Positions 1-64,000 of a DNA stretch of 64,000 bases are shown here, piece by piece (positions within the stretch are counted from its first letter, which is position 1; every line of letters begins with the position of its first letter). This DNA is from Candidatus Obscuribacteraceae bacterium (GTDB lineage Bacteria; Cyanobacteriota; Vampirovibrionia; Obscuribacterales; Obscuribacteraceae): contig JBGAHS010000002.1 of the NCBI GenBank assembly GCA_044226015.1, forward strand, positions 625,571 to 689,570, given 5' to 3'. The translations under genes were made by a program, and so were the position numbers. The notes under the pieces are model-generated. The model saw only the letters and a list, made by a program, of their open reading frames with translations. It had not been told where the DNA came from and did not search any database.

Positions 1-7
1 TCCTTCC

Positions 8-1453
8 GTGCGCGATCTGGAGTTTGCTTATCAAGAAGCTTTCAAGAAAAAGGTCATTATTGAGATACCTTGGGGCGTAGAGCAGGGTCCTTCCTATGTC
101 GTTACGGTCATCACGGCTGCCGAGACAGTCTGGACCATGTTCGAAGGTGATAGCCCAAACGAAAATCCCATCTGGAAACATGCATCGAATGACGTGGGTT
201 TGATTCAGAGCCTGATAGATCAGGTCTGCCCCGACGAAGTAGCAGCGCCGGCTCCGACCCAGGTTGCCAACGCCGTCATCACAGGCAACCACCCTGTGGC
301 AATGGCACCAGCAGACCTCACAAAGGCGACTTTCCAGGGACGACTGGAAAACATGGCCATGCCAACACTGATTCAGTCCATCCAGATGTCCAAGATGTCT
401 GGGCGCTTGCAGCTTTTTGACCAGGGGCAGACGGCTCAAATTTACTTTTTTGATGGAAACCCAGTACATGCTTCCAACACCGATGGCATCGGGGACAATG
501 CCGTAGTCGAAATCATGACCTGGGAGCAGGGAGAGTTTCGTTTTTTCCCTGACGAACAGACTGAAGATCGCACCGTAAAACGTCGAGTGGACGGCATGAT
601 CATGGAAGGCATCACATTGCTTGACCAGATCAAATTCCTGCAAAACCAAGGATTAAAACCAGACTCCTTCCTGGTTCGGAAGGAAGCGAGAATCACACCC
701 GAGGAATTTAAGACCCGAGTCTCACGTGGCGCCCCCCTCGATATTGGCTCTCAGATGGCCATGTACGAACTTTGTGACGGACGCTCGCGCTGGCAAGATT
801 TGCTGACACGCAAACCCATGGGTAGAACCGAGTGGGTGCCGCTCATGTTTAACCTTGCAAGCTGCGGACTGATTAGCATTCAAGACCAATCTCCATTTGG
901 GGCACGCGCACAGGGCTTGCCCGGACAGGATATCGACCGAGCCATGATTGCAGGGGTGGTGAAAAATCTTGTTCGCCCGGAAACGGGTCTCTTCAATTAC
1001 CCTGCGCTGCTTTTCTTTATTGAGCGGGAGTTTTCAAAGTCGATGGCCTTCGGCATGCCCCTCTCTTTGATCGTTTTTGAATCGCGCATCATCCTCGGAG
1101 GCGATAACACCCCGCAGCCCCTGCCGATTCCAGCACTCAAAGAAATCGCGAACCGGGTAGAAGGCATGAAGCGCCCCTTCGACATTCTGGCGCATTACGA
1201 GACTTTTGATTTCGCACTTCTGCTCCCAGGTGCCACAGCAAAATCGGCAAGAATGTTCGCGCACAAGGTTGCCGAGTCTTTAATGAACGTGCCATTGATG
1301 CAAGGGCAGACACAGAGATTGCTGTTGGCTGGCGGTATTGCTAGCACTCCAGAAGACACCCAAGATATTGGCAGATTTTTGGCAGCCGCGAGAGAGGCAA
1401 AAAACAAGGCCAAAGAGGCTCGCGTACCCCTGAAATCCTTTGCTGAGCTGTAG
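8..1453 (+). CDS. DUF4388 (PatA-N-like) domain protein with C-terminal degenerate GGDEF-like domain; may extend 5' of the window
   Basis: FQGRLENMAMPTLIQSIQMSKMSGRL...IYFFDGNPVHA...WEQGEFRF is typical of DUF4388. The C-terminal ETGLFN...RPFDILAHYETFDFALLLP is GGDEF-like but lacks GG(D/E)EF. The frame is open to the window edge. Confidence 0.8.
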   Translation: MRDLEFAYQEAFKKKVIIEIPWGVEQGPSYVVTVITAAETVWTMFEGDSPNENPIWKHASNDVGLIQSLIDQVCPDEVAAPAPTQVANAVITGNHPVAMAPADLTKATFQGRLENMAMPTLIQSIQMSKMSGRLQLFDQGQTAQIYFFDGNPVHASNTDGIGDNAVVEIMTWEQGEFRFFPDEQTEDRTVKRRVDGMIMEGITLLDQIKFLQNQGLKPDSFLVRKEARITPEEFKTRVSRGAPLDIGSQMAMYELCDGRSRWQDLLTRKPMGRTEWVPLMFNLASCGLISIQDQSPFGARAQGLPGQDIDRAMIAGVVKNLVRPETGLFNYPALLFFIEREFSKSMAFGMPLSLIVFESRIILGGDNTPQPLPIPALKEIANRVEGMKRPFDILAHYETFDFALLLPGATAKSARMFAHKVAESLMNVPLMQGQTQRLLLAGGIASTPEDTQDIGRFLAAAREAKNKAKEARVPLKSFAEL

Positions 1454-1470
1454 TTCATGATTAAATCTGC

Positions 1471-1499
1471 TTGACATTGACAAGTGGTAGACGCATTAT
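1471..1499 (+). promoter_or_regulatory. Putative sigma70-type promoter
   Basis: TTGACA (1471-1476), 17-nt spacer, CATTAT (1494-1499), upstream of ORF 1626. Confidence 0.4.
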
Positions 1500-1625
1500 T
1501 GGAGCAAGGAACGGAAGGGTATGGTCTCAGCTACAAGCTCTCAGTGAGTGGCTAAGACTGCATCCTATCTTGCTCACCACCACATATTCGGTTTGGCAAT
1601 TTCTGTCGAAAAGGACAGCAGTTAA

Positions 1626-2291
1626 ATGTCTCAATGGCAATATGGAGACGGCTTTGGCGCAGTTTCACACCAATCAAATGGTGAAATGATGCAAAGTTGG
1701 AATCAAGAAAAGAATAATCTAAGAGCGCAAGCAGAAGCATGGGGTGCAACACCTCAAGCTAGCTCATTTCACTATGACGCCATGTCTCAGTACTGGCGAC
1801 ACGCTACGACGCCCGCCAACGCAGCGGCGGTAGTCGAGGCCCCACCTCTGGCACTGCGCTTCGAGCCGAACAAAGAGGAAGAAGCGCCCCTGGCGACTCG
1901 CGTAGAACTAGGGCATCACGACAGAGCAGAAAGTCTTCTCCGCAACGACGCGAAAGAGAACTTGTTCGCTGCAGCAAAAGATCAACCAAGCACACCGCTG
2001 AGTCGAATATACGACATACTCGACGTTCACAGCGCATCATCCAGATGGCTCGAACAACGAGGTTATCTCGAGGCTTTCAAGTCGCCCAATTGCACTCTCG
2101 ACCTCACTTTTGGAACTGACGGTAGCAAAGTCGGCGCCGTAGTGACAGCACCAGATGGATCGAAACGAACAGTTGTAGCAGCTGATGGCGGGGTTTCATT
2201 TCAGCGACTCACCGCTGCAAACGGGCAAGAACTGGTGAAGTTTTTGTCGAGCGGACAGATCGTAGAGCTGAACGCAAAGCACGTAGGGTAA
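1626..2291 (+). CDS. Hypothetical protein
   Basis: 221-aa ORF; its stop overlaps the next start (TAATG). Confidence 0.65.
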   Translation: MSQWQYGDGFGAVSHQSNGEMMQSWNQEKNNLRAQAEAWGATPQASSFHYDAMSQYWRHATTPANAAAVVEAPPLALRFEPNKEEEAPLATRVELGHHDRAESLLRNDAKENLFAAAKDQPSTPLSRIYDILDVHSASSRWLEQRGYLEAFKSPNCTLDLTFGTDGSKVGAVVTAPDGSKRTVVAADGGVSFQRLTAANGQELVKFLSSGQIVELNAKHVG

Positions 2292-3343
2292 TGCGCCGAC
2301 TTTTTTTCTGGGCTACAACGGCTATCTTAGCCTTCTTGTTCTACATCACAACTATTCGAGCTTCAGAGGCCGAAGCTGAGAAGGTTAAGCTAGAAGGCGT
2401 CTATTTCTTTGGCTATGAAGGCTTCAATATCAACGACCTTAGACAAACGTTTAGCTTAAAGAAAGGGACAATAGTCGATCTAAATGAATGGTTTCCGAAG
2501 AGAGTAAATGAGCTCAAGGCAGAAATCAAAACGATCACTGGAGCAGCAGCCACCGATATAGCCCTTATTCACACGGAGGAGGGGCAAATATTGTTCGTTG
2601 GAATTCCAGGTAAATCAAACTCTAAGCCTTCCGAACGAAACGCCATAGGCACAAAAGCTGTTGCCACTCCGGTTGAGATCAAGAGTGCATACGACCGAAT
2701 GATAGAGTTGCTCCCAAAAGCTGTAGCAAGGAAAACAAAAGAAGACGTCGAACAATTTGATGCTGCAAAAAATGAACTGAGAAGGCTATCTAGAGCGAAA
2801 CGCCCAGAGTTACTCGCAGCCTTAGACTCCTCAGAAAGCATAGACCGCGTTGTGGCAAGTTATGCGATAGGATTGGTGGCCGAAAAGCCAGAGGAATTAA
2901 ACGCCCTGGTGAGACTCTCCAACGATTCAGACAGCGTTGTCAGAAACAACTCGGCCCGAGAGCTAAGCGAGCTTCTGCAAGACCATCCAGAACTCGCTAA
3001 AGACATACCGGCATCCCCATTCATCACGATGTTGAATTCACCGACATGGACAGACAGAAACAAATCCGTATTTGTTCTAGAAAGACTCACACGCTCGCGG
3101 AGACCAGTCGTCCTGAAGGAAATGAGCGACAGAGCCCTTCCGTCGCTGAAAGAAATGTGCGATTGGCCGAGCGGATATTCAGAAACTGCAATTGAGTTGC
3201 TCGGGCGAATCGCTGGAATTCCAGAAGACCAACTGCTACAGATGTGCCAGAGGAATGACTCCAGTGCAGTAAAGAAGGCACTAGATTCCGCATTAGAAAA
3301 ACCGCCACATCATTCAAGCGCGAAAGAGGCAAGACAGAGATGA
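2291..3343 (+). CDS. Exported HEAT-repeat protein
   Basis: N-terminal hydrophobic signal; HEAT-like motifs LLAALDSSESIDRVVASYAIG and LVRLSNDSDSVVRNNSAREL. Confidence 0.75.
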   Translation: MRRLFFWATTAILAFLFYITTIRASEAEAEKVKLEGVYFFGYEGFNINDLRQTFSLKKGTIVDLNEWFPKRVNELKAEIKTITGAAATDIALIHTEEGQILFVGIPGKSNSKPSERNAIGTKAVATPVEIKSAYDRMIELLPKAVARKTKEDVEQFDAAKNELRRLSRAKRPELLAALDSSESIDRVVASYAIGLVAEKPEELNALVRLSNDSDSVVRNNSARELSELLQDHPELAKDIPASPFITMLNSPTWTDRNKSVFVLERLTRSRRPVVLKEMSDRALPSLKEMCDWPSGYSETAIELLGRIAGIPEDQLLQMCQRNDSSAVKKALDSALEKPPHHSSAKEARQR

Positions 3344-3906
3344 GCGAGCAACTTGGCACCATAAGCGACACCATTATCTCAATTACGCAGGGAGATATAA
3401 CAAAAGAAGAAATAGACGCAATCGTAAACGCGGCTAATTCAAGCCTTCTGGGTGGGGGAGGAGTCGACGGAGCCATCCATCGCGCCGGTGGTCCGCAGAT
3501 ACTTGAAGAGTGCAAAAAAATCAGGGCGGCACAGGGATCATGCGCAGCAGGCAAAGCAGTCACCACATCTGGTGGCAAACTCAAAGCAAAATGGGTAATA
3601 CACACGGTCGGTCCTGTCTGGCGGGGAGGCAACTCCAATGAACACATATTGCTCACCAACTGCTACAAAAATAGCCTTACAAGAGCAGTTGAGTCCGGAG
3701 CCAAATCAATAGCTTTTCCCTCAATTAGCACAGGTGCCTACGGATACCCGGTTGAAGAAGCATCGAAAGTGGCTGTAAAAGCCGTTGTCGAATTCATAAA
3801 AGAGCAGCCTGGGAAGCTTGGCGAGATTCGCTTTGTACTTTTCGACAACAAAAGCTTTGGCACATACAAAACAGAAGTGCAGTCCATAATGACTGCTGAG
3901 GCTTGA
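3340..3906 (+). CDS. ymdB: Macrodomain O-acetyl-ADP-ribose deacetylase (YmdB-like)
   Basis: GDIT, DAIVNAANSSLLGGGGVDGAIHRAGG, VIHTVGP and AFPSISTGAYGYP motifs; ATGA overlap with the upstream gene. Confidence 0.93.
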   Translation: MSEQLGTISDTIISITQGDITKEEIDAIVNAANSSLLGGGGVDGAIHRAGGPQILEECKKIRAAQGSCAAGKAVTTSGGKLKAKWVIHTVGPVWRGGNSNEHILLTNCYKNSLTRAVESGAKSIAFPSISTGAYGYPVEEASKVAVKAVVEFIKEQPGKLGEIRFVLFDNKSFGTYKTEVQSIMTAEA

Positions 3907-4184
3907 CACTGCTTTGAAAGGTTTCAACCCGAAATGGATTGTTCTGGCTGACTCAATCCATCGCTTCAACGCACCTTTTTGTTTGCTCTTTAGTTGCTTC
4001 ATTCTGTTTGGCGTCCGGCAGCGCAAATCTTGCACCAGGACTTCTGACAATACAAAAGATTTACCTGTCTTAGTGAATCAACGCGAATTCAAGCAACTAA
4101 GTAACTTTTCGGCTATGATTGCGCCTTCAACAAAGGTAGATGCGTGCGCTAGCATGCATCAGGCATGTCGAGGGGAAGAAAATT

Positions 4185-6911
4185 ATGCTGCAAGGGTTTA
4201 AGAAAAGCGTGCAGATTAATGCGACAAGAAAGAATCTTGCAATCAAAGTTAGTTCGCTGCTCATATTGAGCAATTCAATCAGCTCTTACTTTCCTACATA
4301 CGCTGCAGAGAGCACAGTAAGCAGCAGAGGTGATGTAAGCACTGCCAGTTCAGCTTCTCCTTACCGCTTGCCCACTAGCATCGTTCCAACAAAATACGAC
4401 TTGGAGTTTTCACCCGACCCTGCCGCTGGAAAGTTCACAGGCACTGCCGACATTGAATTGGACTTCAAAAAAGCGAACAAAGTCATTTTGATGAACACAA
4501 ATGACATGCAAATCTCCAGTGCATTTCTTGTAGACCCGAAGAGCAAGGAAAAGACTCCGCTGCAAGTCTCACAGGACAAGAAACTTGAACGAATTAGTTT
4601 CACCGCAGGCAAAGAAATAGCACCGGGTAAACATCATTTGCAATGTGAATTTTCTGGCAACCTGAACGACAAGCTAGTTGGATTTTACCGTTCTACATTC
4701 AAAGATTCATCGGGTAAAATCCATTACCTTGCCACCACACAAATGGAACCGACCGACGCCAGGCGCATGTTTCCTTGCTTTGATGAGCCAGCATTCAAAG
4801 CTGTGTTTAAGATAAAAGTCAAAACCGACAAAAACAACACAGCAATTTCGAATGCGGCGATGCTGAAAGAAACTGTCGAAGGCGACAAAAAAATAATAGA
4901 GTTCGAAGAGAGCAAACCCATGTCTAGCTATCTCGTGGCTCTTTGCGTAGGTGAGTTTAAGTCGACCGAGCCAGTTGAATCAGAAGGCATTCCCATTCGC
5001 GTATGGTCCGTACAACACGACCCAGCCATGGGAAATTATGCACGCGACAACGCAGCGAAACTTTTGAAATATTTGAACGCATACTTTGGCGCTCCCTATC
5101 CCTGGAAGAAACTTGACCTCATCGCCATACCAGACTTCCAGGCAGGAGCAATGGAAAACCCAGGCGCCATCACGTTCAGAGAGAAGTTTTTGTTAGCAGA
5201 CGAAAAAGATTCTGCCTTGAGTACAAAACAAGATATCGTCAGCATTATCGCTCATGAAATGGCGCATCTCTGGTTTGGAGACCTGGTGACAATGAAGTGG
5301 TGGGACGATATCTGGCTTAACGAAGCGTTTGCTACCTGGATGGCCGACAAAGCGACCAACAATGTGAAACCGGAGTGGAAGATCATTGAACAGTTCTTCA
5401 GCAAGAGACAAAGAGCTCTTCTCACAGACTCTCTGCATTCAACTCGTTCAATTCAAGCACCAGTTGAGAAACCGGAAGATGCTCATCAGATGTTCGATGA
5501 AATCACCTACGTTAAAGGTGCAGCAGTGCTCCGAATGCTGGAGTTTTTCCTTGGCGAGAAAACATTTCAGAATGGCGTGAGCGCTTATATCAAGCAGCAT
5601 TCATTTGGAAACGCTAGCACAAACGACCTTTGGTCTGCGCTAGATAAAGCTTCCGGAAAACGCGTCAAGTCAATCATGGACACATGGTGCAAACAACCAG
5701 GTTACCCGTTAATCAAGGTTAGTTCCAACAATGGCACATTCAATCTAGAACAAGAGCGCTTCTTCCTCGACGGCAGCAAGCCAAGTTCGCAGATTTGGCA
5801 AATTCCGTTAGGAACAAGAACACTCGCAAAGGCAGAAAAGGACTCAGAGCAAATAGTTCCAAAATACAATCTTCTGGACTCAAAAAATTCCAGCTTAAAA
5901 GCGGCAGAATCGAATACTTTCATCAATGCCGGCGGGCTTGGTTTTTACAGAACAAAGTATTCTGCTGACCTTGATCAGAAACTGAAAAATCAGATCGTAA
6001 TGATGAACTCAATCGAACGACTTTCCTTCCTTAGCGACCACGCCGCACTGTGTTTGGCAGGTAAGCTACCGGTTGGACAGCTGATGGAAGTCTTGAAGGC
6101 TTACAAATCCGAAACGAATTTTGTGGTGTGGGATTGCATTATTGATTCATTGCGAAAACTAGACCGATACATCACTGCAGAAGGTCGCCCCGGGTTCGCA
6201 AAATTTGTGCGCTTCCTTCTAAGTGATGAATACAAACGACTTGGCTGGGAATCTCATTCGGGAGAGCCAGAACCACTGAAGCTGGTCAGAGGGAACGTCA
6301 TCTCAATGCTAGGAACAATCGGTGAAGACACTGAAGTTATTGAAAAATCTCGCAAGGTATTCAACGATTACGCAAAAGACCCAGCAAGTACAAACCCGGA
6401 CGTTCTTGATGCGGCTGTTCATGTAGTGGCATACAACGGAACGCAAAAGGACTTCGACGAATTAAAACAGCTCTGGAAAAAAGCCGACAACCCGGAAAGA
6501 GAGCACCGAAACCTATTCGCACTCGCTTCTTTCAGGAAACCGGAATTGACCAAATCAGCTCTTGAGCTAACCTTGAGTAAAGAGGTTCGTATCCAGGACG
6601 CTCCAAAACTCCTTGCAGAGTTTTTCGACGACAGCACGACAAAGTTAGCAGCATGGTCATTCATGCGCAGTCACTGGCAACAAATAAAGAAAACATTTGC
6701 CCCAAGCATGTTGGCACGCCTGTCCGATGCTCCATCAAGTCTAGCAACCAGCGAGAACCTCAAGGAAGCAAACGCGTTTTTCAGTAGCAATAAGATTCCC
6801 GACGGGACGGCAAACATCAACAGAATGCTCGAAAAGGTAAAAATCAATAGCCAGTTTGCCGATCGCTCGGCCAAAGAGTTAAACACGTGGGCTAAGAAGT
6901 TCAATCAATAG
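4185..6911 (+). CDS. pepN: M1 family aminopeptidase with ERAP1-like C-terminal domain, probably exported
   Basis: GAMEN exopeptidase motif; HEMAH-X18-E zinc motif (WLNEAFA); EITYVKG; start placed at ATG 4185 after GAGGGG. Confidence 0.93.
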   Translation: MLQGFKKSVQINATRKNLAIKVSSLLILSNSISSYFPTYAAESTVSSRGDVSTASSASPYRLPTSIVPTKYDLEFSPDPAAGKFTGTADIELDFKKANKVILMNTNDMQISSAFLVDPKSKEKTPLQVSQDKKLERISFTAGKEIAPGKHHLQCEFSGNLNDKLVGFYRSTFKDSSGKIHYLATTQMEPTDARRMFPCFDEPAFKAVFKIKVKTDKNNTAISNAAMLKETVEGDKKIIEFEESKPMSSYLVALCVGEFKSTEPVESEGIPIRVWSVQHDPAMGNYARDNAAKLLKYLNAYFGAPYPWKKLDLIAIPDFQAGAMENPGAITFREKFLLADEKDSALSTKQDIVSIIAHEMAHLWFGDLVTMKWWDDIWLNEAFATWMADKATNNVKPEWKIIEQFFSKRQRALLTDSLHSTRSIQAPVEKPEDAHQMFDEITYVKGAAVLRMLEFFLGEKTFQNGVSAYIKQHSFGNASTNDLWSALDKASGKRVKSIMDTWCKQPGYPLIKVSSNNGTFNLEQERFFLDGSKPSSQIWQIPLGTRTLAKAEKDSEQIVPKYNLLDSKNSSLKAAESNTFINAGGLGFYRTKYSADLDQKLKNQIVMMNSIERLSFLSDHAALCLAGKLPVGQLMEVLKAYKSETNFVVWDCIIDSLRKLDRYITAEGRPGFAKFVRFLLSDEYKRLGWESHSGEPEPLKLVRGNVISMLGTIGEDTEVIEKSRKVFNDYAKDPASTNPDVLDAAVHVVAYNGTQKDFDELKQLWKKADNPEREHRNLFALASFRKPELTKSALELTLSKEVRIQDAPKLLAEFFDDSTTKLAAWSFMRSHWQQIKKTFAPSMLARLSDAPSSLATSENLKEANAFFSSNKIPDGTANINRMLEKVKINSQFADRSAKELNTWAKKFNQ

Positions 6912-6958
6912 ATTCAACAAGCAGGAAATGAGTTAAGGGACATAAGACTGATGTCTAC

Positions 6959-7074
6959 CAGTGGCGGCAACCAGAGACGGCAACCAAAGCTGAATCTAGG
7001 GGCAGCACCCAGAGGCGGCAACAGTGGCGGCAACCAGAGCCGAATCTAGAGGCAGCACCCTGACGCGGCGACCA
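6959..7074. repeat. Degenerate intergenic direct repeats
   Basis: CAGTGGCGGCAACCAGAG at 6959 and 7022; GAATCTAG(G/A)GGCAGCACCC at 6992 and 7042. Confidence 0.8.
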
Positions 7075-7234
7075 TAGGCAGAAATTAGTTGCTGCCAACC
7101 ACCCGGGAGTCCTGTCCCATATAGCTTTCCGGCATTTAATCATTTCGTCTGCAAAATTCAGGAACCAATTTTAAATTGGTTCGCCTAATTCCACGTGAGA
7201 GGCAGTTATCAAGAAAGGAATTGAGGATAGGTCC

Positions 7235-7393
7235 ATGGATAGCAAAGAAACAACAGTCAAAGCTGAGGTCAAAAAGACGGTGGAACTGGATTTGGCTCGC
7301 AACGCAAAAAACAACACTGTTTCTATGCAGAAGCCAACGTGCAAAGACGGTGTTTGCTCAATAACATGGAAGCCGATTAAACCGGCTGCTTAA
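7235..7393 (+). CDS. Small 52-aa protein with C-terminal CxxGVC motif (absent from the ORF track)
   Basis: GAGGA RBS upstream of ATG 7235; translates to MDSKETTVKAEVKKTVELDLARNAKNNTVSMQKPTCKDGVCSITWKPIKPAA*. Confidence 0.7.
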   Translation: MDSKETTVKAEVKKTVELDLARNAKNNTVSMQKPTCKDGVCSITWKPIKPAA

Positions 7394-7412
7394 GCTGAAT
7401 CTCAACAGGTTT

Positions 7413-7542
7413 GGCGATCTCATTTTCGACAAAACGAACTCAACGTGAATAAGTGGTTCGGGCGATAAGTAAGCATTATGCTAGAGGACTTTCCTCGGAA
7501 ATGAAATGATGCAGACAATGCGCAAACGAAAATGAGATCGTC
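7413..7542. ncRNA. Candidate structured RNA element, family unknown
   Basis: Perfect 14-bp inverted repeat CGATCTCATTTTCG (7415-7428) / CGAAAATGAGATCG (7527-7540) enclosing smaller hairpins, directly followed by a terminator. Confidence 0.35.
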
Positions 7543-7551
7543 ATCAAAGCT

Positions 7552-7595
7552 AATAGAGGTGCGTGAGAACTTAACCGTGCACCTCTATTTTTTTT
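7552..7595 (+). terminator. Intrinsic terminator
   Basis: AATAGAGGTGC...GCACCTCTATT stem followed by a T run. Confidence 0.8.
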
Positions 7596-7624
7596 CTTCC
7601 TAAACCCTGATTGTAGGCTCTGAA

Positions 7625-8092
7625 CTATTTGTCTTTGTTGCTAGGATTCATGCAACTGTGAATTGCGTTGTTCGACCTCACTAGCATCATAGGTTCATAA
7701 GCTGAACCACTGAGCTTCGCCCCCATCCAAACGGAATCATCAATATCGATAATCTTATATCGACCTTTCGATAACTCTTGCAGAGTTTCATTTACCCCGC
7801 CGACAACTGCACCCAGCCTGCTAGATGAGATGCTTTCAAATTCTTTCTCTAGCGGATTTTTTGCCGCAACGTGACGCCGAGCAAGCTCATAGTCCCAGGG
7901 CAGTGCGTGATTCATAAGCTCTTCTTTATCAGCCAAATAACTATATGCATCCCTTGCAAGTATTGCTGAGAGATCCTTCTCCTCTAAACCGAGTTCAGTC
8001 CCATTTCGTTCACGCGATTGATTCAATGCACCTTCATATGACTTGAGCAACTCCTTACAGAAATTTTCCACCAGCACTCGCTCCTCATGCAA
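7625..8092 (-). CDS. Hypothetical protein; start uncertain, possibly 5'-disrupted
   Basis: 155-aa ORF from TTG; an upstream in-frame ATG at 8140 is separated from it by a TAG at 8098-8096. Confidence 0.5.
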   Translation of the reverse strand: MHEERVLVENFCKELLKSYEGALNQSRERNGTELGLEEKDLSAILARDAYSYLADKEELMNHALPWDYELARRHVAAKNPLEKEFESISSSRLGAVVGGVNETLQELSKGRYKIIDIDDSVWMGAKLSGSAYEPMMLVRSNNAIHSCMNPSNKDK

Positions 8093-8235
8093 TACCTATA
8101 ATCCGTTGTCGTAACTGTAAAGGCGAACTCGTGATTTCATCGTGAATTTTGAGGAACGAGTGACGCTAGTACTGTCATTCCAGTTTTACAGCTCGAACAA
8201 GGTGTTAGAATTCAACCAGTTGCAAGATTAGTAAA

Positions 8236-8646
8236 TTGACCCAAAGCAAAAGACCAATTGGCAAACTGATTTCCCGCATTACTTGTGGGCTCCTCTTCGC
8301 AGCGGCGGGATTGAACCACTTCTGGAATCCCTCAATTTACTGCAAAATTATGCCAGCGTATCTTCCCTACCCTCTTGAGCTAGTCTACCTGAGCGGTGTC
8401 TGTGAAGTTCTTGGCGGACTGGGTCTTTTGATTCCACAGACAACTAATATGGCAGCCTGGGGTTTGCTTGCGCTGCTTCTGGCTGTTTATCCCGCCAACA
8501 TAAATATGGCAATGCATCCCGATATAACCCCCAAAATATCACCGCTCTTGTTGTACTTGAGGCTGCCGCTTCAGTTTTTATTGATGTATTGGGTCTGGAC
8601 ACTGAGAATCAGCGAAAACTCGATAAAGCAGAACATTGAAGATTAA
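8236..8646 (+). CDS. DoxX-like membrane protein
   Basis: AGLNHF...MP.YLP...LVYLSGVCEVLGGLGLL...YPANINMA...RLPLQ pattern. Confidence 0.85.
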   Translation: MTQSKRPIGKLISRITCGLLFAAAGLNHFWNPSIYCKIMPAYLPYPLELVYLSGVCEVLGGLGLLIPQTTNMAAWGLLALLLAVYPANINMAMHPDITPKISPLLLYLRLPLQFLLMYWVWTLRISENSIKQNIED

Positions 8647-8936
8647 ACTCGCATCCGCAGATCTCAGTAGGTTTCGTGTGGTGTAAGATTAGCTCTACAA
8701 AATTCATTTCTTGCTGAATCTGTCGGCTCATTCGATAGTTTCAACATCTTTTTTAGCTCGGACATTCGCAGCCTGTGCGAAGTATTCGGTCGTGCCTTGG
8801 ATTTGCATGGGGAAAATAATCATGGACGAAAAATCCAGCAAGTCCACAACCGAGCAATTATCGTTCGATTCCCACACGCTTAAAGAGATGGATGCCACCT
8901 GGACTGAAACGTATCTGCCCAAAAAGGAGAAACGAA

Positions 8937-10085
8937 ATGTATTTCACAGATGATTCACTCTTGCCAGAAAATCAGGAACCACTAATCATCACTGCTGCGC
9001 CTTACGGACCAGTATGGCTGCCGTCCGACTACCCCGAGGACATTGCAGTAAGCTGGGATCAACAAGTGCAGAAAGCGGTTGATTGCTACAATGCAGGCGC
9101 CACGATGTTGCATATACATGTACGAGATCCAAAGACAGGCAAAATCTCAAAGAACTTCAAGGAATATGGTGAGTTGATCGGCCGCTTGCGTGAAGCTGTG
9201 CCAAAGATGATCTTGCAGGTCGGAGGCTCAATTTCATTCTCCCCGCCAGATGACCACAGCAAAGCGCAGTGGCAGGGATATGACACCAGGCACATGCTTA
9301 CCGAGTTGGATCCAAAACCTGACCAGGTTACTGTTGCAATTGGCTCATGCCAGTGGGATATCACTTCGCTGACAACGATGGATGATTGGGCCGGAACTCA
9401 CGTCGCAACCGAAGAGATGGTCTGGGCATTTTCGAACATGGTTGTAGATGCTTTGCCTGACTTCTACATTGAACACTTGAAGCGCCTGAGACAGCACGGA
9501 ATACAACCTTACTTCGCACTAGCCCATATTCACAGCCTGGAAATAGTTGAGCGACTCATACGCAGAGGACTCTATATGGGACCTGTAAATGGATTCTTCA
9601 GCATGGGAGGCGGTGGCGCATGCGGTGCCAATCCATTCGACTGGATGGAACTTATCCGCCGCACTCCACACGGCTCAGTTTTCACATATCAATCAGTTCA
9701 CCGCCTCTCTCATCCATTAGCAGCAATGATGATCGCTCTTGGTCAGCACACACGCGCTGGAATCGAAGAGAACCTGTGGGACACCACAAAAGGGAAGCGC
9801 CTCACAACGGTTCAGATGATCGAAAAGCAAGTGCGTATGGCTAACGAGCTTGGAAGAAAAATTGCCACCGGTGACGAAGCTCGACGAATTCTCAAAATAG
9901 GTACCTGGTACAACTCAGTTGAAGAAACGCTGCAAAACTTGGGGTTGCCACCAAATCGACAACATGGTCAAACCGGTTTCATCGGCTATCCGGCTACTGA
10001 CGGCAGACTTCGAAGCATGGTTGCGGCCGGTTCTGACGGACACCCACTTGCAGGGGAAATCGAACTGGAAAAAGTAGCTAAGTGA
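8937..10085 (+). CDS. Beta-keto acid cleavage enzyme (BKACE/DUF849, 3-keto-5-aminohexanoate cleavage family)
   Basis: PLIITAAPYG, AVDCYNAGATMLHIHVRDP (HxH metal motif), HTRAGIEEN; start at ATG 8937 after AAGGAG. Confidence 0.88.
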   Translation: MYFTDDSLLPENQEPLIITAAPYGPVWLPSDYPEDIAVSWDQQVQKAVDCYNAGATMLHIHVRDPKTGKISKNFKEYGELIGRLREAVPKMILQVGGSISFSPPDDHSKAQWQGYDTRHMLTELDPKPDQVTVAIGSCQWDITSLTTMDDWAGTHVATEEMVWAFSNMVVDALPDFYIEHLKRLRQHGIQPYFALAHIHSLEIVERLIRRGLYMGPVNGFFSMGGGGACGANPFDWMELIRRTPHGSVFTYQSVHRLSHPLAAMMIALGQHTRAGIEENLWDTTKGKRLTTVQMIEKQVRMANELGRKIATGDEARRILKIGTWYNSVEETLQNLGLPPNRQHGQTGFIGYPATDGRLRSMVAAGSDGHPLAGEIELEKVAK

Positions 10086-10106
10086 ACATCGAACTAAAGT
10101 AAATCA

Positions 10107-10137
10107 AAGGGCGTCAGATATGGCGCCCTTCTTGTTT
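10107..10137 (+). terminator. Intrinsic terminator
   Basis: AAGGGCGTCA-GATA-TGGCGCCCTT stem followed by CTTGTTT. Confidence 0.65.
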
Positions 10138-10222
10138 GCAGCAATCATAGCCTCCGGCAATCTCCGAAAACAATCTCAGAAACCACCCTCTAAAACGGCT
10201 GACGTAGAGCAAGCGGTCGAAT

Positions 10223-12475
10223 CTATCTTTGCTGAATTACAGGTTCGTCAGTGCGAGTCCACTTGCTCGAAAATAAGGGACGCAGGCTATTGAACGCAGC
10301 GAGAATAGCTGAACCATTGTTCAACAGTGTAGACATCGCAGGTCCAATCGCACCAGTCGCAGCCAGAGCCAATCCGACGCCGTTCGGTATGGCTACGAAA
10401 CTGAGATTCTCTCTAACAAGCCCCATAGCTTTGCGAGAAATGTCAATTGCTTCAGGCAAACGACTAAGATCATTATCAGTGAGCAGAACGTCTGAACTCT
10501 CTCTTGCAGCATCTGTTGCACTGTGGAGTGAGACCCCGAGATCAGCATGAGCCAGAGCAGGCGAGTCGTTGATGCCATCACCGACCACTGCCACCACAAA
10601 GCCTTCTTCCTTGAGTGATTTAACTAAGTTCGCTTTTTGCTCTGGGAACGAATTAGCGAATACATGATCGATTCCAGCAATCTTTGCAATAATTTTGGCA
10701 GCATGCTCATGATCGCCTGTCGCCATATAAATTCGCTTGATGCCTTGCTTTCTCAAGCGCTTAATTACCCGCGGAACCTCAGGACGCAGATTGTCTGCAT
10801 AACTGATCAACCCAGCGAGTTTTCCGTCAACAGCAACGTAAGCGACTGACTCACCTTTTTTGTGCAAAGCGTTTTCGACCGAATGGGCCGCTTGAATATC
10901 AATGTGTTCAGAATTCATGAAGCGACGGCTGCCAACCAAAACTTGCTTGCCTTCGACAGAAGCACCTACACCAAGCCCAGTCTTATGAGCAGACTCGTCT
11001 CTGTCGGGAATGCGGTCAAGGTGAGTTTTTGCATACCTCACAATGGCTCGAGCTGCTGGATGATGCAACCTCTCTTCAACTGCAGCGGCAAAGGCTAAGA
11101 CCTTTTTGTCGCTGTACTCGCCCAATGCCACCACATCTGATACCTGAGGTTCACCCAGGGTGAGCGTTCCAGTTTTATCTAGCACAATCGCATCGACTTG
11201 CGCCAGACGCTCTACCGCACCACCGCTCTTCATCAGAATGCCCAGTCGTCCTGCCCTTTGCATAGAAGCAAGAATTGCCGTGGGAGCAGAAATTCGTATG
11301 CCCGTAGAAAAATCAAAGATGAGAATAGACATCACGCGAGTTACGTTTCTCGTACATACTCCGCAGATGGCTGCCGTTGCCAGAATTGGCAAAACAAGCT
11401 TGTCCGCCAACTGTGAGGCATAGTTTTGAGTTCTCGTTTCAAAAACCGGTGCTGACTTCACCATTTCAATTACGCGTCCAGCCCGACTGTCTTTGACACT
11501 GGCTTCGCATCGAATATAAACCTTACCTTGTTCTAAATAAGTTCCAGCATAAACTGAATTATCAGCACTGACTTCGACCGGCACAGACTCACCAGTAAGA
11601 GCAGCCTGATTGACAGTGGCTATGCCTCTGATGACCACCCCGTCAACTGGCACAAGCTCACCTGGATAGACCACGACAAGGTCGCCGACACAGACCTGCT
11701 CTGCAGGAATACAAACGCGCTTGTTTCCTTTGACTATCCACGCCGAACAGCCAGCTAGCCCGAGCAAATTGTCCAGCATCTTCTGACAGCGCTGTGCCGT
11801 CAGCTCTCGAATATATTCGCCCAACCCGATCAAGGCAGTCATGAAACTAGCTGCATGCAAATTTTGCTGTGCGATCATCAAAATTGCAGCCAACCCATCT
11901 AAGCCGTCGACACCTATGCGCCCCTCATCAATAGCAGTCTGTGCAGCCCGTCCTGCTATCGGCAGAACGGCGAGACTGCTGAGAGTCGTGGTTGCCAATG
12001 CAGGTGCACCGATAAGAGCTGACGCGAATGCAGAGGCCCCAATCGCACACTGCACCACAGGCGGTGTTAATTGCTCAAGCTTGTGCAAGGCAAATCGAAG
12101 CATCAACTTTAGCTTCGTGAACAATCCAGGAATAAAAGCTTGAGTCTGCTTTATGCCAACAGGCATTTTACGCAGATTGGCGAGGAGGCGTTCTTGCGAA
12201 ATAACAGATTCATCAAAACTGATGACTACTGAGGCACACCAGGTGTTAACTCGAACAGAAAGTACACCTTCGATGTTTTGCGCTGCAAAAAGAAAAGACC
12301 GAGATAGTTTATGGTCAAAACCAAGCTCGTTGACTCTCAGCCTTATACGCCCCTTAACTGCATGCTGCAACTCAATACTGAGAAGCGTTCTTTCACCAGC
12401 TTGCTCGTTATTCTTTTCATTTTCTTCGACGATCGCTAAAGCGTCCGGTCGATTCTTTCCATCTGCAGCGTACAT
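10223..12475 (-). CDS. Heavy-metal P1B-type ATPase with N-terminal HMA2-like domain and non-CPC membrane motif
   Basis: TGES, DKTGTLT, HP (EERLHHP) and GDGINDSP motifs; membrane motif IFDFSTGIRISAP; N-terminal HAVKGRIRL. Confidence 0.92.
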   Translation of the reverse strand: MYAADGKNRPDALAIVEENEKNNEQAGERTLLSIELQHAVKGRIRLRVNELGFDHKLSRSFLFAAQNIEGVLSVRVNTWCASVVISFDESVISQERLLANLRKMPVGIKQTQAFIPGLFTKLKLMLRFALHKLEQLTPPVVQCAIGASAFASALIGAPALATTTLSSLAVLPIAGRAAQTAIDEGRIGVDGLDGLAAILMIAQQNLHAASFMTALIGLGEYIRELTAQRCQKMLDNLLGLAGCSAWIVKGNKRVCIPAEQVCVGDLVVVYPGELVPVDGVVIRGIATVNQAALTGESVPVEVSADNSVYAGTYLEQGKVYIRCEASVKDSRAGRVIEMVKSAPVFETRTQNYASQLADKLVLPILATAAICGVCTRNVTRVMSILIFDFSTGIRISAPTAILASMQRAGRLGILMKSGGAVERLAQVDAIVLDKTGTLTLGEPQVSDVVALGEYSDKKVLAFAAAVEERLHHPAARAIVRYAKTHLDRIPDRDESAHKTGLGVGASVEGKQVLVGSRRFMNSEHIDIQAAHSVENALHKKGESVAYVAVDGKLAGLISYADNLRPEVPRVIKRLRKQGIKRIYMATGDHEHAAKIIAKIAGIDHVFANSFPEQKANLVKSLKEEGFVVAVVGDGINDSPALAHADLGVSLHSATDAARESSDVLLTDNDLSRLPEAIDISRKAMGLVRENLSFVAIPNGVGLALAATGAIGPAMSTLLNNGSAILAAFNSLRPLFSSKWTRTDEPVIQQR

Positions 12476-12494
12476 GTAAGGGATGCCTCAAAGA

Positions 12495-13172
12495 CTAATT
12501 GCCGTGCCCGTGACTGTGACCGTGCCCATTGCCGTCTTTCTTGTGGTGAGACTCAGCCTCTAGATGACTGCCGTTGCCATTCCCTTTGCCATTTGGCTGA
12601 TCAAACACTGAAGGATTTGCAATATTGAATCGCCAGTAAGTATCGAAAGCCCAATAAGCCAGAGCCAGAGGGGTAATGCCATGCCAGAAACTTCGAGTCT
12701 CGTAAGCCTTGAAGATCGCGGCAGCCAGAAACGCTGTTGGAACAACTGTCTTCAAGTCCGACGCCTGCCCCTTTAGTGGTATTAGTGACTTTCCTGCACC
12801 GCCGGAAGCAGCGCCACGTTCTCCAAGGAAGGCTTTAGCAACCATGCCAAGCAGTCCCATGCCTGCGGCGATGAGCCCAGCTCCACTTAAGACTTCGACA
12901 GCTTCGCCTTCGACCAGGGCGGTCAAAAGTTCGGTCTCTACAGCCTCAACCGTCTTGTGCAGCACTTCAAAGATAGGCATATCATGGTCATGATGAACCA
13001 AAACACTTCCGGTGTCCTGATTCAGCTCTACCTGCTTGACGCCAGGCTTCTTCTCAAGCTCCTTCTTAATCTCATGCATTCTATGCCTGTGAGCTTTTGG
13101 AACTTTAATTCGAGTTCTACCAGGAGAGTGATGAGCAACGCCTTTGGACACATGGCTCAGTCTGCTCGACAT
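12495..13172 (-). CDS. HMA2-like domain membrane protein with His-rich tail
   Basis: HHSPGRTRIK...PGVKQVELNQDTGSVLVHHD; C-terminal TM segments; tail SHHKKDGNGHGHSHGHGN. Confidence 0.8.
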   Translation of the reverse strand: MSSRLSHVSKGVAHHSPGRTRIKVPKAHRHRMHEIKKELEKKPGVKQVELNQDTGSVLVHHDHDMPIFEVLHKTVEAVETELLTALVEGEAVEVLSGAGLIAAGMGLLGMVAKAFLGERGAASGGAGKSLIPLKGQASDLKTVVPTAFLAAAIFKAYETRSFWHGITPLALAYWAFDTYWRFNIANPSVFDQPNGKGNGNGSHLEAESHHKKDGNGHGHSHGHGN

Positions 13173-13209
13173 TCAAACACCTCTAATGCAGCTATGCTGA
13201 AGGAATCCC

Positions 13210-13250
13210 AACAAAAGAAAACAGCACCGCCCAAACGAGCAGTGCTGTTT
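13210..13250 (-). terminator. Intrinsic terminator inside the metal-transport cluster
   Basis: Minus strand reads AAACAGCACUGCUC-GUUU-GGGCGGUGCUGUUU followed by UCUUUUGUU. Confidence 0.7.
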
Positions 13251-13257
13251 GCAAAGA

Positions 13258-13503
13258 CTAAGAGCTGCTCTTGGCAGAGATTTGCTTGCCTTGTGTTTTG
13301 CGCTCAGCTTGCACTTCAGCAACGAGATCATCGGCTTCTTCTTTAACTTCAGCCACAATCTCTTTCACTTTGTCAGACACCACAAGCCCTGCTCGAATGA
13401 CTTCCTTGCTAGCAGACTTTACTAACTTGCGGCCACCTGCGGTGCCGAATAGAAGTACTGCTGCGAGTGCCCAGGGGCTTCTGATTGCATCTTTCCAATC
13501 CAT
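13258..13503 (-). CDS. Small DUF5132-like protein associated with the P1B ATPase
   Basis: AKEVIRAGL...KEIVAEVKEEADDLVAEVQAE pattern; AGGAGAG RBS; position at the head of the ATPase cluster. Confidence 0.75.
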   Translation of the reverse strand: MDWKDAIRSPWALAAVLLFGTAGGRKLVKSASKEVIRAGLVVSDKVKEIVAEVKEEADDLVAEVQAERKTQGKQISAKSSS

Positions 13504-13635
13504 TATTTCTCTCCTTAAATCCCGCTTAATCCCGCAAGAAAGAACCGTTATCTGGCTTTAGGGGAAAGCCGTCGAATTCGTTCAATTTATAGGCGTAAAC
13601 TACAAGTATATATCATTAGAGTAAAAATGGATCTG

Positions 13636-15678
13636 TCAGCGCTGGAGTTGCTCCAAAGCCTTTGCACAACTTTTCTTCTCTGCTTCAGCGCCAAGAGAAT
13701 CGTAAACAGAAATCAACATATTCCAGACATTCAGAGGGGCATCTCCACCCGTTATAGTTCGCAAAAGTTTTTGAGCTCGGTCAGCTTGGTCCAAGGCCTG
13801 CTGTTTTTTGTTCTCCTTAGCCAAAATTAGCGCCCTGTACACCCAGACACGAGCTACAGACTGAGGACTGGCTGTAGAAGCCTGCTCGGTAGAGAGTTCG
13901 TTCATCACATTTAAAACACAATTTGCAGATTTATAATCATCTACGCTGATGTAATAATCGAAGAGATCGCTTGTCGCAATAATTTTGTCGTGATAAGACA
14001 GTGCCGAACCTTTTGCAAACTTACATATTTCATTCCTGTACTCAGATTCTGAGCTGCTTTTACCTTCCTGAGAGTAAATCTTACATATAAGAACTTTAGC
14101 GAGGAATGTTTGTGTATTGTACTCAGGAGCCGTGACAGCAATTGCTTTCTCAGCTTCACTTATGGCTTCCGTGAACTTGCGTTGTTTCTCCAAAATCTGA
14201 GCAGAAATAACGTGACCATAAGTCAAAATGTATTTAGCTTTTTCGCGCGAAGCACTCTCGTAATCAAGATCGCTTGATTGCGAATCAAGCTCGCGTTGAG
14301 CGGCGGAAATTGCATGATTAACAAGACCGCTAATGTCACTCATATCGGCGTTTTTAGAGCCATCGAGTAACAAGCGCGCAAGATTAATTTCAGCATCAGC
14401 TGTTTCCAGCGAATTTGGTCCAAAGTCTTCCCTATAAACAGATACTATTTTCTTCCAATTCTCAGCCTGAATCGATTTGTCATTCGAAAATTGCGCCTGA
14501 CAGTTCGAAAAATGCATCAAGCTTTTCCTTCGTGCTGTTTTAACAGCCTGAAGGATGCCACCATTTGATTTCGATGCAATAATGCTGTCTAGTTCAGCCA
14601 ACGCATGTTTGTATAACTCAGAGGCTTCTTTGTACCGTCTATCTTCTCGTTTCGAATCAGCTTGCTTAATTTCAGCTTTCGCCTTCACCCATCGAGAGTC
14701 CACAACTTCTTGTGGGCTATTCTGCTTATTTGCAACAAAAATCGTATAAGCGAAACCAACAGTCAGCAGCAAAGCTGCAACAAACAAACCGCTCTTAAAA
14801 TGCTTCAGGGTCCTGGCACTTGAACTGCGGCTCTTCAGCTTCACTGGTTCATCTTCAAAAGCCTTTTGCATTTGCTTAATTACATCGCTCATCGATTGAG
14901 GACGCTGCGTTGGGTCTTTCTCCAAACAAGAATAGATGAGCCCCGGAAGGCGTGGTGGCAGCTCCAAGTCGTTGCGCACTGACTCCATAGGCGGTACCAC
15001 ATCATTAATATGCATCATCAACACATTTACCGAATTCTCAGCGGCAAATGGAGGGTTTCCGCAAAGCGCTTCGTACATTACACAACCTAGCGAATAGATG
15101 TCAGTTCTGTAATCGAGCTTCTGCCCCTTGCATTGCTCAGGGCTCATGTAAGCGGGACTGCCAACGAGGGCCCCCGTCTTGGTCAATTTATGCTCAGCGG
15201 ACTCGTTATCGTTTCGAGCAATTCCAAAATCCAACAACTTACTCGTTTCGATTTTCTCGTCAGTACAAAGCATTATGTTGCCAGGCTTTATATCTCGATG
15301 AACAACCCCATTGCTGTGGGCATACTCAAGAGCTGACACGACTTGCAGAAATACATGTTGAAATCTAGCAAGAGTTAAGGGACCATTTTGCTTCAGCTCC
15401 TGCGCAAGGGTTTGTCCCTTCAAAAATTCCATCACAAAGTAAGGACGGGAGTTCTCGGCGATACCAAATGAGAATATCTTGACTATATTTGGATGATCTA
15501 ACGCTGAGGTTGTCTTTGCTTCCCGTTTGAATCTTTGCAAACTGCTCTCATCGATCAGCTCGGTATCGGGCAGCATTTTAATCGCTACGATGCGCTCAGA
15601 AGCGAGTTGCAGCGCTTCATAAACGACCCCAGCGCCGCCTTCTCCTATAGTTCTGATGATTTCATATTGATCGAGCAT
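13636..15678 (-). CDS. Hanks-type Ser/Thr kinase with TM segment and C-terminal TPR-like region
   Basis: IGEGGAGVVY, VAIK, HRDIKPGN, DFG and YMSPEQ motifs; TM GLFVAALLLTVGFAYTIFV; helical repeats after it. Confidence 0.93.
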   Translation of the reverse strand: MLDQYEIIRTIGEGGAGVVYEALQLASERIVAIKMLPDTELIDESSLQRFKREAKTTSALDHPNIVKIFSFGIAENSRPYFVMEFLKGQTLAQELKQNGPLTLARFQHVFLQVVSALEYAHSNGVVHRDIKPGNIMLCTDEKIETSKLLDFGIARNDNESAEHKLTKTGALVGSPAYMSPEQCKGQKLDYRTDIYSLGCVMYEALCGNPPFAAENSVNVLMMHINDVVPPMESVRNDLELPPRLPGLIYSCLEKDPTQRPQSMSDVIKQMQKAFEDEPVKLKSRSSSARTLKHFKSGLFVAALLLTVGFAYTIFVANKQNSPQEVVDSRWVKAKAEIKQADSKREDRRYKEASELYKHALAELDSIIASKSNGGILQAVKTARRKSLMHFSNCQAQFSNDKSIQAENWKKIVSVYREDFGPNSLETADAEINLARLLLDGSKNADMSDISGLVNHAISAAQRELDSQSSDLDYESASREKAKYILTYGHVISAQILEKQRKFTEAISEAEKAIAVTAPEYNTQTFLAKVLICKIYSQEGKSSSESEYRNEICKFAKGSALSYHDKIIATSDLFDYYISVDDYKSANCVLNVMNELSTEQASTASPQSVARVWVYRALILAKENKKQQALDQADRAQKLLRTITGGDAPLNVWNMLISVYDSLGAEAEKKSCAKALEQLQR

Positions 15679-15737
15679 CTCTAGCGATTATCTCAGATCA
15701 AAGCAAAATCAAGAAGTCTTGATGTTATATTAGCGGA

Positions 15738-17954
15738 ATGAACGTAGTATCTAGACGACTCTCACTTACCGTTTGCGCACTAATCAGCTCGCAACAATTT
15801 TTAGCTCCATCTCCAGGCTTAACAGAAACTGTTGCTCCTCCAACTACAAAAAAGGTTCAAAGCTCACAAAATCATTTCGGCTTCGAAATTAATGACCACT
15901 ACAAATGGATGGAAGATGGTTTTAAGAACAAGGAATTTGCTGATTACTTGCGTGAACAAAATGACTACACCAGAGCACTGTTAAATAGTATTGGCCCCCC
16001 AAGACAACAGCTGCTCTCTCGCATTCGCGAACTCGACGCAGCGGTTCCAATAGTCAGGTACTGGCAAAGGGCAAACTCAAAAATTTTCTTTTTTGAGACA
16101 GCTACCGATACATTGAGCACATCATTAATGATGGCGAATGAATCAGGAAAGAATGTGAAATTGGTTCTCGACCCGCGGACTCTAGGCAGGAAGGGACAAC
16201 ATGCCTCCATGGATTATTACGCTCCTTCCCCAGACGGAAAGTATGTTGCCGTCGGCCTCTCACTTGGAGGCTCGGAGAATAGCACCATTTACGTCATCGA
16301 TACAAAAAAACGCGAACTATTGCCTGAGAAATTGACGCGAGCTCAATACGGATATCCTAGCTGGAACGCTGATTCAAATGGATTTTACTATTCACGCTTG
16401 CAAGAACTTCCCGAAAATGCAGGACAAAATGAAATTTATGAAAACGAGAAAGTCTTTTTTCACAAGCTAAAAACTAGTGATGAACAGGACATTCCAGTTT
16501 TTGGCAGCGGAGTCTGTGCAAAGATAGATATACCCAAGTATGGATTTATCGGCGCCGTAGCCGACGTTTCATCCCCATTCATACTTGGATTTCACTCAAC
16601 AGGAACCAGTGACCACCAGATCGTTTTTGTCGCAAGAAAGAGCGAGGAAAAGGCACCTCACTGGACCCAAGTGATCAAGAAGGATGATGAACTAGCAGGC
16701 TCTGGCATATCACTGCACGGCAACAACATGTTTGGACTGTTCGAGAAAGACTCACCAAATAGACAACTAATTTCAATAGACCTGAGTCATCCAGATCTGA
16801 AAAGAACAGTTCTCATTCCGTCCAGTAAACGAGTCTTGTTGGGTGTCTATTGCGCTAAGGATGGGCTTTACGTAACGAGCAGGGACGGTATCAAATACTT
16901 TCTACAGCGCTATCAATACGACAAATTCAATGAAGCGGAAGATATTGAACTTCCGTTCGAAGGCATGCTGACAAACATTGATACCAACTCAGATATGAAC
17001 GGAATTATGTTTCGACTGGAATCATGGACCGAAGCCGGGCAGTCATTTGTCTATGATCCCATCAAACGAAAGATGACAAATACAAAGCTAGTGAAAAAAC
17101 ACCCTGCAGACTTTTCCCAGATAGAAGCTAAAGAGATTCTCGTAGACAGCACTGATGGCGCAAGGGTGCCTGTCACTATAGTGAAGCCCAAGAACCTGCC
17201 GCTGGACGGCCAAAGTCCATGCATCATGGTCGCTTATGGAGCCTATGGCATCTCGATTGAACCAAATTACGACCCTACAATGCTTTCATGGTTAGAGAAA
17301 TCGGGACTCGTTGTAATCGTACATGCAAGAGGTGGCGGCGAACTGGGAGTTGCCTGGCATGAATCAGGCAAAAAGAGCAAGAAGCAACATTCAATAGACG
17401 ACGTCATCTGCACGGCAGAATATCTCATAGCAAACAAATATACATCCCCAGCCAAGCTAACCATCAAGGGCACCAGTGCCGGTGGCATTGTTTGCGGAGG
17501 TGCCATCACTCAACGTCCTGACCTATTCGCTGTAGCAATAGATAATGTTGGAATGACAGATATGATTGGCTTCCAGCAAACACAGGGTGGAGAGGCCAAC
17601 ATACCTGAGTTTGGCGACCTCAAGAAAAAGGACGAGTTCGAAAGCCTGTTCGCCATGAGTGCCTATCACCACATCAAGGACGGCACAAAATATCCTGCTT
17701 TGCTAGGAATTACAGGAGCAAACGACCCAAGAGTGCCCAGCTGGATAATCGCGAAAATGGTGGCACGCATCCGCGAAGCATCAAGCAGCGGCAAGCCGTC
17801 ACTTCTAAGAGTCGATTTCGATGCTGGACATGGCAATGGCTCAAATCGAACTCAACGACAAAAGCAACAGGCTGACGAGCGAAGCTTCATCCTCTGGCAA
17901 ACAGGCGACCCAAATTTTCAGCCAGCAGCTGATGCTTTTGAAGAGAGTCGCTAA
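15738..17954 (+). CDS. Prolyl oligopeptidase (S9A), exported
   Basis: DHYKWME, RGGGELG, GTSAGG nucleophile elbow, NDPRV, AGHG; N-terminal signal peptide. Confidence 0.92.
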   Translation: MNVVSRRLSLTVCALISSQQFLAPSPGLTETVAPPTTKKVQSSQNHFGFEINDHYKWMEDGFKNKEFADYLREQNDYTRALLNSIGPPRQQLLSRIRELDAAVPIVRYWQRANSKIFFFETATDTLSTSLMMANESGKNVKLVLDPRTLGRKGQHASMDYYAPSPDGKYVAVGLSLGGSENSTIYVIDTKKRELLPEKLTRAQYGYPSWNADSNGFYYSRLQELPENAGQNEIYENEKVFFHKLKTSDEQDIPVFGSGVCAKIDIPKYGFIGAVADVSSPFILGFHSTGTSDHQIVFVARKSEEKAPHWTQVIKKDDELAGSGISLHGNNMFGLFEKDSPNRQLISIDLSHPDLKRTVLIPSSKRVLLGVYCAKDGLYVTSRDGIKYFLQRYQYDKFNEAEDIELPFEGMLTNIDTNSDMNGIMFRLESWTEAGQSFVYDPIKRKMTNTKLVKKHPADFSQIEAKEILVDSTDGARVPVTIVKPKNLPLDGQSPCIMVAYGAYGISIEPNYDPTMLSWLEKSGLVVIVHARGGGELGVAWHESGKKSKKQHSIDDVICTAEYLIANKYTSPAKLTIKGTSAGGIVCGGAITQRPDLFAVAIDNVGMTDMIGFQQTQGGEANIPEFGDLKKKDEFESLFAMSAYHHIKDGTKYPALLGITGANDPRVPSWIIAKMVARIREASSSGKPSLLRVDFDAGHGNGSNRTQRQKQQADERSFILWQTGDPNFQPAADAFEESR

Positions 17955-18006
17955 TAATCCCTTTGACGAACACAAAGAAAGCCAGCAGGGCTTCCGCCGA
18001 CACGGA

Positions 18007-19113
18007 TTAACGCAAATTGCGAGTTTTATAAGTAATAAGCGGCCTCAAGCTCAGAATTACTTTAATAACACCTGCATCCACCAGGTCTTTGACCACTATA
18101 TCAATATTTTTGTAAGCTTCTGGGGCTTCCTCATAAAGCAGTTCTTTATCATCGCAAATCACCCGACTTCCCAGTTCGGTTCTCTGCAGGTCTTCACGGC
18201 TATAGCGCTGCTCTAGCCTTCCTCTACAATCAGCTCTCTTCCACTTGCGCCCTGCACCGTGAGCCAGAGTGGACAGATTGTCATTCTGCGACCCCGTTGC
18301 AATAACAAGATAACTTGAAGCACCTCTCGACCCCGGAATAACCACCGCACCACGATTTGATGGTGCCGCCCCTTTTCGGTGCAACCAGACGTTTCTGTCC
18401 TGCAGTGATGCCGGTTCCAGCAAGTTGTGATGAACGTCCAGGCATTGAGATATCTCAGTACCTATTGCCGACGAGAACCGCTGTGCTATTAATTTCCGAT
18501 TAGCCCGAGCCCAAGATAACGCATCGTTATGCAAGCTCAAGTAACGCTTTGCCGCTGCGCTTGATTCTTCTAACGGACCATTTTTATGTTCAGCAACATG
18601 CTGCCTCAAAATGCTATCGCCAAATCCACGTGACCCGCTGTGAACTAGCAGATACAAGCATTTATCGTCGTAGTCGACTGCAGCTTGCTCATCGAATACT
18701 TCGTGGATCTGCTGCAACTCGGCAAAATGATTGCCACCACCAATAGTTCCTAAGGAACTATCAAACTCAATTGACTGCACACCGTTATCATGTCGAAACT
18801 GCTCACAATCACCGCCCCAGCTATCGTCTAAACCAACGAGCTTCTTGGTCCACTTGTCTAATTTCAATTTCCGCTTTTCTAAATCGGTTTTCCACAAAGC
18901 CATTCCACATCCGATATCATTACCAACCAGGTGTGGATAAAAGAGCCCTTCACTCGCGAAAACGGCACCAATAGGAACATCTTTCCCAGGATGCAAATCT
19001 GGCATTCCGACAGCAGCAAGCATACCTGGCAGCTGAGCTGTCTTTTGCAGTTGCTCAATAGCGAGAGATTCAATCCAATTTTCAGGCGATGCAATTACAC
19101 GCGCAGCTAACAC
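18007..19113 (-). CDS. rtcB: RtcB family RNA ligase, resembling the PrfH-associated subfamily (RtcB2)
   Basis: GMPDLHPG, GNDIGCGM, GTIGGGNHFAE, HSGSRG, HRKGAAP, AHGAGR, EEAPEAYK; 368 aa with WIE.LAIEQL N-terminus. Confidence 0.9.
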   Translation of the reverse strand: MLAARVIASPENWIESLAIEQLQKTAQLPGMLAAVGMPDLHPGKDVPIGAVFASEGLFYPHLVGNDIGCGMALWKTDLEKRKLKLDKWTKKLVGLDDSWGGDCEQFRHDNGVQSIEFDSSLGTIGGGNHFAELQQIHEVFDEQAAVDYDDKCLYLLVHSGSRGFGDSILRQHVAEHKNGPLEESSAAAKRYLSLHNDALSWARANRKLIAQRFSSAIGTEISQCLDVHHNLLEPASLQDRNVWLHRKGAAPSNRGAVVIPGSRGASSYLVIATGSQNDNLSTLAHGAGRKWKRADCRGRLEQRYSREDLQRTELGSRVICDDKELLYEEAPEAYKNIDIVVKDLVDAGVIKVILSLRPLITYKTRNLR

Positions 19114-19177
19114 GGCAGTTCTAAACTCCGTGAAGAGTATGAATCATAAATATGCATGCAGTTGGGCACGAAACTCT

Positions 19178-20560
19178 CTAATGGGGTAAACCAAAAATGT
19201 AATAGATTAAGCAGAGAGCGGCAAGTAGATATGAACCTGGATGAATTTCTTTTGCCTTGCCCGCTATCAGCTTGAATAAAGGATACAGAATCAACCCAGC
19301 TGTCAGCCCGTTGGCGATGTTATAGCTAAAAATGATTATGATGATTGTTGCAAAAGCAGGTACCGCCTCACTCAAATCTTCCAGATCAATCTTTGAAATC
19401 GACCCAACCATCAATAAGCCCACCGCCATCAATGCGGGAGCATAAGCAAAATTCAATTTCTGGAGTGGCTCAATTAGAGGAATCATAAACAACGACACGG
19501 CAAAGCCTGCGGCAATCACTAGAGCTGCAAGCCCTGTTCTAGCACCCTCTCTGATGCCAGCGGCAGACTCAATAAAGGCACCGCTGGTAGAGCTTCCTAT
19601 AGCCGCACTGAACGTGCAAGACAGAGCATCGACAATCATAGGCTTTTCAATTTCAGGAAAATTGCCGTGTTCATCTAACATCTTTCCTGCAGACCCCACC
19701 CCTACAAGCGTTCCGAGGGTGTCTAAAAAGCCCATCAAGAAAAGAGTCATCAAAATGGGCAAATAAGACAATTTGAGAATTCCAGGAAGATCCATCTTAA
19801 AAGCGATTGCATCGAGAGTATACGCTCCTGTAAATGGCAAAGCAAAAATTGCTTTGGGAGCTGCCCCGAACCCCATGCACACTCCAATAAAAGCAGTTAG
19901 CAAGATACCAATTAAGATAGCTCCGGGAATTCGACGAACCAGAAGAGCGCAAATGAGAACGAACCCAAAGATAGCTAGCAAGACCTGAGGGTCGTGAAAG
20001 TCCCCAATCTTCACAGGAACAGCAGGACCGTTCAGTAGCCCGGTGGCGGTGTTGGTCAATGCTGCAACCGGCATTCCTTTCGCGCCACTAACTACGATAC
20101 CAGTCTCATACAGTCCAATAAAAGTCAGAAACAGCCCTATGCCTGCAGCGAAGCTCTGTTTCATGCTGTAGGATATGGCGCCAGCCAACCATGGTCGAAC
20201 CTTCAGGACTGCCAACAAGAAGAATAGCAATCCGCTAATGAACACCGCCCCTAATCGCTGCTGCCAGCTGATACCCATGGCAGCCAAGCCAAAAGCGATG
20301 AATGCATTTTCCCCCATGTAGGGCGCTACCACCAATGGCAGGTTCGCATACAAAGCCATCAGCAGCGTTCCAAAAATGCAAGTAATTATTGTTGCTATCG
20401 TGGCGGGCTCAACAGGAAATCCGGCGAAACTAAGAATTGCAGGATTCACCACGATGATATAAGCCGTGGTCATGAAGGTAGTAATTCCGCCAACTATCTC
20501 TGACTTTATGGAGCTTCCGCGCTCCTGTATCTTGAAAAACTTCTCCAGCAAATCAGTCAC
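19178..20560 (-). CDS. NCS2/AzgA family guanine-hypoxanthine permease
   Basis: EIVGGITTFMTTAYIIVVNPAIL, APYMGENAF, FLDTLGTL, FIESAAGIREGARTGL. Confidence 0.92.
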   Translation of the reverse strand: MTDLLEKFFKIQERGSSIKSEIVGGITTFMTTAYIIVVNPAILSFAGFPVEPATIATIITCIFGTLLMALYANLPLVVAPYMGENAFIAFGLAAMGISWQQRLGAVFISGLLFFLLAVLKVRPWLAGAISYSMKQSFAAGIGLFLTFIGLYETGIVVSGAKGMPVAALTNTATGLLNGPAVPVKIGDFHDPQVLLAIFGFVLICALLVRRIPGAILIGILLTAFIGVCMGFGAAPKAIFALPFTGAYTLDAIAFKMDLPGILKLSYLPILMTLFLMGFLDTLGTLVGVGSAGKMLDEHGNFPEIEKPMIVDALSCTFSAAIGSSTSGAFIESAAGIREGARTGLAALVIAAGFAVSLFMIPLIEPLQKLNFAYAPALMAVGLLMVGSISKIDLEDLSEAVPAFATIIIIIFSYNIANGLTAGLILYPLFKLIAGKAKEIHPGSYLLAALCLIYYIFGLPH

Positions 20561-20563
20561 CGT

Positions 20564-23170
20564 CTAGAGTTTATACTTCCACCAATTCAATCTGACTGAT
20601 GCTGCTGCCAGCAGAACCGCCACAGCAAATAATACCAACCCGAGAGTAAATGAGAAAGGCTCGTATCGGAAACTGACCTTATGGTCTCCCGATGCCAGAC
20701 GAACAGCTCGAAAAGCGAAGTTGGCTCGTCTTATCTCGTTTTTCTGCCCATCCACATACACACTCCAACCTGGATAATAGATGTCAGTTACAACGAGCCA
20801 GCAAGGCGACTTAGTGTTGACGGAGATGGAGAGCGAATCACCAGCATCTTCAAATGAACGGACCTTCTGGTAGACCGGCGGGAGGCAGGTTGAGCTGGCG
20901 TTATCAGCGGCTCCCTTCGCGTCAGCAGCCCCAGACTTTATGGTTCCCCTTGTGCTTTCTTCGGACTCATCAGCTCCCTTGTGGTCTCTTGCACCTGAAT
21001 TGACGTCTTCGCCTTTAGCATCTGACTCGACGGATCCGCCTTTTGCACCCGGCTCGGTTGAGTCGCTGCCTCTAGCATCGGATTCGGCAGCTCCCCCCGC
21101 TTCCTCTATGACCACGTTCTTACTCGGGTCAAAACTCTTCGCCTGTATTAACTGAAGCGCTGCGTCAGCGTTCTTACAAAAGCTTGCGTTCTCAACCAGG
21201 AAAGCCCTGGGCGCAGCATTCTGGTTTTCGAAAATCCAAATATTGTTTTTGCTTTTGTAGAATTCTCTAAATCTTTTGAGATCGCCAGCAGCATCTTCCA
21301 CTGGCTTAAGCGACAAAATGTATTTTACCGAAGCGAGGTCTAGCAAGCGCGAAAGGCGCGTATCGAAAGACTGATTGAACGTATCGGTTTTTGCCCCGCA
21401 TGCGCGGAGAAACTGCAGGAAGCGCTTCGGGAAAAGAGGATTGTGCACAGTCAAAAAGTTGACGCCATAAACTGAATTCGTTGCTGGTCTGAATACATAT
21501 TCACAAGTGGAAATCACTCGAGCAGCCGGGTCTTTCAGCTTATCAATCAGCTCTGTTTGAGGATAAAAGAACTTCGATTGAAGAGGCAAAGACAATTTCG
21601 CAACGCTTGCTTCACTGGTAAAACTCAGACCAATTGCAAAAACACAAAATAATGAAGGAAGCCAACGCTTGAATGAGAACGGTACTTTCTTTCCTAAGCA
21701 TGCAAGCAAAAGTGCGGCACTCGCAAACAAGGCAGCACAAATTGCATCGCGTCTGAGCGCAGACGTATTTAACGCCGTGGTTGGCAACATAGCGTCAAAA
21801 TCTGCGGCTTTCATAAAACTCGAATTGTGTGACACCAGGTCAACAAAAACCAAACCCACAATGGGCACCACACACAGTACCAAGAGGACCCAGCGTTTCT
21901 TCATATCAGTGCAAAGTATAGAACTCAGTACATCAAGACCCCGAGCGGCAAGACACCCAATCAACAACAGCAAAAACGGCAGCGCATAACGTGTAATTAT
22001 TGCAGTAAGCGGAGGTTTGCTAAATAGAATCACCAGAGGACCTACTTGCGAAACCAGAGCGAGACTAAAAACAGTCAAAAGCACAAGCGCAAAATCTTTA
22101 TGTCTATTGATGCTCTCTTTTGAAAGAGCAAAACCAACAAGGGGACAAAGCGCTACGGCAATTATGCCAAGATAGGGACTGGCGCCATTCTGCCCAGGAT
22201 TGAAAAGGTTGAAAAAGATTCCGTTGCACGAAACCGGAGTCGAATAGCTTGGTCCATATTTGTATGACTCACCGTTTAGCAAATATTCGGCGAAAGGAAA
22301 CAATGCCGGAGCCGAAATAGCTATGGTTGTAAGACCAGCGACTAGCAACAATTTGATGAATGAAACAAATGCCTTTGCTTTCGACTCTGACTTAGCCAAA
22401 AGCAATAAAAGCATCAACAAACTCGACAACGCAATTCCAAAAAAAGAGCATTCTGGATGCCCGCTCAAAATTGATACGCCCGACGCCACACCTGCCAGAA
22501 TAGCTGCCCCAAGGGTTGCACGCTCGGCAGCATAAGCGAATGCAAGTGCCGTCAGAGGAAACAAACAGGAAGACGCCCCAAGGTTCATCTCCATGTACCA
22601 GAGATTGTAAGGACAAAATGTATAAACCAGAGCAGCTAGAACTGAGGCAGGACGGCTAGCACCAAGCACTCTAGCGAGGAAGAATGTTGCCAGACCACAA
22701 GCCAATAGTTCGAGAATCAGATACATGTTGTACGTATACAGACTCGGTGCAAAATCAAAAATGAAGCGCAGTGGTGCAAATGCAGAAGATTGAATATCAG
22801 CGATAAATGGATACCCAAGCCCGCTGTGCGGGTTCCATAAAGGCAGTATGCCTTTGCTCAATTTTTGCGCGAGAAAGACATAATCAGGACCAAAGATTTG
22901 AACAAGGGAGGGATCATAGGCCTGCGCCTTTCCTGTCCGCATAAAATCAAAAACCGAATCCCACTCAGCCAAAACACAGAGGCGAGAGATCGACGCAGCT
23001 CGAAAAATCGGCTTAAAGAACGCTAGAACCAGAAATGCAGATATTGAAAAAACCGCCATCAGGTTTCCGTAACGCAGCCAAACGGAATTAGCGGCCACAC
23101 CGCTTTCAGAAATCACATCTTTGAGCTCAGCGACGGGCTCCATGCCTTCAGCAGGTTGAGACGAACTCAT
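20564..23170 (-). CDS. YfhO family GT-C-type membrane glycosyltransferase
   Basis: LPLWNPHSGLGYPF; many TM helices; NAAPRAF; YYPGWSVYVDG..IRRANFAFRAV..G.HKVSFRYEP. Confidence 0.88.
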   Translation of the reverse strand: MSSSQPAEGMEPVAELKDVISESGVAANSVWLRYGNLMAVFSISAFLVLAFFKPIFRAASISRLCVLAEWDSVFDFMRTGKAQAYDPSLVQIFGPDYVFLAQKLSKGILPLWNPHSGLGYPFIADIQSSAFAPLRFIFDFAPSLYTYNMYLILELLACGLATFFLARVLGASRPASVLAALVYTFCPYNLWYMEMNLGASSCLFPLTALAFAYAAERATLGAAILAGVASGVSILSGHPECSFFGIALSSLLMLLLLLAKSESKAKAFVSFIKLLLVAGLTTIAISAPALFPFAEYLLNGESYKYGPSYSTPVSCNGIFFNLFNPGQNGASPYLGIIAVALCPLVGFALSKESINRHKDFALVLLTVFSLALVSQVGPLVILFSKPPLTAIITRYALPFLLLLIGCLAARGLDVLSSILCTDMKKRWVLLVLCVVPIVGLVFVDLVSHNSSFMKAADFDAMLPTTALNTSALRRDAICAALFASAALLLACLGKKVPFSFKRWLPSLFCVFAIGLSFTSEASVAKLSLPLQSKFFYPQTELIDKLKDPAARVISTCEYVFRPATNSVYGVNFLTVHNPLFPKRFLQFLRACGAKTDTFNQSFDTRLSRLLDLASVKYILSLKPVEDAAGDLKRFREFYKSKNNIWIFENQNAAPRAFLVENASFCKNADAALQLIQAKSFDPSKNVVIEEAGGAAESDARGSDSTEPGAKGGSVESDAKGEDVNSGARDHKGADESEESTRGTIKSGAADAKGAADNASSTCLPPVYQKVRSFEDAGDSLSISVNTKSPCWLVVTDIYYPGWSVYVDGQKNEIRRANFAFRAVRLASGDHKVSFRYEPFSFTLGLVLFAVAVLLAAASVRLNWWKYKL

Positions 23171-24213
23171 AGAAGAGATGCGGTTTTTGAACCCTCGGAT
23201 AAATCTGTTTCTGTTGCATCTGCAATTGGTTCAAACTTGTCAAACTGCGCAGAAAGAACCCGGTCATCTTCAGGATAACGAACACCATTTTTGAAGAGTT
23301 CACCCACCAAATATGTTGGACGCGATCTTACTTCGTCGAGCGTTCTCGCCAAATAAACAGCGATGAGTCCCATCGCAACCATCTGAATGCCTGTCAGCAT
23401 GATAAAAGCAGCTAACAACGCAGTGTTGTCCAGTGCAAGCCCGTGACCGATGCCCGCAATCAACCAGCCTAACAAAACTAGAGCACCAAGAGCAACAACA
23501 ACTGCCCCGGCACTGGAAATCAGAAACAGTGGTGCCGAACTCAGAGCCAGCATTCCATCCATTGCCAGTTGAAGGAGTTTCTTCAACGTGTAGGTACTTT
23601 CACCGACTTCACGTGCGCCACGGTCTATCTGAATTCCAATCTGCTTAAAACCGAGCCATGGAATTTGCCCACGCAAATAGCGAGTTTTTTCCGGCAAAGA
23701 ATTCAACGCTGCAACCACACGGCGGTCTACCAGGCGAAAATCGCCAGTGTCGCGAGGAAATTGAACTGACGAGGCAGCTGCCAGCATTCGATAGTATAGA
23801 AATGCGGTAAGACGCTTAAATACTCTGTCTCTGCGGCTTGAGCGCTGAGCGTAGACAACGTCGTAGCCAGCTCTCCAGTACTTCAGCATCTCCGGAATCA
23901 ATTCCGGAGGGTCCTGCAAATCAGAGTCGATATTAACGATTGCTCGTCCATCGGCATGGTCCAACCCAGCTGAGATTGCAGCTTGTTGACCAAAATTCCT
24001 GGACAGTACTACTAGTTTTACGTTCTTTGTTTCAAGAGCAATGCGCTGCAAAGCCTTGCTGGTCTCAGCGCGGCTTCCATCGTTTACAAACACGACCTCA
24101 TAACATATGGCGAGAGGCGCCAGAACCTGACGAAGCCTATCTAGTAATCTGATTAGGTTGTCTGGGTGTTCGTTATAAACAGCCACCACAACAGACAAAT
24201 CGATGTTAGTCAT
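23167..24213 (-). CDS. GT2 polyprenol-phosphate glycosyltransferase (GtrB-like)
   Basis: SVVVAVYNE, FVNDGS, LSRNFGQQAA, IDSDLQDPPE, GDFRL and two C-terminal TM helices; start could also be 24252. Confidence 0.9.
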   Translation of the reverse strand: MTNIDLSVVVAVYNEHPDNLIRLLDRLRQVLAPLAICYEVVFVNDGSRAETSKALQRIALETKNVKLVVLSRNFGQQAAISAGLDHADGRAIVNIDSDLQDPPELIPEMLKYWRAGYDVVYAQRSSRRDRVFKRLTAFLYYRMLAAASSVQFPRDTGDFRLVDRRVVAALNSLPEKTRYLRGQIPWLGFKQIGIQIDRGAREVGESTYTLKKLLQLAMDGMLALSSAPLFLISSAGAVVVALGALVLLGWLIAGIGHGLALDNTALLAAFIMLTGIQMVAMGLIAVYLARTLDEVRSRPTYLVGELFKNGVRYPEDDRVLSAQFDKFEPIADATETDLSEGSKTASLL

Positions 24214-24381
24214 GCAAACCCATTTACTGGACGCCAGTTGATCTCTCAACAACGTTCAAATTGTCCTTCTAAACCTGCTTTGAGGTCAACCTGACAATAG
24301 CTAATCAGTTCACATCTTGATTTGCTTTAAGGCTGCTGACAAGCCCCTGTAACTCCGACTCATAGCCGCTTAAAGGCATGC

Positions 24382-25314
24382 TTAGTTCTTACTAACCTTA
24401 CAAAGCCAATCCCAAGTTTTTCTAATCCCATGCTCTAAATTTATTTCAGGTTTCCAGTTAAGACACTTTTTGGCTCGGCTTATATCAAGCACATTGGCTG
24501 GAACGTCCGCAGAGCGGGCGGGATGGTGGACGACCTCAAGTTCTCGACCTACGGCGGCTCTGATTGCCCGCACAATTTCGTTCAATGACTGTCCACCGCC
24601 AGACCCAATATTGAACACGCGCGGCTCTTTCTCGTCGGGACAATACTCTGCAGCTTTCACAAGCGCTTCGGCAGCATCACCTATATATATGTAGTCGCGG
24701 ATGACTTCTCCGTCACCCCAGATTGTTATCGGCTTGTTTTGCAGCACGTTCCCCAAAAACACAGCAATTGCGCCCTGCTTTGCCTGAGGATTTTGCAATT
24801 CGCCATAAGGGTTGGCAAGACGTGCAACCACATAATCGAGATTATGCAAATGATGGTAGAGATGCAAGTATTTCTCGATAGTCAGTTTCGTAATGCCATA
24901 TGAGCAGATTGGCTCTGTTGGATGGTCTTCATCAATAGGCAAGGTCTGTGGCACACCATATACGGTGCCACCAGAACTTATAAACACCACTTTCTTGACG
25001 CTAAACTTGCGACAAGCTTCAAGCAGCTGCAGAGTATCAATAATGTTGGAGCGAACGTCGAACATCGGGTCTTCATTCGAAGTGGCTGGCAGAGTTGTAT
25101 AGGCGAGGTGGAAGATCCAATCGATGCCCTTCACAGCCTCTTCGACTTCACCATGATTTGCGAAATCACCATAGATGTAGTTGATGCGAGGGTCAGCTTC
25201 ACGATATCTACTTGGATATCGGTCAAAGCTGGTCACCTTATGCCCGCTTCGAAGCAATGCATCTGCCAAATTGCTTCCGATGAAACCATTACCGCCGATG
25301 ATTAGCGCTTTCAT
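24382..25314 (-). CDS. NAD-dependent epimerase/dehydratase (UDP-glucose 4-epimerase-like)
   Basis: GGNGFIG, SSGGTVYG, YGITK (YxxxK), NPYG, RDYIY. Confidence 0.92.
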   Translation of the reverse strand: MKALIIGGNGFIGSNLADALLRSGHKVTSFDRYPSRYREADPRINYIYGDFANHGEVEEAVKGIDWIFHLAYTTLPATSNEDPMFDVRSNIIDTLQLLEACRKFSVKKVVFISSGGTVYGVPQTLPIDEDHPTEPICSYGITKLTIEKYLHLYHHLHNLDYVVARLANPYGELQNPQAKQGAIAVFLGNVLQNKPITIWGDGEVIRDYIYIGDAAEALVKAAEYCPDEKEPRVFNIGSGGGQSLNEIVRAIRAAVGRELEVVHHPARSADVPANVLDISRAKKCLNWKPEINLEHGIRKTWDWLCKVSKN

Positions 25315-25341
25315 TTTTACATCCGTTTCTTGCTGGCTTGA

Positions 25342-26769
25342 TTAACGGGAAATGGTATCACGACTCTGATCTGACTTCAGTGCATCTCGATATACGGACT
25401 CGATGTCATCAACCATTTGAGGAACAGTTCTCTCTGGAGCTATATTGTCTCTCATCCTCTCCAGAAGCTCAGGGTCAGCGAGCAATTGCTTCATTTGCTC
25501 GGCCAGAGAGTTTACGTTATTTAATTCGAACACAAATCCATTGAAACCATGCCTGATCAACTCGGCCATACCGCCCAAGTTAGTGACGATTAAGGGTGTC
25601 TTTGTGGCTAGTGCAGATTGAATCACAAGTGGAGTGTTTTCATACCAACGTGAAGGCACCACGAGCACATCCATATTTTGCAAGACATCACCAAGCTGTG
25701 AGTTCGGGAAAGTACCCATGAAGTGAATCTTGTCTTTGCTTGCTGAATCAGCCGCTACAAGCCTGGTAAGAGTATTACCATAGTCGCTGAATTGATTGAG
25801 GTCACCATAGATTTTTAGTTCTGCCTTGCAGTCTGCAGCTAAGCTCTGAAAAGCTTTGATGAGCAAATCAGGACCTTTGTGCTCAAACAAAGTTCCAATA
25901 AAACCAAAGCGCAGCACAGGGCTTTCTGTCTTTTTCTGAAACGGAATTAGCGGAGCACTGTCAATGCCGAAAGGTACATGCTTAATCAACTCAGCCTTGA
26001 TGCCGTTTTCAACAAAAATATCGCGCATCAAATGTGTCGGAACCATGATTGCCCTGGTTTTATTTGCGGCTTCACGCAAAACAGCAGGACGACTCACGGT
26101 GGAGGCTATAGCCTCTGGCGCTTTCGCGGAAACATAAGCTGCAAGCAGACTGCCTTCCATCATGCGCTTGAGCGGAACAGGACCAGATTCCAGAGCTGCC
26201 TCAAGAATAGGAAACTTCTGTTTCAGTTTCTCAACTAGTTCGCTTCGTGGCGGTATCAAGTGCGGTGTATAGCAAGACAGACAGTTAGTTGCCAAAGCGG
26301 AAGGACCTCTGCATACACTGCCATCAGGCTTTTTCAATTGCACAATGGGGCAAACAAACCAGAAATCAGTTGTGGAACAGACCACGGGAATAGCACGTTC
26401 TACTGCAACATCAATAATGCTGGACGATAAATTCTGAGCATGAAAAATGTGCAACAAATCAGGCTTGAATTCATCGAGCACCGACCGGAAATGCTCACCG
26501 ATAGCTGGGTGCTTGAACTCGTGCTCAAAAGTGTAACCCTGCAGGCGAAGTGATTCACCGATAGAGTGAACTTTCACGCCATCGTGTTCGTATTTTGAAA
26601 CCATCTCGCCAGTAGCATGTCGCGCATCGGTATCAGGTGGACTTGCTGTAAATACTAAAACCTCATAGTTGCGGCGCTGCAATTCCTGCGCCACCTTCAG
26701 CGTGAGCACCTCAGTGCCAGCTTTGTGTTCAGGAAAAAACTTATGAACGGTAAGTAAGACCCGTTTCAT
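25342..26769 (-). CDS. GT4 glycosyltransferase
   Basis: HKFFPEHKAGTE, FGFIGTLFEHKG, VVPSRWYENTPLVIQSA. Confidence 0.9.
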   Translation of the reverse strand: MKRVLLTVHKFFPEHKAGTEVLTLKVAQELQRRNYEVLVFTASPPDTDARHATGEMVSKYEHDGVKVHSIGESLRLQGYTFEHEFKHPAIGEHFRSVLDEFKPDLLHIFHAQNLSSSIIDVAVERAIPVVCSTTDFWFVCPIVQLKKPDGSVCRGPSALATNCLSCYTPHLIPPRSELVEKLKQKFPILEAALESGPVPLKRMMEGSLLAAYVSAKAPEAIASTVSRPAVLREAANKTRAIMVPTHLMRDIFVENGIKAELIKHVPFGIDSAPLIPFQKKTESPVLRFGFIGTLFEHKGPDLLIKAFQSLAADCKAELKIYGDLNQFSDYGNTLTRLVAADSASKDKIHFMGTFPNSQLGDVLQNMDVLVVPSRWYENTPLVIQSALATKTPLIVTNLGGMAELIRHGFNGFVFELNNVNSLAEQMKQLLADPELLERMRDNIAPERTVPQMVDDIESVYRDALKSDQSRDTISR

Positions 26770-27011
26770 TATTCGTGCCGCAATTGCCCCTCAATGGCAT
26801 CAAAATGGATATCCGCAACAATATGGCTGATATCCGCTCCAATTATAGGTGCAGCGAGGGCAATCCCCGTTTTAGCAGCGTTACATTTCTCAACTCTAAA
26901 GCCCTTTCGTGGCTGTCTAAAAGCTATCTCAAACAGATTACAAGCAGTGCAACTAAAATATGGTGTTGATCCTGAGCCGAATTTCGCGGTGTTTGTGAAG
27001 GAAAACTTAGA

Positions 27012-28580
27012 GTGCGCATCTGTCTTATTTCCAGAGAATATCCCCCCGAAACAGGTTTCGGAGGCATTGCGACGTTTGTGCGACACCTGGCACATGGTCT
27101 CAAGGAAATAGGACATGACGTCGAAGTGGTGGCTCTAGCAAAAGAGCACGAACGGCTCGTCGATGACAACGGCATCAATGTACATCGCGTTCTGCCTTAT
27201 CAACTCGAAGGCGAACTCGATGCTGTAAACAGGTGTATGCCGTACAGCCGATATGTGATGCTGACCACGCTTGCACTCTGGAGAAAATTCTTTGAATTGC
27301 ATCAGGCAAAGCCTTTTGATGTGGTTGAGACTCCTGAGTTATTAGCAGAGTCGCTATACGCTTCGGTACTACGCATAGTACCACTCGTAATTCGACTGTA
27401 CACACCTCACAGCAAATTCATGGCTGAGAATCTGCACAATACAGCCGCCACATTCGACCATATGTTCCTTGCGTCGCTTGAGCGAGTCGCTATGGCAGGG
27501 GCAGATGTGCTCACATCGCCAAGTAAGGACTTAGCGTCATTTGTCTCGCAAGATTTGCCTTGCCCAGTTGAAAACATAAAGATAATTCCCAACCCGATCG
27601 ACCCAGACGAATTCTCACCGGAAGGTGAACGAGCTATCGAGCCCGAAGGCAAAAATACAGTGTTGTTCGTGGGCAGACTGGAAGAGCGCAAAGGCGTAAA
27701 TTATCTTGTGCAGGCTATTCCTGCGGTGCTCAAAGAATGCCCCGATACTCGTTTTGTGATTATCGGAGATGACACCATGTATGCTGCCGGCGGCTTGCGC
27801 TCGGTGCTGGAAGACCTCAAAAAGACACTTGCAGAAAATTCCTGCCAGCACGCTGTCACCTTCATCAACCGCATTCCACTTGCAGATCTACCAAAGTACT
27901 ACCGTTCGGCAGACATCAGCGTAGTACCTTCGTTATACGACAATTCACCGTACACCTGCCTCGAAGCTATGGCTTGTGGACGAGCTGTCATTGGCACCTC
28001 AGCTGGTGGCACGAAAGAGTATATCGAAGATGGAGAATCAGGAATGATTGTTCCACCGAAAGACCCACAAGCTATCGCTGAGGCAATCATTAAGCTGCTC
28101 AAAGAACCAGGTTACAGACAGTATTTGAGTGAAAACGCTAGAAAACAAGTTCTGCAAAAATTTCAGCGCAAGAAAATCGCGGCAGACACTACCGAACTAT
28201 ACGAGCTTGCCATTTCGCGACATGCAACGAACCACAAGTCTCTATACTTGAGACCTCCAGATCAGCTCGTTCCAGATGCAGCGGTAATGTTATACGCACT
28301 AGACCGTATGATCTACAGCTTGATGTTCCAGGAGTCATATCGATTCAGACTCTCACATAGACTTCATTACATGATGCATCGACCACGGCTATTTGCCGCA
28401 AAATTATTGCTTACTGCAATTCGCCCCATCTCTTCGCTGATATATCCTCGAAAAGACAAGGTCCTCAAAATTCAAACCTGGCTTGAGAGCCAGGTTCAAG
28501 CAAGACAGGAAGACCCCTTTGCAAAAGTCCTGGAGTATGCGCGTTCAACCGAGCGCACGCCTCAGAACATGACAAAATAG
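27012..28580 (+). CDS. GT4 glycosyltransferase
   Basis: ICLISREYPP, FVGRLEERKG, PSLYDNSPYTCLEAMACG; GTG start after AAGGA. Confidence 0.9.
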   Translation: MRICLISREYPPETGFGGIATFVRHLAHGLKEIGHDVEVVALAKEHERLVDDNGINVHRVLPYQLEGELDAVNRCMPYSRYVMLTTLALWRKFFELHQAKPFDVVETPELLAESLYASVLRIVPLVIRLYTPHSKFMAENLHNTAATFDHMFLASLERVAMAGADVLTSPSKDLASFVSQDLPCPVENIKIIPNPIDPDEFSPEGERAIEPEGKNTVLFVGRLEERKGVNYLVQAIPAVLKECPDTRFVIIGDDTMYAAGGLRSVLEDLKKTLAENSCQHAVTFINRIPLADLPKYYRSADISVVPSLYDNSPYTCLEAMACGRAVIGTSAGGTKEYIEDGESGMIVPPKDPQAIAEAIIKLLKEPGYRQYLSENARKQVLQKFQRKKIAADTTELYELAISRHATNHKSLYLRPPDQLVPDAAVMLYALDRMIYSLMFQESYRFRLSHRLHYMMHRPRLFAAKLLLTAIRPISSLIYPRKDKVLKIQTWLESQVQARQEDPFAKVLEYARSTERTPQNMTK

Positions 28581-28605
28581 TACGATCAGGTGAAACGAGC
28601 AAACT

Positions 28606-31509
28606 ATGCTAGCTGAGACGCAGGACAAAGCTGACAATAAAGATCAGCCTGCCTCATCTGCGCAGGCGCAAAAAACATGGATGATTGAACTATCGGCCCT
28701 GTTTGTTTTTGCCCTGCTGATACGCTGTGCGTTCAATTTTTGGATTCCTCACGTCAACAATTTCGCTGCCTGCGACGCATTTGAATACATAAATAACGGA
28801 CAGGCACTAATGCAACTTGGCGCACAGCCCGCAGCTTTCTGGCAAGCTTGCATGAGCGTCTTAGCTGGCAACCACTCTGCTGATACATTGAAGCTGGTGA
28901 AGGAGGGATTGGAACCTCTCAAAGACTTCTACATTAGCGGACCAGTATATCCTGCGGTTCTTGCGCTAAATATAATCGCGTTTGGAGGCGGCGTAGGTAA
29001 CGTTCACAACGCGTGGCCAGCGCTTCTCTTTGGAAACAGCTTAGTTTCAGCGTTGACGTGCGTATTCATTGCATTGATTGCCCAAGAGTCTTTTGGCAAA
29101 AGAGAGGCAAGATTTGCAGGCATAATTTCTGCTATTTACCCGGCATTCATTGTAAATAGCGGAAGACTTTATTCCGAAACATTCGCGTGCTTCTTACTTT
29201 CAGCGCTTGCGTACCTGACAATAAGAGGCTTCCGTAATGGCGGTAATAATCTGGTACTAGTTTTTCTCAGCGGCTTTCTTGCAGCGGCACTACAACTGAC
29301 CCGCTCAGTCATGTCAGCCCTTAGTCTGGCCCTCATTCCAATTACTGCGTTGCAACAACAAGGCAAAAGACGACTCTTCTTTTTGTTGCCATTCATTATT
29401 GGATTTTCGCTGGTGGCGGTTCCTTGGCTTGCTTTTCAGAAGTTAGCTTTTGGTGGTGGCGGGTTAGTCGTTGACAGAGTCGGTCACTACAATTTCTTCA
29501 TCGGCAATAATATTGACACGCAAGGATGGCTCTCTTATCCATATCCCGATGGAAGAAATGTTGAATCAACAAGTTTTCCGCAGCTTTTTAGCTCAGCGTT
29601 CAAGAAGAGCCCTGCCCGCTGGACCCGGCTGATGCTGGATAAACCACTGCGATTGTTTAAGTACCCCTGGAACGATTTCCGCACCGCCATTGGTGCCATT
29701 TCATTTAAGTGGCAAGTCGCGATTCATGAGCTTGTTCTCTTTCTATCATTGCTCGGGTTGACATTGTGTACGCTTCTGTCATTTCCGCAAATGGCTGACA
29801 GAAAGCAACTCTACTCACGGCTCTTTCTTGCAGGGCTGTTTGCATTCCACTGCGTTTACTACCTGTTCATCACGGTGCCACGATATAACCTTACTTCCAT
29901 TCCAGAGATGATCATATTTGCAGCAGCGGCGCTTGGACTCGCTAGCAGAATGATAGAAGATAAGCAAACGCGTTCTCAAGGCTTGCTTTTGACGGGCAGC
30001 AGCATCGCCCTATTTCTTTTGATGAGGTTGAATCTTCTTGGAGTTTTTGCAAATCTCGCAAGCGTAGAGACTTCGTGGGTTTTACAATCAGCATTGCGCT
30101 TTATTGCATTTGCAGCAGTCATCTTCTCATGCGTGCGCAGTGTGCAAAGTAGCGCCGGTTACAAGCGAACTGCGCTGACAGCTCTGTCCTTAATGGCAAT
30201 CGCTATTTGCCCTTTAATAGTGATGCCTTTGCGTGCAAACGGACGACTCCAAGAATGGCACGTTGAGCTCAAGCCTGGCGAACAAGTTCAGCAAGAAATG
30301 CAATTAGCTCGGAGTGAATTGCAAAAAACGATTTATTTGCTGGTAGACACTGAAGGCGTGAAGCAGGGTGCAGATGGGTTTGAACTCAGCATCAATGGCG
30401 AAAAATTAAGCGGTCCGCTTTTGCCCAGTATGGCATTTGCTGAGGACTTTGACCGGTTTCTTGACCTGGGAAATAACAGTGTTCAACGAGAAGGTGAACG
30501 CATGTGGGATTCCCTGACGAATTCTGCAGACTGCGGAAATATCGACCTGCGGCAATGGTCAATGATTCCCATTCCGAGTTCTGTACTGAAGCGCGTAGCG
30601 AACGAATCTAGCACTAACGATAAGCAAACCTTATCTCTCAACGTAAGCATCAAGAATGCTGGTCATCAGATCATTAGACTTTACGGAAGTTATGACACTG
30701 GCAATAAAGAACGGCTTCTGCCCAGCGTTGCATCTTATTCCTGGGAAAAAGTATTTTACGGAGTAGAAAACGACGAAGGCTTGACTGACACCAGATATGA
30801 CATCAAGGTTCCGGCAAGCACATTGAGTGTCAGAAAACAAGATTTGAGCGATGAACCCGGTCTTCAAAACGGCGTATACAATCTCGCATTTCTAATTGCA
30901 CCACCGGTCAGTTCGCAAAATGAAAGACTGAATTCATCAGTTCCCACAGTTGAGCACCAGAGCGATTCAATGAAGGAACTTGCTTCTTTTGAGGTTCCCA
31001 TCTTGGAGAAAATAGAAAGCAAGAAAGGAGTTAACATTCCCATTGATCTCGACACTGCTGTTGAAGGTCCTAACAGTCTGAACACATTGCTAAGACAACC
31101 TTCTAAAAGAATTTGGGCTTCCAAAATAAATAATGATACAGTCTGGCTATTTGTAGTAAAAGGTTCCAGTAAAGTTAGGTCTGGCTCCGCCTGCCCTGCC
31201 GCCGAAATCACAACTACCTACACACGCCCAGATGGCAGCAAGTACACTTACAAATCATCATGGATTCCACGGCGCTTGCCCCGCGAAAACATCGGCGAGA
31301 ATGCGCCATTCGAGTTCATTGTTCCAATAAAACCAATTGTTCAAGGAGCGAAAGCTAGCTTCGCAAATTTGAACCTGCGCATAACGACGAAAGAGTCTCA
31401 GTACCTGAATTTGCAAAAACAGCCCGAAGGAATCATCGATTTCGAATCTGAAATCAAGTTGTTGAGCTTGCCTTCAAACCCTATCGGCTTAGGCCATCAG
31501 GTCATGTAA
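28606..31509 (+). CDS. GT-C (PMT_2/ArnT-like) membrane glycosyltransferase with large extracytoplasmic C-terminal region
   Basis: DAFEY in the first loop, GPVYPAVLA, YSETFA, VPRYNL; multiple TM helices. Confidence 0.75.
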   Translation: MLAETQDKADNKDQPASSAQAQKTWMIELSALFVFALLIRCAFNFWIPHVNNFAACDAFEYINNGQALMQLGAQPAAFWQACMSVLAGNHSADTLKLVKEGLEPLKDFYISGPVYPAVLALNIIAFGGGVGNVHNAWPALLFGNSLVSALTCVFIALIAQESFGKREARFAGIISAIYPAFIVNSGRLYSETFACFLLSALAYLTIRGFRNGGNNLVLVFLSGFLAAALQLTRSVMSALSLALIPITALQQQGKRRLFFLLPFIIGFSLVAVPWLAFQKLAFGGGGLVVDRVGHYNFFIGNNIDTQGWLSYPYPDGRNVESTSFPQLFSSAFKKSPARWTRLMLDKPLRLFKYPWNDFRTAIGAISFKWQVAIHELVLFLSLLGLTLCTLLSFPQMADRKQLYSRLFLAGLFAFHCVYYLFITVPRYNLTSIPEMIIFAAAALGLASRMIEDKQTRSQGLLLTGSSIALFLLMRLNLLGVFANLASVETSWVLQSALRFIAFAAVIFSCVRSVQSSAGYKRTALTALSLMAIAICPLIVMPLRANGRLQEWHVELKPGEQVQQEMQLARSELQKTIYLLVDTEGVKQGADGFELSINGEKLSGPLLPSMAFAEDFDRFLDLGNNSVQREGERMWDSLTNSADCGNIDLRQWSMIPIPSSVLKRVANESSTNDKQTLSLNVSIKNAGHQIIRLYGSYDTGNKERLLPSVASYSWEKVFYGVENDEGLTDTRYDIKVPASTLSVRKQDLSDEPGLQNGVYNLAFLIAPPVSSQNERLNSSVPTVEHQSDSMKELASFEVPILEKIESKKGVNIPIDLDTAVEGPNSLNTLLRQPSKRIWASKINNDTVWLFVVKGSSKVRSGSACPAAEITTTYTRPDGSKYTYKSSWIPRRLPRENIGENAPFEFIVPIKPIVQGAKASFANLNLRITTKESQYLNLQKQPEGIIDFESEIKLLSLPSNPIGLGHQVM

Positions 31510-31638
31510 TATTCGTAGAAAACTGCAGTTCAAATAACAAAAAGCAAACCTTATTGAAGAAAATCGAGCGCGAAGCCTGTAAACTTTGCGAAGAGAAGAA
31601 ATCTGTGTTAACTTTTTGATGGATGTGGAGGGTTTCCC

Positions 31639-33123
31639 GTGCGGGCTACTGCTTCAGTAGCGCTAACAGCGATTTGCTTGGTTCAGGCTTTATCATGCCT
31701 GGCAGCAACTCACACTGCCTCAATGGTCCCCAAAATCTCAGAAAGAAGCCCCAGCACATCGAGCGCAGAAGCCGAAAACAGGTTAACAGGGACAGCATCT
31801 TTTAGCGCAAGCCTCACGGCAAGAGACTATGACCAGGGATTGAAGGATTTGAGCCTCCGCCTTTATGGTCCAGCAAAAGAACGGCTTGCGCGAGCACTTG
31901 AGAGCTTATCTAAAACTAGAGACGGAAATGAGCAGAAAGCGCGGGCAAAACTTAGCCTGGCGGAAGCTTACTTAGGTCTAGAAAATTACCCGCGGGCCAA
32001 AACAATGCTGGAAGAGGCTCGTTTGGCATGCTTTGAGACTTTCGGAGCTAATTCAGAAGAAGTAGTACGATATTATGCCGACCTTGCCGAACTAAATCTA
32101 GAAACAGGCACAGCTGCATCTGCTACACAAGCTGCTGATCAATGCCTTAAGTTAGTCGAAAAAAATGGAAAACAGGGATTTGAACTGGCGAAAGCACAAG
32201 TACTCATGGGTCGAGTTTTGTCTAACCAAAATTACAATGAAATGGCACGTGACTTTCTGAAGAAAGCTCTGCCTGCATTAGAAATGGCACCCGGCATCGA
32301 CAGACTAGAGTACGCAAATGCGCTTGCCAGTCTCGCACTTGTCGAGAAAAAAATGGGCAATGAAGACGAATCTGCAGAGCAGATGAAAAAAGCCTTTGCC
32401 ATCAAAGATGATGCTGTTGATTTAACAAAAACTGAGAGTCAGAAGGGTGTCGTTAAATACAAATGGACTGAGGGACTCTACGGCAGTCGTCAAATTGTTG
32501 ACCCAACCTATCCATTGAAATACATGGTTGTAGACGGTGTGAGAGTCGCTTGTACAGTGGTGCGCAGCTACAAGCATATGGCAGTTCTGATTTCACTGGC
32601 AAATTGCTCACCTAAGCCACTTCACTTAGCAGTCGGTGCAGCATCGCTCGAAAAGCTCAGCCCAGGACGAAAGCTAATGGAATATTGCGACCCCGGCTTG
32701 ATAGACGAAGTGCTGGAAGAAGATGTGATTCTCGATAGAACGTGGCGTCGAAAAGCTTTATGCCACATTCAAAAATCGCGCAGAATTCCTGGCTATCTAA
32801 AAAACGGAGTCTTAGACTCTGACGATTTTTTTGGCAACAATGAATTCGGGCTGTACGGAGCCTGGGATTCACACCTGCGTGATGCACCACCCATAGTGAC
32901 ACGTGAGCAATTCTTTTATGATGAGCGACCCAAGCACGGAGACCAGGAAATACTCGGCTTCATGCGTGGGAATGCTTCAGTTCGCCCAACATACATTGAA
33001 ACAGGCGCAGCCAGAACGGGAGTAGTTTTCTTTTTAAGAGACCGATGGGACGACGCTCTTGTGCGCGTCAAAATCGGCAACGCCGAACTCCAATTTCCAT
33101 TTCACGTAGCCCCAGGACAATAG
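31639..33123 (+). CDS. Exported TPR protein
   Basis: Signal-like N-terminus; TPR-like helices (LSLAEAYLGLENYPRA, YANALASLALVE). Confidence 0.75.
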   Translation: MRATASVALTAICLVQALSCLAATHTASMVPKISERSPSTSSAEAENRLTGTASFSASLTARDYDQGLKDLSLRLYGPAKERLARALESLSKTRDGNEQKARAKLSLAEAYLGLENYPRAKTMLEEARLACFETFGANSEEVVRYYADLAELNLETGTAASATQAADQCLKLVEKNGKQGFELAKAQVLMGRVLSNQNYNEMARDFLKKALPALEMAPGIDRLEYANALASLALVEKKMGNEDESAEQMKKAFAIKDDAVDLTKTESQKGVVKYKWTEGLYGSRQIVDPTYPLKYMVVDGVRVACTVVRSYKHMAVLISLANCSPKPLHLAVGAASLEKLSPGRKLMEYCDPGLIDEVLEEDVILDRTWRRKALCHIQKSRRIPGYLKNGVLDSDDFFGNNEFGLYGAWDSHLRDAPPIVTREQFFYDERPKHGDQEILGFMRGNASVRPTYIETGAARTGVVFFLRDRWDDALVRVKIGNAELQFPFHVAPGQ

Positions 33124-33137
33124 CAAAGGAAAAAACC

Positions 33138-33494
33138 ATGTGGGAAAGATTGCAAATGAGTGCGCAGCAACTTATGGGTCAGGGAAAGCCAGCTGAGGCT
33201 GAGAGTTATTTCCGCCAATCTCTGATGGAAGCGGAGAAAGAATTTGGAATGTGGCACAACAATGTTGCAACGATTCTGAACAATCTTGGAAGTTGCTACC
33301 GTGTGCAGGGACGATGGATTGAAGCAGAGTCAAGCTACAAGAGAGCTCTTGAAGTCAGACGAAAGGCACTTGGTCCACTACATAAAGACGAAGTCATTAT
33401 TTTGGAAAATTATGCAAAGGTTTTGCGTTCACTAAACAAAGAAGCCGAAGCAAAAAAGATGGAGCAAACAGCAATGGGAATTATGCGTCGCTAG
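33138..33494 (+). CDS. Small TPR protein (kinesin-light-chain-like repeat)
   Basis: VATILNNLGSCYRVQGRWIEAESSYKRALEVRRKALGPLH; AAAGGA RBS before ATG 33138. Confidence 0.85.
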   Translation: MWERLQMSAQQLMGQGKPAEAESYFRQSLMEAEKEFGMWHNNVATILNNLGSCYRVQGRWIEAESSYKRALEVRRKALGPLHKDEVIILENYAKVLRSLNKEAEAKKMEQTAMGIMRR

Positions 33495-33546
33495 GGCGCA
33501 CGTCAAACGGTATAACAAAAGGACTATCAAAAGACGCCAGAAAAGC

Positions 33547-33700
33547 CTTTGCAGCGAAGGGAATCGAATAGGACTTGCGAAAAGAATCGAGTAGATTTGG
33601 CCGGCAAGGGGATTCCAGTAGACTTTGCAGCAATGGGAATGAAGTAGAACCTCGCAACAAAATCGAGTAGATTTGGCCAGCAAGAGAAACCAAACAGACT
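33547..33700. repeat. Degenerate 76-bp duplication built from ~25-bp subunits
   Basis: AATCGAGTAGATTTGGCC(G/A)GCAAG at 33585 and 33661; CTTTGCAGC..GGGAAT at 33547 and 33623; both offsets are 76. Confidence 0.7.
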
Positions 33701-33914
33701 TCTCCGTGCACAGATTCATCGACACGCAGATTCACCTAGCGCAAAGAATCCAAGTGGTACATTCTTCCTAATTCGAGAAATTTGAGAGTCGGATATACAT
33801 AAGCCCAGACTTGTAAAGCGGTCGCATCAGCGGTCTTTCGCTGTTTTGTGCAATTTTCCACGTTTGAAAGTGGTATCACCCGAGGTATTAAAAATGCGTA
33901 GAGGTATCACTGAG

Positions 33915-34232
33915 ATGAAAGCCACCATGAAGACTTTATCTGCTATTTTGCTTGCGCTAATTTGTGCGGTACCAGCAACACAAGCCCAAGACCTCAGCTG
34001 GGAAGCGCATTACAGCAAGGCAGAACGAGCCTATGCAAAGAGAAATCTTTTCGAAGCAAGACACGAGTTCTTGGTGGCACTCAAAGAAGCAAAAAACTGC
34101 CAGGCCGATCGAGAACTGGCGAGTAAAGTAGAAAACCTCGCACTCAGCTACCAGTCGCAAGACAATGCCGCGCTCGCGCAACCATTGATCAAATTGGCGC
34201 AAAAGCTGAAATCAAACATCCCAACGATGTAA
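33915..34232 (+). CDS. Small exported helical (TPR-like) protein
   Basis: Signal peptide MKATMKTLSAILLALICAVPATQA; helical body. Confidence 0.7.
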   Translation: MKATMKTLSAILLALICAVPATQAQDLSWEAHYSKAERAYAKRNLFEARHEFLVALKEAKNCQADRELASKVENLALSYQSQDNAALAQPLIKLAQKLKSNIPTM

Positions 34233-34308
34233 ATTGAACCTATGGACTTTGTGAGACTGCTACGTCTCATATATAATAGGTGCTCATCAAATATTGTGGG
34301 GAGCAGCC

Positions 34309-34689
34309 ATGACATCTTTCCTGGAAAACGACGTTGAACTCAACAAAGTACTGACTGGCAAGGTCATCGCAAGTGCCTCCAGCAGCCTGACGTTTTTCGC
34401 TGTCAAATTTACAGATGGTTCTGGTGTTTTGCTTGAATCGGTCGGAACTCCCGACAGCTTGACTGTAAGGCATACCCTCATGAGCGCGGATGAACTGCCG
34501 CAAATTGATGAAGCCGTGTGCAAGGTAGATTGGGGTTGGATTACAGAATCGACAATCAAGTCAGTGCGCACAACGATTGGCTCTTTTAAGTTCATGCTTG
34601 AGCCCGCAGAAGATTTATTGGTCACAGCAATGATTTGGGAGCAGAAACCATTTCTCGGTTTCAAGCCATACCAAGCAAGCACAAAATAG
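34309..34689 (+). CDS. Hypothetical protein
   Basis: GGGGAG RBS before ATG 34309; protein-like composition. Confidence 0.65.
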   Translation: MTSFLENDVELNKVLTGKVIASASSSLTFFAVKFTDGSGVLLESVGTPDSLTVRHTLMSADELPQIDEAVCKVDWGWITESTIKSVRTTIGSFKFMLEPAEDLLVTAMIWEQKPFLGFKPYQASTK

Positions 34690-34794
34690 CTTTAGCACTA
34701 CAGCTTCTGCGCTTCTCTGCTTCTTGATTCAACAAGCACTACATATAGTGCCAGAGCAAACAGTTCATCATCTTGTGGCTTTAGACTGAGCAAA

Positions 34795-36480
34795 ATGGAT
34801 CGGCACAAGCACAATCAGATAATACTCGGGCTGGCTACCATAATAGTGCTCGCTAGCACTGCAGCTTGCGGACAAAAGTCACTAGAAAATAAACCAAAAC
34901 AGACAACATCTCCGCTGACTGCTGAAATCAGCATAGACGCTTCCAGAGTTATCAGAACGATTCCACCAGAGCTTTTTGGAGCGAACATAGAGTGGACGAT
35001 GAATATGCAGGGAATCTGGTTAGCCGAAAAAAACTGCATTGATCCAGAAATACTGCAGCTGTCAAAAGAGTCCGGGCTTGCTCTTTTTAGATATCCCGGA
35101 GGCACCGGTGCTGATTACTATGACTGGGAAAAGGGAATCGGTCCTGCGGCTAGCCGTCAACAACAAAGACGCGTTATTAGCGAAGGTAGTGAAGTTAATT
35201 TATTTGGTACAGATGAGTTGCTCTCGTTCTGTGAGAAACTTGAAGCAAAAGCAATTTTGACAGTGAACCTGATCACCGAGTCTTCGGAAAAGGCAGCAAA
35301 TTGGGTAGCTTACTGCAACCGACAGAACGACTATCAAGCCTCAAGAAAGGTCCCGTCAGCGGTGCAAAAGATCGCTTTTTGGGAACTAGCAAACGAGCCT
35401 TACATGAAGGCAGACAACCCCAATACCAGAGCAAGCTCGATTAGCGCGGAAGAATATGTGCGCAAAAGCAAAGATTTCATAGATGCAATGCGGCGAAAGG
35501 ATGCCTCAGTCAAAATCGCGGCTGTTGGGGGAAGTGACTTTACTCGATACTCCTTTCTTTCCGATAGAGACTGGAATCAAAAAATACTCAAACAATTGGG
35601 CAATAAAATCGATGTGCTCTCGTTGCACACCGGGTATGCACCACTAATAATCGAGAATACCGACTATTCCCTAGAGGACGTGTATTCTTCACTACTTGCA
35701 TTTCCAAAATTGATGGACGAAAACCTGAACAAAGTAAGCAGAGAAATTGACGATTGCGTCAAACCATCACCATCGAAAGTAAGCATAGCAGTGACAGAGT
35801 GGGCGCCTTTATTTCATGTTGCAACAACGAGTCCATGGGTCGACCATCCAAAGACCTTCGGCTCAGGACTGTACACAGCATTGGTTTTACAATCACTAAT
35901 TCGCAACCCACGAGTTAGCGCAAGCACTTTCTTCAAGCTGAAAGACTTTCTTTTCGGCGGAATTATCGGATTTAACAACGTTCCAAAATCCAGCTTTTAT
36001 GCTTTGAAAATGTATTCAGCGTTGCGCAAGCAAAACCTGCTTGCCTGCAAAACCGAATCACCTACTTATGATGCAAAAGCCGTCGGATTGATTCCAGAAA
36101 TAAAGCAAGTGCCTTTGCTAGACACCATCTCAACAATGCACCCTCAGAGAAAAACTCTTTCAATCTGCGCTATTAACCGCAGCATCGACACAGCCTTGCG
36201 AACTCACATTGAGATAAAAGACTACAAGCCTAAACCCGGTTGCAAAATCACCATATTTGATGCCGCCAATCTGGACTCAAACAATGGAAAAGACATTCCA
36301 GACGTTCCAGGCTACAGTTGGGCGCACCAAAAAGAAGCGACACACAACCCCCAGTTTCAACAAGGGCGACCGGGCACTCTGCAACTACAAACCCGTGCCT
36401 TTAGCGGCGCAAGCAACAGTTTCGATTTCACTTTCCCACCGCATTCGGCAGTTTGTCTTACTTTAGAAAGTGCAATCTAG
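34795..36480 (+). CDS. GH51 alpha-L-arabinofuranosidase-like lipoprotein
   Basis: LFGANIE, RYPGG, FGTDE, WELANEPY (acid/base), VTEW (nucleophile), FTFPPHS; lipobox-like STAAC. Confidence 0.85.
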   Translation: MDRHKHNQIILGLATIIVLASTAACGQKSLENKPKQTTSPLTAEISIDASRVIRTIPPELFGANIEWTMNMQGIWLAEKNCIDPEILQLSKESGLALFRYPGGTGADYYDWEKGIGPAASRQQQRRVISEGSEVNLFGTDELLSFCEKLEAKAILTVNLITESSEKAANWVAYCNRQNDYQASRKVPSAVQKIAFWELANEPYMKADNPNTRASSISAEEYVRKSKDFIDAMRRKDASVKIAAVGGSDFTRYSFLSDRDWNQKILKQLGNKIDVLSLHTGYAPLIIENTDYSLEDVYSSLLAFPKLMDENLNKVSREIDDCVKPSPSKVSIAVTEWAPLFHVATTSPWVDHPKTFGSGLYTALVLQSLIRNPRVSASTFFKLKDFLFGGIIGFNNVPKSSFYALKMYSALRKQNLLACKTESPTYDAKAVGLIPEIKQVPLLDTISTMHPQRKTLSICAINRSIDTALRTHIEIKDYKPKPGCKITIFDAANLDSNNGKDIPDVPGYSWAHQKEATHNPQFQQGRPGTLQLQTRAFSGASNSFDFTFPPHSAVCLTLESAI

Positions 36481-36553
36481 CACGCAACCAAAATATTCCT
36501 TGTCGGAAGCAATAACCCGATGTAATTCAAACGCGTACATTACTTGCAAGAAG

Positions 36554-37294
36554 CTATTTTTTGCGAATCGGAGTTGATGGAGCTGGATTTAACAGCGTAA
36601 TCAAAAGAGGAATCTCAAGCGTTGTTATAATACCCATCGGTCTTTCCGCATGCCCGCCGCTATTGGTGATAATAATAGCTTTCAGATGCTTACCTCGCTT
36701 GTAGGAAGCTTCAAATAAGGCGAGGGCGTCGAATATAGAACTCTTCGCGCCAAGCACAGAAAATTCTTCAGCACCTTCCGCAAACTGCAGAACGTCGCGA
36801 ACCCTGGTGCCTGGGTCGATATAATCTGCAGAATGAAACGCGTCAGCTAGCCACATTGCAATGGCTTCGGTGGTTAGCAATCCAATGAGCTTGTTACCGT
36901 TATAGACCGGAGCTTGATTAAACTGACCAGATTTCAGCTGAGCCAGTACGTTTTTGAGCGAGTCCTGTGGTGCACAGACCACGACATGGCGGTGAAAATG
37001 GTCTTCGAGCAACTCTGCATGAATAATTTTGTCTGCTATCGACTCGATTCGCGAGACCACGTCTGGATGTGGCTCAGCTATGGCCTCCGTTCCGATTCTC
37101 TTGTGAACAATTGCGTTTCGCAGTTCGGCGAATTCTTTAAGGTCCTCCTTAAAGTGAGCAAAAGCCGGATTAGACCTCGAAACGTGATCGAGCAAAAACG
37201 AAAAGGATTCGTGTCCAGACCCCGTTATCCGCCTCAGCTCTTCCTCGAGCCGACAAAAGGCATTCAAAAATCGTTCGGACAATTCAGTAGACAT
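36554..37294 (-). CDS. HEPN-like (RxxxxH) plus CBS-pair protein
   Basis: Helical N-terminus with ELRNAIVH; two CBS-like repeats (QAPVYNGNKLIGLLTT; AIIIT..G...PMGIIT). Confidence 0.8.
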   Translation of the reverse strand: MSTELSERFLNAFCRLEEELRRITGSGHESFSFLLDHVSRSNPAFAHFKEDLKEFAELRNAIVHKRIGTEAIAEPHPDVVSRIESIADKIIHAELLEDHFHRHVVVCAPQDSLKNVLAQLKSGQFNQAPVYNGNKLIGLLTTEAIAMWLADAFHSADYIDPGTRVRDVLQFAEGAEEFSVLGAKSSIFDALALFEASYKRGKHLKAIIITNSGGHAERPMGIITTLEIPLLITLLNPAPSTPIRKK

Positions 37295-37397
37295 CGTACC
37301 CAGGAATTGTTAGATTGAGCATATTATGAGAGATTGACAACCTTCTTTCTTATGTAAGGATAGCTTGGTTGGGGTAAATAATTTGCAGGAGCTAAAA

Positions 37398-38678
37398 ATG
37401 AAAAAAGCAGTTCTAAGCAAATTGGTGCCCGCGCAAACGCTTGCGCTACTTAGCTTTCTCGCATATGCTGTTCCTGCGGAAAGCCAGGAAATGCAGTATT
37501 CTGGCGGGTCCGACGAATTTGCGCAGCTCAACAATGTGCTCAACAACGCAGATGCCGGTCGCAGCTGGAGCGCGCCGCAGGGCAACATGGGCGGCGGCGG
37601 CATGAACGGCTCCCAGATGGGCAACATGGGCGGCGGCATGAACGGCTCCCAGATGGGCAACATGGGCGGCGGCATGAACGGCTCCCCAATGGGCAACATG
37701 GGTGGCGGCATGAACGGCCCCCAGATGGGCAACATGGGCGGCGGCATGAATGGCTACATGGGCGGCGGCATGATGAACGGTTCCCAGATGGGCAACATGG
37801 GTGGCGGCATGATGAACGGCTCCCAGATGGGCAACATGGGCGGCGGCATGATGAATGGCTCCCAGATGGGCAACATGGGTGGCGGCATGATGAACGGCTC
37901 CCAGATGGGCAACATGGGTGGCGGCATGATGAATGGCTCCCAGATGGGCAACATGGGTGGCGGCATGATGAACGGCTCCCAGATGGGCAACATGGGTGGC
38001 GGCATGATGAACGGTTCCCCAATGGGAAATGGTTTCACGCCAGGACCCCAAACTGGCAATATGGGCGGCATGATGGGCGCACCTCAAATGGGCGGCATGA
38101 TGGGCGCACCCGCCATGAACAATAGCCCTTTCGGCAACCTTGCAAAGCTGATGGGTGGACAGCCCAACCCTCTAACCGGAAATGTGCAATCCACCGGAAA
38201 CAAAGGCATCGGAAGCATGCTTCAACAGTTCATGCAAGGTAATGCCAACTCGCCTGGTACTGCAGTTGGTGCCAGCAATCCGTTCAACCGAATGAACCTT
38301 TTAAAGACTTTTTTCGGCGGGGCTCCAGGCACCGCAGGCAGTGGCAGCAGCAGCGGCAACTCCGCTGAACAGCAAGCAAAGAACGCGAGCGTTACTGGTC
38401 AGGCTGAGGCATTATTCCAGAGGGCGACGAATCAAGCAGCGCAAGCCGTTTCTGATGCAGAACGTGCCAGCAAAGGGTATGGCGATAAGGGCTCGCGCCT
38501 GGCCGCGGCATCCAGCGCACAATACCACGCAAATGATGCACGAGCGGCCGCCGACGAAGCTGGAAATATAACCTATAGCGGTCCTCAGTACGCACAAGAT
38601 TACGCAGCACAAGCCCGTGCACAGGCAAATCGGGCGCAGGAAGCTGCAGACCGTGCCGCTTACAATGCTGCACAATAG
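37398..38678 (+). CDS. Exported Gly/Met/Asn-rich repeat protein with C-terminal Ala-rich helical domain
   Basis: AGGAG RBS; signal peptide; about 12 GNMGGGM(M)NGSQM repeats; Ala/Gln-rich coiled C-terminus. Confidence 0.8.
   Translation: MKKAVLSKLVPAQTLALLSFLAYAVPAESQEMQYSGGSDEFAQLNNVLNNADAGRSWSAPQGNMGGGGMNGSQMGNMGGGMNGSQMGNMGGGMNGSPMGNMGGGMNGPQMGNMGGGMNGYMGGGMMNGSQMGNMGGGMMNGSQMGNMGGGMMNGSQMGNMGGGMMNGSQMGNMGGGMMNGSQMGNMGGGMMNGSQMGNMGGGMMNGSPMGNGFTPGPQTGNMGGMMGAPQMGGMMGAPAMNNSPFGNLAKLMGGQPNPLTGNVQSTGNKGIGSMLQQFMQGNANSPGTAVGASNPFNRMNLLKTFFGGAPGTAGSGSSSGNSAEQQAKNASVTGQAEALFQRATNQAAQAVSDAERASKGYGDKGSRLAAASSAQYHANDARAAADEAGNITYSGPQYAQDYAAQARAQANRAQEAADRAAYNAAQ
37581..38029 (+). repeat. Coding tandem repeat with 36- and 39-bp units
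   Basis: Six 39-bp units at 37791-38024, preceded by mostly 36-bp variants. Confidence 0.95.
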
Positions 38679-38700
38679 AGAACCAGTCAAAACCTAACCC

Positions 38701-38802
38701 TCCGAAGCCGCAAGGATGGCGCCCTTCCAGTCCAGAAGCCGCCAAGATCGCGCAGTTCCCAGTCCAGAAGCCGCCAAGATGGCGACTTTCCCAGTTCCGA
38801 AG
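38701..38802. repeat. Three 30-32 bp tandem repeats downstream of a stop codon
   Basis: TCC(A)GAAGCCGC(C/A)A(A/G)GAT(G/C)GCG...TTCC(C)AG at 38701, 38731 and 38763. Confidence 0.85.
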
Positions 38803-38870
38803 AAGGCTACATCGTTAGCCAATTTTGGTGCTACTATTTCTAAGCTGATTCCAGAAAAGGACGAATCGTT

Positions 38871-39665
38871 TTGAATAAGAGAAGGAAACTTGGTTCCACA
38901 ACGCTGATTATGGCTGCTGTCCTGCTACTCTCTGCTTCCTGCGCCAATGCGAAGGAGCATAAAGCAAAACCAGAAGTACAAGAACCCGCTCCAGCCACGC
39001 AGATTATAAAAAGCACGGGAGAGCTAACAAAAGCTGACCTCGCTACTGCAAATGGATCCGCACGAATAGGCATGTCTTCGGGAAACATCTACTGCGTGTT
39101 GACTTCGATTCAAACACGTGTACAGCTCGACCCAGATAAATGGAGTGGAGACGACGAAGCCACAAATTGGACAACCTGGCTCACAGCCTTCGACGACAAC
39201 CTCTATGCAAATTGGATTAAGAACGGCTCGGTTAACGGACAAGAGACTGTCGCAATTCGCATAAATCCGGACAGTTCAGTCGAAGTCACAAATAACAGTT
39301 TCTTCCCAGATAAAGACAATAAAGAGTCAAACTCACAACAAGTTTTCGAAGCTGCAATAGTCAAATCTTTGAATGAAACTCTGAAGATGGCAAAAGCAAT
39401 GCCAACTACAAAAAACAAATTGAAAGAAGTGCATATGTCGCTGACATTCATGCGAGATGTGAAGGCTGTTCCTCGCATCGGCAAGAACGCTTACGGCTTC
39501 GTTGCAGTCGTTGGTGACAAGGACTTCGTCACCGTTTACGAGCGCACCAGCGATGACGGACGCTTTCCAGGAATTCAAATTCTCACCGATATAGATGAAC
39601 CTGGCAAAGTTGTTCCACTAGATCAAGGTGCATTTGACCAAAAGGTAAGTGAATCAGAAAAGTAG
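38871..39665 (+). CDS. Exported hypothetical protein
   Basis: Signal peptide; 264-aa ORF; TTG start after AAAGGA. Confidence 0.7.
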   Translation: MNKRRKLGSTTLIMAAVLLLSASCANAKEHKAKPEVQEPAPATQIIKSTGELTKADLATANGSARIGMSSGNIYCVLTSIQTRVQLDPDKWSGDDEATNWTTWLTAFDDNLYANWIKNGSVNGQETVAIRINPDSSVEVTNNSFFPDKDNKESNSQQVFEAAIVKSLNETLKMAKAMPTTKNKLKEVHMSLTFMRDVKAVPRIGKNAYGFVAVVGDKDFVTVYERTSDDGRFPGIQILTDIDEPGKVVPLDQGAFDQKVSESEK

Positions 39666-39733
39666 CTGAGGCTAATCGAATTTTGCTAAAGGATCCTGCC
39701 TGGTGGCATAGACTGCCGTAAGGGAGCGCGAAC

Positions 39734-40450
39734 CTATTTCTTTTGATAGATTCGCTCAACGGCAGAGATAGCCTGATCAAGCAAGTTTTCCTTGTTATTC
39801 ATGATCGCGTTGTAGCGATCTTTAGCGGAGCTGCGTCCCCAGAGCTTGCAGTTATCGGCAAAGACTTTATCCGCTTCCGTGCCAGGGTACTTCAAATCCT
39901 TCATTATATGTGAACTGGTTTCAGGATCGAGCGGGTACACACGCCCGTTGCTTGCCTTCTCCCAGACGAGATGACCTTTTTGCGCTTCAATATCGACCTT
40001 GTCTTGCTGTTTGACCTTGGCATCGTAGAGTTCTTTGGCGGGGTTGAACATTACGTTGTGGAGGTTTCTCAGGCGCGAGGTTTCGTATTCATTTACTTGA
40101 ACATTCTTTCCATTCACATCAAAAACTTCATCCTTCAGTCCGCCCATTTCTCCGAACTTGTTCTGCGGGCTTACGGAGATGTGCTTCACATGGCCGGCGT
40201 CCTTGCCTTTGCCCATATCAAATTCAATGTGAGGAAGGCTTGAATTGAACACCTTTCCACTTTCAGATTTGGAAGCGTGATCGCCAGCGGCTTTTAGCCC
40301 TTGCAGTACAGTCTTCAATTCTGATGGATGCTGGGTGGCGATTTGCTGCAACTCGTCTTGAAACTTGTGCTGTCCTTCATGAGCCTGGTCGCTCTTAAAA
40401 GCGTTCTTCAGGTCTTGCACTTCGGTCTTTATATAGTTTCTGTCTTGCAT
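39734..40450 (-). CDS. Hypothetical protein
   Basis: Long ORF; start placed at ATG 40450 after GAGGGCGAGGA. Confidence 0.7.
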   Translation of the reverse strand: MQDRNYIKTEVQDLKNAFKSDQAHEGQHKFQDELQQIATQHPSELKTVLQGLKAAGDHASKSESGKVFNSSLPHIEFDMGKGKDAGHVKHISVSPQNKFGEMGGLKDEVFDVNGKNVQVNEYETSRLRNLHNVMFNPAKELYDAKVKQQDKVDIEAQKGHLVWEKASNGRVYPLDPETSSHIMKDLKYPGTEADKVFADNCKLWGRSSAKDRYNAIMNNKENLLDQAISAVERIYQKK

Positions 40451-40607
40451 TTCCTCGCCCTCACTCATTCCCAATGCGTTCCCAATGCGTTCATATTAGT
40501 CAGCAAATCTGAAAAAGATCTGAGAGTTTTTGACCTTGAGATATTGGGTTACGAAAATGTCAGGTGCATTGAATAAAGTTCATAAATCCGCGACTGAGGG
40601 CAGAGCA

Positions 40608-42284
40608 ATGGGTTCCAACGACAGACTCGAATACTCCGAATCTCCTTCTGACTCTTCAAGAGCCGATAGCACTTACGACCCAGTTGCTCTTTACCAAGAA
40701 GGCATTAGTAGCGGATATTTCGGACCCAAAGTAGGCGGTTGAGGAGGCGGCGTCTGCCCTCCAGGTGGAGGGAGCGACTACATAACTCCAGAGCAGTACC
40801 AACCAGTTTATCCAAGCGATTCGTCCCCACTACCCCCGATGAACATCTCGGGTGGAGTCATCAAACCCGAAGCAAACAAATGGGGCAGCAAATCTGAATA
40901 CATAAATGCGATCAACAAAGCTGGCTTTGACCATCAGTTGATTGATTCGGATAAAAACGAAGGCAAGCCTCAAGGCACATCTGAAGGTAAGCCAGAAGAG
41001 AATCAAGACAAACCAGAAGACAATTATAATTTCCACCAGGATGGAACATCAAAGGGCGACGCTGACCCATTCCAGTTCCACCAGGGCTCAAAAGACAAAC
41101 AAAATTCGAGCGACGGAAACAAGGGTGATTCATCCGAGAATCCAGATGGAAAAAAAGCCGAAAACTCTCCCGAAAAAGAATATCAAGACAAGTTAGCTTA
41201 CGCAGCCAAGAATGGCTTGCCAGTGGTCGTAGTCTTTGGCAATCAGGAAGCAAAAGACACGGAAAAAGCAGCGAACAACTTGCAGTCCAACATGCAATCC
41301 AAGGACGCTGTATACATTTACGCCGATACAAACAAAATTGATCCGAATTCTGACTTGGGCAAAGTCATCAGACGCAACGCGTCGAGCGGCGAAGGTCTCG
41401 GAGATTCAGGGAAGAGCGACATGAGCTTCACCGGTGTGTACACCGTTGAGAAGAAAGCTGATGGTTCACTCGGCATCGGCAAAACCATAGCAACTGTCCA
41501 TGGTGGCAGAGAAGAAATTTCTGCAATCGTGAAGGATCAACTGCAATACGCAAAACGCGGCACACTCAACCTTGGCGGAGGAGACCAGACTGCTCCACCA
41601 AATAACCCTGAGAACAAACCTAACGATCAAGACTTTCGTCCAAATCCGCAAGAGCCGAACCCAGACAAACAAAATAACCCTAACGACAACTCCAACAACA
41701 ATAACAACAACAGACCAGACGCTGATAAGAGCGATGGAAACGATCGTGAAACGTTCCAAAAACAACGTGACGAACGCTACAAACAGCGGCTCAAAGAACT
41801 TGAAGAAGTTGGTGGAAAGAAAGGATACAACCTCAAGCAATATGCACAGGGTTGGGGTCGCTTCCTTGAGCGTAATGAAGTTCCAGAAGGACCAGTGAAA
41901 GACGCTCTCAACGAATTCGGGCAGCAGATGCTGACCGGTGATTTCGATGGAAAGAAACTTGCAGAAATGATGGAAAAAGCTTCTGCAAGCAATCAACAGG
42001 CTTTGAATGAAGCTCTTCTTGCAGCCAATAAAGAACTCGGCAGCAGCGGATTGCGACTCAATGCAGACATCGACCCTGCAAGTGGCAAACTCAAGTCTAT
42101 TGAACTGACAGAGGCAGTTGCTTCAGGACAATCCAGAAACAGCTTGAGAATCAATAGTGATGGACAGTTCGTGTCTGGCACAGCAATGGACGTTCCAGGA
42201 GCGGCCCAGCAATTTAAGCCGATACCGATAGAAGAATTGTCCAGGCGACTGGCAAAGAAATCAGAACAAGCGGCGTGTCCGTGA
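40608..42284 (+). CDS. Candidate selenoprotein (558 aa if the TGA at 40740-40742 is recoded) with a Cys-less thioredoxin-like domain; otherwise a nonsense-disrupted gene
   Basis: GAGGG RBS and ATG 40608. The frame is continuous into ORF 40839-42284 except for one TGA (codon 45) in KVGG*GGGVCPP. YQDKLAYAAKNGLPVVVVFG resembles a thioredoxin-like N-terminus. Confidence 0.6.
40752..40778 (+). promoter_or_regulatory. Candidate bacterial SECIS element
   Basis: CCCUCC-AGGU-GGAGGG upper stem (40757-40772), GUC/GAC lower stem, unpaired U at 40755; loop starts 20 nt after the UGA. Confidence 0.5.
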
Positions 42285-42458
42285 AACGGCTAACCGATTG
42301 AAACCGTGAGTTTCAAAAGAAAATTGAAAGAGTAGTCTAAACCCTGAACTTCGCAGAATGCGGTGGCGAGTCAGAGCGGATGAATCAGTGTGAAGATGAG
42401 TCAGAGCGTCGACGACGATACGCTGCTAAACCCGTCAGGGGCGACGAGCCAGAAAGGG

Positions 42459-43022
42459 TCAACTTAGCTCTGGCAGCTTTTTAACGAATCCAAGTTGATA
42501 CATCTCTTCAAGGTCATGATTGCTAGCCTTAGCACATGTACCAAGTACAAAATCTGCAAAAGGTATCACCACGTTAAAATTCTTACTTGGATATTTGTGA
42601 TGCAACCAGTGGTATCGCGCAAGATACTTGTAGATTGGCCAATTGCTGAAACCGCGATGCTCAGGTTTGTGCATTTCGAGGTGAATCTTATTCCAAATCC
42701 AATGGTGCATGGTTGCTACAAAGACAAAAATTAGAGCGCCAGGCCAAGAGAAAATCGCAATTACAAGTGCGAAAGGAATAGCCTTTATTGGAGCCTTTTG
42801 CACTGTTAGACGAATCTCCTTGTCCTCCCCAACGGGCACGGGTTCATCAGTAAAATGTTCAGAATAGTGTTCTTTATGGTGGACGATAGCATGAGCTTGA
42901 AATGTTCGCTCAAATCTTGCAAAACTACGTCTATGCATCAAACGGCTATGCACTTGATGTTCAATAAAGGACATTAGTATGCAAGAAAAAATAAACCAGC
43001 CAAATAGCTGCAATACAAACAC
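42459..43022 (-). CDS. Fatty acid hydroxylase/sterol desaturase family membrane protein
   Basis: His boxes HSRLMH, HAIVHH, HLEMH, HWLHH, then NFNV; GTG start at 43022 after GGAG. Confidence 0.8.
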   Translation of the reverse strand: MFVLQLFGWFIFSCILMSFIEHQVHSRLMHRRSFARFERTFQAHAIVHHKEHYSEHFTDEPVPVGEDKEIRLTVQKAPIKAIPFALVIAIFSWPGALIFVFVATMHHWIWNKIHLEMHKPEHRGFSNWPIYKYLARYHWLHHKYPSKNFNVVIPFADFVLGTCAKASNHDLEEMYQLGFVKKLPELS

Positions 43023-43643
43023 AGTAGACTCCAGTAAGTACGGGATTAGGCTGGTTAGTTTCCGAAATCCTATCCTCATCAAAAGAAAAGATGTAAGAGT
43101 AGAGAAACTACATGCTGCATGGGTCACGCAGCTGGGTTAACTATAATCGTCACCGCGTTTTGTGAACGCTTTTCTCATGGGATAAGCAGCACTCAACCAT
43201 AAAAGAACTCAAGAAAATCCCCCGCACCTGATCGAAGCATAGCCGAAGAACGATCTCTTGCGGGTTAACTTATTACTAGCAACACATAGCGTTACTTATC
43301 ACAAAGCGATCACCTGGTGTGAACCTAATTTTTATCAACCCGAAAAGTCACAAAAGCTCTACCGTCCGCCGAAGAGTCAGCCACACAGGAGATCTAACTG
43401 TCCACACAGGATCAAGCCATCCTATCAGATGCTGGTTGGAAGCCCGGCGCTCCCAGACGAGAAGCCCACTCAGGATCTACTCGAACCAGAAGAGATCACC
43501 ACTCAAATCTTTTTGGTTCCTGGCTGAACACTAAGAATCGAGCTGCCACCACTTAAGCTCTACCACCCGCCACAACACATGATCAAACTGCTGATTCGAT
43601 CCAACCGGCAGCGCAAAAGACGTCTAGTATGCGAACCCGCGAT

Positions 43644-44846
43644 TTATACGACTTGCCCCGCAGAGAATCCCGAAGCCCATGCCCACTGGAAGTTGTAGCC
43701 TCCCAATTGACCAGTGACATCAACAACCTCGCCGACAAAATACAGACCTGGCACTTTTTTTGATTCCATTGTCTTTGCGGACAGCTCGTCAGTACTGACA
43801 CCGCCTCTGGTGACTTCAGCTTTCTGGTAACCGAAGTTTGCAGCAGGCACTAGTGACCACGCATGCAGTTTTCTACAAAAATCATCAAGCGTTTTGTCAG
43901 CGAGTGAATTGATTGGCCGCGAAGATTGAAATAGTTCGCAAAGCTTATCTGCAAGCCTCGCTGGCAACAACTCCTGCAATGCGTTTCGCAATTCCTTCTT
44001 GCTCTTTTGCGCCTGTAGTTCAGCCAGGAAAGCTCGCACATCAACATCTGGGCATGTGTCGATTTGAAGTGCATCGCCTGGATGCCAATAAAGAGAAGCC
44101 TGCAAAATGGCTGGTCCGCTCACGCCTGTATGAGTGAACAGCGTGTTTTCTCTAAAACTATGTTTTCGACATTTCACGGTGCTATCGAAAGATACTCCGG
44201 TTAGCTCGCCAAAGCTCTGCTTGTCTTGCGGCTTCAAATCGAAGCCAACAAGGGCAGGGTAGGTATCTTCCAACTTCAATCCGAATTGCTTTGCAATCTC
44301 GTAACCAAAACCGGTGGCTCCAATTTTCGGAATTGACAAGCCACCGGTTGCCACCACTACAGAATAAGTATGAATATCAGCATGCTCACACTGCACCACA
44401 AATCTACTTTCCTCATCAGCAGACTCTTGTCTTATTCTCTTCACCTTGGAACCAAGACGAAAACTTACTTTAGCCTTGCGACACTCCGTTACTAGCAGGT
44501 CAACAATTTGTTCTGCTGACTCATCACAGAATAACTGTCCAAGTTTCTTTTCGTGAAAGCGAATTTTGTGCGCTCGTACCAATGAAATGAAATCATTCGG
44601 TTGATATCGAGCCAGTGCTGATTTGCAAAAGTGAGGGTTAGCTGAATGATAATTTTCGGGCTTCGCGTGCAAGTTAGTAAAATTGCAACGTCCTCCACCA
44701 GAAATCAAAATCTTACGTCCGATCTTTTCCGAATGGTCAATGACAAGCACTCGCCGAAAGCGCTTCGCGGCTTCAATTGCACACATCATGCCTGCGCCAC
44801 CCGCGCCGATGACTACGACGTCTGTCTTAATAATTTCAGGTGACAC
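43644..44846 (-). CDS. HI0933/BaiN family NAD(P)/FAD-dependent oxidoreductase
   Basis: GAGGAG, KILISGGGRCNFTN, ATGGLSIP, FTHTGVSGP, GGYNFQWAWASG. Confidence 0.95.
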   Translation of the reverse strand: MSPEIIKTDVVVIGAGGAGMMCAIEAAKRFRRVLVIDHSEKIGRKILISGGGRCNFTNLHAKPENYHSANPHFCKSALARYQPNDFISLVRAHKIRFHEKKLGQLFCDESAEQIVDLLVTECRKAKVSFRLGSKVKRIRQESADEESRFVVQCEHADIHTYSVVVATGGLSIPKIGATGFGYEIAKQFGLKLEDTYPALVGFDLKPQDKQSFGELTGVSFDSTVKCRKHSFRENTLFTHTGVSGPAILQASLYWHPGDALQIDTCPDVDVRAFLAELQAQKSKKELRNALQELLPARLADKLCELFQSSRPINSLADKTLDDFCRKLHAWSLVPAANFGYQKAEVTRGGVSTDELSAKTMESKKVPGLYFVGEVVDVTGQLGGYNFQWAWASGFSAGQVV

Positions 44847-44861
44847 CGTTCAACCGTCCAA

Positions 44862-46499
44862 TCAACCTGACACCACTTTTGGTGCAGAGGTTTCAGAAGT
44901 ATCAATCAGCATTCGTTTTAAAATCTTCCCGGTAGAATTGCGAGGCAATGTTGATCTAAACTCCACAATGCGAGGCACTTTGTATTCAGCCATGTGCTCC
45001 GAGCAAAACTCCTTGACCTTGGATTCATCAAGATTTGCTCCGGACTTCAATACCAAAACAGCTTTGACACGCTCACCCATGAGCTTATCTGGCACACCCA
45101 CGACCGCAGCCTCTGCCACCTGCTCAAGCTTCAGCAAGACCTCTTCAATCTCCCGAGGGTAAATGTTAGCTCCACCTCGAATGATCATTTCCTTCTTACG
45201 ACCCACGATAAAGACATAACCATCTTCATCGATGTAGCCCAAATCGCCGGTGAAAAACCAGTCGCCGTCCATACTCTTTTGAGTTTCTTCAGGCAACTTG
45301 TAATAGCCTTTCATGATATTCGGACCTTTTATGCTCAACTCGCCTACATTTGCGGATCCGACAGAGAGCACAGTACCATCATCAGCGACCACACGCATTT
45401 CAACGCCTGGCAAGACTGGTCCTACCGAGCCAGCTTTCCGCACACCTTTTAGAGGATTGATCGTGGCCACACAAGCGGTTTCGGTCATGCCGAAGCCTTC
45501 AACTAACACCGCACCGAAAGCGGTTTCCAGTTGCTTAATCAGTTCAGGTGCAAGCGCGGCCGCACCACTGAAACATACGCGAACGGATTCGAGGTCGTAC
45601 TTATTTTTCTCAAGTTCCATCAGGCAAAACTGATACATTGCAGGAACAAGCGGTACCAGCGTCAGTCGTTCTTTCTCGATTATCTTCAGTGCCTGCACCG
45701 CTTCAAATTTAGGCATTATCGCCAGGGTGCCACCACGAGATAGCGTGCCAATCATGAGAATCGTAATTCCATAAATGTGGCACATAGGCAAAACGGCAAG
45801 AGTTTTGTCCAGCTCAGAAACGTCGAATAAGTCGAGCCTTTCTGGAAAAATGCTAAGCATATTGAAATGGCTTAGCATTGCGCCTTTGGGCTTTCCAGTC
45901 GTACCTGATGTATACACTATGAGGGCGAGGTCCTCATACGGGTTGATGTGACAGTACCAATCAACAGAATTCAGTTCTCTCAATTCCTGCGAGAGATCAA
46001 TAATAGGCACACCAAGCTGGCTTGCATTTCCAGAACAAGAAGTCGAAGTTGCAGAACTGGCACCGCATTCAGTATCACGACTTACGAATATGTGTTTAAG
46101 AATCGAACCTTCAGCTTGAGACTTAAGAGCCTCCGCAAGCGTACTTTCGTGCAAAATCAAGGTTGTTGATTCAGAATCACTCAATATATGCGCAATTTCG
46201 TCAGACTTGAGCAATGCATTGATTGGAACAATTGTAAGACCGAGTCCAGCAGCAGCAAAAAACGCAGCCACATAATCGGGATGATTTGGAAACAAGATTC
46301 CAACCTTCTCCCCTGGCTTCACACCAGCGTCTAGCAACTGAGTCGCAACCGCAGCAATTCGTTGCATCAGAACGGAAAAGGTCCAGCGTGTCTCATTGTA
46401 GACAAGCGCTTCTTTGTTCGGCAGGAGGATGGCTCGATTTTTCAGCAAAGCAAAGAAGTGCATCGACGCAGATAACTGGTCTGTCGAACCCTTACTCAT
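44862..46499 (-). CDS. Long-chain fatty acid--CoA ligase
   Basis: YTSGTTGKPKG, GFGMTE, TGDLG, GRKKEMIIRGGANIYPREIE, TGKILK. Confidence 0.93.
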   Translation of the reverse strand: MSKGSTDQLSASMHFFALLKNRAILLPNKEALVYNETRWTFSVLMQRIAAVATQLLDAGVKPGEKVGILFPNHPDYVAAFFAAAGLGLTIVPINALLKSDEIAHILSDSESTTLILHESTLAEALKSQAEGSILKHIFVSRDTECGASSATSTSCSGNASQLGVPIIDLSQELRELNSVDWYCHINPYEDLALIVYTSGTTGKPKGAMLSHFNMLSIFPERLDLFDVSELDKTLAVLPMCHIYGITILMIGTLSRGGTLAIMPKFEAVQALKIIEKERLTLVPLVPAMYQFCLMELEKNKYDLESVRVCFSGAAALAPELIKQLETAFGAVLVEGFGMTETACVATINPLKGVRKAGSVGPVLPGVEMRVVADDGTVLSVGSANVGELSIKGPNIMKGYYKLPEETQKSMDGDWFFTGDLGYIDEDGYVFIVGRKKEMIIRGGANIYPREIEEVLLKLEQVAEAAVVGVPDKLMGERVKAVLVLKSGANLDESKVKEFCSEHMAEYKVPRIVEFRSTLPRNSTGKILKRMLIDTSETSAPKVVSG

Positions 46500-46766
46500 C
46501 GCACTTCCTCTGCATTCCATACATGCGAATTATCGCCTGTGAGCAAGCTCAGTACTTTAGTGTCCTCTAACGCACCATGCGCTGAGCCGCAGCCAGACAG
46601 GAATACAAGCGCAAACAAAAGCAGCTGAGCCGCAAAATTGCTTATGCACCGTTCAGACACTTGCTCACTAATTCCCCAATGTTGCCTGAAAACAAGCGAT
46701 GCTGCTTACGGATTGGACGGCAACACTCTGCGGCGCGTACCCATAGCACACGGTGCCCGCAATCTT

Positions 46767-47306
46767 CTAGGAGATCGAAAACGCCCCCTTAAACGACTGT
46801 GGATAATGAACCTTGTAGCATTCATTATCGTCTTCGCAGTCTCGTTTGCTAGCAACGACAGCCCCTTCAAGAAACATCGACTCCGAGAGGGCGTCGATGA
46901 CTGTTTTTGCAGCCACCTCCACATCGATTACCATAGAGTAAATATTGATGGTGCTGTTGCCAATGTCACCACCTTCGCAATGCCCATTGCCAGTCCATCC
47001 GAGACATTCCTGAAGCAAGCCTTCGATCAAATGACGTGTCTCGAGGTCGCCAGGACTGCCCCACCCATCCAATTTATACTGAACAACGAGTTCACCGCGT
47101 GCTTCCATTTGATCAAATCCGTCAGAGAGCTTGGGTTTGCACTCGCGCTGAATGAGCCGTTCTCCATTTTCACTTGCAGCTAACTTGATTTCAGTGGTTT
47201 CGCCAATTTCGCCCAGTCGCCCCCAATGAGTCACAACCTTGCCAGTTTCTTCCCAAGCCTCCCAGTAGAGAATTTCATCGATATTCTTTTTGTACAGCTT
47301 TAGCAT
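46767..47306 (-). CDS. WGR-like domain protein
   Basis: LYWEAW...VVTHWGRLGEIG...KLSDGF N-terminal WGR-like pattern; acidic C-terminal domain with GWTGNGHCEGGDIG. Confidence 0.75.
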   Translation of the reverse strand: MLKLYKKNIDEILYWEAWEETGKVVTHWGRLGEIGETTEIKLAASENGERLIQRECKPKLSDGFDQMEARGELVVQYKLDGWGSPGDLETRHLIEGLLQECLGWTGNGHCEGGDIGNSTINIYSMVIDVEVAAKTVIDALSESMFLEGAVVASKRDCEDDNECYKVHYPQSFKGAFSIS

Positions 47307-47637
47307 TTGGATTTACGCTCAATCAGTGGCAGACAACTGGCTCGCAAGAATGACACCTGCATTCGGTATTTTCACAGAGGCATTTGCATAAACGCAAGTC
47401 AGCCTTAGGCATTCGGAGCTGTACGCATGATTTCGAAAAAAATTCGATTTGCGGACCTTAGACAGACCAAGCCGAAATCTGCAGGCGGATTTTGTTGCGA
47501 TATTGGATTGGATGACGATTGTAAATCTTGGGCTGAATCGATACAAAGCTCAAAGCAAGCCGCTCCGGCTCTTAAATCCTGGGCTGATGACTGCTTGAAA
47601 GCCAGTGTTTTCCCAGGAGCGAAGCGGGTCACCTGTC

Positions 47638-47988
47638 GAGTTCAGGGGAATATCTACGCACCATCGTCGCAGATAAACCTGAAAACTCCACCGGTACCGT
47701 TTGAGTTCTCGAAAATATCTTCGCACCCTCAGCCGCAGATAAACCTGAAAACTCCACCGGTACCGTTTGAGTTCTCAAAAATATCTTCGCACCCTCAGCC
47801 GCAGAAAATCCTGAAAACTCCGCCGGTACCGTTTGAGTTCTCGAAAATATCTTCGCACCCTCAGCCGCAGATAAACCTGAAAACTCCACCGGTACCGTTT
47901 GAGTTCTCAAAAATATCTTCGCACCCTCAGCCGCAGATAAACCTGAAAACTCCACCGGTACCGATTGAGTTCTCGAAAATATCTTCGC
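47638..47988. repeat. 66-bp palindromic tandem array (about 5 copies)
   Basis: Unit GCAGATAAACCTGAAAACTCCACCGGTACCGTTTGAGTTCTCGAAAATATCTTCGCACCCTCAGCC starts at 47669, 47735, 47801, 47867 and 47933 (last is partial); a degenerate partial unit starts at 47638. Confidence 0.95.
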
Positions 47989-48060
47989 TTCAATGGTCGA
48001 CAACAAAAGCAAAGGCGCCGCAAACCTAATCGCGACGCCAAATTTCAGAATTCGTTATTC

Positions 48061-48750
48061 CTAAAAAGCTACAACTACTACGTTGCCGCCTTTTTCTTTT
48101 GCTTCAATCATGGCTTCACAAGCTGCTTCCAGCAGTCCATGAGGGTCAGCACTATGTTTTGGATAGCTGGAAACCGCCAACGACGCCGTCAAGCTAATTA
48201 GCTTTCCGCTGCGAGGGTCCTTAATTTCCAACATCGCGACTTTTCTGCGAACGCGCTCTGCAACAGTGGCAGCGCCTTCCGCATCAGTTTCGTGGAGTAC
48301 TGCAACCAGTTCCTCACCGCCCCAGCGGGCTGGCATATCGATTTCTCGAACTGAGTTGCGCAAAATTTTGGAAACTTCGACCAGTACCTGGTCTCCAATT
48401 TCGTGACCGTAACGCAAGTTGATGTCTCGCAAACAGTCTATATCGATGAGCATCAAAGATAGTGAATAGCCGAGTCTCACGGCTCTCTTTAATGAATGTG
48501 TCAGATGTTCCTTAAAAGCATGTCTATTGGGAAGTTGAGTCAGAAGGTCCGAACCCATCATCTCCTGCAAGCGAGCTTGCGTATTTGATAGTTCATGACG
48601 CAACCGGTCAATTTCTCTGTCTTTCTCGCGAAGCAGCTTCTCATAATCAACGTTGGCATTCTGGTTTTTATGCATCTGCCAATCTGCTGGTCTGTTGTTG
48701 TGCTGCCCGCCGTGGATGTTCTGCAGCATTTGTGTTATGCGTGCTTTCAT
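48061..48750 (-). CDS. Diguanylate cyclase (coiled coil plus GGDEF)
   Basis: DLLTQLPNR, LIDID, INLRYGHEIGD, I-site REID, RWGGEEL. Confidence 0.88.
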   Translation of the reverse strand: MKARITQMLQNIHGGQHNNRPADWQMHKNQNANVDYEKLLREKDREIDRLRHELSNTQARLQEMMGSDLLTQLPNRHAFKEHLTHSLKRAVRLGYSLSLMLIDIDCLRDINLRYGHEIGDQVLVEVSKILRNSVREIDMPARWGGEELVAVLHETDAEGAATVAERVRRKVAMLEIKDPRSGKLISLTASLAVSSYPKHSADPHGLLEAACEAMIEAKEKGGNVVVVAF

Positions 48751-48936
48751 TCCAACCCCCGCTGTGCCTTGTGTCTCATGTAACTACCTGATTGAGCTGA
48801 AGTCTTCGCCAATTTGCTTGAGAGAGATGCTTTCGTAAATCCCGCAAGATGCTCATCGATAGTCGCCCGGTGAATCTCCATATATTAGCCCTAGTTAGGA
48901 TTAATTGCTAGTTATGTAGTGGGGAAATCACCATGA

Positions 48937-50271
48937 TTAATTTATTGCCACTTGCGAAAGTATATTTATATGACCGCGATCCAGCAATACAAGCCAATAC
49001 TTGTGTTTATCGCTAGTAACCTGAAAGGTAATTGTCGCTTCCTGAAGGGCGTTGGGACCTACTTTCTTATGTGCTTCCTTCAGATCTGATAAAGCATAAG
49101 GAAAACAATTCTGGTTATGGTCAGATTTCAGGGCAATATCAGCAAAGTCGTATGAACGATTGCTGTGATTTTCCACCAGAAATTTTACTGAGAGTAGCTT
49201 GGATTTCTTGTCACCAAAGGGTCCAGGGCCGAAGCGCAAATCCTTTATCACGAAATCAACGTTATCTAGTTTTGGTTTTGGCGCCTTCGATGGAATAACG
49301 TCCTGCTTGAACGCCGGCAGAGTTATATCAGAAGGCAAATTGATTTCGATTTCTTCACCAGCAAGATTGCTTTGAATATTACCTTTGCGGTGTAGCGCTG
49401 CAGCAACACCTATGGCAGCACCAACGCCTCCACCAATTCCAACAGAGATACCGTAAGATGCGATTGCAACGCCGATTCCTGTCATTTGCACTGAAGCAAG
49501 GGCACCGCCGATGGCACCAACTGTGGTGTACCCTGTTGTTGTGACCACCTGTTTTGCGATGGTCTTACCAGTACTTTCTTTTGTCGTAGCTTTCGCATCT
49601 AACGGCACAACGTACTCACCATCGGGAGACACTAGCTGATCAAACTTCACTTCGACATAGCCATCGCGTCCCATGCGCTTCTGACGCTCAACACGAGTCA
49701 CATGCCCCTTAACGCGCCATTTTCCGGGCAACACTACCGTTTCGCCTTCTTTCAAATCAGTTGAAACTTCAGCCCATATCTCATCGCCGACTTTGGCTAA
49801 CTCAGAATTCAAGTTAGCACTGAGATTCAACCCAAGCTTAGTACCTTGCGGCACCACTTCGGTTTTGCCTTCTATAAATGGATAAGCAGTCTGAGAAACA
49901 TTGCCTTTCAAAATCTTTGAAGAAGATCCAGCAGCTCCTGAAGCGGCGCCAGATCCAGCAGCTCCTGAAGCAGCGCCTGACCCCGCGGCCCCTGAAGCAG
50001 AGCCTGCTCCCACAGCCCCCGAAGCTGAGCCTGAAGAAGCGCTTGCATTCATTTTGGTCGGCGTCGGCATGCCTTTGGCTTGCCCGCCAACATGAGCTAC
50101 GGAGTGAGCGGAGGAATTCCCTGCCTGCGATTGTGCGCTCGAAGATGATTGTGCATGCACAAGCGAAAGTGGGTAAGTGAACGTCGTCGCAATTAGAACT
50201 GGCAGCAGAGCAAGAGACTTTCCCCTTCCGATGCTGCTTGAATTCACGGTGGTTGCAAAGAGCTTACTCAT
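48937..50271 (-). CDS. Exported protein with Ser/Ala/Gly repeat linker, TrbI/VirB10-like beta domain and glycine-zipper segment
   Basis: Signal peptide; PQGTKL..LNSELAKVGD..VVLPG..VKGHV pattern; GAIGGA..GGGVGAAIG. Confidence 0.7.
   Translation of the reverse strand: MSKLFATTVNSSSIGRGKSLALLPVLIATTFTYPLSLVHAQSSSSAQSQAGNSSAHSVAHVGGQAKGMPTPTKMNASASSGSASGAVGAGSASGAAGSGAASGAAGSGAASGAAGSSSKILKGNVSQTAYPFIEGKTEVVPQGTKLGLNLSANLNSELAKVGDEIWAEVSTDLKEGETVVLPGKWRVKGHVTRVERQKRMGRDGYVEVKFDQLVSPDGEYVVPLDAKATTKESTGKTIAKQVVTTTGYTTVGAIGGALASVQMTGIGVAIASYGISVGIGGGVGAAIGVAAALHRKGNIQSNLAGEEIEINLPSDITLPAFKQDVIPSKAPKPKLDNVDFVIKDLRFGPGPFGDKKSKLLSVKFLVENHSNRSYDFADIALKSDHNQNCFPYALSDLKEAHKKVGPNALQEATITFQVTSDKHKYWLVLLDRGHINILSQVAIN
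49924..50031 (-). repeat. Four 27-bp coding repeats (GAASGAAGS)
   Basis: AGATCCAGCAGCTCCTGAAGC(G/A)GCGCC twice, plus two diverged copies. Confidence 0.85.
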
Positions 50272-50409
50272 TAGGCTTTCCGGAACCTGACGATTGGAAA
50301 CGACGACAGCGCATCCGACAAGTTCCTAAGGGTAGCGCTTGATTTCGTTCTTTACAAGTACCCTTCTTGCACATGTTCGCAAACAGAAATGCGGTTCAAA
50401 AATCGCCCC

Positions 50410-50443
50410 AGAAAGCGAAAGAGCAGCAACTCGCCGCTCTCTC
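50410..50443 (-). terminator. Putative terminator of the J-domain gene
   Basis: Minus strand reads GAGAGAGCGGC-GAGUU-GCUGCUCUUUC followed by GCUUUCU. Confidence 0.5.
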
Positions 50444-50471
50444 CAAAATCAAAATAGTTACAAAGAGAAAA

Positions 50472-51137
50472 CTACATCTTCTTATTGAGCAGCTCCTTGA
50501 GCTGATCAAGAAATCCCTTCTTTTCACCGTTTGCGGCAGGCGCTGCTGCCTCTTTCGGCTGAGTTCCACTGCTCTTATTGCTGGTCTTCAACTTGAGCTC
50601 AACTTGCTTGGCTTCGTAGTTTTTCGGATCAATCTTGAGCGCCGCATTAACCGAGGTCATCGCAAGCGTTCTCCACCCCCTGGCCATCTGGATTTCAGCA
50701 AGAACTGCATGATACTTAGCATTGTTCGGAGCCAGCCTGATTGCTTCTTTGATGGCAGTTTCAGCCTCGGGAAAGCGTTTACGACTCAACATGTCGTTGG
50801 CACGGTCACAGTGCTTAGCAGCCCATGAATCACGGTTCTCAGCCTTGACTTCTGCCTTCTCCGCCGGAGCCTCCGCAACTGCTGCGATACCCTTATTTCG
50901 GGCGAGCCTTCTTAGCGCATCATACTCGTCCTTCTGCTTCGCATCAGAGAGAACTTCATGCGCACGAGTCACCTTTGAAAACTCCACTTGAGCTTCAGCA
51001 CGCTTCTCTGGGTCATTCGGAAAGCGGTCTGGGTGCAATTTCTTTGCAAGCTTCAAATACGCTTTTCTGATTTCATCAGGCGCCGCAGTTTCCTCGACAC
51101 CTAAAACACCGTAAAAATCTTCCTCAATATCCAGCAT
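50472..51137 (-). CDS. J-domain (DnaJ-type) co-chaperone with TPR
   Basis: DFYGVLGV...IRKAYLKLAKKLHPD...AHEVLSD; C-terminal TPRs (AIRLAPNN, ALKIDPKN). Confidence 0.9.
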   Translation of the reverse strand: MLDIEEDFYGVLGVEETAAPDEIRKAYLKLAKKLHPDRFPNDPEKRAEAQVEFSKVTRAHEVLSDAKQKDEYDALRRLARNKGIAAVAEAPAEKAEVKAENRDSWAAKHCDRANDMLSRKRFPEAETAIKEAIRLAPNNAKYHAVLAEIQMARGWRTLAMTSVNAALKIDPKNYEAKQVELKLKTSNKSSGTQPKEAAAPAANGEKKGFLDQLKELLNKKM

Positions 51138-51457
51138 ATTTCTCGTTTTTCTTAAGCGAAGTTGTGGGAAACCATCATCTGCATCGATCCGCCGATACGC
51201 GATGATTCAGAACAAGTCACCAGCGGCTGATGATCTGTCAACCTTACATATTCCCAATTCCTAACATAGATCACATAGTATCCGCCTTTTTTCTTTGAAA
51301 AGATCGAAAAAATCAGCCTTTTGGCCGACTGGGGCTGTCGAGTCTAAATAAATTCGGAATTTGTGAATCACGTATAATGCTGCACCCCATAATCTCTATT
51401 AGGAGACGACTCAAATCCGTTGTGATGAGTTGTTGACGAACTCTGGCGAAAGGCGGA

Positions 51458-54130
51458 ATGAATATGAACCTAGATAGATTCACACATAAAGCAAGAGAAG
51501 CCGTTACTAACTGTCAGGAGATTCTATCCAGATTTTCCCACAGTCAAGTCTTACCGGAACATCTGTTGCTCTCACTTTTCGAGCAAGAAGATGGGCTAGC
51601 CGGAAAGATACTGACAGCGCTGGACATCAAGGATGAACCGATTGTCGAGGAGCTTTCCCGCTATTTGACAAATCAGCCAAAAGCTTCATCAGTTCAAGTC
51701 AAGAAAGACGAAATTGTCGTCTCATCGAAGCTGATCGGCATGCTGGAAGAAGCTGGCAAAGAGGCGGAACGCCTCAAAGACCAGTTCATAAGCATCGAAC
51801 ACTTGATGCTGGTGCTCTGCGACGCTTCAAAGTCGCAGGCTGGAACCATCCTGAAACAACACGGCGTCACGCGCGACCGCATCTTGCAGGTTCTCACTCA
51901 AATTCGCGGAAGCCAGAACGTCACCTCGCAAGACCCAGAGCAAACCTATCAGGCGCTGGCCAGATACGGAAAAGACCTCACAGCCGCTGCGGCTGCGGGA
52001 AAGCTCGACCCAGTCATTGGTCGTGACGACGAAATTCGCCGCGTCATGCAGGTGCTCTCACGTAGAACGAAAAATAACCCGGTGCTTGTTGGAGAGCCCG
52101 GGGTAGGTAAAACGGCGATTGTAGAGGGTCTTGCACAACGCATCACAAAGAGAGACGTCCCCGAAGGTTTAAAAGACAAAAAGCTCATTGCGCTGGACAT
52201 GGGCTCGCTTATAGCTGGTGCAAAATACAGAGGTGAGTTCGAAGAACGTTTGAAAGCAGTCCTCAAGGAAGTTACAGAATCGAACGGCAAAATCATTCTC
52301 TTCATCGATGAACTTCACACAGTAGTTGGCGCAGGTTCTTCGGGCGAAGGTTCGATGGATGCTGGCAATTTGCTGAAACCACCTCTGGCACGCGGCGAAC
52401 TACACTGCGTGGGTGCGACCACTCTTGATGAATACAGAAAGCACGTCGAGAAAGACCCAGCACTGGAAAGACGCTTCCAGACAGTTTTTGTCGACCAGCC
52501 AACTGTCGAAGATTCAATTTCGATATTGCGCGGTTTGAAAGAACGCTACGAAGTGCACCACGGGGTGCGCATTCAAGACGCAGCGCTCGTCGCAGCAGCT
52601 GTGCTTTCGCACCGGTACATCGCGGACAGAGCCCTTCCAGATAAAGCAATTGACCTGGTGGATGAAGCTGCCGCTCGCATGCGCATAGAAATCGACTCGA
52701 TGCCAGCTGAACTCGACGAAATGGAACGTCGCAAAATTCAACTCGAAATTGAGCGCGAAGCCCTAAAGCGCGAACGGGACGCTGCTTCAAAAGAACGTCT
52801 TGAAAAAATCGAAAAGGAAATTCAAGACATTCAAGAATCAGCAGGAGTCTTGCGCAACCAATGGAACACCGAAAAAGACGCGCTCAATCGCCTTCAGCAG
52901 CTGAAAGCAGAACGCGAAGCTGTGAACGTGCAAATTGAGCAGGCTGAACGTAACACCGATTTGGCAAAGGCTGCGCAACTAAAATACGGCACCTTGATGG
53001 AAATCGAAAAACGCATAGCTCAAGAAGAAGAAACTTTCAACCAGAAAAATGTTGCTCGACTTCTATCACAAGAAGTAAGTGCAGAGGACATCGCCGAAAT
53101 CGTTTCCAAATGGACAGGCATTCCTGTTACAAAGCTGATGGAAGGTGAGGTTCAGAAGTTGATTAGACTTGAGGATCACCTCCACAAACGGGTAATCGGA
53201 CAAGAGGAAGCAATCGAAGTGGTGGCAAATGCGGTGCGTCGTGCACGTGCAGGGTTTAAAGATCCGAACCGCCCAATAGGAAGCTTCCTCTTCCTCGGAC
53301 CCACCGGCGTAGGCAAAACAGAGCTTGCAAAAGCGCTTGCTGAGTTTCTCTTCGATGACGATCGCGCGATGGTGCGCATCGACATGTCTGAATATCAGGA
53401 GCGCCACACAGTAGCAAGACTGATTGGTGCACCTCCAGGATACATCGGATACGATGAAGGCGGTCAGCTCACAGAGGCTGTTCGACGACGCCAATACACC
53501 TGCGTGCTCTTCGATGAAATCGAAAAAGCGCACGGCGATGTGTTCAACGTCTTGTTGCAAGTGCTCGATGAAGGTCACCTCACCGACTCGAAGGGTCGCC
53601 ATGTTGATTTCAAAAACACGGTAATCATCATGACCTCCAATATTGGTAGCCAACACATTCTCGACTACCAATCAAAATCGGCATCTGACTCTTCTGACGA
53701 AGCTTATGACGATATGAAAGACAAGGTTCTTTCAGCATTACGCCAGCACTTCCGCCCAGAGTTCCTCAACCGAATCGACGAGACAGTTGTTTTCCACGCA
53801 CTGACGCTGGCACAACTCAAGCACATTGTCGAACTTCAAGTTCGCCTTCTCAACAAGCGACTGGAAGAACGAAAGATTGTGCTCGAACCAACCCCAGAGG
53901 CAATGGAATGGCTGGCAAACTCTGGATACGACCCCATGTACGGTGCGCGTCCGCTTAAGCGAGTTATTCAACGTGAAATTGAAAACACACTTTCGCTCGA
54001 GATGCTCGAAGGCAAGTTCCAGGACGGAGACCGCATCGTAGTAGACGTGGGCGACGAAGGACTTGAATTCAAGAAAGACGCCGTCGTACTTAGCACCGCC
54101 GGCACCGCTGGCAGTGCTGCAGCGACATAA
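51458..54130 (+). CDS. clpB: ATP-dependent chaperone ClpB
   Basis: Two Clp-N repeats, Walker A motifs GEPGVGKT and GPTGVGKT, coiled-coil M domain, [17 protein letters not shown]. Confidence 0.97.
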
Positions 54131-54178
54131 TTGAATCACAATCAAGTCGGTCTAATTCAATCTAGATCGGCACCGGCG

Positions 54179-54202
54179 AGAGGAACAGGCAACTGTTCCT
54201 CT
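54179..54202 (+). terminator. Hairpin downstream of clpB
   Basis: AGAGGAACAG-GCAA-CTGTTCCTCT perfect stem with GNRA loop; weak U tail. Confidence 0.5.
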
Positions 54203-54241
54203 GTCCATTTGAGCGCGGCCGACGGGCTGACGCTACTTTTA

Positions 54242-54308
54242 AGAACTCAATCGGTACCGGTGCAGTTTTCGCGTTTTTCTGCGCCTGAAGAGCGAAGATA
54301 TTTTTGAG
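54242..54308 (-). repeat. Dispersed diverged copy of the 66-bp repeat unit
   Basis: Reverse complement CTCAAAAATATCTTCGCTCTTCAGGCGCAGAAAAACGCGAAAACTGCACCGGTACCGATTGAGTTCT aligns to 47906-47973 with about 8 differences. Confidence 0.88.
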
Positions 54309-54373
54309 ACCGGTAAGCATAGAGCTTTGTGATCGAGTACAAGGCTAGATCGGCGAGCTAGCGACTGCGCTCT

Positions 54374-55525
54374 TTACCGATCATTGCTTGCAGCTGCAGC
54401 CGATGCCGCAAGCAACTCGCGCTCATACTTAGACACGCACTCAGACCTTATTTCGCGAGCACGAAAATCTAGCTTATTCGCCAGCGCAATGCGCTTCGTT
54501 TTGCGCAAAATAGTTGCATAAGTTTCAACACAAGCCGCGACAGACGGATGATTGCTTCCGAATAGCTTGACTCGTGTTTTCATCGCAATCTTCACTAGTG
54601 GCTCAGCATCGGCATACTTCCGCAAACCAAGGTACATATTGCCCAGGTTCATAGTTAAACCAGAGAAGTCCTCATCGGAGGTTGCGTTGTTCAATTCCTT
54701 AATTGCAATGGCTCTCTTGTAAATCGACTCAGCCTGCTTGAACTTCTTTTGCCCCCGCATGAATTCGGCAAGCTTTGACAGAACGCGCGCTGCCACGGGA
54801 TTTTGAGGCCAATACATGTCTTCGCTTTCGATCATGGTGCAGGCGACTAATTCAAGTGCCTCAACCTTACGGTCTTGTGCAAAATAGAGATTGATTATCT
54901 CTGACAAGCTCAAATAGTCGACAGTGTAACCAATCGCGCACTTGTCTTTGATTATGGCAGCAGCCTTCTCGGCATATGACTTGGACGCATCCATATCACC
55001 TTTTGCATCGCAGACCACTGCAAGCGCAATCAATGAATAGCCAGCCTGATAACTATTAGCCGGGTGCTTCGCCTGAAACACCGATAGCAGTTTCTGCAAA
55101 GCAGTTTCCGCTTTATCCAATTGCACGATGTTGATGTAAAAATATACAAGACTGCGAATTGCCTGAACAATGCCGTCCTCATTCGATTCTAAATCGTGAT
55201 TGACCGACTCAAGCGCGTGCAGCAGCATGCTCTCCGCTTCGATATTTCTATCCTGCAGAAAAAACAACCAACCAAGCTTTTGCTTTGCCAACTTAATTTG
55301 CTCGTGGTTTGTTGGGTTTAACGCAGAAGCAATTGCCAATCCACGATTAAGCAAATCCTCAGCTCTGGCATAATTCTTCTCGGTCAGATGATACTGTGCG
55401 GCGGCATTCAGCGGCGTCAGCAATTCTGGGTTATCACGCCCGTGCATTTCTTCAGCACTTAGAAGATTTGCCTCCAGCATTTCCCCATCCGAATTATTTC
55501 CGTTACCTGCCTGCTGGTTCGCCAT
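54374..55525 (-). CDS. TPR protein (kinesin-light-chain-like repeats)
   Basis: LSKLAEFMRGQKKFKQAESIYKRAIAI; NLGNMYLGLRKYADAEPL; FGSNHPSVA. Confidence 0.85.
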   Translation of the reverse strand: MANQQAGNGNNSDGEMLEANLLSAEEMHGRDNPELLTPLNAAAQYHLTEKNYARAEDLLNRGLAIASALNPTNHEQIKLAKQKLGWLFFLQDRNIEAESMLLHALESVNHDLESNEDGIVQAIRSLVYFYINIVQLDKAETALQKLLSVFQAKHPANSYQAGYSLIALAVVCDAKGDMDASKSYAEKAAAIIKDKCAIGYTVDYLSLSEIINLYFAQDRKVEALELVACTMIESEDMYWPQNPVAARVLSKLAEFMRGQKKFKQAESIYKRAIAIKELNNATSDEDFSGLTMNLGNMYLGLRKYADAEPLVKIAMKTRVKLFGSNHPSVAACVETYATILRKTKRIALANKLDFRAREIRSECVSKYERELLAASAAAASNDR

Positions 55526-55542
55526 AACATACTCCGCAATTG

Positions 55543-57240
55543 TTACTTGCTGTCTTCCGACTCTCTAACGCTAGTTTTTTCTTCAGCGATGGAACCATAA
55601 TATGCTGCCATCACGCGATTTTGTGCTTCCTTAATAGTGATTCCCATTCTCTGTGAAAATAGCGCAATATCTTCAAATTCCGGCTGGGCATTGATGAGAT
55701 TGCCAAGCTTATCGAAAGCCAGCTTCACCCTGACTTTCAGGTCATCTACTGTCAGTTCTTGCCAACGACGAGCAGCAAACAACCTGTTTTCTCGTCTTGA
55801 GCGAACGCCAATTGAAGTGGTCTCCCTGAGTATCATCTCCTGAAAGCGAGTCTCATCCTCAGGTCGGCATATTACGGTAAGCAGGTGTGCACTACGTGAT
55901 TTTTTCATCGTCACTGCTGTGGTAAACACATCGAGGGCACCCGCGGACAGAATTTTTTCTAGCGCGAATGAAATTGCTTGCGGCGATTGGTCGTCAACAT
56001 TGGCTTCGATTACGGAAATGACTTCCGACTCAAACGACACGGGCGCAAGGTCAGAAACGCTTTTCGAAGCGCCCCGCCCAATCAGGATGCGAACCACGTT
56101 CGGCCAGTCTTTAGGATCTTTAGTACCAGCACCATAGCCGGTGGCACCAATTTTGTCGAATGCGGGCGCCGAGCCCCAGCGCTCTGCAATTTCACAAAGA
56201 ATTGCGGCTCCGGTTGGAGTTAGGCATTCAAATGGAACAGCCAGCCCGCTGGTCAAAGCGCCTGCTTCATGCAATAGCTCGACAACGGCCGGAGCGGGAA
56301 TTGGAAAATTACCATGTTCGGTCTTTACCGTCCCGTTGCCCAGTGGAACTGCAGTACAAGTACTAGACTCGATTTCAGCGAGGTCATATGCAATGGCGAA
56401 TCCAACTATATCTACAATTGCATCAATCGCGCCCACTTCATGAAAATGAACCTCCTCGATTGAGACCGCGTGTACACGGGCTTCAGCCCTGCCTAGCCTC
56501 TGAAAAATATTCGTTGCAAGCTGCTTGGCTCTGGATGAAATCCCCGAATTCTGAATTATCGCCGTGATTTCGCTAAGCCCTCTGTGGCTGTGCTGGTGCG
56601 AGCCCCCATGCCGGCGAGATACTCCATACCCGGGAGCGCTGCCATCCTGGCGGCTCCTAGCGTCTCCGTGATGCTCAAGGGATCCCTCGTGCCCGTGGTG
56701 CTCGTGGGATCCTTCATGCCCGTGGTGCTCGTGCGATCCGTCACGCCCGTGGTGCTCGTGCGATTCTTCAAGCCCATGGTGCTCGTGCGATCCGTCAAGC
56801 CCATGGTGCTCGAGCGATTCTTCAAGCCCGTGGAGCTCGTGCGATCCGTCACGCCCGTGGTGCTCGTGCGATTCTTCAAGCCCATGGTGCTCGTGCGATC
56901 CGTCACGCCCGTGGTGCTCGTGGGATCCGTCACGCCCGTGATGCTCGTGGGATCCGTCAACCCCGTGGTGCTCGTGGGATCCGTCACCCCCGTGGTGCTC
57001 GTGCGATCCTTCGGGACTGGGAGCGCCGCCATCCTGGCATTCACTCACATGAATCTTCAGCGCACCAAGCCCGCATCTGCGCACTCTTTCAACACTAAAA
57101 GAAAAATACTCAGACAGCTTCAATTTGGACAGCTCGCAAAGAAAAGCGTCGCGATCAACGCCTGCATCCAGCAAGGCTGCAAGCAACATGTCGCCCGCCG
57201 CGCCGAATTGGCAATCAAAGTGAGCTAGCTTAGAACTCAT
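55543..57240 (-). CDS. larC: Nickel pincer cofactor biosynthesis protein LarC with expanded His-rich insert
   Basis: FDCQFGAAGDM, VHFHEVGAIDAIVD, PIPAPA, TPTGAA, GYGAG, IEANVDD, MKKSR, ETTSIGVR, PEFED. Confidence 0.93.
   Translation of the reverse strand: MSSKLAHFDCQFGAAGDMLLAALLDAGVDRDAFLCELSKLKLSEYFSFSVERVRRCGLGALKIHVSECQDGGAPSPEGSHEHHGGDGSHEHHGVDGSHEHHGRDGSHEHHGRDGSHEHHGLEESHEHHGRDGSHELHGLEESLEHHGLDGSHEHHGLEESHEHHGRDGSHEHHGHEGSHEHHGHEGSLEHHGDARSRQDGSAPGYGVSRRHGGSHQHSHRGLSEITAIIQNSGISSRAKQLATNIFQRLGRAEARVHAVSIEEVHFHEVGAIDAIVDIVGFAIAYDLAEIESSTCTAVPLGNGTVKTEHGNFPIPAPAVVELLHEAGALTSGLAVPFECLTPTGAAILCEIAERWGSAPAFDKIGATGYGAGTKDPKDWPNVVRILIGRGASKSVSDLAPVSFESEVISVIEANVDDQSPQAISFALEKILSAGALDVFTTAVTMKKSRSAHLLTVICRPEDETRFQEMILRETTSIGVRSRRENRLFAARRWQELTVDDLKVRVKLAFDKLGNLINAQPEFEDIALFSQRMGITIKEAQNRVMAAYYGSIAEEKTSVRESEDSK
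56659..57009 (-). repeat. Thirteen 27-bp coding repeats (G/E)SHEHHGxD/E
   Basis: Units such as CCGTGGTGCTCGTG(G/C)GATCCGTCACGC; flanked by 20-bp direct repeats at 56632 and 57019. Confidence 0.95.
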
Positions 57241-57857
57241 TTGTGATGATTTTTAATTAGAGGCAGAGTAATATCAGGAATTTTGGTATCACCTGTGATG
57301 GTGATTTCGTGATGATAAACCGGAGCCAGATTCGAATACACATCATTCTTTATCTGCATTATCTTCTTGCCCGGGGTCAGCAAAACTTCATAATCACCGT
57401 CACCATCTGTGGTTGCAACACCGCCACCATGCACAACGTGTGAAGTTCCACCCTCATCTCTGCCGACGAACCTTACCTCAAGCCCTTTGACACCGCTGCC
57501 TTCTGCCATTACACGTCCGGAAACCTTGAAGCCTTTATGCAATTGAACTATAAAGTGCTTAGATTGCTCGCCAGAAACATGTGCATAGTGAGCGCGGCTG
57601 TAGCCAGAGCGCGGGTTAGGAATAACATCAAAGGAAAGCGTGTTGCAGGGCTCGTGCTCGACTTCAAAATTGCCTTTGCCGTCTGACTTGCCCGACGAAT
57701 CTTCCTGCTTATCCTCATCATGAACAACAATTTTCACGCCACCAACTGGCTTACCTTCCGCATCCATGACTTTGCCCTTTAAGAAAGCCGAGTCGGCATT
57801 TGCGGCAGGTGACATCATAACTAAACAGATTGTTAGTGCTGAAATAAGAAAGCGCAT
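57237..57857 (-). CDS. Exported carboxypeptidase-regulatory-like (beta-sandwich) domain protein
   Basis: Signal peptide; two units LKGKVMDAEGKPVGGV..SDGKGNF and VSGRV..TTDGDGDY; ATGA overlap with larC. Confidence 0.8.
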   Translation of the reverse strand: MRFLISALTICLVMMSPAANADSAFLKGKVMDAEGKPVGGVKIVVHDEDKQEDSSGKSDGKGNFEVEHEPCNTLSFDVIPNPRSGYSRAHYAHVSGEQSKHFIVQLHKGFKVSGRVMAEGSGVKGLEVRFVGRDEGGTSHVVHGGGVATTDGDGDYEVLLTPGKKIMQIKNDVYSNLAPVYHHEITITGDTKIPDITLPLIKNHHK

Positions 57858-57938
57858 GAACCACCTTTTGCTCGATGCGTTCAATATACACTATGTGGGC
57901 AAGAAAAGCCTGTGCTGTCTATTTAGCACAAACAAAGT

Positions 57939-59039
57939 TCAACGGACTCCGGAGTGTCCTTGCATAGAAATGAAAACAAAACTCAAGATAGCGAGAACCA
58001 AAATAGCGACAACGCCAACTGCAACTTTAACTTTCGGAGAAAGCCCATGTTTCGATTCATCCATCATATTGCGCATTTTTGCATGCTCAGGCGCGGGGGC
58101 AGTTTCACCCTTGTTCTGGTTAGCCGTGGGGTCTAGCAGTGCTGCAATTTCCGCCGAAGCTCTCAATTCATGAGTTTTCAACTTCGCAAGCGCCTCTGAC
58201 AGCTCATCTGCCGTTTGATAGCGCTTCTTCGGGTCTTTCGATAAACACTTCAGAACCAACTGCTGCAAAGCAGGCACCACAGCTGTTTTCTCATCGAACA
58301 CCGGCGCATTGTGCACGTGCTTCTGCATTACTTCAATCGGATTTTTGCCCAGGAAAACAGGGCTTCCAGTCAGAACCTCATGCATCACAACCCCTAGCGA
58401 ATAAATATCAGTTCTGCAATCGAGATCTTTAGCCATGCACTGCTCTGGACTCATGTAGAAAGGACTACCAACGACTTCACCTGTAACCGTGATGCGCGAC
58501 TCTTCATGATTGTCACCAGGCATGAGCTTCGCCATGCCGAAATCCAAGACTTTCGCGACATCGCTTCCATCTGGCAGTGTCTTGATCAGAATATTGGCGG
58601 GCTTCAAATCGCGGTGCAGAACACCATTCTTGTGCGCATGTGAAAGCCCAGCGCAGACCTGCTGAAAAATATCAAAAAAGCGAACCCGACTTATGCCATG
58701 CGCTGTTTTCAGCTCGTCGGCAAGCGAACGCCCCTGAAAATACTCCATAGCAATGTAAGGAACCCCATCGGGAGTTAAGCCATAGTCGTGAATGCCAATA
58801 ATATTAGGATGTTCGAGCAAACTTGAGGCCTGTGCTTCGAGCTTGAAGCGCTTCAAATTAGTCTCTGAAATCTTCTGCGGATGCACAAACTTCAAGGCGA
58901 AGGTCTTGTTCATCACCGCATGCTTTGCGAGATAAACTCTTCCAATCGCACCAAAACCAAGCAGGGAGATGATTTCGTAGCGATTGTCTACAACCGTGCC
59001 GGGTTGGAACTCTAATACTAGGTCGTCCTTTTTTGGCAA
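57939..59039 (-). CDS. Hanks-type Ser/Thr kinase with C-terminal membrane anchor
   Basis: LGFGAIGRVY, ALK, HRDLKPAN, DFG, YMSPEQ; terminal TM helix. Confidence 0.93.
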   Translation of the reverse strand: MPKKDDLVLEFQPGTVVDNRYEIISLLGFGAIGRVYLAKHAVMNKTFALKFVHPQKISETNLKRFKLEAQASSLLEHPNIIGIHDYGLTPDGVPYIAMEYFQGRSLADELKTAHGISRVRFFDIFQQVCAGLSHAHKNGVLHRDLKPANILIKTLPDGSDVAKVLDFGMAKLMPGDNHEESRITVTGEVVGSPFYMSPEQCMAKDLDCRTDIYSLGVVMHEVLTGSPVFLGKNPIEVMQKHVHNAPVFDEKTAVVPALQQLVLKCLSKDPKKRYQTADELSEALAKLKTHELRASAEIAALLDPTANQNKGETAPAPEHAKMRNMMDESKHGLSPKVKVAVGVVAILVLAILSFVFISMQGHSGVR

Positions 59040-59088
59040 GAGCCCCCCAAGCTCAGACTGCGATCATAGTTTACCCCGATATACCACG

Positions 59089-60150
59089 CTACGAACAGCA
59101 GTAGGCTAATGTTCGAGCAAAATCCTTAAACCCCTGGTGATTATTGTATTTCGAGTCTTCCCGCATCATTTCCTGGCAGACCCAATCTAACATCAACACG
59201 ATCATAAACTCGCTAAACTGGCTCAAAACTTCCATCGATTTCAGTGTGCTGCTGGTGCTTCCATAGCCCTCAAGGAACGAAGTCATGCGCCGTTGGTTGA
59301 AGAGCTCGCGGCGCTCTTGCCCCTCACGAACAGGCTGAAGACAAAACACGAAAAGCGCGTAAGCCAGGTCGTAGACTGCACCTCCGACGGAAGCATAGTC
59401 CCAATCGATGACACAGGTGATACTTGTGTCAGTTGCCAGAACGTTCTCGCAGTGGAAATCGCCGTGATTAATGGTTGTTCGAGATTTCTTGTCAGCCTCA
59501 ATCAAATCGGCGGCAAGAAACTCTGACTGCTCAACTGTGCGACTAAAGTCTATCGCCTTCAGAAGCTCTATTTCCGCCGCTAACGGCGAATCACTCGCGA
59601 ATTTGTAGCCAGAAAACTCACGGGCTGTATGGTCGAGTCGCCCAGGCATAGTACCGATAATTTGGGCGGTTCGAACAAATGCCCTCAGACCAGAATTACG
59701 TCGCACCAATTGCGACCCAGCATAATGAAGCCTGCCCAGCGTGGAACCAGCCGAGTAACAGAGGCGCGACGGACAATCAAAGTTCAGCCAATCGTAGCGG
59801 TCGCGACTCTCAACAAAATTCTGGCACGACCAGATGTGGCGCAAAAGCAGCATACAAGAGCCTTCACTGGAAACGTGAAACTCCGGCACATTTGCAAAAC
59901 CATTTCTAGCTAGATTGTCGCAAAGCCATCGCTGCAAGTCAGCATTGGCGCACGGTTCTGAGAGGCTGTTCTCGGCCGTGCGCTTCAAAAACAAACGCAC
60001 AGACTCACCTGCGCGCGTAGCTCGCACACAAAATGTAGAGAGAGATTCGTCAACTGGAGTCACCGCAGAAGCTTCAAAGCCAAACAACCCAGCCGCTTCC
60101 TTTGCTTCCTCAATTATTTCCGTCTTAAATGTTCGCTCTGAATTTGTCAT
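59089..60150 (-). CDS. APH/homoserine kinase type II-like phosphotransferase
   Basis: LGRLH, INHGDFHCENV, VIDWD, YDLA; start uncertain (60150 or 60225). Confidence 0.82.
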   Translation of the reverse strand: MTNSERTFKTEIIEEAKEAAGLFGFEASAVTPVDESLSTFCVRATRAGESVRLFLKRTAENSLSEPCANADLQRWLCDNLARNGFANVPEFHVSSEGSCMLLLRHIWSCQNFVESRDRYDWLNFDCPSRLCYSAGSTLGRLHYAGSQLVRRNSGLRAFVRTAQIIGTMPGRLDHTAREFSGYKFASDSPLAAEIELLKAIDFSRTVEQSEFLAADLIEADKKSRTTINHGDFHCENVLATDTSITCVIDWDYASVGGAVYDLAYALFVFCLQPVREGQERRELFNQRRMTSFLEGYGSTSSTLKSMEVLSQFSEFMIVLMLDWVCQEMMREDSKYNNHQGFKDFARTLAYCCS

Positions 60151-60336
60151 CTTCTCGCCTGCTCGACAGGCAGATTGTAGCGCCTCTGCACCATATGGCG
60201 TGGCAGTTTTGGCATTTCGCAACATGCGAAAACGATAAGTCGACCGGAATAACGCTTTGCCGTAGAATAGGACTTGATAAGTCGCCGCCGGCTTCGACCA
60301 TAAGAAGCTTGCGACTTTTGTCTCTCTGAGGAAACA

Positions 60337-61449
60337 ATGGTCAAAATCGGTAACTTCGAGCTGAAAAGCCGTGTATACGTGCCACCTATGGCTGGTGTCA
60401 CCGACATCGTCTTTCGCAACATCGTTCGACAGGTCGACCCGAACTGCCTATTGTCGACAGAGATGGTTTCAAGCAAAGGCTTGATGTACCGAAAAGACAC
60501 GCACATTATGGACCTTGACCCAGATGAACATCCGATTGGAATTCAAATTTTCGGTCACGAACCAGAAATCATGGCGCAGGCAGCACAGATGGCAGAGGCT
60601 CGCGGAGCTGATTTCATCGACATTAACATGGGCTGCCCCGTTCCAAAAATAGTTAAAGGCAAGGACGGGTGCGCCCTCATGCGCGAGCCAGAGCTTGCGC
60701 GAGAAATCATCAGAACTGTCAAAGCATCGGTGAAAGTGCCTGTCACCGTGAAATTTCGCCTGGGCTGGGACGACACTTCAAGAAATGCAGTGGAGTTTGG
60801 CGAAATGGCGGAGGACTCAGGCGCCTCACTGGTAACGGTTCATGGCAGAACTCGTGCACAGCTCTATGCAGGAAAAGCCGATTGGTCGTTCATAGCAAAA
60901 GTGAAGAAAGCGCTCTCCATTCCTGTGTTTGGAAATGGTGATGTTTTTGAAGCGGACGACGCACTTAAGCTGCTGGAAATAACAGACTGCGACGGAGTTG
61001 CCGTTGCCCGGGGCTCGCTGGGCAATCCCTGGCTTATTCCTCGCATCACAAAATATCTTGATAGGGGAGTTCTTGATGCGCCTCCCGACGATGTAGAACG
61101 CCTGGTAATTGCGTTCAACCATTGCGTTGGACTAGTGAAGTACAAAGGGCTGAGAGTTGGAACGAGCGAAAGCCGGCGCCACATGACTCATTACACAAAG
61201 GGAATCACTGGCGGAGCGCCCTTCCGCAATCGCCTCACACAAATAAACAGCGTGGAAGACTGCTTGAATGTGCTAGCAGATCTCGCAGAGCATGTTGGCG
61301 GACCATCAGCCAGAGAGCGCTTCTTACTTACAGTAGAGGGCACATATCTCGAATATTGCAAACATCCAGGCGAACGGGCAGGCGATCGTAAAAACTGTGT
61401 CCAGACCCCAGTTGATGTCGATGCCATCACGCCAGTCGCAGTACCATAG
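60337..61449 (+). CDS. dusB: tRNA dihydrouridine synthase DusB
   Basis: PMAGVTD, DINMGCPV, VTVKFRLGW, HGRT, GNGDV; GAGGA RBS. Confidence 0.95.
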   Translation: MVKIGNFELKSRVYVPPMAGVTDIVFRNIVRQVDPNCLLSTEMVSSKGLMYRKDTHIMDLDPDEHPIGIQIFGHEPEIMAQAAQMAEARGADFIDINMGCPVPKIVKGKDGCALMREPELAREIIRTVKASVKVPVTVKFRLGWDDTSRNAVEFGEMAEDSGASLVTVHGRTRAQLYAGKADWSFIAKVKKALSIPVFGNGDVFEADDALKLLEITDCDGVAVARGSLGNPWLIPRITKYLDRGVLDAPPDDVERLVIAFNHCVGLVKYKGLRVGTSESRRHMTHYTKGITGGAPFRNRLTQINSVEDCLNVLADLAEHVGGPSARERFLLTVEGTYLEYCKHPGERAGDRKNCVQTPVDVDAITPVAVP

Positions 61450-61774
61450 AATTGCGTTTACGAATGGAGTCATGGTCCAACCCATGATGCCTGCCATCGC
61501 TGCGAATATGAGTAGAATTGCCCAAAAATCCATCTGCCAGTACCGCGTGAATGCCTCAGTGACGCAATAATAGGCGTGAACGCTGTGGAGTGCAATGATC
61601 CAAACCCCATAGCTAAGAGGATTTAAGCCATTTTCAGTGGTGGAATTCCCACTCCGTTTCACACAAATATTGCGCAGCTCGAAAACAACGACAAGCAAGT
61701 CACTTTGAAAAATCGAAAGAGACTACTATAATCTGCAAACACTCGACATGATTGTCAACAGCTTGGAGCAAATA

Positions 61775-62179
61775 ATGAAATCGAAAAATGCCCTCCTAAA
61801 AGCAACTGGAATAGCTTCATTCGCAGCGCTATTTATCGCTTTCCCTGCTCTAGCTCAATACCAGAAAGGACAAGTTGTCGATTACAAGGAAGGCGAATAT
61901 TCCCCATGGCAAACCGGAACCGTTGAAGAAATGACGCCAAGTGGCAAGCAGGTGATAGTCAGGTCAAAACCCAGAGAATTCTACCCAAATGGTGACACGC
62001 GGGCTATCGATCTCGACAAAATTCGCCCATCAACTGGCGGCGCGCCAAATGCCGCAGCGCAGCACCAGCAGGCGTCCGCGAATACGCAGGACGGCACTAA
62101 TTTTCGACCATTCAGTAGGTGCTCGAAAAATCGAGCTTATTTCCTGCCTTTTGCGATTAAAGAGCGACAATTCAATTAA
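61775..62179 (+). CDS. Exported protein with SH3/Tudor-like module, possibly truncated
   Basis: GGAG RBS; signal peptide; YQKGQVVDY..W..GTVEE..VIVR pattern followed by a linker. Confidence 0.6.
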   Translation: MKSKNALLKATGIASFAALFIAFPALAQYQKGQVVDYKEGEYSPWQTGTVEEMTPSGKQVIVRSKPREFYPNGDTRAIDLDKIRPSTGGAPNAAAQHQQASANTQDGTNFRPFSRCSKNRAYFLPFAIKERQFN

Positions 62180-62193
62180 CAGAAAACGCGCAA

Positions 62194-63012
62194 CTATTGA
62201 AAATTGTGCAAGATGACGTATTGCTTGCGGGCTTCAAACCCGTCAGATGTCCATTTATGAGCATACGCGGCGAGGGCTTTTGCACCTTCCGGAAATTCGT
62301 TACCGTTTACTCTGCAGTCTGCATCTACGTCTCCATCAGCATTCGTAGCGAACATTCTGATACCGACGAAACCTTCAGACTCAATCAAAGGCTTGAAGAC
62401 ATCCATTGACTCGGTGAGGAAACAACAAGGGCAAAAGCTGTCTGCGTGCCCATCCTCATCATCCTCATCGGCACTATGAGGCTGCTGCAAAGCTTCAAGT
62501 TGATCTTCGGCATAATCGCTTATTTGCATTAGCGGTCCCAAAACGGCTCGCCTTCCTGGCTTATCGGAATCTGGTTCTCTAAAAACCAGGTACTGACACT
62601 CATTTGGTTCTGAACTCTGCACCTCAAGCAAGGTAGCGAAATCTGTTTCAATCCAGCTAACAAAGCCATTCTCGAACGCTTCGAGCGGGCTGCTGCCAAA
62701 ATCATGCTGGTACTCAAAAACACCTTCTGGAATGTAAATTGGATGGTTGACCTGAACTGTGCTGACTATCTGCACGCCTTCATCGGAGACTTGCGCATCA
62801 ACAAATTGCGGACTGATTAAGTAACCGCTGTTCGTATGCACAAGAAAACTGTCATGACTTACTACATCATGCCCGTATTCGTTGAGGAGACGCCTCATCA
62901 GGTCCACCAGGTCCAGGTTTTCGACCTGCTGATTGCCCTTCTCGTCCTCAAAGCCAATTTCCAGGTCAAAACCGGAACCGGGATTGCTCTCGATCAGAGT
63001 AGGTTGTTGCAT
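62194..63012 (-). CDS. DUF6348-like protein
   Basis: GVFEYQH, RRAVLGP, FCPCCFLT, ADCRVNG, RKQY motifs. Confidence 0.65.
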   Translation of the reverse strand: MQQPTLIESNPGSGFDLEIGFEDEKGNQQVENLDLVDLMRRLLNEYGHDVVSHDSFLVHTNSGYLISPQFVDAQVSDEGVQIVSTVQVNHPIYIPEGVFEYQHDFGSSPLEAFENGFVSWIETDFATLLEVQSSEPNECQYLVFREPDSDKPGRRAVLGPLMQISDYAEDQLEALQQPHSADEDDEDGHADSFCPCCFLTESMDVFKPLIESEGFVGIRMFATNADGDVDADCRVNGNEFPEGAKALAAYAHKWTSDGFEARKQYVILHNFQ

Positions 63013-63030
63013 TTTAATGACCGTTCTAGT

Positions 63031-63252
63031 TTAGTAGACGCGGAAATCGCCAGGTCCAGATGTCGAAATCAGGATGGTTCCATCGCCTTCTGCTGCAACC
63101 ATTTGAAGCGCCTGAATTACAGGGTTGGTTGCTCTGGGCTGATCGCGTGTTTCAGACTTAATTTGCTTAGCGCGCTGCGCCACTTTCAAAACCAATTCAT
63201 AACGGTTGGTATGGCTGTCCAGTAATTGATCGAGAATGCGAGTAGTACTCAT
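63031..63252 (-). CDS. rpoZ: RNA polymerase omega subunit (short cyanobacterial-type)
   Basis: NRYELVLKVAQRAKQ...NPVIQAL; ATGA overlap with gmk (conserved gmk-rpoZ order). Confidence 0.88.
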   Translation of the reverse strand: MSTTRILDQLLDSHTNRYELVLKVAQRAKQIKSETRDQPRATNPVIQALQMVAAEGDGTILISTSGPGDFRVY

Positions 63253-63914
63253 TGGCTACAATTTCCGCCGTGCTGTTTTCGTATACGACAACGTTCAGCA
63301 TACACGATATGCACCAAATTGGTAACTGCAACGTCTATATCGTCGTTAATAACTTCATAGTGGAAGAGGTTCTTCTCACGCAATTCGTCTTCAGCCTTGG
63401 CAAGACGGCGCTTAATCTTTTCCTCGCATTCGGTGGCCCGGCTCTCAAGGCGCTGGCGCAGCACTTCGAAGGAAGGTGGAGATATGAAAATCAGGAGAGA
63501 TTCAGCGCGCTTCCGCCGAATTTGATGAGCGCCCTGCACCTCAATTTCCAAGAGAACATCATTACCACGATTTAACTGTTCATCAACCCAGAAAAGCGGC
63601 GTTCCATAGCAGTTCCCCGCAAACTCCGCCCACTCAAGCAAATCAGGCTTCATTGCCTCAAAATCGTCACGGCTTCGATAGAAGTAGTCGACGCCTTCCT
63701 CTTCTCCCGGACGTTTGTCGCGCGTCGTCACCGACACTGATTTCACGAGACTGGGAACCTGCCCGAGCAATCGTTTGGTCAATGTACCCTTGCCAACCCC
63801 GGATGGACCAGTGAGCACGATCAGGTTGCCCTTTCGCAAAGGCACCGTTTTGTCAGAAAACGCTTCGAACCCTGACTCGCTCGCGGATGGCATTTTGTTT
63901 ATCTGTTTCACCAT
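63249..63914 (-). CDS. gmk: Guanylate kinase
   Basis: GPSGVGKGT, SVTTRDKRPGE..GVDY, LEWAEF..NCYGT, LEIEVQGA, FISPPS. Confidence 0.97.
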   Translation of the reverse strand: MVKQINKMPSASESGFEAFSDKTVPLRKGNLIVLTGPSGVGKGTLTKRLLGQVPSLVKSVSVTTRDKRPGEEEGVDYFYRSRDDFEAMKPDLLEWAEFAGNCYGTPLFWVDEQLNRGNDVLLEIEVQGAHQIRRKRAESLLIFISPPSFEVLRQRLESRATECEEKIKRRLAKAEDELREKNLFHYEVINDDIDVAVTNLVHIVYAERCRIRKQHGGNCSQ

Positions 63915-63928
63915 GGACCTAAACCAGA

Positions 63929-64000
63929 TTACGTGAGCTGATGATTCAAAAGTAACTGATGCAAAGTTCTACGTAAAGGGTTGTCCATGAAATAAAGTGG
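63929..64000 (-). CDS. Possible 3' end of an upstream gene (partial)
   Basis: Minus frame is open from the window edge (PLYFMDNPLRRTLHQLLLNHQLT*) and ends 14 nt before gmk. Confidence 0.3.
   Translation of the reverse strand, partial: PLYFMDNPLRRTLHQLLLNHQLT

Follow-up and report, generated by a model that had tools for sequence, protein, structure and literature searches.

The window analysed here, a stretch of 64,000 nucleotides from a Candidatus Obscuribacteraceae bacterium, carries on its forward strand a frame that stays open from an ATG at 40608 to 42284 save for one internal TGA at codon 45 (40740–42), in the context ...YFGPKVGG-U-GGGVCPPGGG.... This frame is common to two open reading frames, one ending at 40742 and the other starting at 40839. 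The preliminary description of the locus had pointed out the shared frame, its single TGA and a ribosome-binding site before the ATG; on re-reading the sequence we recovered all three, the last of them as GAGGG at 40596–40600. It had, however, let the frame end at 42284. The TGA at 42282–84 is followed by AAC GGC TAA, i.e. Asn-Gly and then a TAA at 42291–93, and is probably not the true end of the gene. In-frame starts further upstream (a TTG at 40530 and an ATG between 40530 and 40608) are possible; in orthologs the distance from start to UGA is comparable to that in the window gene. A helix is conserved before the first UGA, L28 being retained in at least 90% of the 20 homologs aligned, which suggests that the part upstream of this codon is translated. 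The features of the locus are the following:

40596–40600, + strand: GAGGG, a Shine-Dalgarno-like motif read from the sequence, 7 nt before the ATG at 40608
40608–42293, + strand: full gene of 561 amino acids with two UGA codons read as predicted selenocysteine (Sec), ending at the TAA 42291–93
40680–40709, + strand: conserved helix before the first UGA (residues 25–34; L28 conservation and model helix H25-34)
40740–40757, + strand: predicted U45-G-G-G-V-C50 pair on a disordered arm (pLDDT <50); TGA in 22 internal-type homologs, Cys in L012, L030 and L035
40757–40772, + strand: predicted SECIS 1, CCCUCC-AGGU-GGAGGG, loop 20 nt after the UGA, within the coding sequence
41166–41564, + strand: thioredoxin-fold domain without cysteines (residues 187–319; Z 11.0, rmsd 2.5, 103 aligned to thioredoxin h)
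41811–42281, + strand: second folded alpha/beta domain, lineage-specific (residues 402–558; model pLDDT 90.7)
42276–42293, + strand: C557-P558-U559-N-G-stop, second predicted Sec site; TGA present in all 17 C-P genes
42298–42316, + strand: predicted SECIS 2, UUGAAAC-CGUGA-GUUUCAA, loop 20 nt after the UGA, entirely 3' untranslated

This gene is the only one with a hairpin after both TGAs among the 399 open reading frames of this genome that have at least 300 amino acids and are bounded by TGA at both ends. Databases carry a truncated form, which begins after U45 and finishes at A-C-P, and a public record of 84% identity that also ends at A-C-P is labelled 'hypothetical protein, partial'. Gene callers, in effect, remove both presumed redox ends of the protein. 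Two DNA sequencing runs match the stretch without differences; as both may be the assembly's own source, they were not counted. The same search of sequencing runs returned no RNA run for this stretch, and Rfam gave four matches over 40400–42500, all far below the gathering scores. When ortholog loci were compared across genera, no conserved neighbouring genes emerged. Neither the fatty-acid-hydroxylase-like gene (42459–43127, − strand, below cut-off) nor the gene for an HI0933-like flavoprotein (43644–44846, − strand) is conserved beside orthologs. Elsewhere in the window, we noticed a Gly/Met/Asn-rich repeat protein (37365–38678, + strand) and an open reading frame with about five copies of a 20-amino-acid unit (47427–48029, + strand).

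Selenocysteine machinery and distribution of the family

The Sec machinery presupposed by the preliminary description is present in the host genome, which is 92% complete. selA (505.7 bits), selB (329.3), selD (366.7) and a tRNA-Sec with the anticodon UCA (64.7) all score above the curated cut-offs; the host SelD is of the Cys type. Of the 104 family genomes, 83 yielded selA and 86 selB. In one of them (G005, 70% complete), the UGA gene is present and neither selA nor selB was found. SelB of a genome of genus g35 (G065, locus L163) has long insertions, one of them inside the C-terminal SECIS-binding region. The host genome also holds an array of 18 tRNA genes (G000:C10:356333-358584).

Two recognisable selenoprotein genes of the host genome served as positive controls. 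A SelW/Rdx gene (L171, G000:C1:284037, − strand; Pfam E 6.6e-20) encodes C-G-A-U (CxxU) and has a 7-bp hairpin with an AGGUU loop 21 nt after the UGA. A thioredoxin gene (L172, G000:C8:209217, + strand; E 5.3e-17) encodes W-U-G-P-C, with a hairpin seen by eye at 18 nt; its product has a weak TPR-like N-terminus.

A scan of 185,579 species genomes gave 106 candidates, from which 15 relatives were confirmed: 13 from Obscuribacterales, Obscuribacter(aceae) or Melainabacteria, one from a 'Cyanobacteria bacterium' and one from a 'bacterium'. Of 96 further genomes from the host's family, 60 contain the first domain, compared with none of 204 genomes from ten other families of the class. Within the genomes searched, the family was found only in Obscuribacterales-type genomes.

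The first UGA and SECIS 1

Loci were fetched for most homology matches and yielded 77 distinct domain rows, of which 22 have an internal UGA, 27 an M-x-UGA start and 18 a TGA-free, Cys-bearing start; the other 10 are unclassified because their 5' end is missing, they are a second copy of the domain or their N-terminus is of a different kind. In 49 of the 77 rows a Cys comes after an upstream in-frame TGA, in a scan that split frames at TAA and TAG and to which N-terminal TAA or TAG cases would stay invisible. The residues flanking the UGAs on both sides are conserved, while their codons change synonymously. What is kept as a motif is U-x4-C, whose spacing varies across the family, and not the U-x-x-G-V-C proposed earlier. 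In a tree of 74 domain rows, Cys takes the place of UGA in three separate branches. The first (L012, L030 and L035, with C-P-G-G-V-C) is nested among the orthologs of the window gene; L081 has C-A-N-N-R-C beside U-G-G-E-V-C, and L017 has C-R-G-S-S-C beside U-G-P-R-P-C. No hairpin was found in any of these branches, SECIS 1 being absent in 3/3 of the Cys orthologs. Since the TGA is kept across many species, it is no assembly error.

Hairpins were scored with a strict rule that is matched by chance at 2,284 of the 325,903 TGAs in this genome (0.70%); a first, loose rule, which matched 6% of TGAs, was uninformative and was dropped. A strict hairpin lies at 20–23 nt in 18 of the 22 internal-type genes, compared with the 5.3 that synonymous shuffles predict at any distance up to 200 nt, and four genes fail the rule. 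This count, like that of 17 of 17 for the second site (see below), is partly circular, because the rule was drawn from these same genes. Of four new internal-type loci none passed the strict rule and two passed a looser one; L239 has a weak stem only, and L244 has no hairpin near the UGA. Changes on both sides were seen for 3/7 pairs of SECIS 1.

In the window gene itself, SECIS 1 is the minimum-energy upper stem, of modest stability: z ranges from −1.4 to −2.0 over three short stretches and is not significant over two 101-nt stretches. The hairpin is recreated in 33% of synonymous shuffles of the gene and overlaps the coding stretch for P-P-G-G-G. Its closing-pair probability is 0.98–0.99, which leaves the competing hairpin that had been raised as a caveat (GGAGG 40743–47 with CCUCC 40758–62) at 0.01 or less. 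The unpaired U and the GUC/GAC lower stem, earlier counted among the SECIS features, are not kept in orthologs. A paralog in the same genome (L022, G000:C3:17691, − strand) has G-U-G-P-R-P-C, a CGUGA hairpin at 20 nt and no C-terminal Sec site.

We regard U45 as our most secure assignment: the TGA at 40740–42 is, on comparative grounds, very probably read as Sec. With the Sec genes present, TGA or Cys in homologs at codon 45, a covarying hairpin and a TGA conserved far beyond a single assembly, the central proposal of the preliminary description stands, including its placement of CCCUCC-AGGU-GGAGGG with the loop 20 nt after the UGA.

The second UGA and SECIS 2

With confidence only slightly lower, we propose that the seemingly terminal TGA at 42282–84 is also read as Sec (U559). 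TGA, never TAA or TAG, occupies all 17 C-terminal sites of this type. It is followed by N/H-G and then by TAA or TAG in 15 of the 17 genes, and the Cys and Pro codons before it vary synonymously. All 17 have a 6–7 bp hairpin that lies past the stop codon, its loop 19–22 nt downstream of the UGA. In the alignment of these hairpins 98.3% of cells are paired and 10 cells have changed on both sides, a level reached by 0 of 500 shuffles; slid controls are at most 57% paired. As SECIS 2 is non-coding, protein constraint cannot explain its covariation. Its folding energy in longer stretches is −7.3 to −7.9 kcal/mol, the limit of the published model being −7.5. Such a hairpin is absent after all 15 ordinary TGA stops in the family and follows 4 of 961 TGA stops genome-wide.

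Two new loci repeat the C-terminal pattern, both with the hairpin. At two further loci, L134 and L135, domain 2 occurs without the thioredoxin domain and the end reads A-C-P-UGA-N-G-H; the strict rule failed there, and by eye a stem of 7 pairs carries a UGGAG loop 21 nt after the UGA. Shorter proteins that likewise have domain 2 without the thioredoxin domain (P0013–P0021) finish at C-P in their database forms. A Cys form at the position of U559 was not found in the window gene's family.

Independent support for a C-terminal Sec comes from an unrelated family of 732-amino-acid proteins. Here 7 of 30 loci end in C-C-P-TGA-TAA with a hairpin at 18–19 nt (six by the strict rule, one by a looser one), and the other 23 end in P-C, none with a hairpin. 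The host member (L173, G000:C7:207639-209840, + strand; homologs L175–L204) is a 732-amino-acid open reading frame ending in W-C-C-P-TGA-TAA, with a hairpin at 19 nt and no Pfam match. It probably represents a second new selenoprotein family, in which Sec would be the final residue.

Protein architecture

An AlphaFold2 model was built with U read as C. It contains disordered stretches at residues 39–73, 110–185 and 325–374, and the pLDDT below 50 for residues 39–73 agrees with the flexible N-terminal arm of the preliminary description, which had recognised the first UGA and missed both the C-terminal Sec site and the thioredoxin fold. The thioredoxin fold covers residues 187–317 of the model. 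This domain matches the CxxC domains of paralogs in a profile comparison (98%), and 19 of the 57 members match Thioredoxin_7 at E ≤0.1. For domain 2, the best structural match among 48,161 chains has Z 3.8. Foldseek gave no match at E ≤0.001, which does not make the fold new, and the sequence has 46 matches in 1.84 billion representatives. PDB sequence searches with the profile of either domain returned nothing convincing (best E 0.0091 and 0.46). The whole protein has two weak Pfam matches only and matches no NCBIfam family.

U45, C50, C557 and U559 are the only Cys or Sec residues, with none between 51 and 556. The protein is acidic and has no hydrophobic stretch (highest 19-residue hydropathy 0.58), and the model leaves both arms undocked (pTM 0.37). 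A downstream CxxC domain is present in 33 of the 77 rows. In the Cys orthologs L012, L030 and L035, a WCGPC thioredoxin takes the position of domain 2 and the C-P-U tail. In many paralogs (L062–L077, L245–L270) the C-terminus is a short arginine-rich tail and no signal peptide is apparent by eye; that these tails are a secretion signal is a guess.

Paralogs with UGA at codon 3

In the M-x-UGA genes a ribosome-binding motif precedes the ATG in 26 of 27 cases, compared with 11 of 12 TGA-free paralogs, and in 23 of the 27 no later start, either before or just inside the domain, has such a motif. Therefore, codon 3 must be read through. None of the 27 has a hairpin at 19–23 nt; 26 have one 37–142 nt downstream (2.1 expected), and in the 27th it is present with a U-G closing pair. 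The distance exceeds 37 nt in 23 of the 26, and in six of seven new loci. TGA-free paralogs have no hairpin (0 of 18; 0.9 expected). A typical distal hairpin is GAUUCAC-AGGUU-GUGAAUC, and among 21 distinct hairpins six of seven pairs change on both sides, which 0 of 500 shuffles matched. A single copy of the exact consensus is present in each of 19 genomes out of 104, with none for the control. These matches fall at loci of this family; of five newly checked, four are M-G-TGA genes and one is cut by a contig end. Among 40 newly fetched loci nine genes start with M-x-TGA. Seven of these pass the unchanged rule at 37–58 nt, two being near-copies, and the remaining two have a weaker hairpin at 40 and 22 nt.

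The codon-3 class is scattered over the tree, with at least five changes forced; as it probably had one origin, its occurrences are not independent events. The host genome has no codon-3 gene with both ribosome-binding motif and hairpin among 196 candidates. Consensus folding of the codon-3 genes aligned from the UGA gives no structure, because the distance of the hairpin varies. Compared with base shuffles, the spacer before the hairpin has no clear excess of structure (z +0.5 to −2.7), and a spacer stem that draws the distal hairpin near the UGA is no more than a possibility. No change in SelB tracks with the distal hairpin in 13 genomes compared by eye.

We consider it likely that Obscuribacterales decode the codon-3 UGA through a distance-free SECIS 22–142 nt downstream inside the open reading frame, while internal UGAs, such as the two of the window gene, keep 19–23 nt. 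This would be a naturally occurring bacterial SECIS of flexible position, in a new protein family with two Sec sites. Proline-rich repeats expanding between the UGA and the hairpin would lengthen the spacing, and a SelB complex tethered to the distal hairpin could, by looping out the spacer, reach a ribosome that is slow to start. In vitro, an AUG-UGA with an adjacent SECIS is lost to RF2 (40% to 6%), according to PMC4513850; this loss may account for the displaced hairpin, and it also shows that Sec insertion close to a start is difficult. The paralogs provide a natural series of 22–142 nt with one near-invariant hairpin, on which the spacing rule becomes testable. If the hairpin does work at a distance, SECIS-based gene prediction changes, Sec could be placed near an N-terminus without a coding hairpin beside the UGA, and there would be one possible reason why some bacterial selenoprotein genes have no canonical SECIS. 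An engineered distant SECIS reportedly worked in E. coli (Su, Li and Gladyshev, 2005).

Proposed function and alternative readings

Our main reading, at a probability of roughly 0.88, is that the locus encodes a single 561-amino-acid protein with Sec at positions 45 and 559. On strong comparative support, SelB with Sec-tRNA would bind the 6–7 bp hairpin, with its G at the second loop position, about 20 nt after each UGA and insert Sec. Each Sec-Cys pair (U45/C50 and C557/U559) may then cycle between selenenylsulfide and selenol/thiol. The cysteine-free thioredoxin domain would serve as a platform for binding a client or partner between two redox arms, with the C-P-U tail replacing the CxxC thioredoxin domain that relatives carry there. 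As to the overall role, we lean slightly towards a thiol-disulfide redox relay or isomerase. This assignment rests on motifs and domain swaps, because the folded domains have no Cys, the arms are undocked and the neighbours are not conserved. Since recoding in E. coli runs at 30–40%, as measured in PMC4513850, both Sec residues may, by extrapolation, be present in only about 10–15% of chains.

Even with both UGAs read as Sec, the role of the pairs might be the binding of a soft metal or metalloid, or protein cross-linking, instead of catalysis of thiol-disulfide exchange. The Cys-rich disordered N-termini of TGA-free paralogs would suit such a role, as would a thioredoxin domain without CxxC and the CCPU or CCPC ends of the unrelated large-protein family. 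The closest Cys orthologs, however, exchange the C-P-U domain for a WCGPC thioredoxin, and the frequency of CxxC domains in the aligned rows also argues for redox chemistry, so that we hold this alternative as tentative. Much less probable is simple leakiness of the UGAs as stops, which a near-cognate tRNA for Trp, Cys or Arg would read with help from the hairpin and without Sec. Position 3 is Arg in 11 of 12 TGA-free paralogs that start with M-G/S, eight times as CGA or AGA, one base from TGA, and SECIS-independent read-through of 5–8% is given for E. coli in PMC4513850. Yet the loop type fits both the SECIS consensus and this genome's SelW gene, and where the motifs align TGA is replaced by Cys, not Trp. 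Read-through at U559, moreover, adds only three residues, which leaves little to select unless the residue is Sec.

The chance is marginally smaller still that the TGAs are true stops, whether from a sequencing error, a recent nonsense change, or a mini-ORF followed by a 481-amino-acid protein from the ATG at 40839. Databases carry exactly that truncated form, and the SECIS 1 hairpin alone is weak. The exclusive use of TGA at 17 of 17 C-terminal and 49 N-terminal sites (the latter from the scan blind to TAA and TAG) speaks against it, as do the conserved flanking residues with synonymous changes and, in the codon-3 genes, the ribosome-binding motifs and the scarcity of later starts. Finally, nothing but the in-frame TGAs themselves would suggest that TGA is read as an ordinary amino acid throughout the genome, and the counts reject this, leaving it practically no probability. 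TGA is a normal stop here and ends 961 of 3,452 long open reading frames; selA, selB and selD have no internal stop, nor do four molybdopterin and 12 AhpC matches, known selenoprotein types in which no internal TGA was found.

Comparison with known systems

Literature searches, with most subscription journals outside their coverage, returned no description of this family or of a natural distal SECIS, and no selenoprotein paper on this sister group of cyanobacteria. None of the 119 prokaryotic selenoprotein families in Table 1 of PMC13188914 has the architecture or motifs of the window protein when compared by the descriptions in that table; together with the missing NCBIfam match, this is in line with the earlier remark that the protein is unlike recognised selenoprotein families. 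Canonical SECIS elements are reported for 87.4% of the 57,630 BSepDB entries in PMC13326102, and this database may list members of the window gene's family.

Like bacterial SelB/SECIS genes of the E. coli fdhF type, the gene combines an in-frame UGA with a complete selABCD set. It differs from them in having two sites at opposite ends of one gene and no conserved bulged U or lower stem. The small hairpin, with a G in the first two loop positions and the loop at 19–23 nt, conforms to the SECIS consensus as outlined in PMC13188914. That source places SECIS elements immediately downstream of the UGA, with the loop at 16–37 nt for most elements, although some genes fail the model; the codon-3 paralogs depart from it with loops up to 142 nt away. 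No natural distal bacterial SECIS is described in the passages compared from PMC4513850, PMC8659212, PMC10778597 and PMC2792357.

With thioredoxin-fold selenoproteins (Trx UxxC, Trx7/PDZ NF041199, TsoB NF045694) the window protein shares the fold and a Sec paired with a nearby Cys. Paralogs match NF041199 and NF045694 weakly, below cut-off. The predicted Sec residues, however, lie outside the active site of the fold, the domain has no Cys, and neither CxxC nor UxxC was found at the start of its active-site helix. The preliminary description had likened the Gly adjoining the UGA to HesB-like selenoproteins (TIGR01911). This likeness does not extend further: no HesB match was found in Pfam or NCBIfam, fold and size differ, and the motif is listed as UxGP in PMC13188914.

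The second site is reminiscent of mammalian thioredoxin reductase. That enzyme has a C-terminal Gly-Cys-Sec-Gly arm. In both proteins the C-terminal tail would hold Cys and Sec and end in Gly, and the hairpin for the near-terminal UGA of the window gene likewise lies in the 3' untranslated region. Unlike the reductase, the window protein has C-P-U-N-G instead of adjacent C-U, no flavin domain, and an additional N-terminal Sec arm. Protein disulfide isomerase, whose architecture includes inactive thioredoxin domains, resembles the family in its Cys-free thioredoxin domain, which in many paralogs is joined with a CxxC thioredoxin domain; the window protein differs from it in having long disordered linkers and neither a CxxC domain nor a hydrophobic signal stretch.

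The gene thus adds a lineage-specific selenoprotein family with predicted Sec at both ends from the sister group of cyanobacteria. On sequence comparison, it is a new predicted family among bacterial SECIS-type selenoproteins, and its novelty lies in a Sec arm at each terminus and in the distal hairpin that its paralogs carry.
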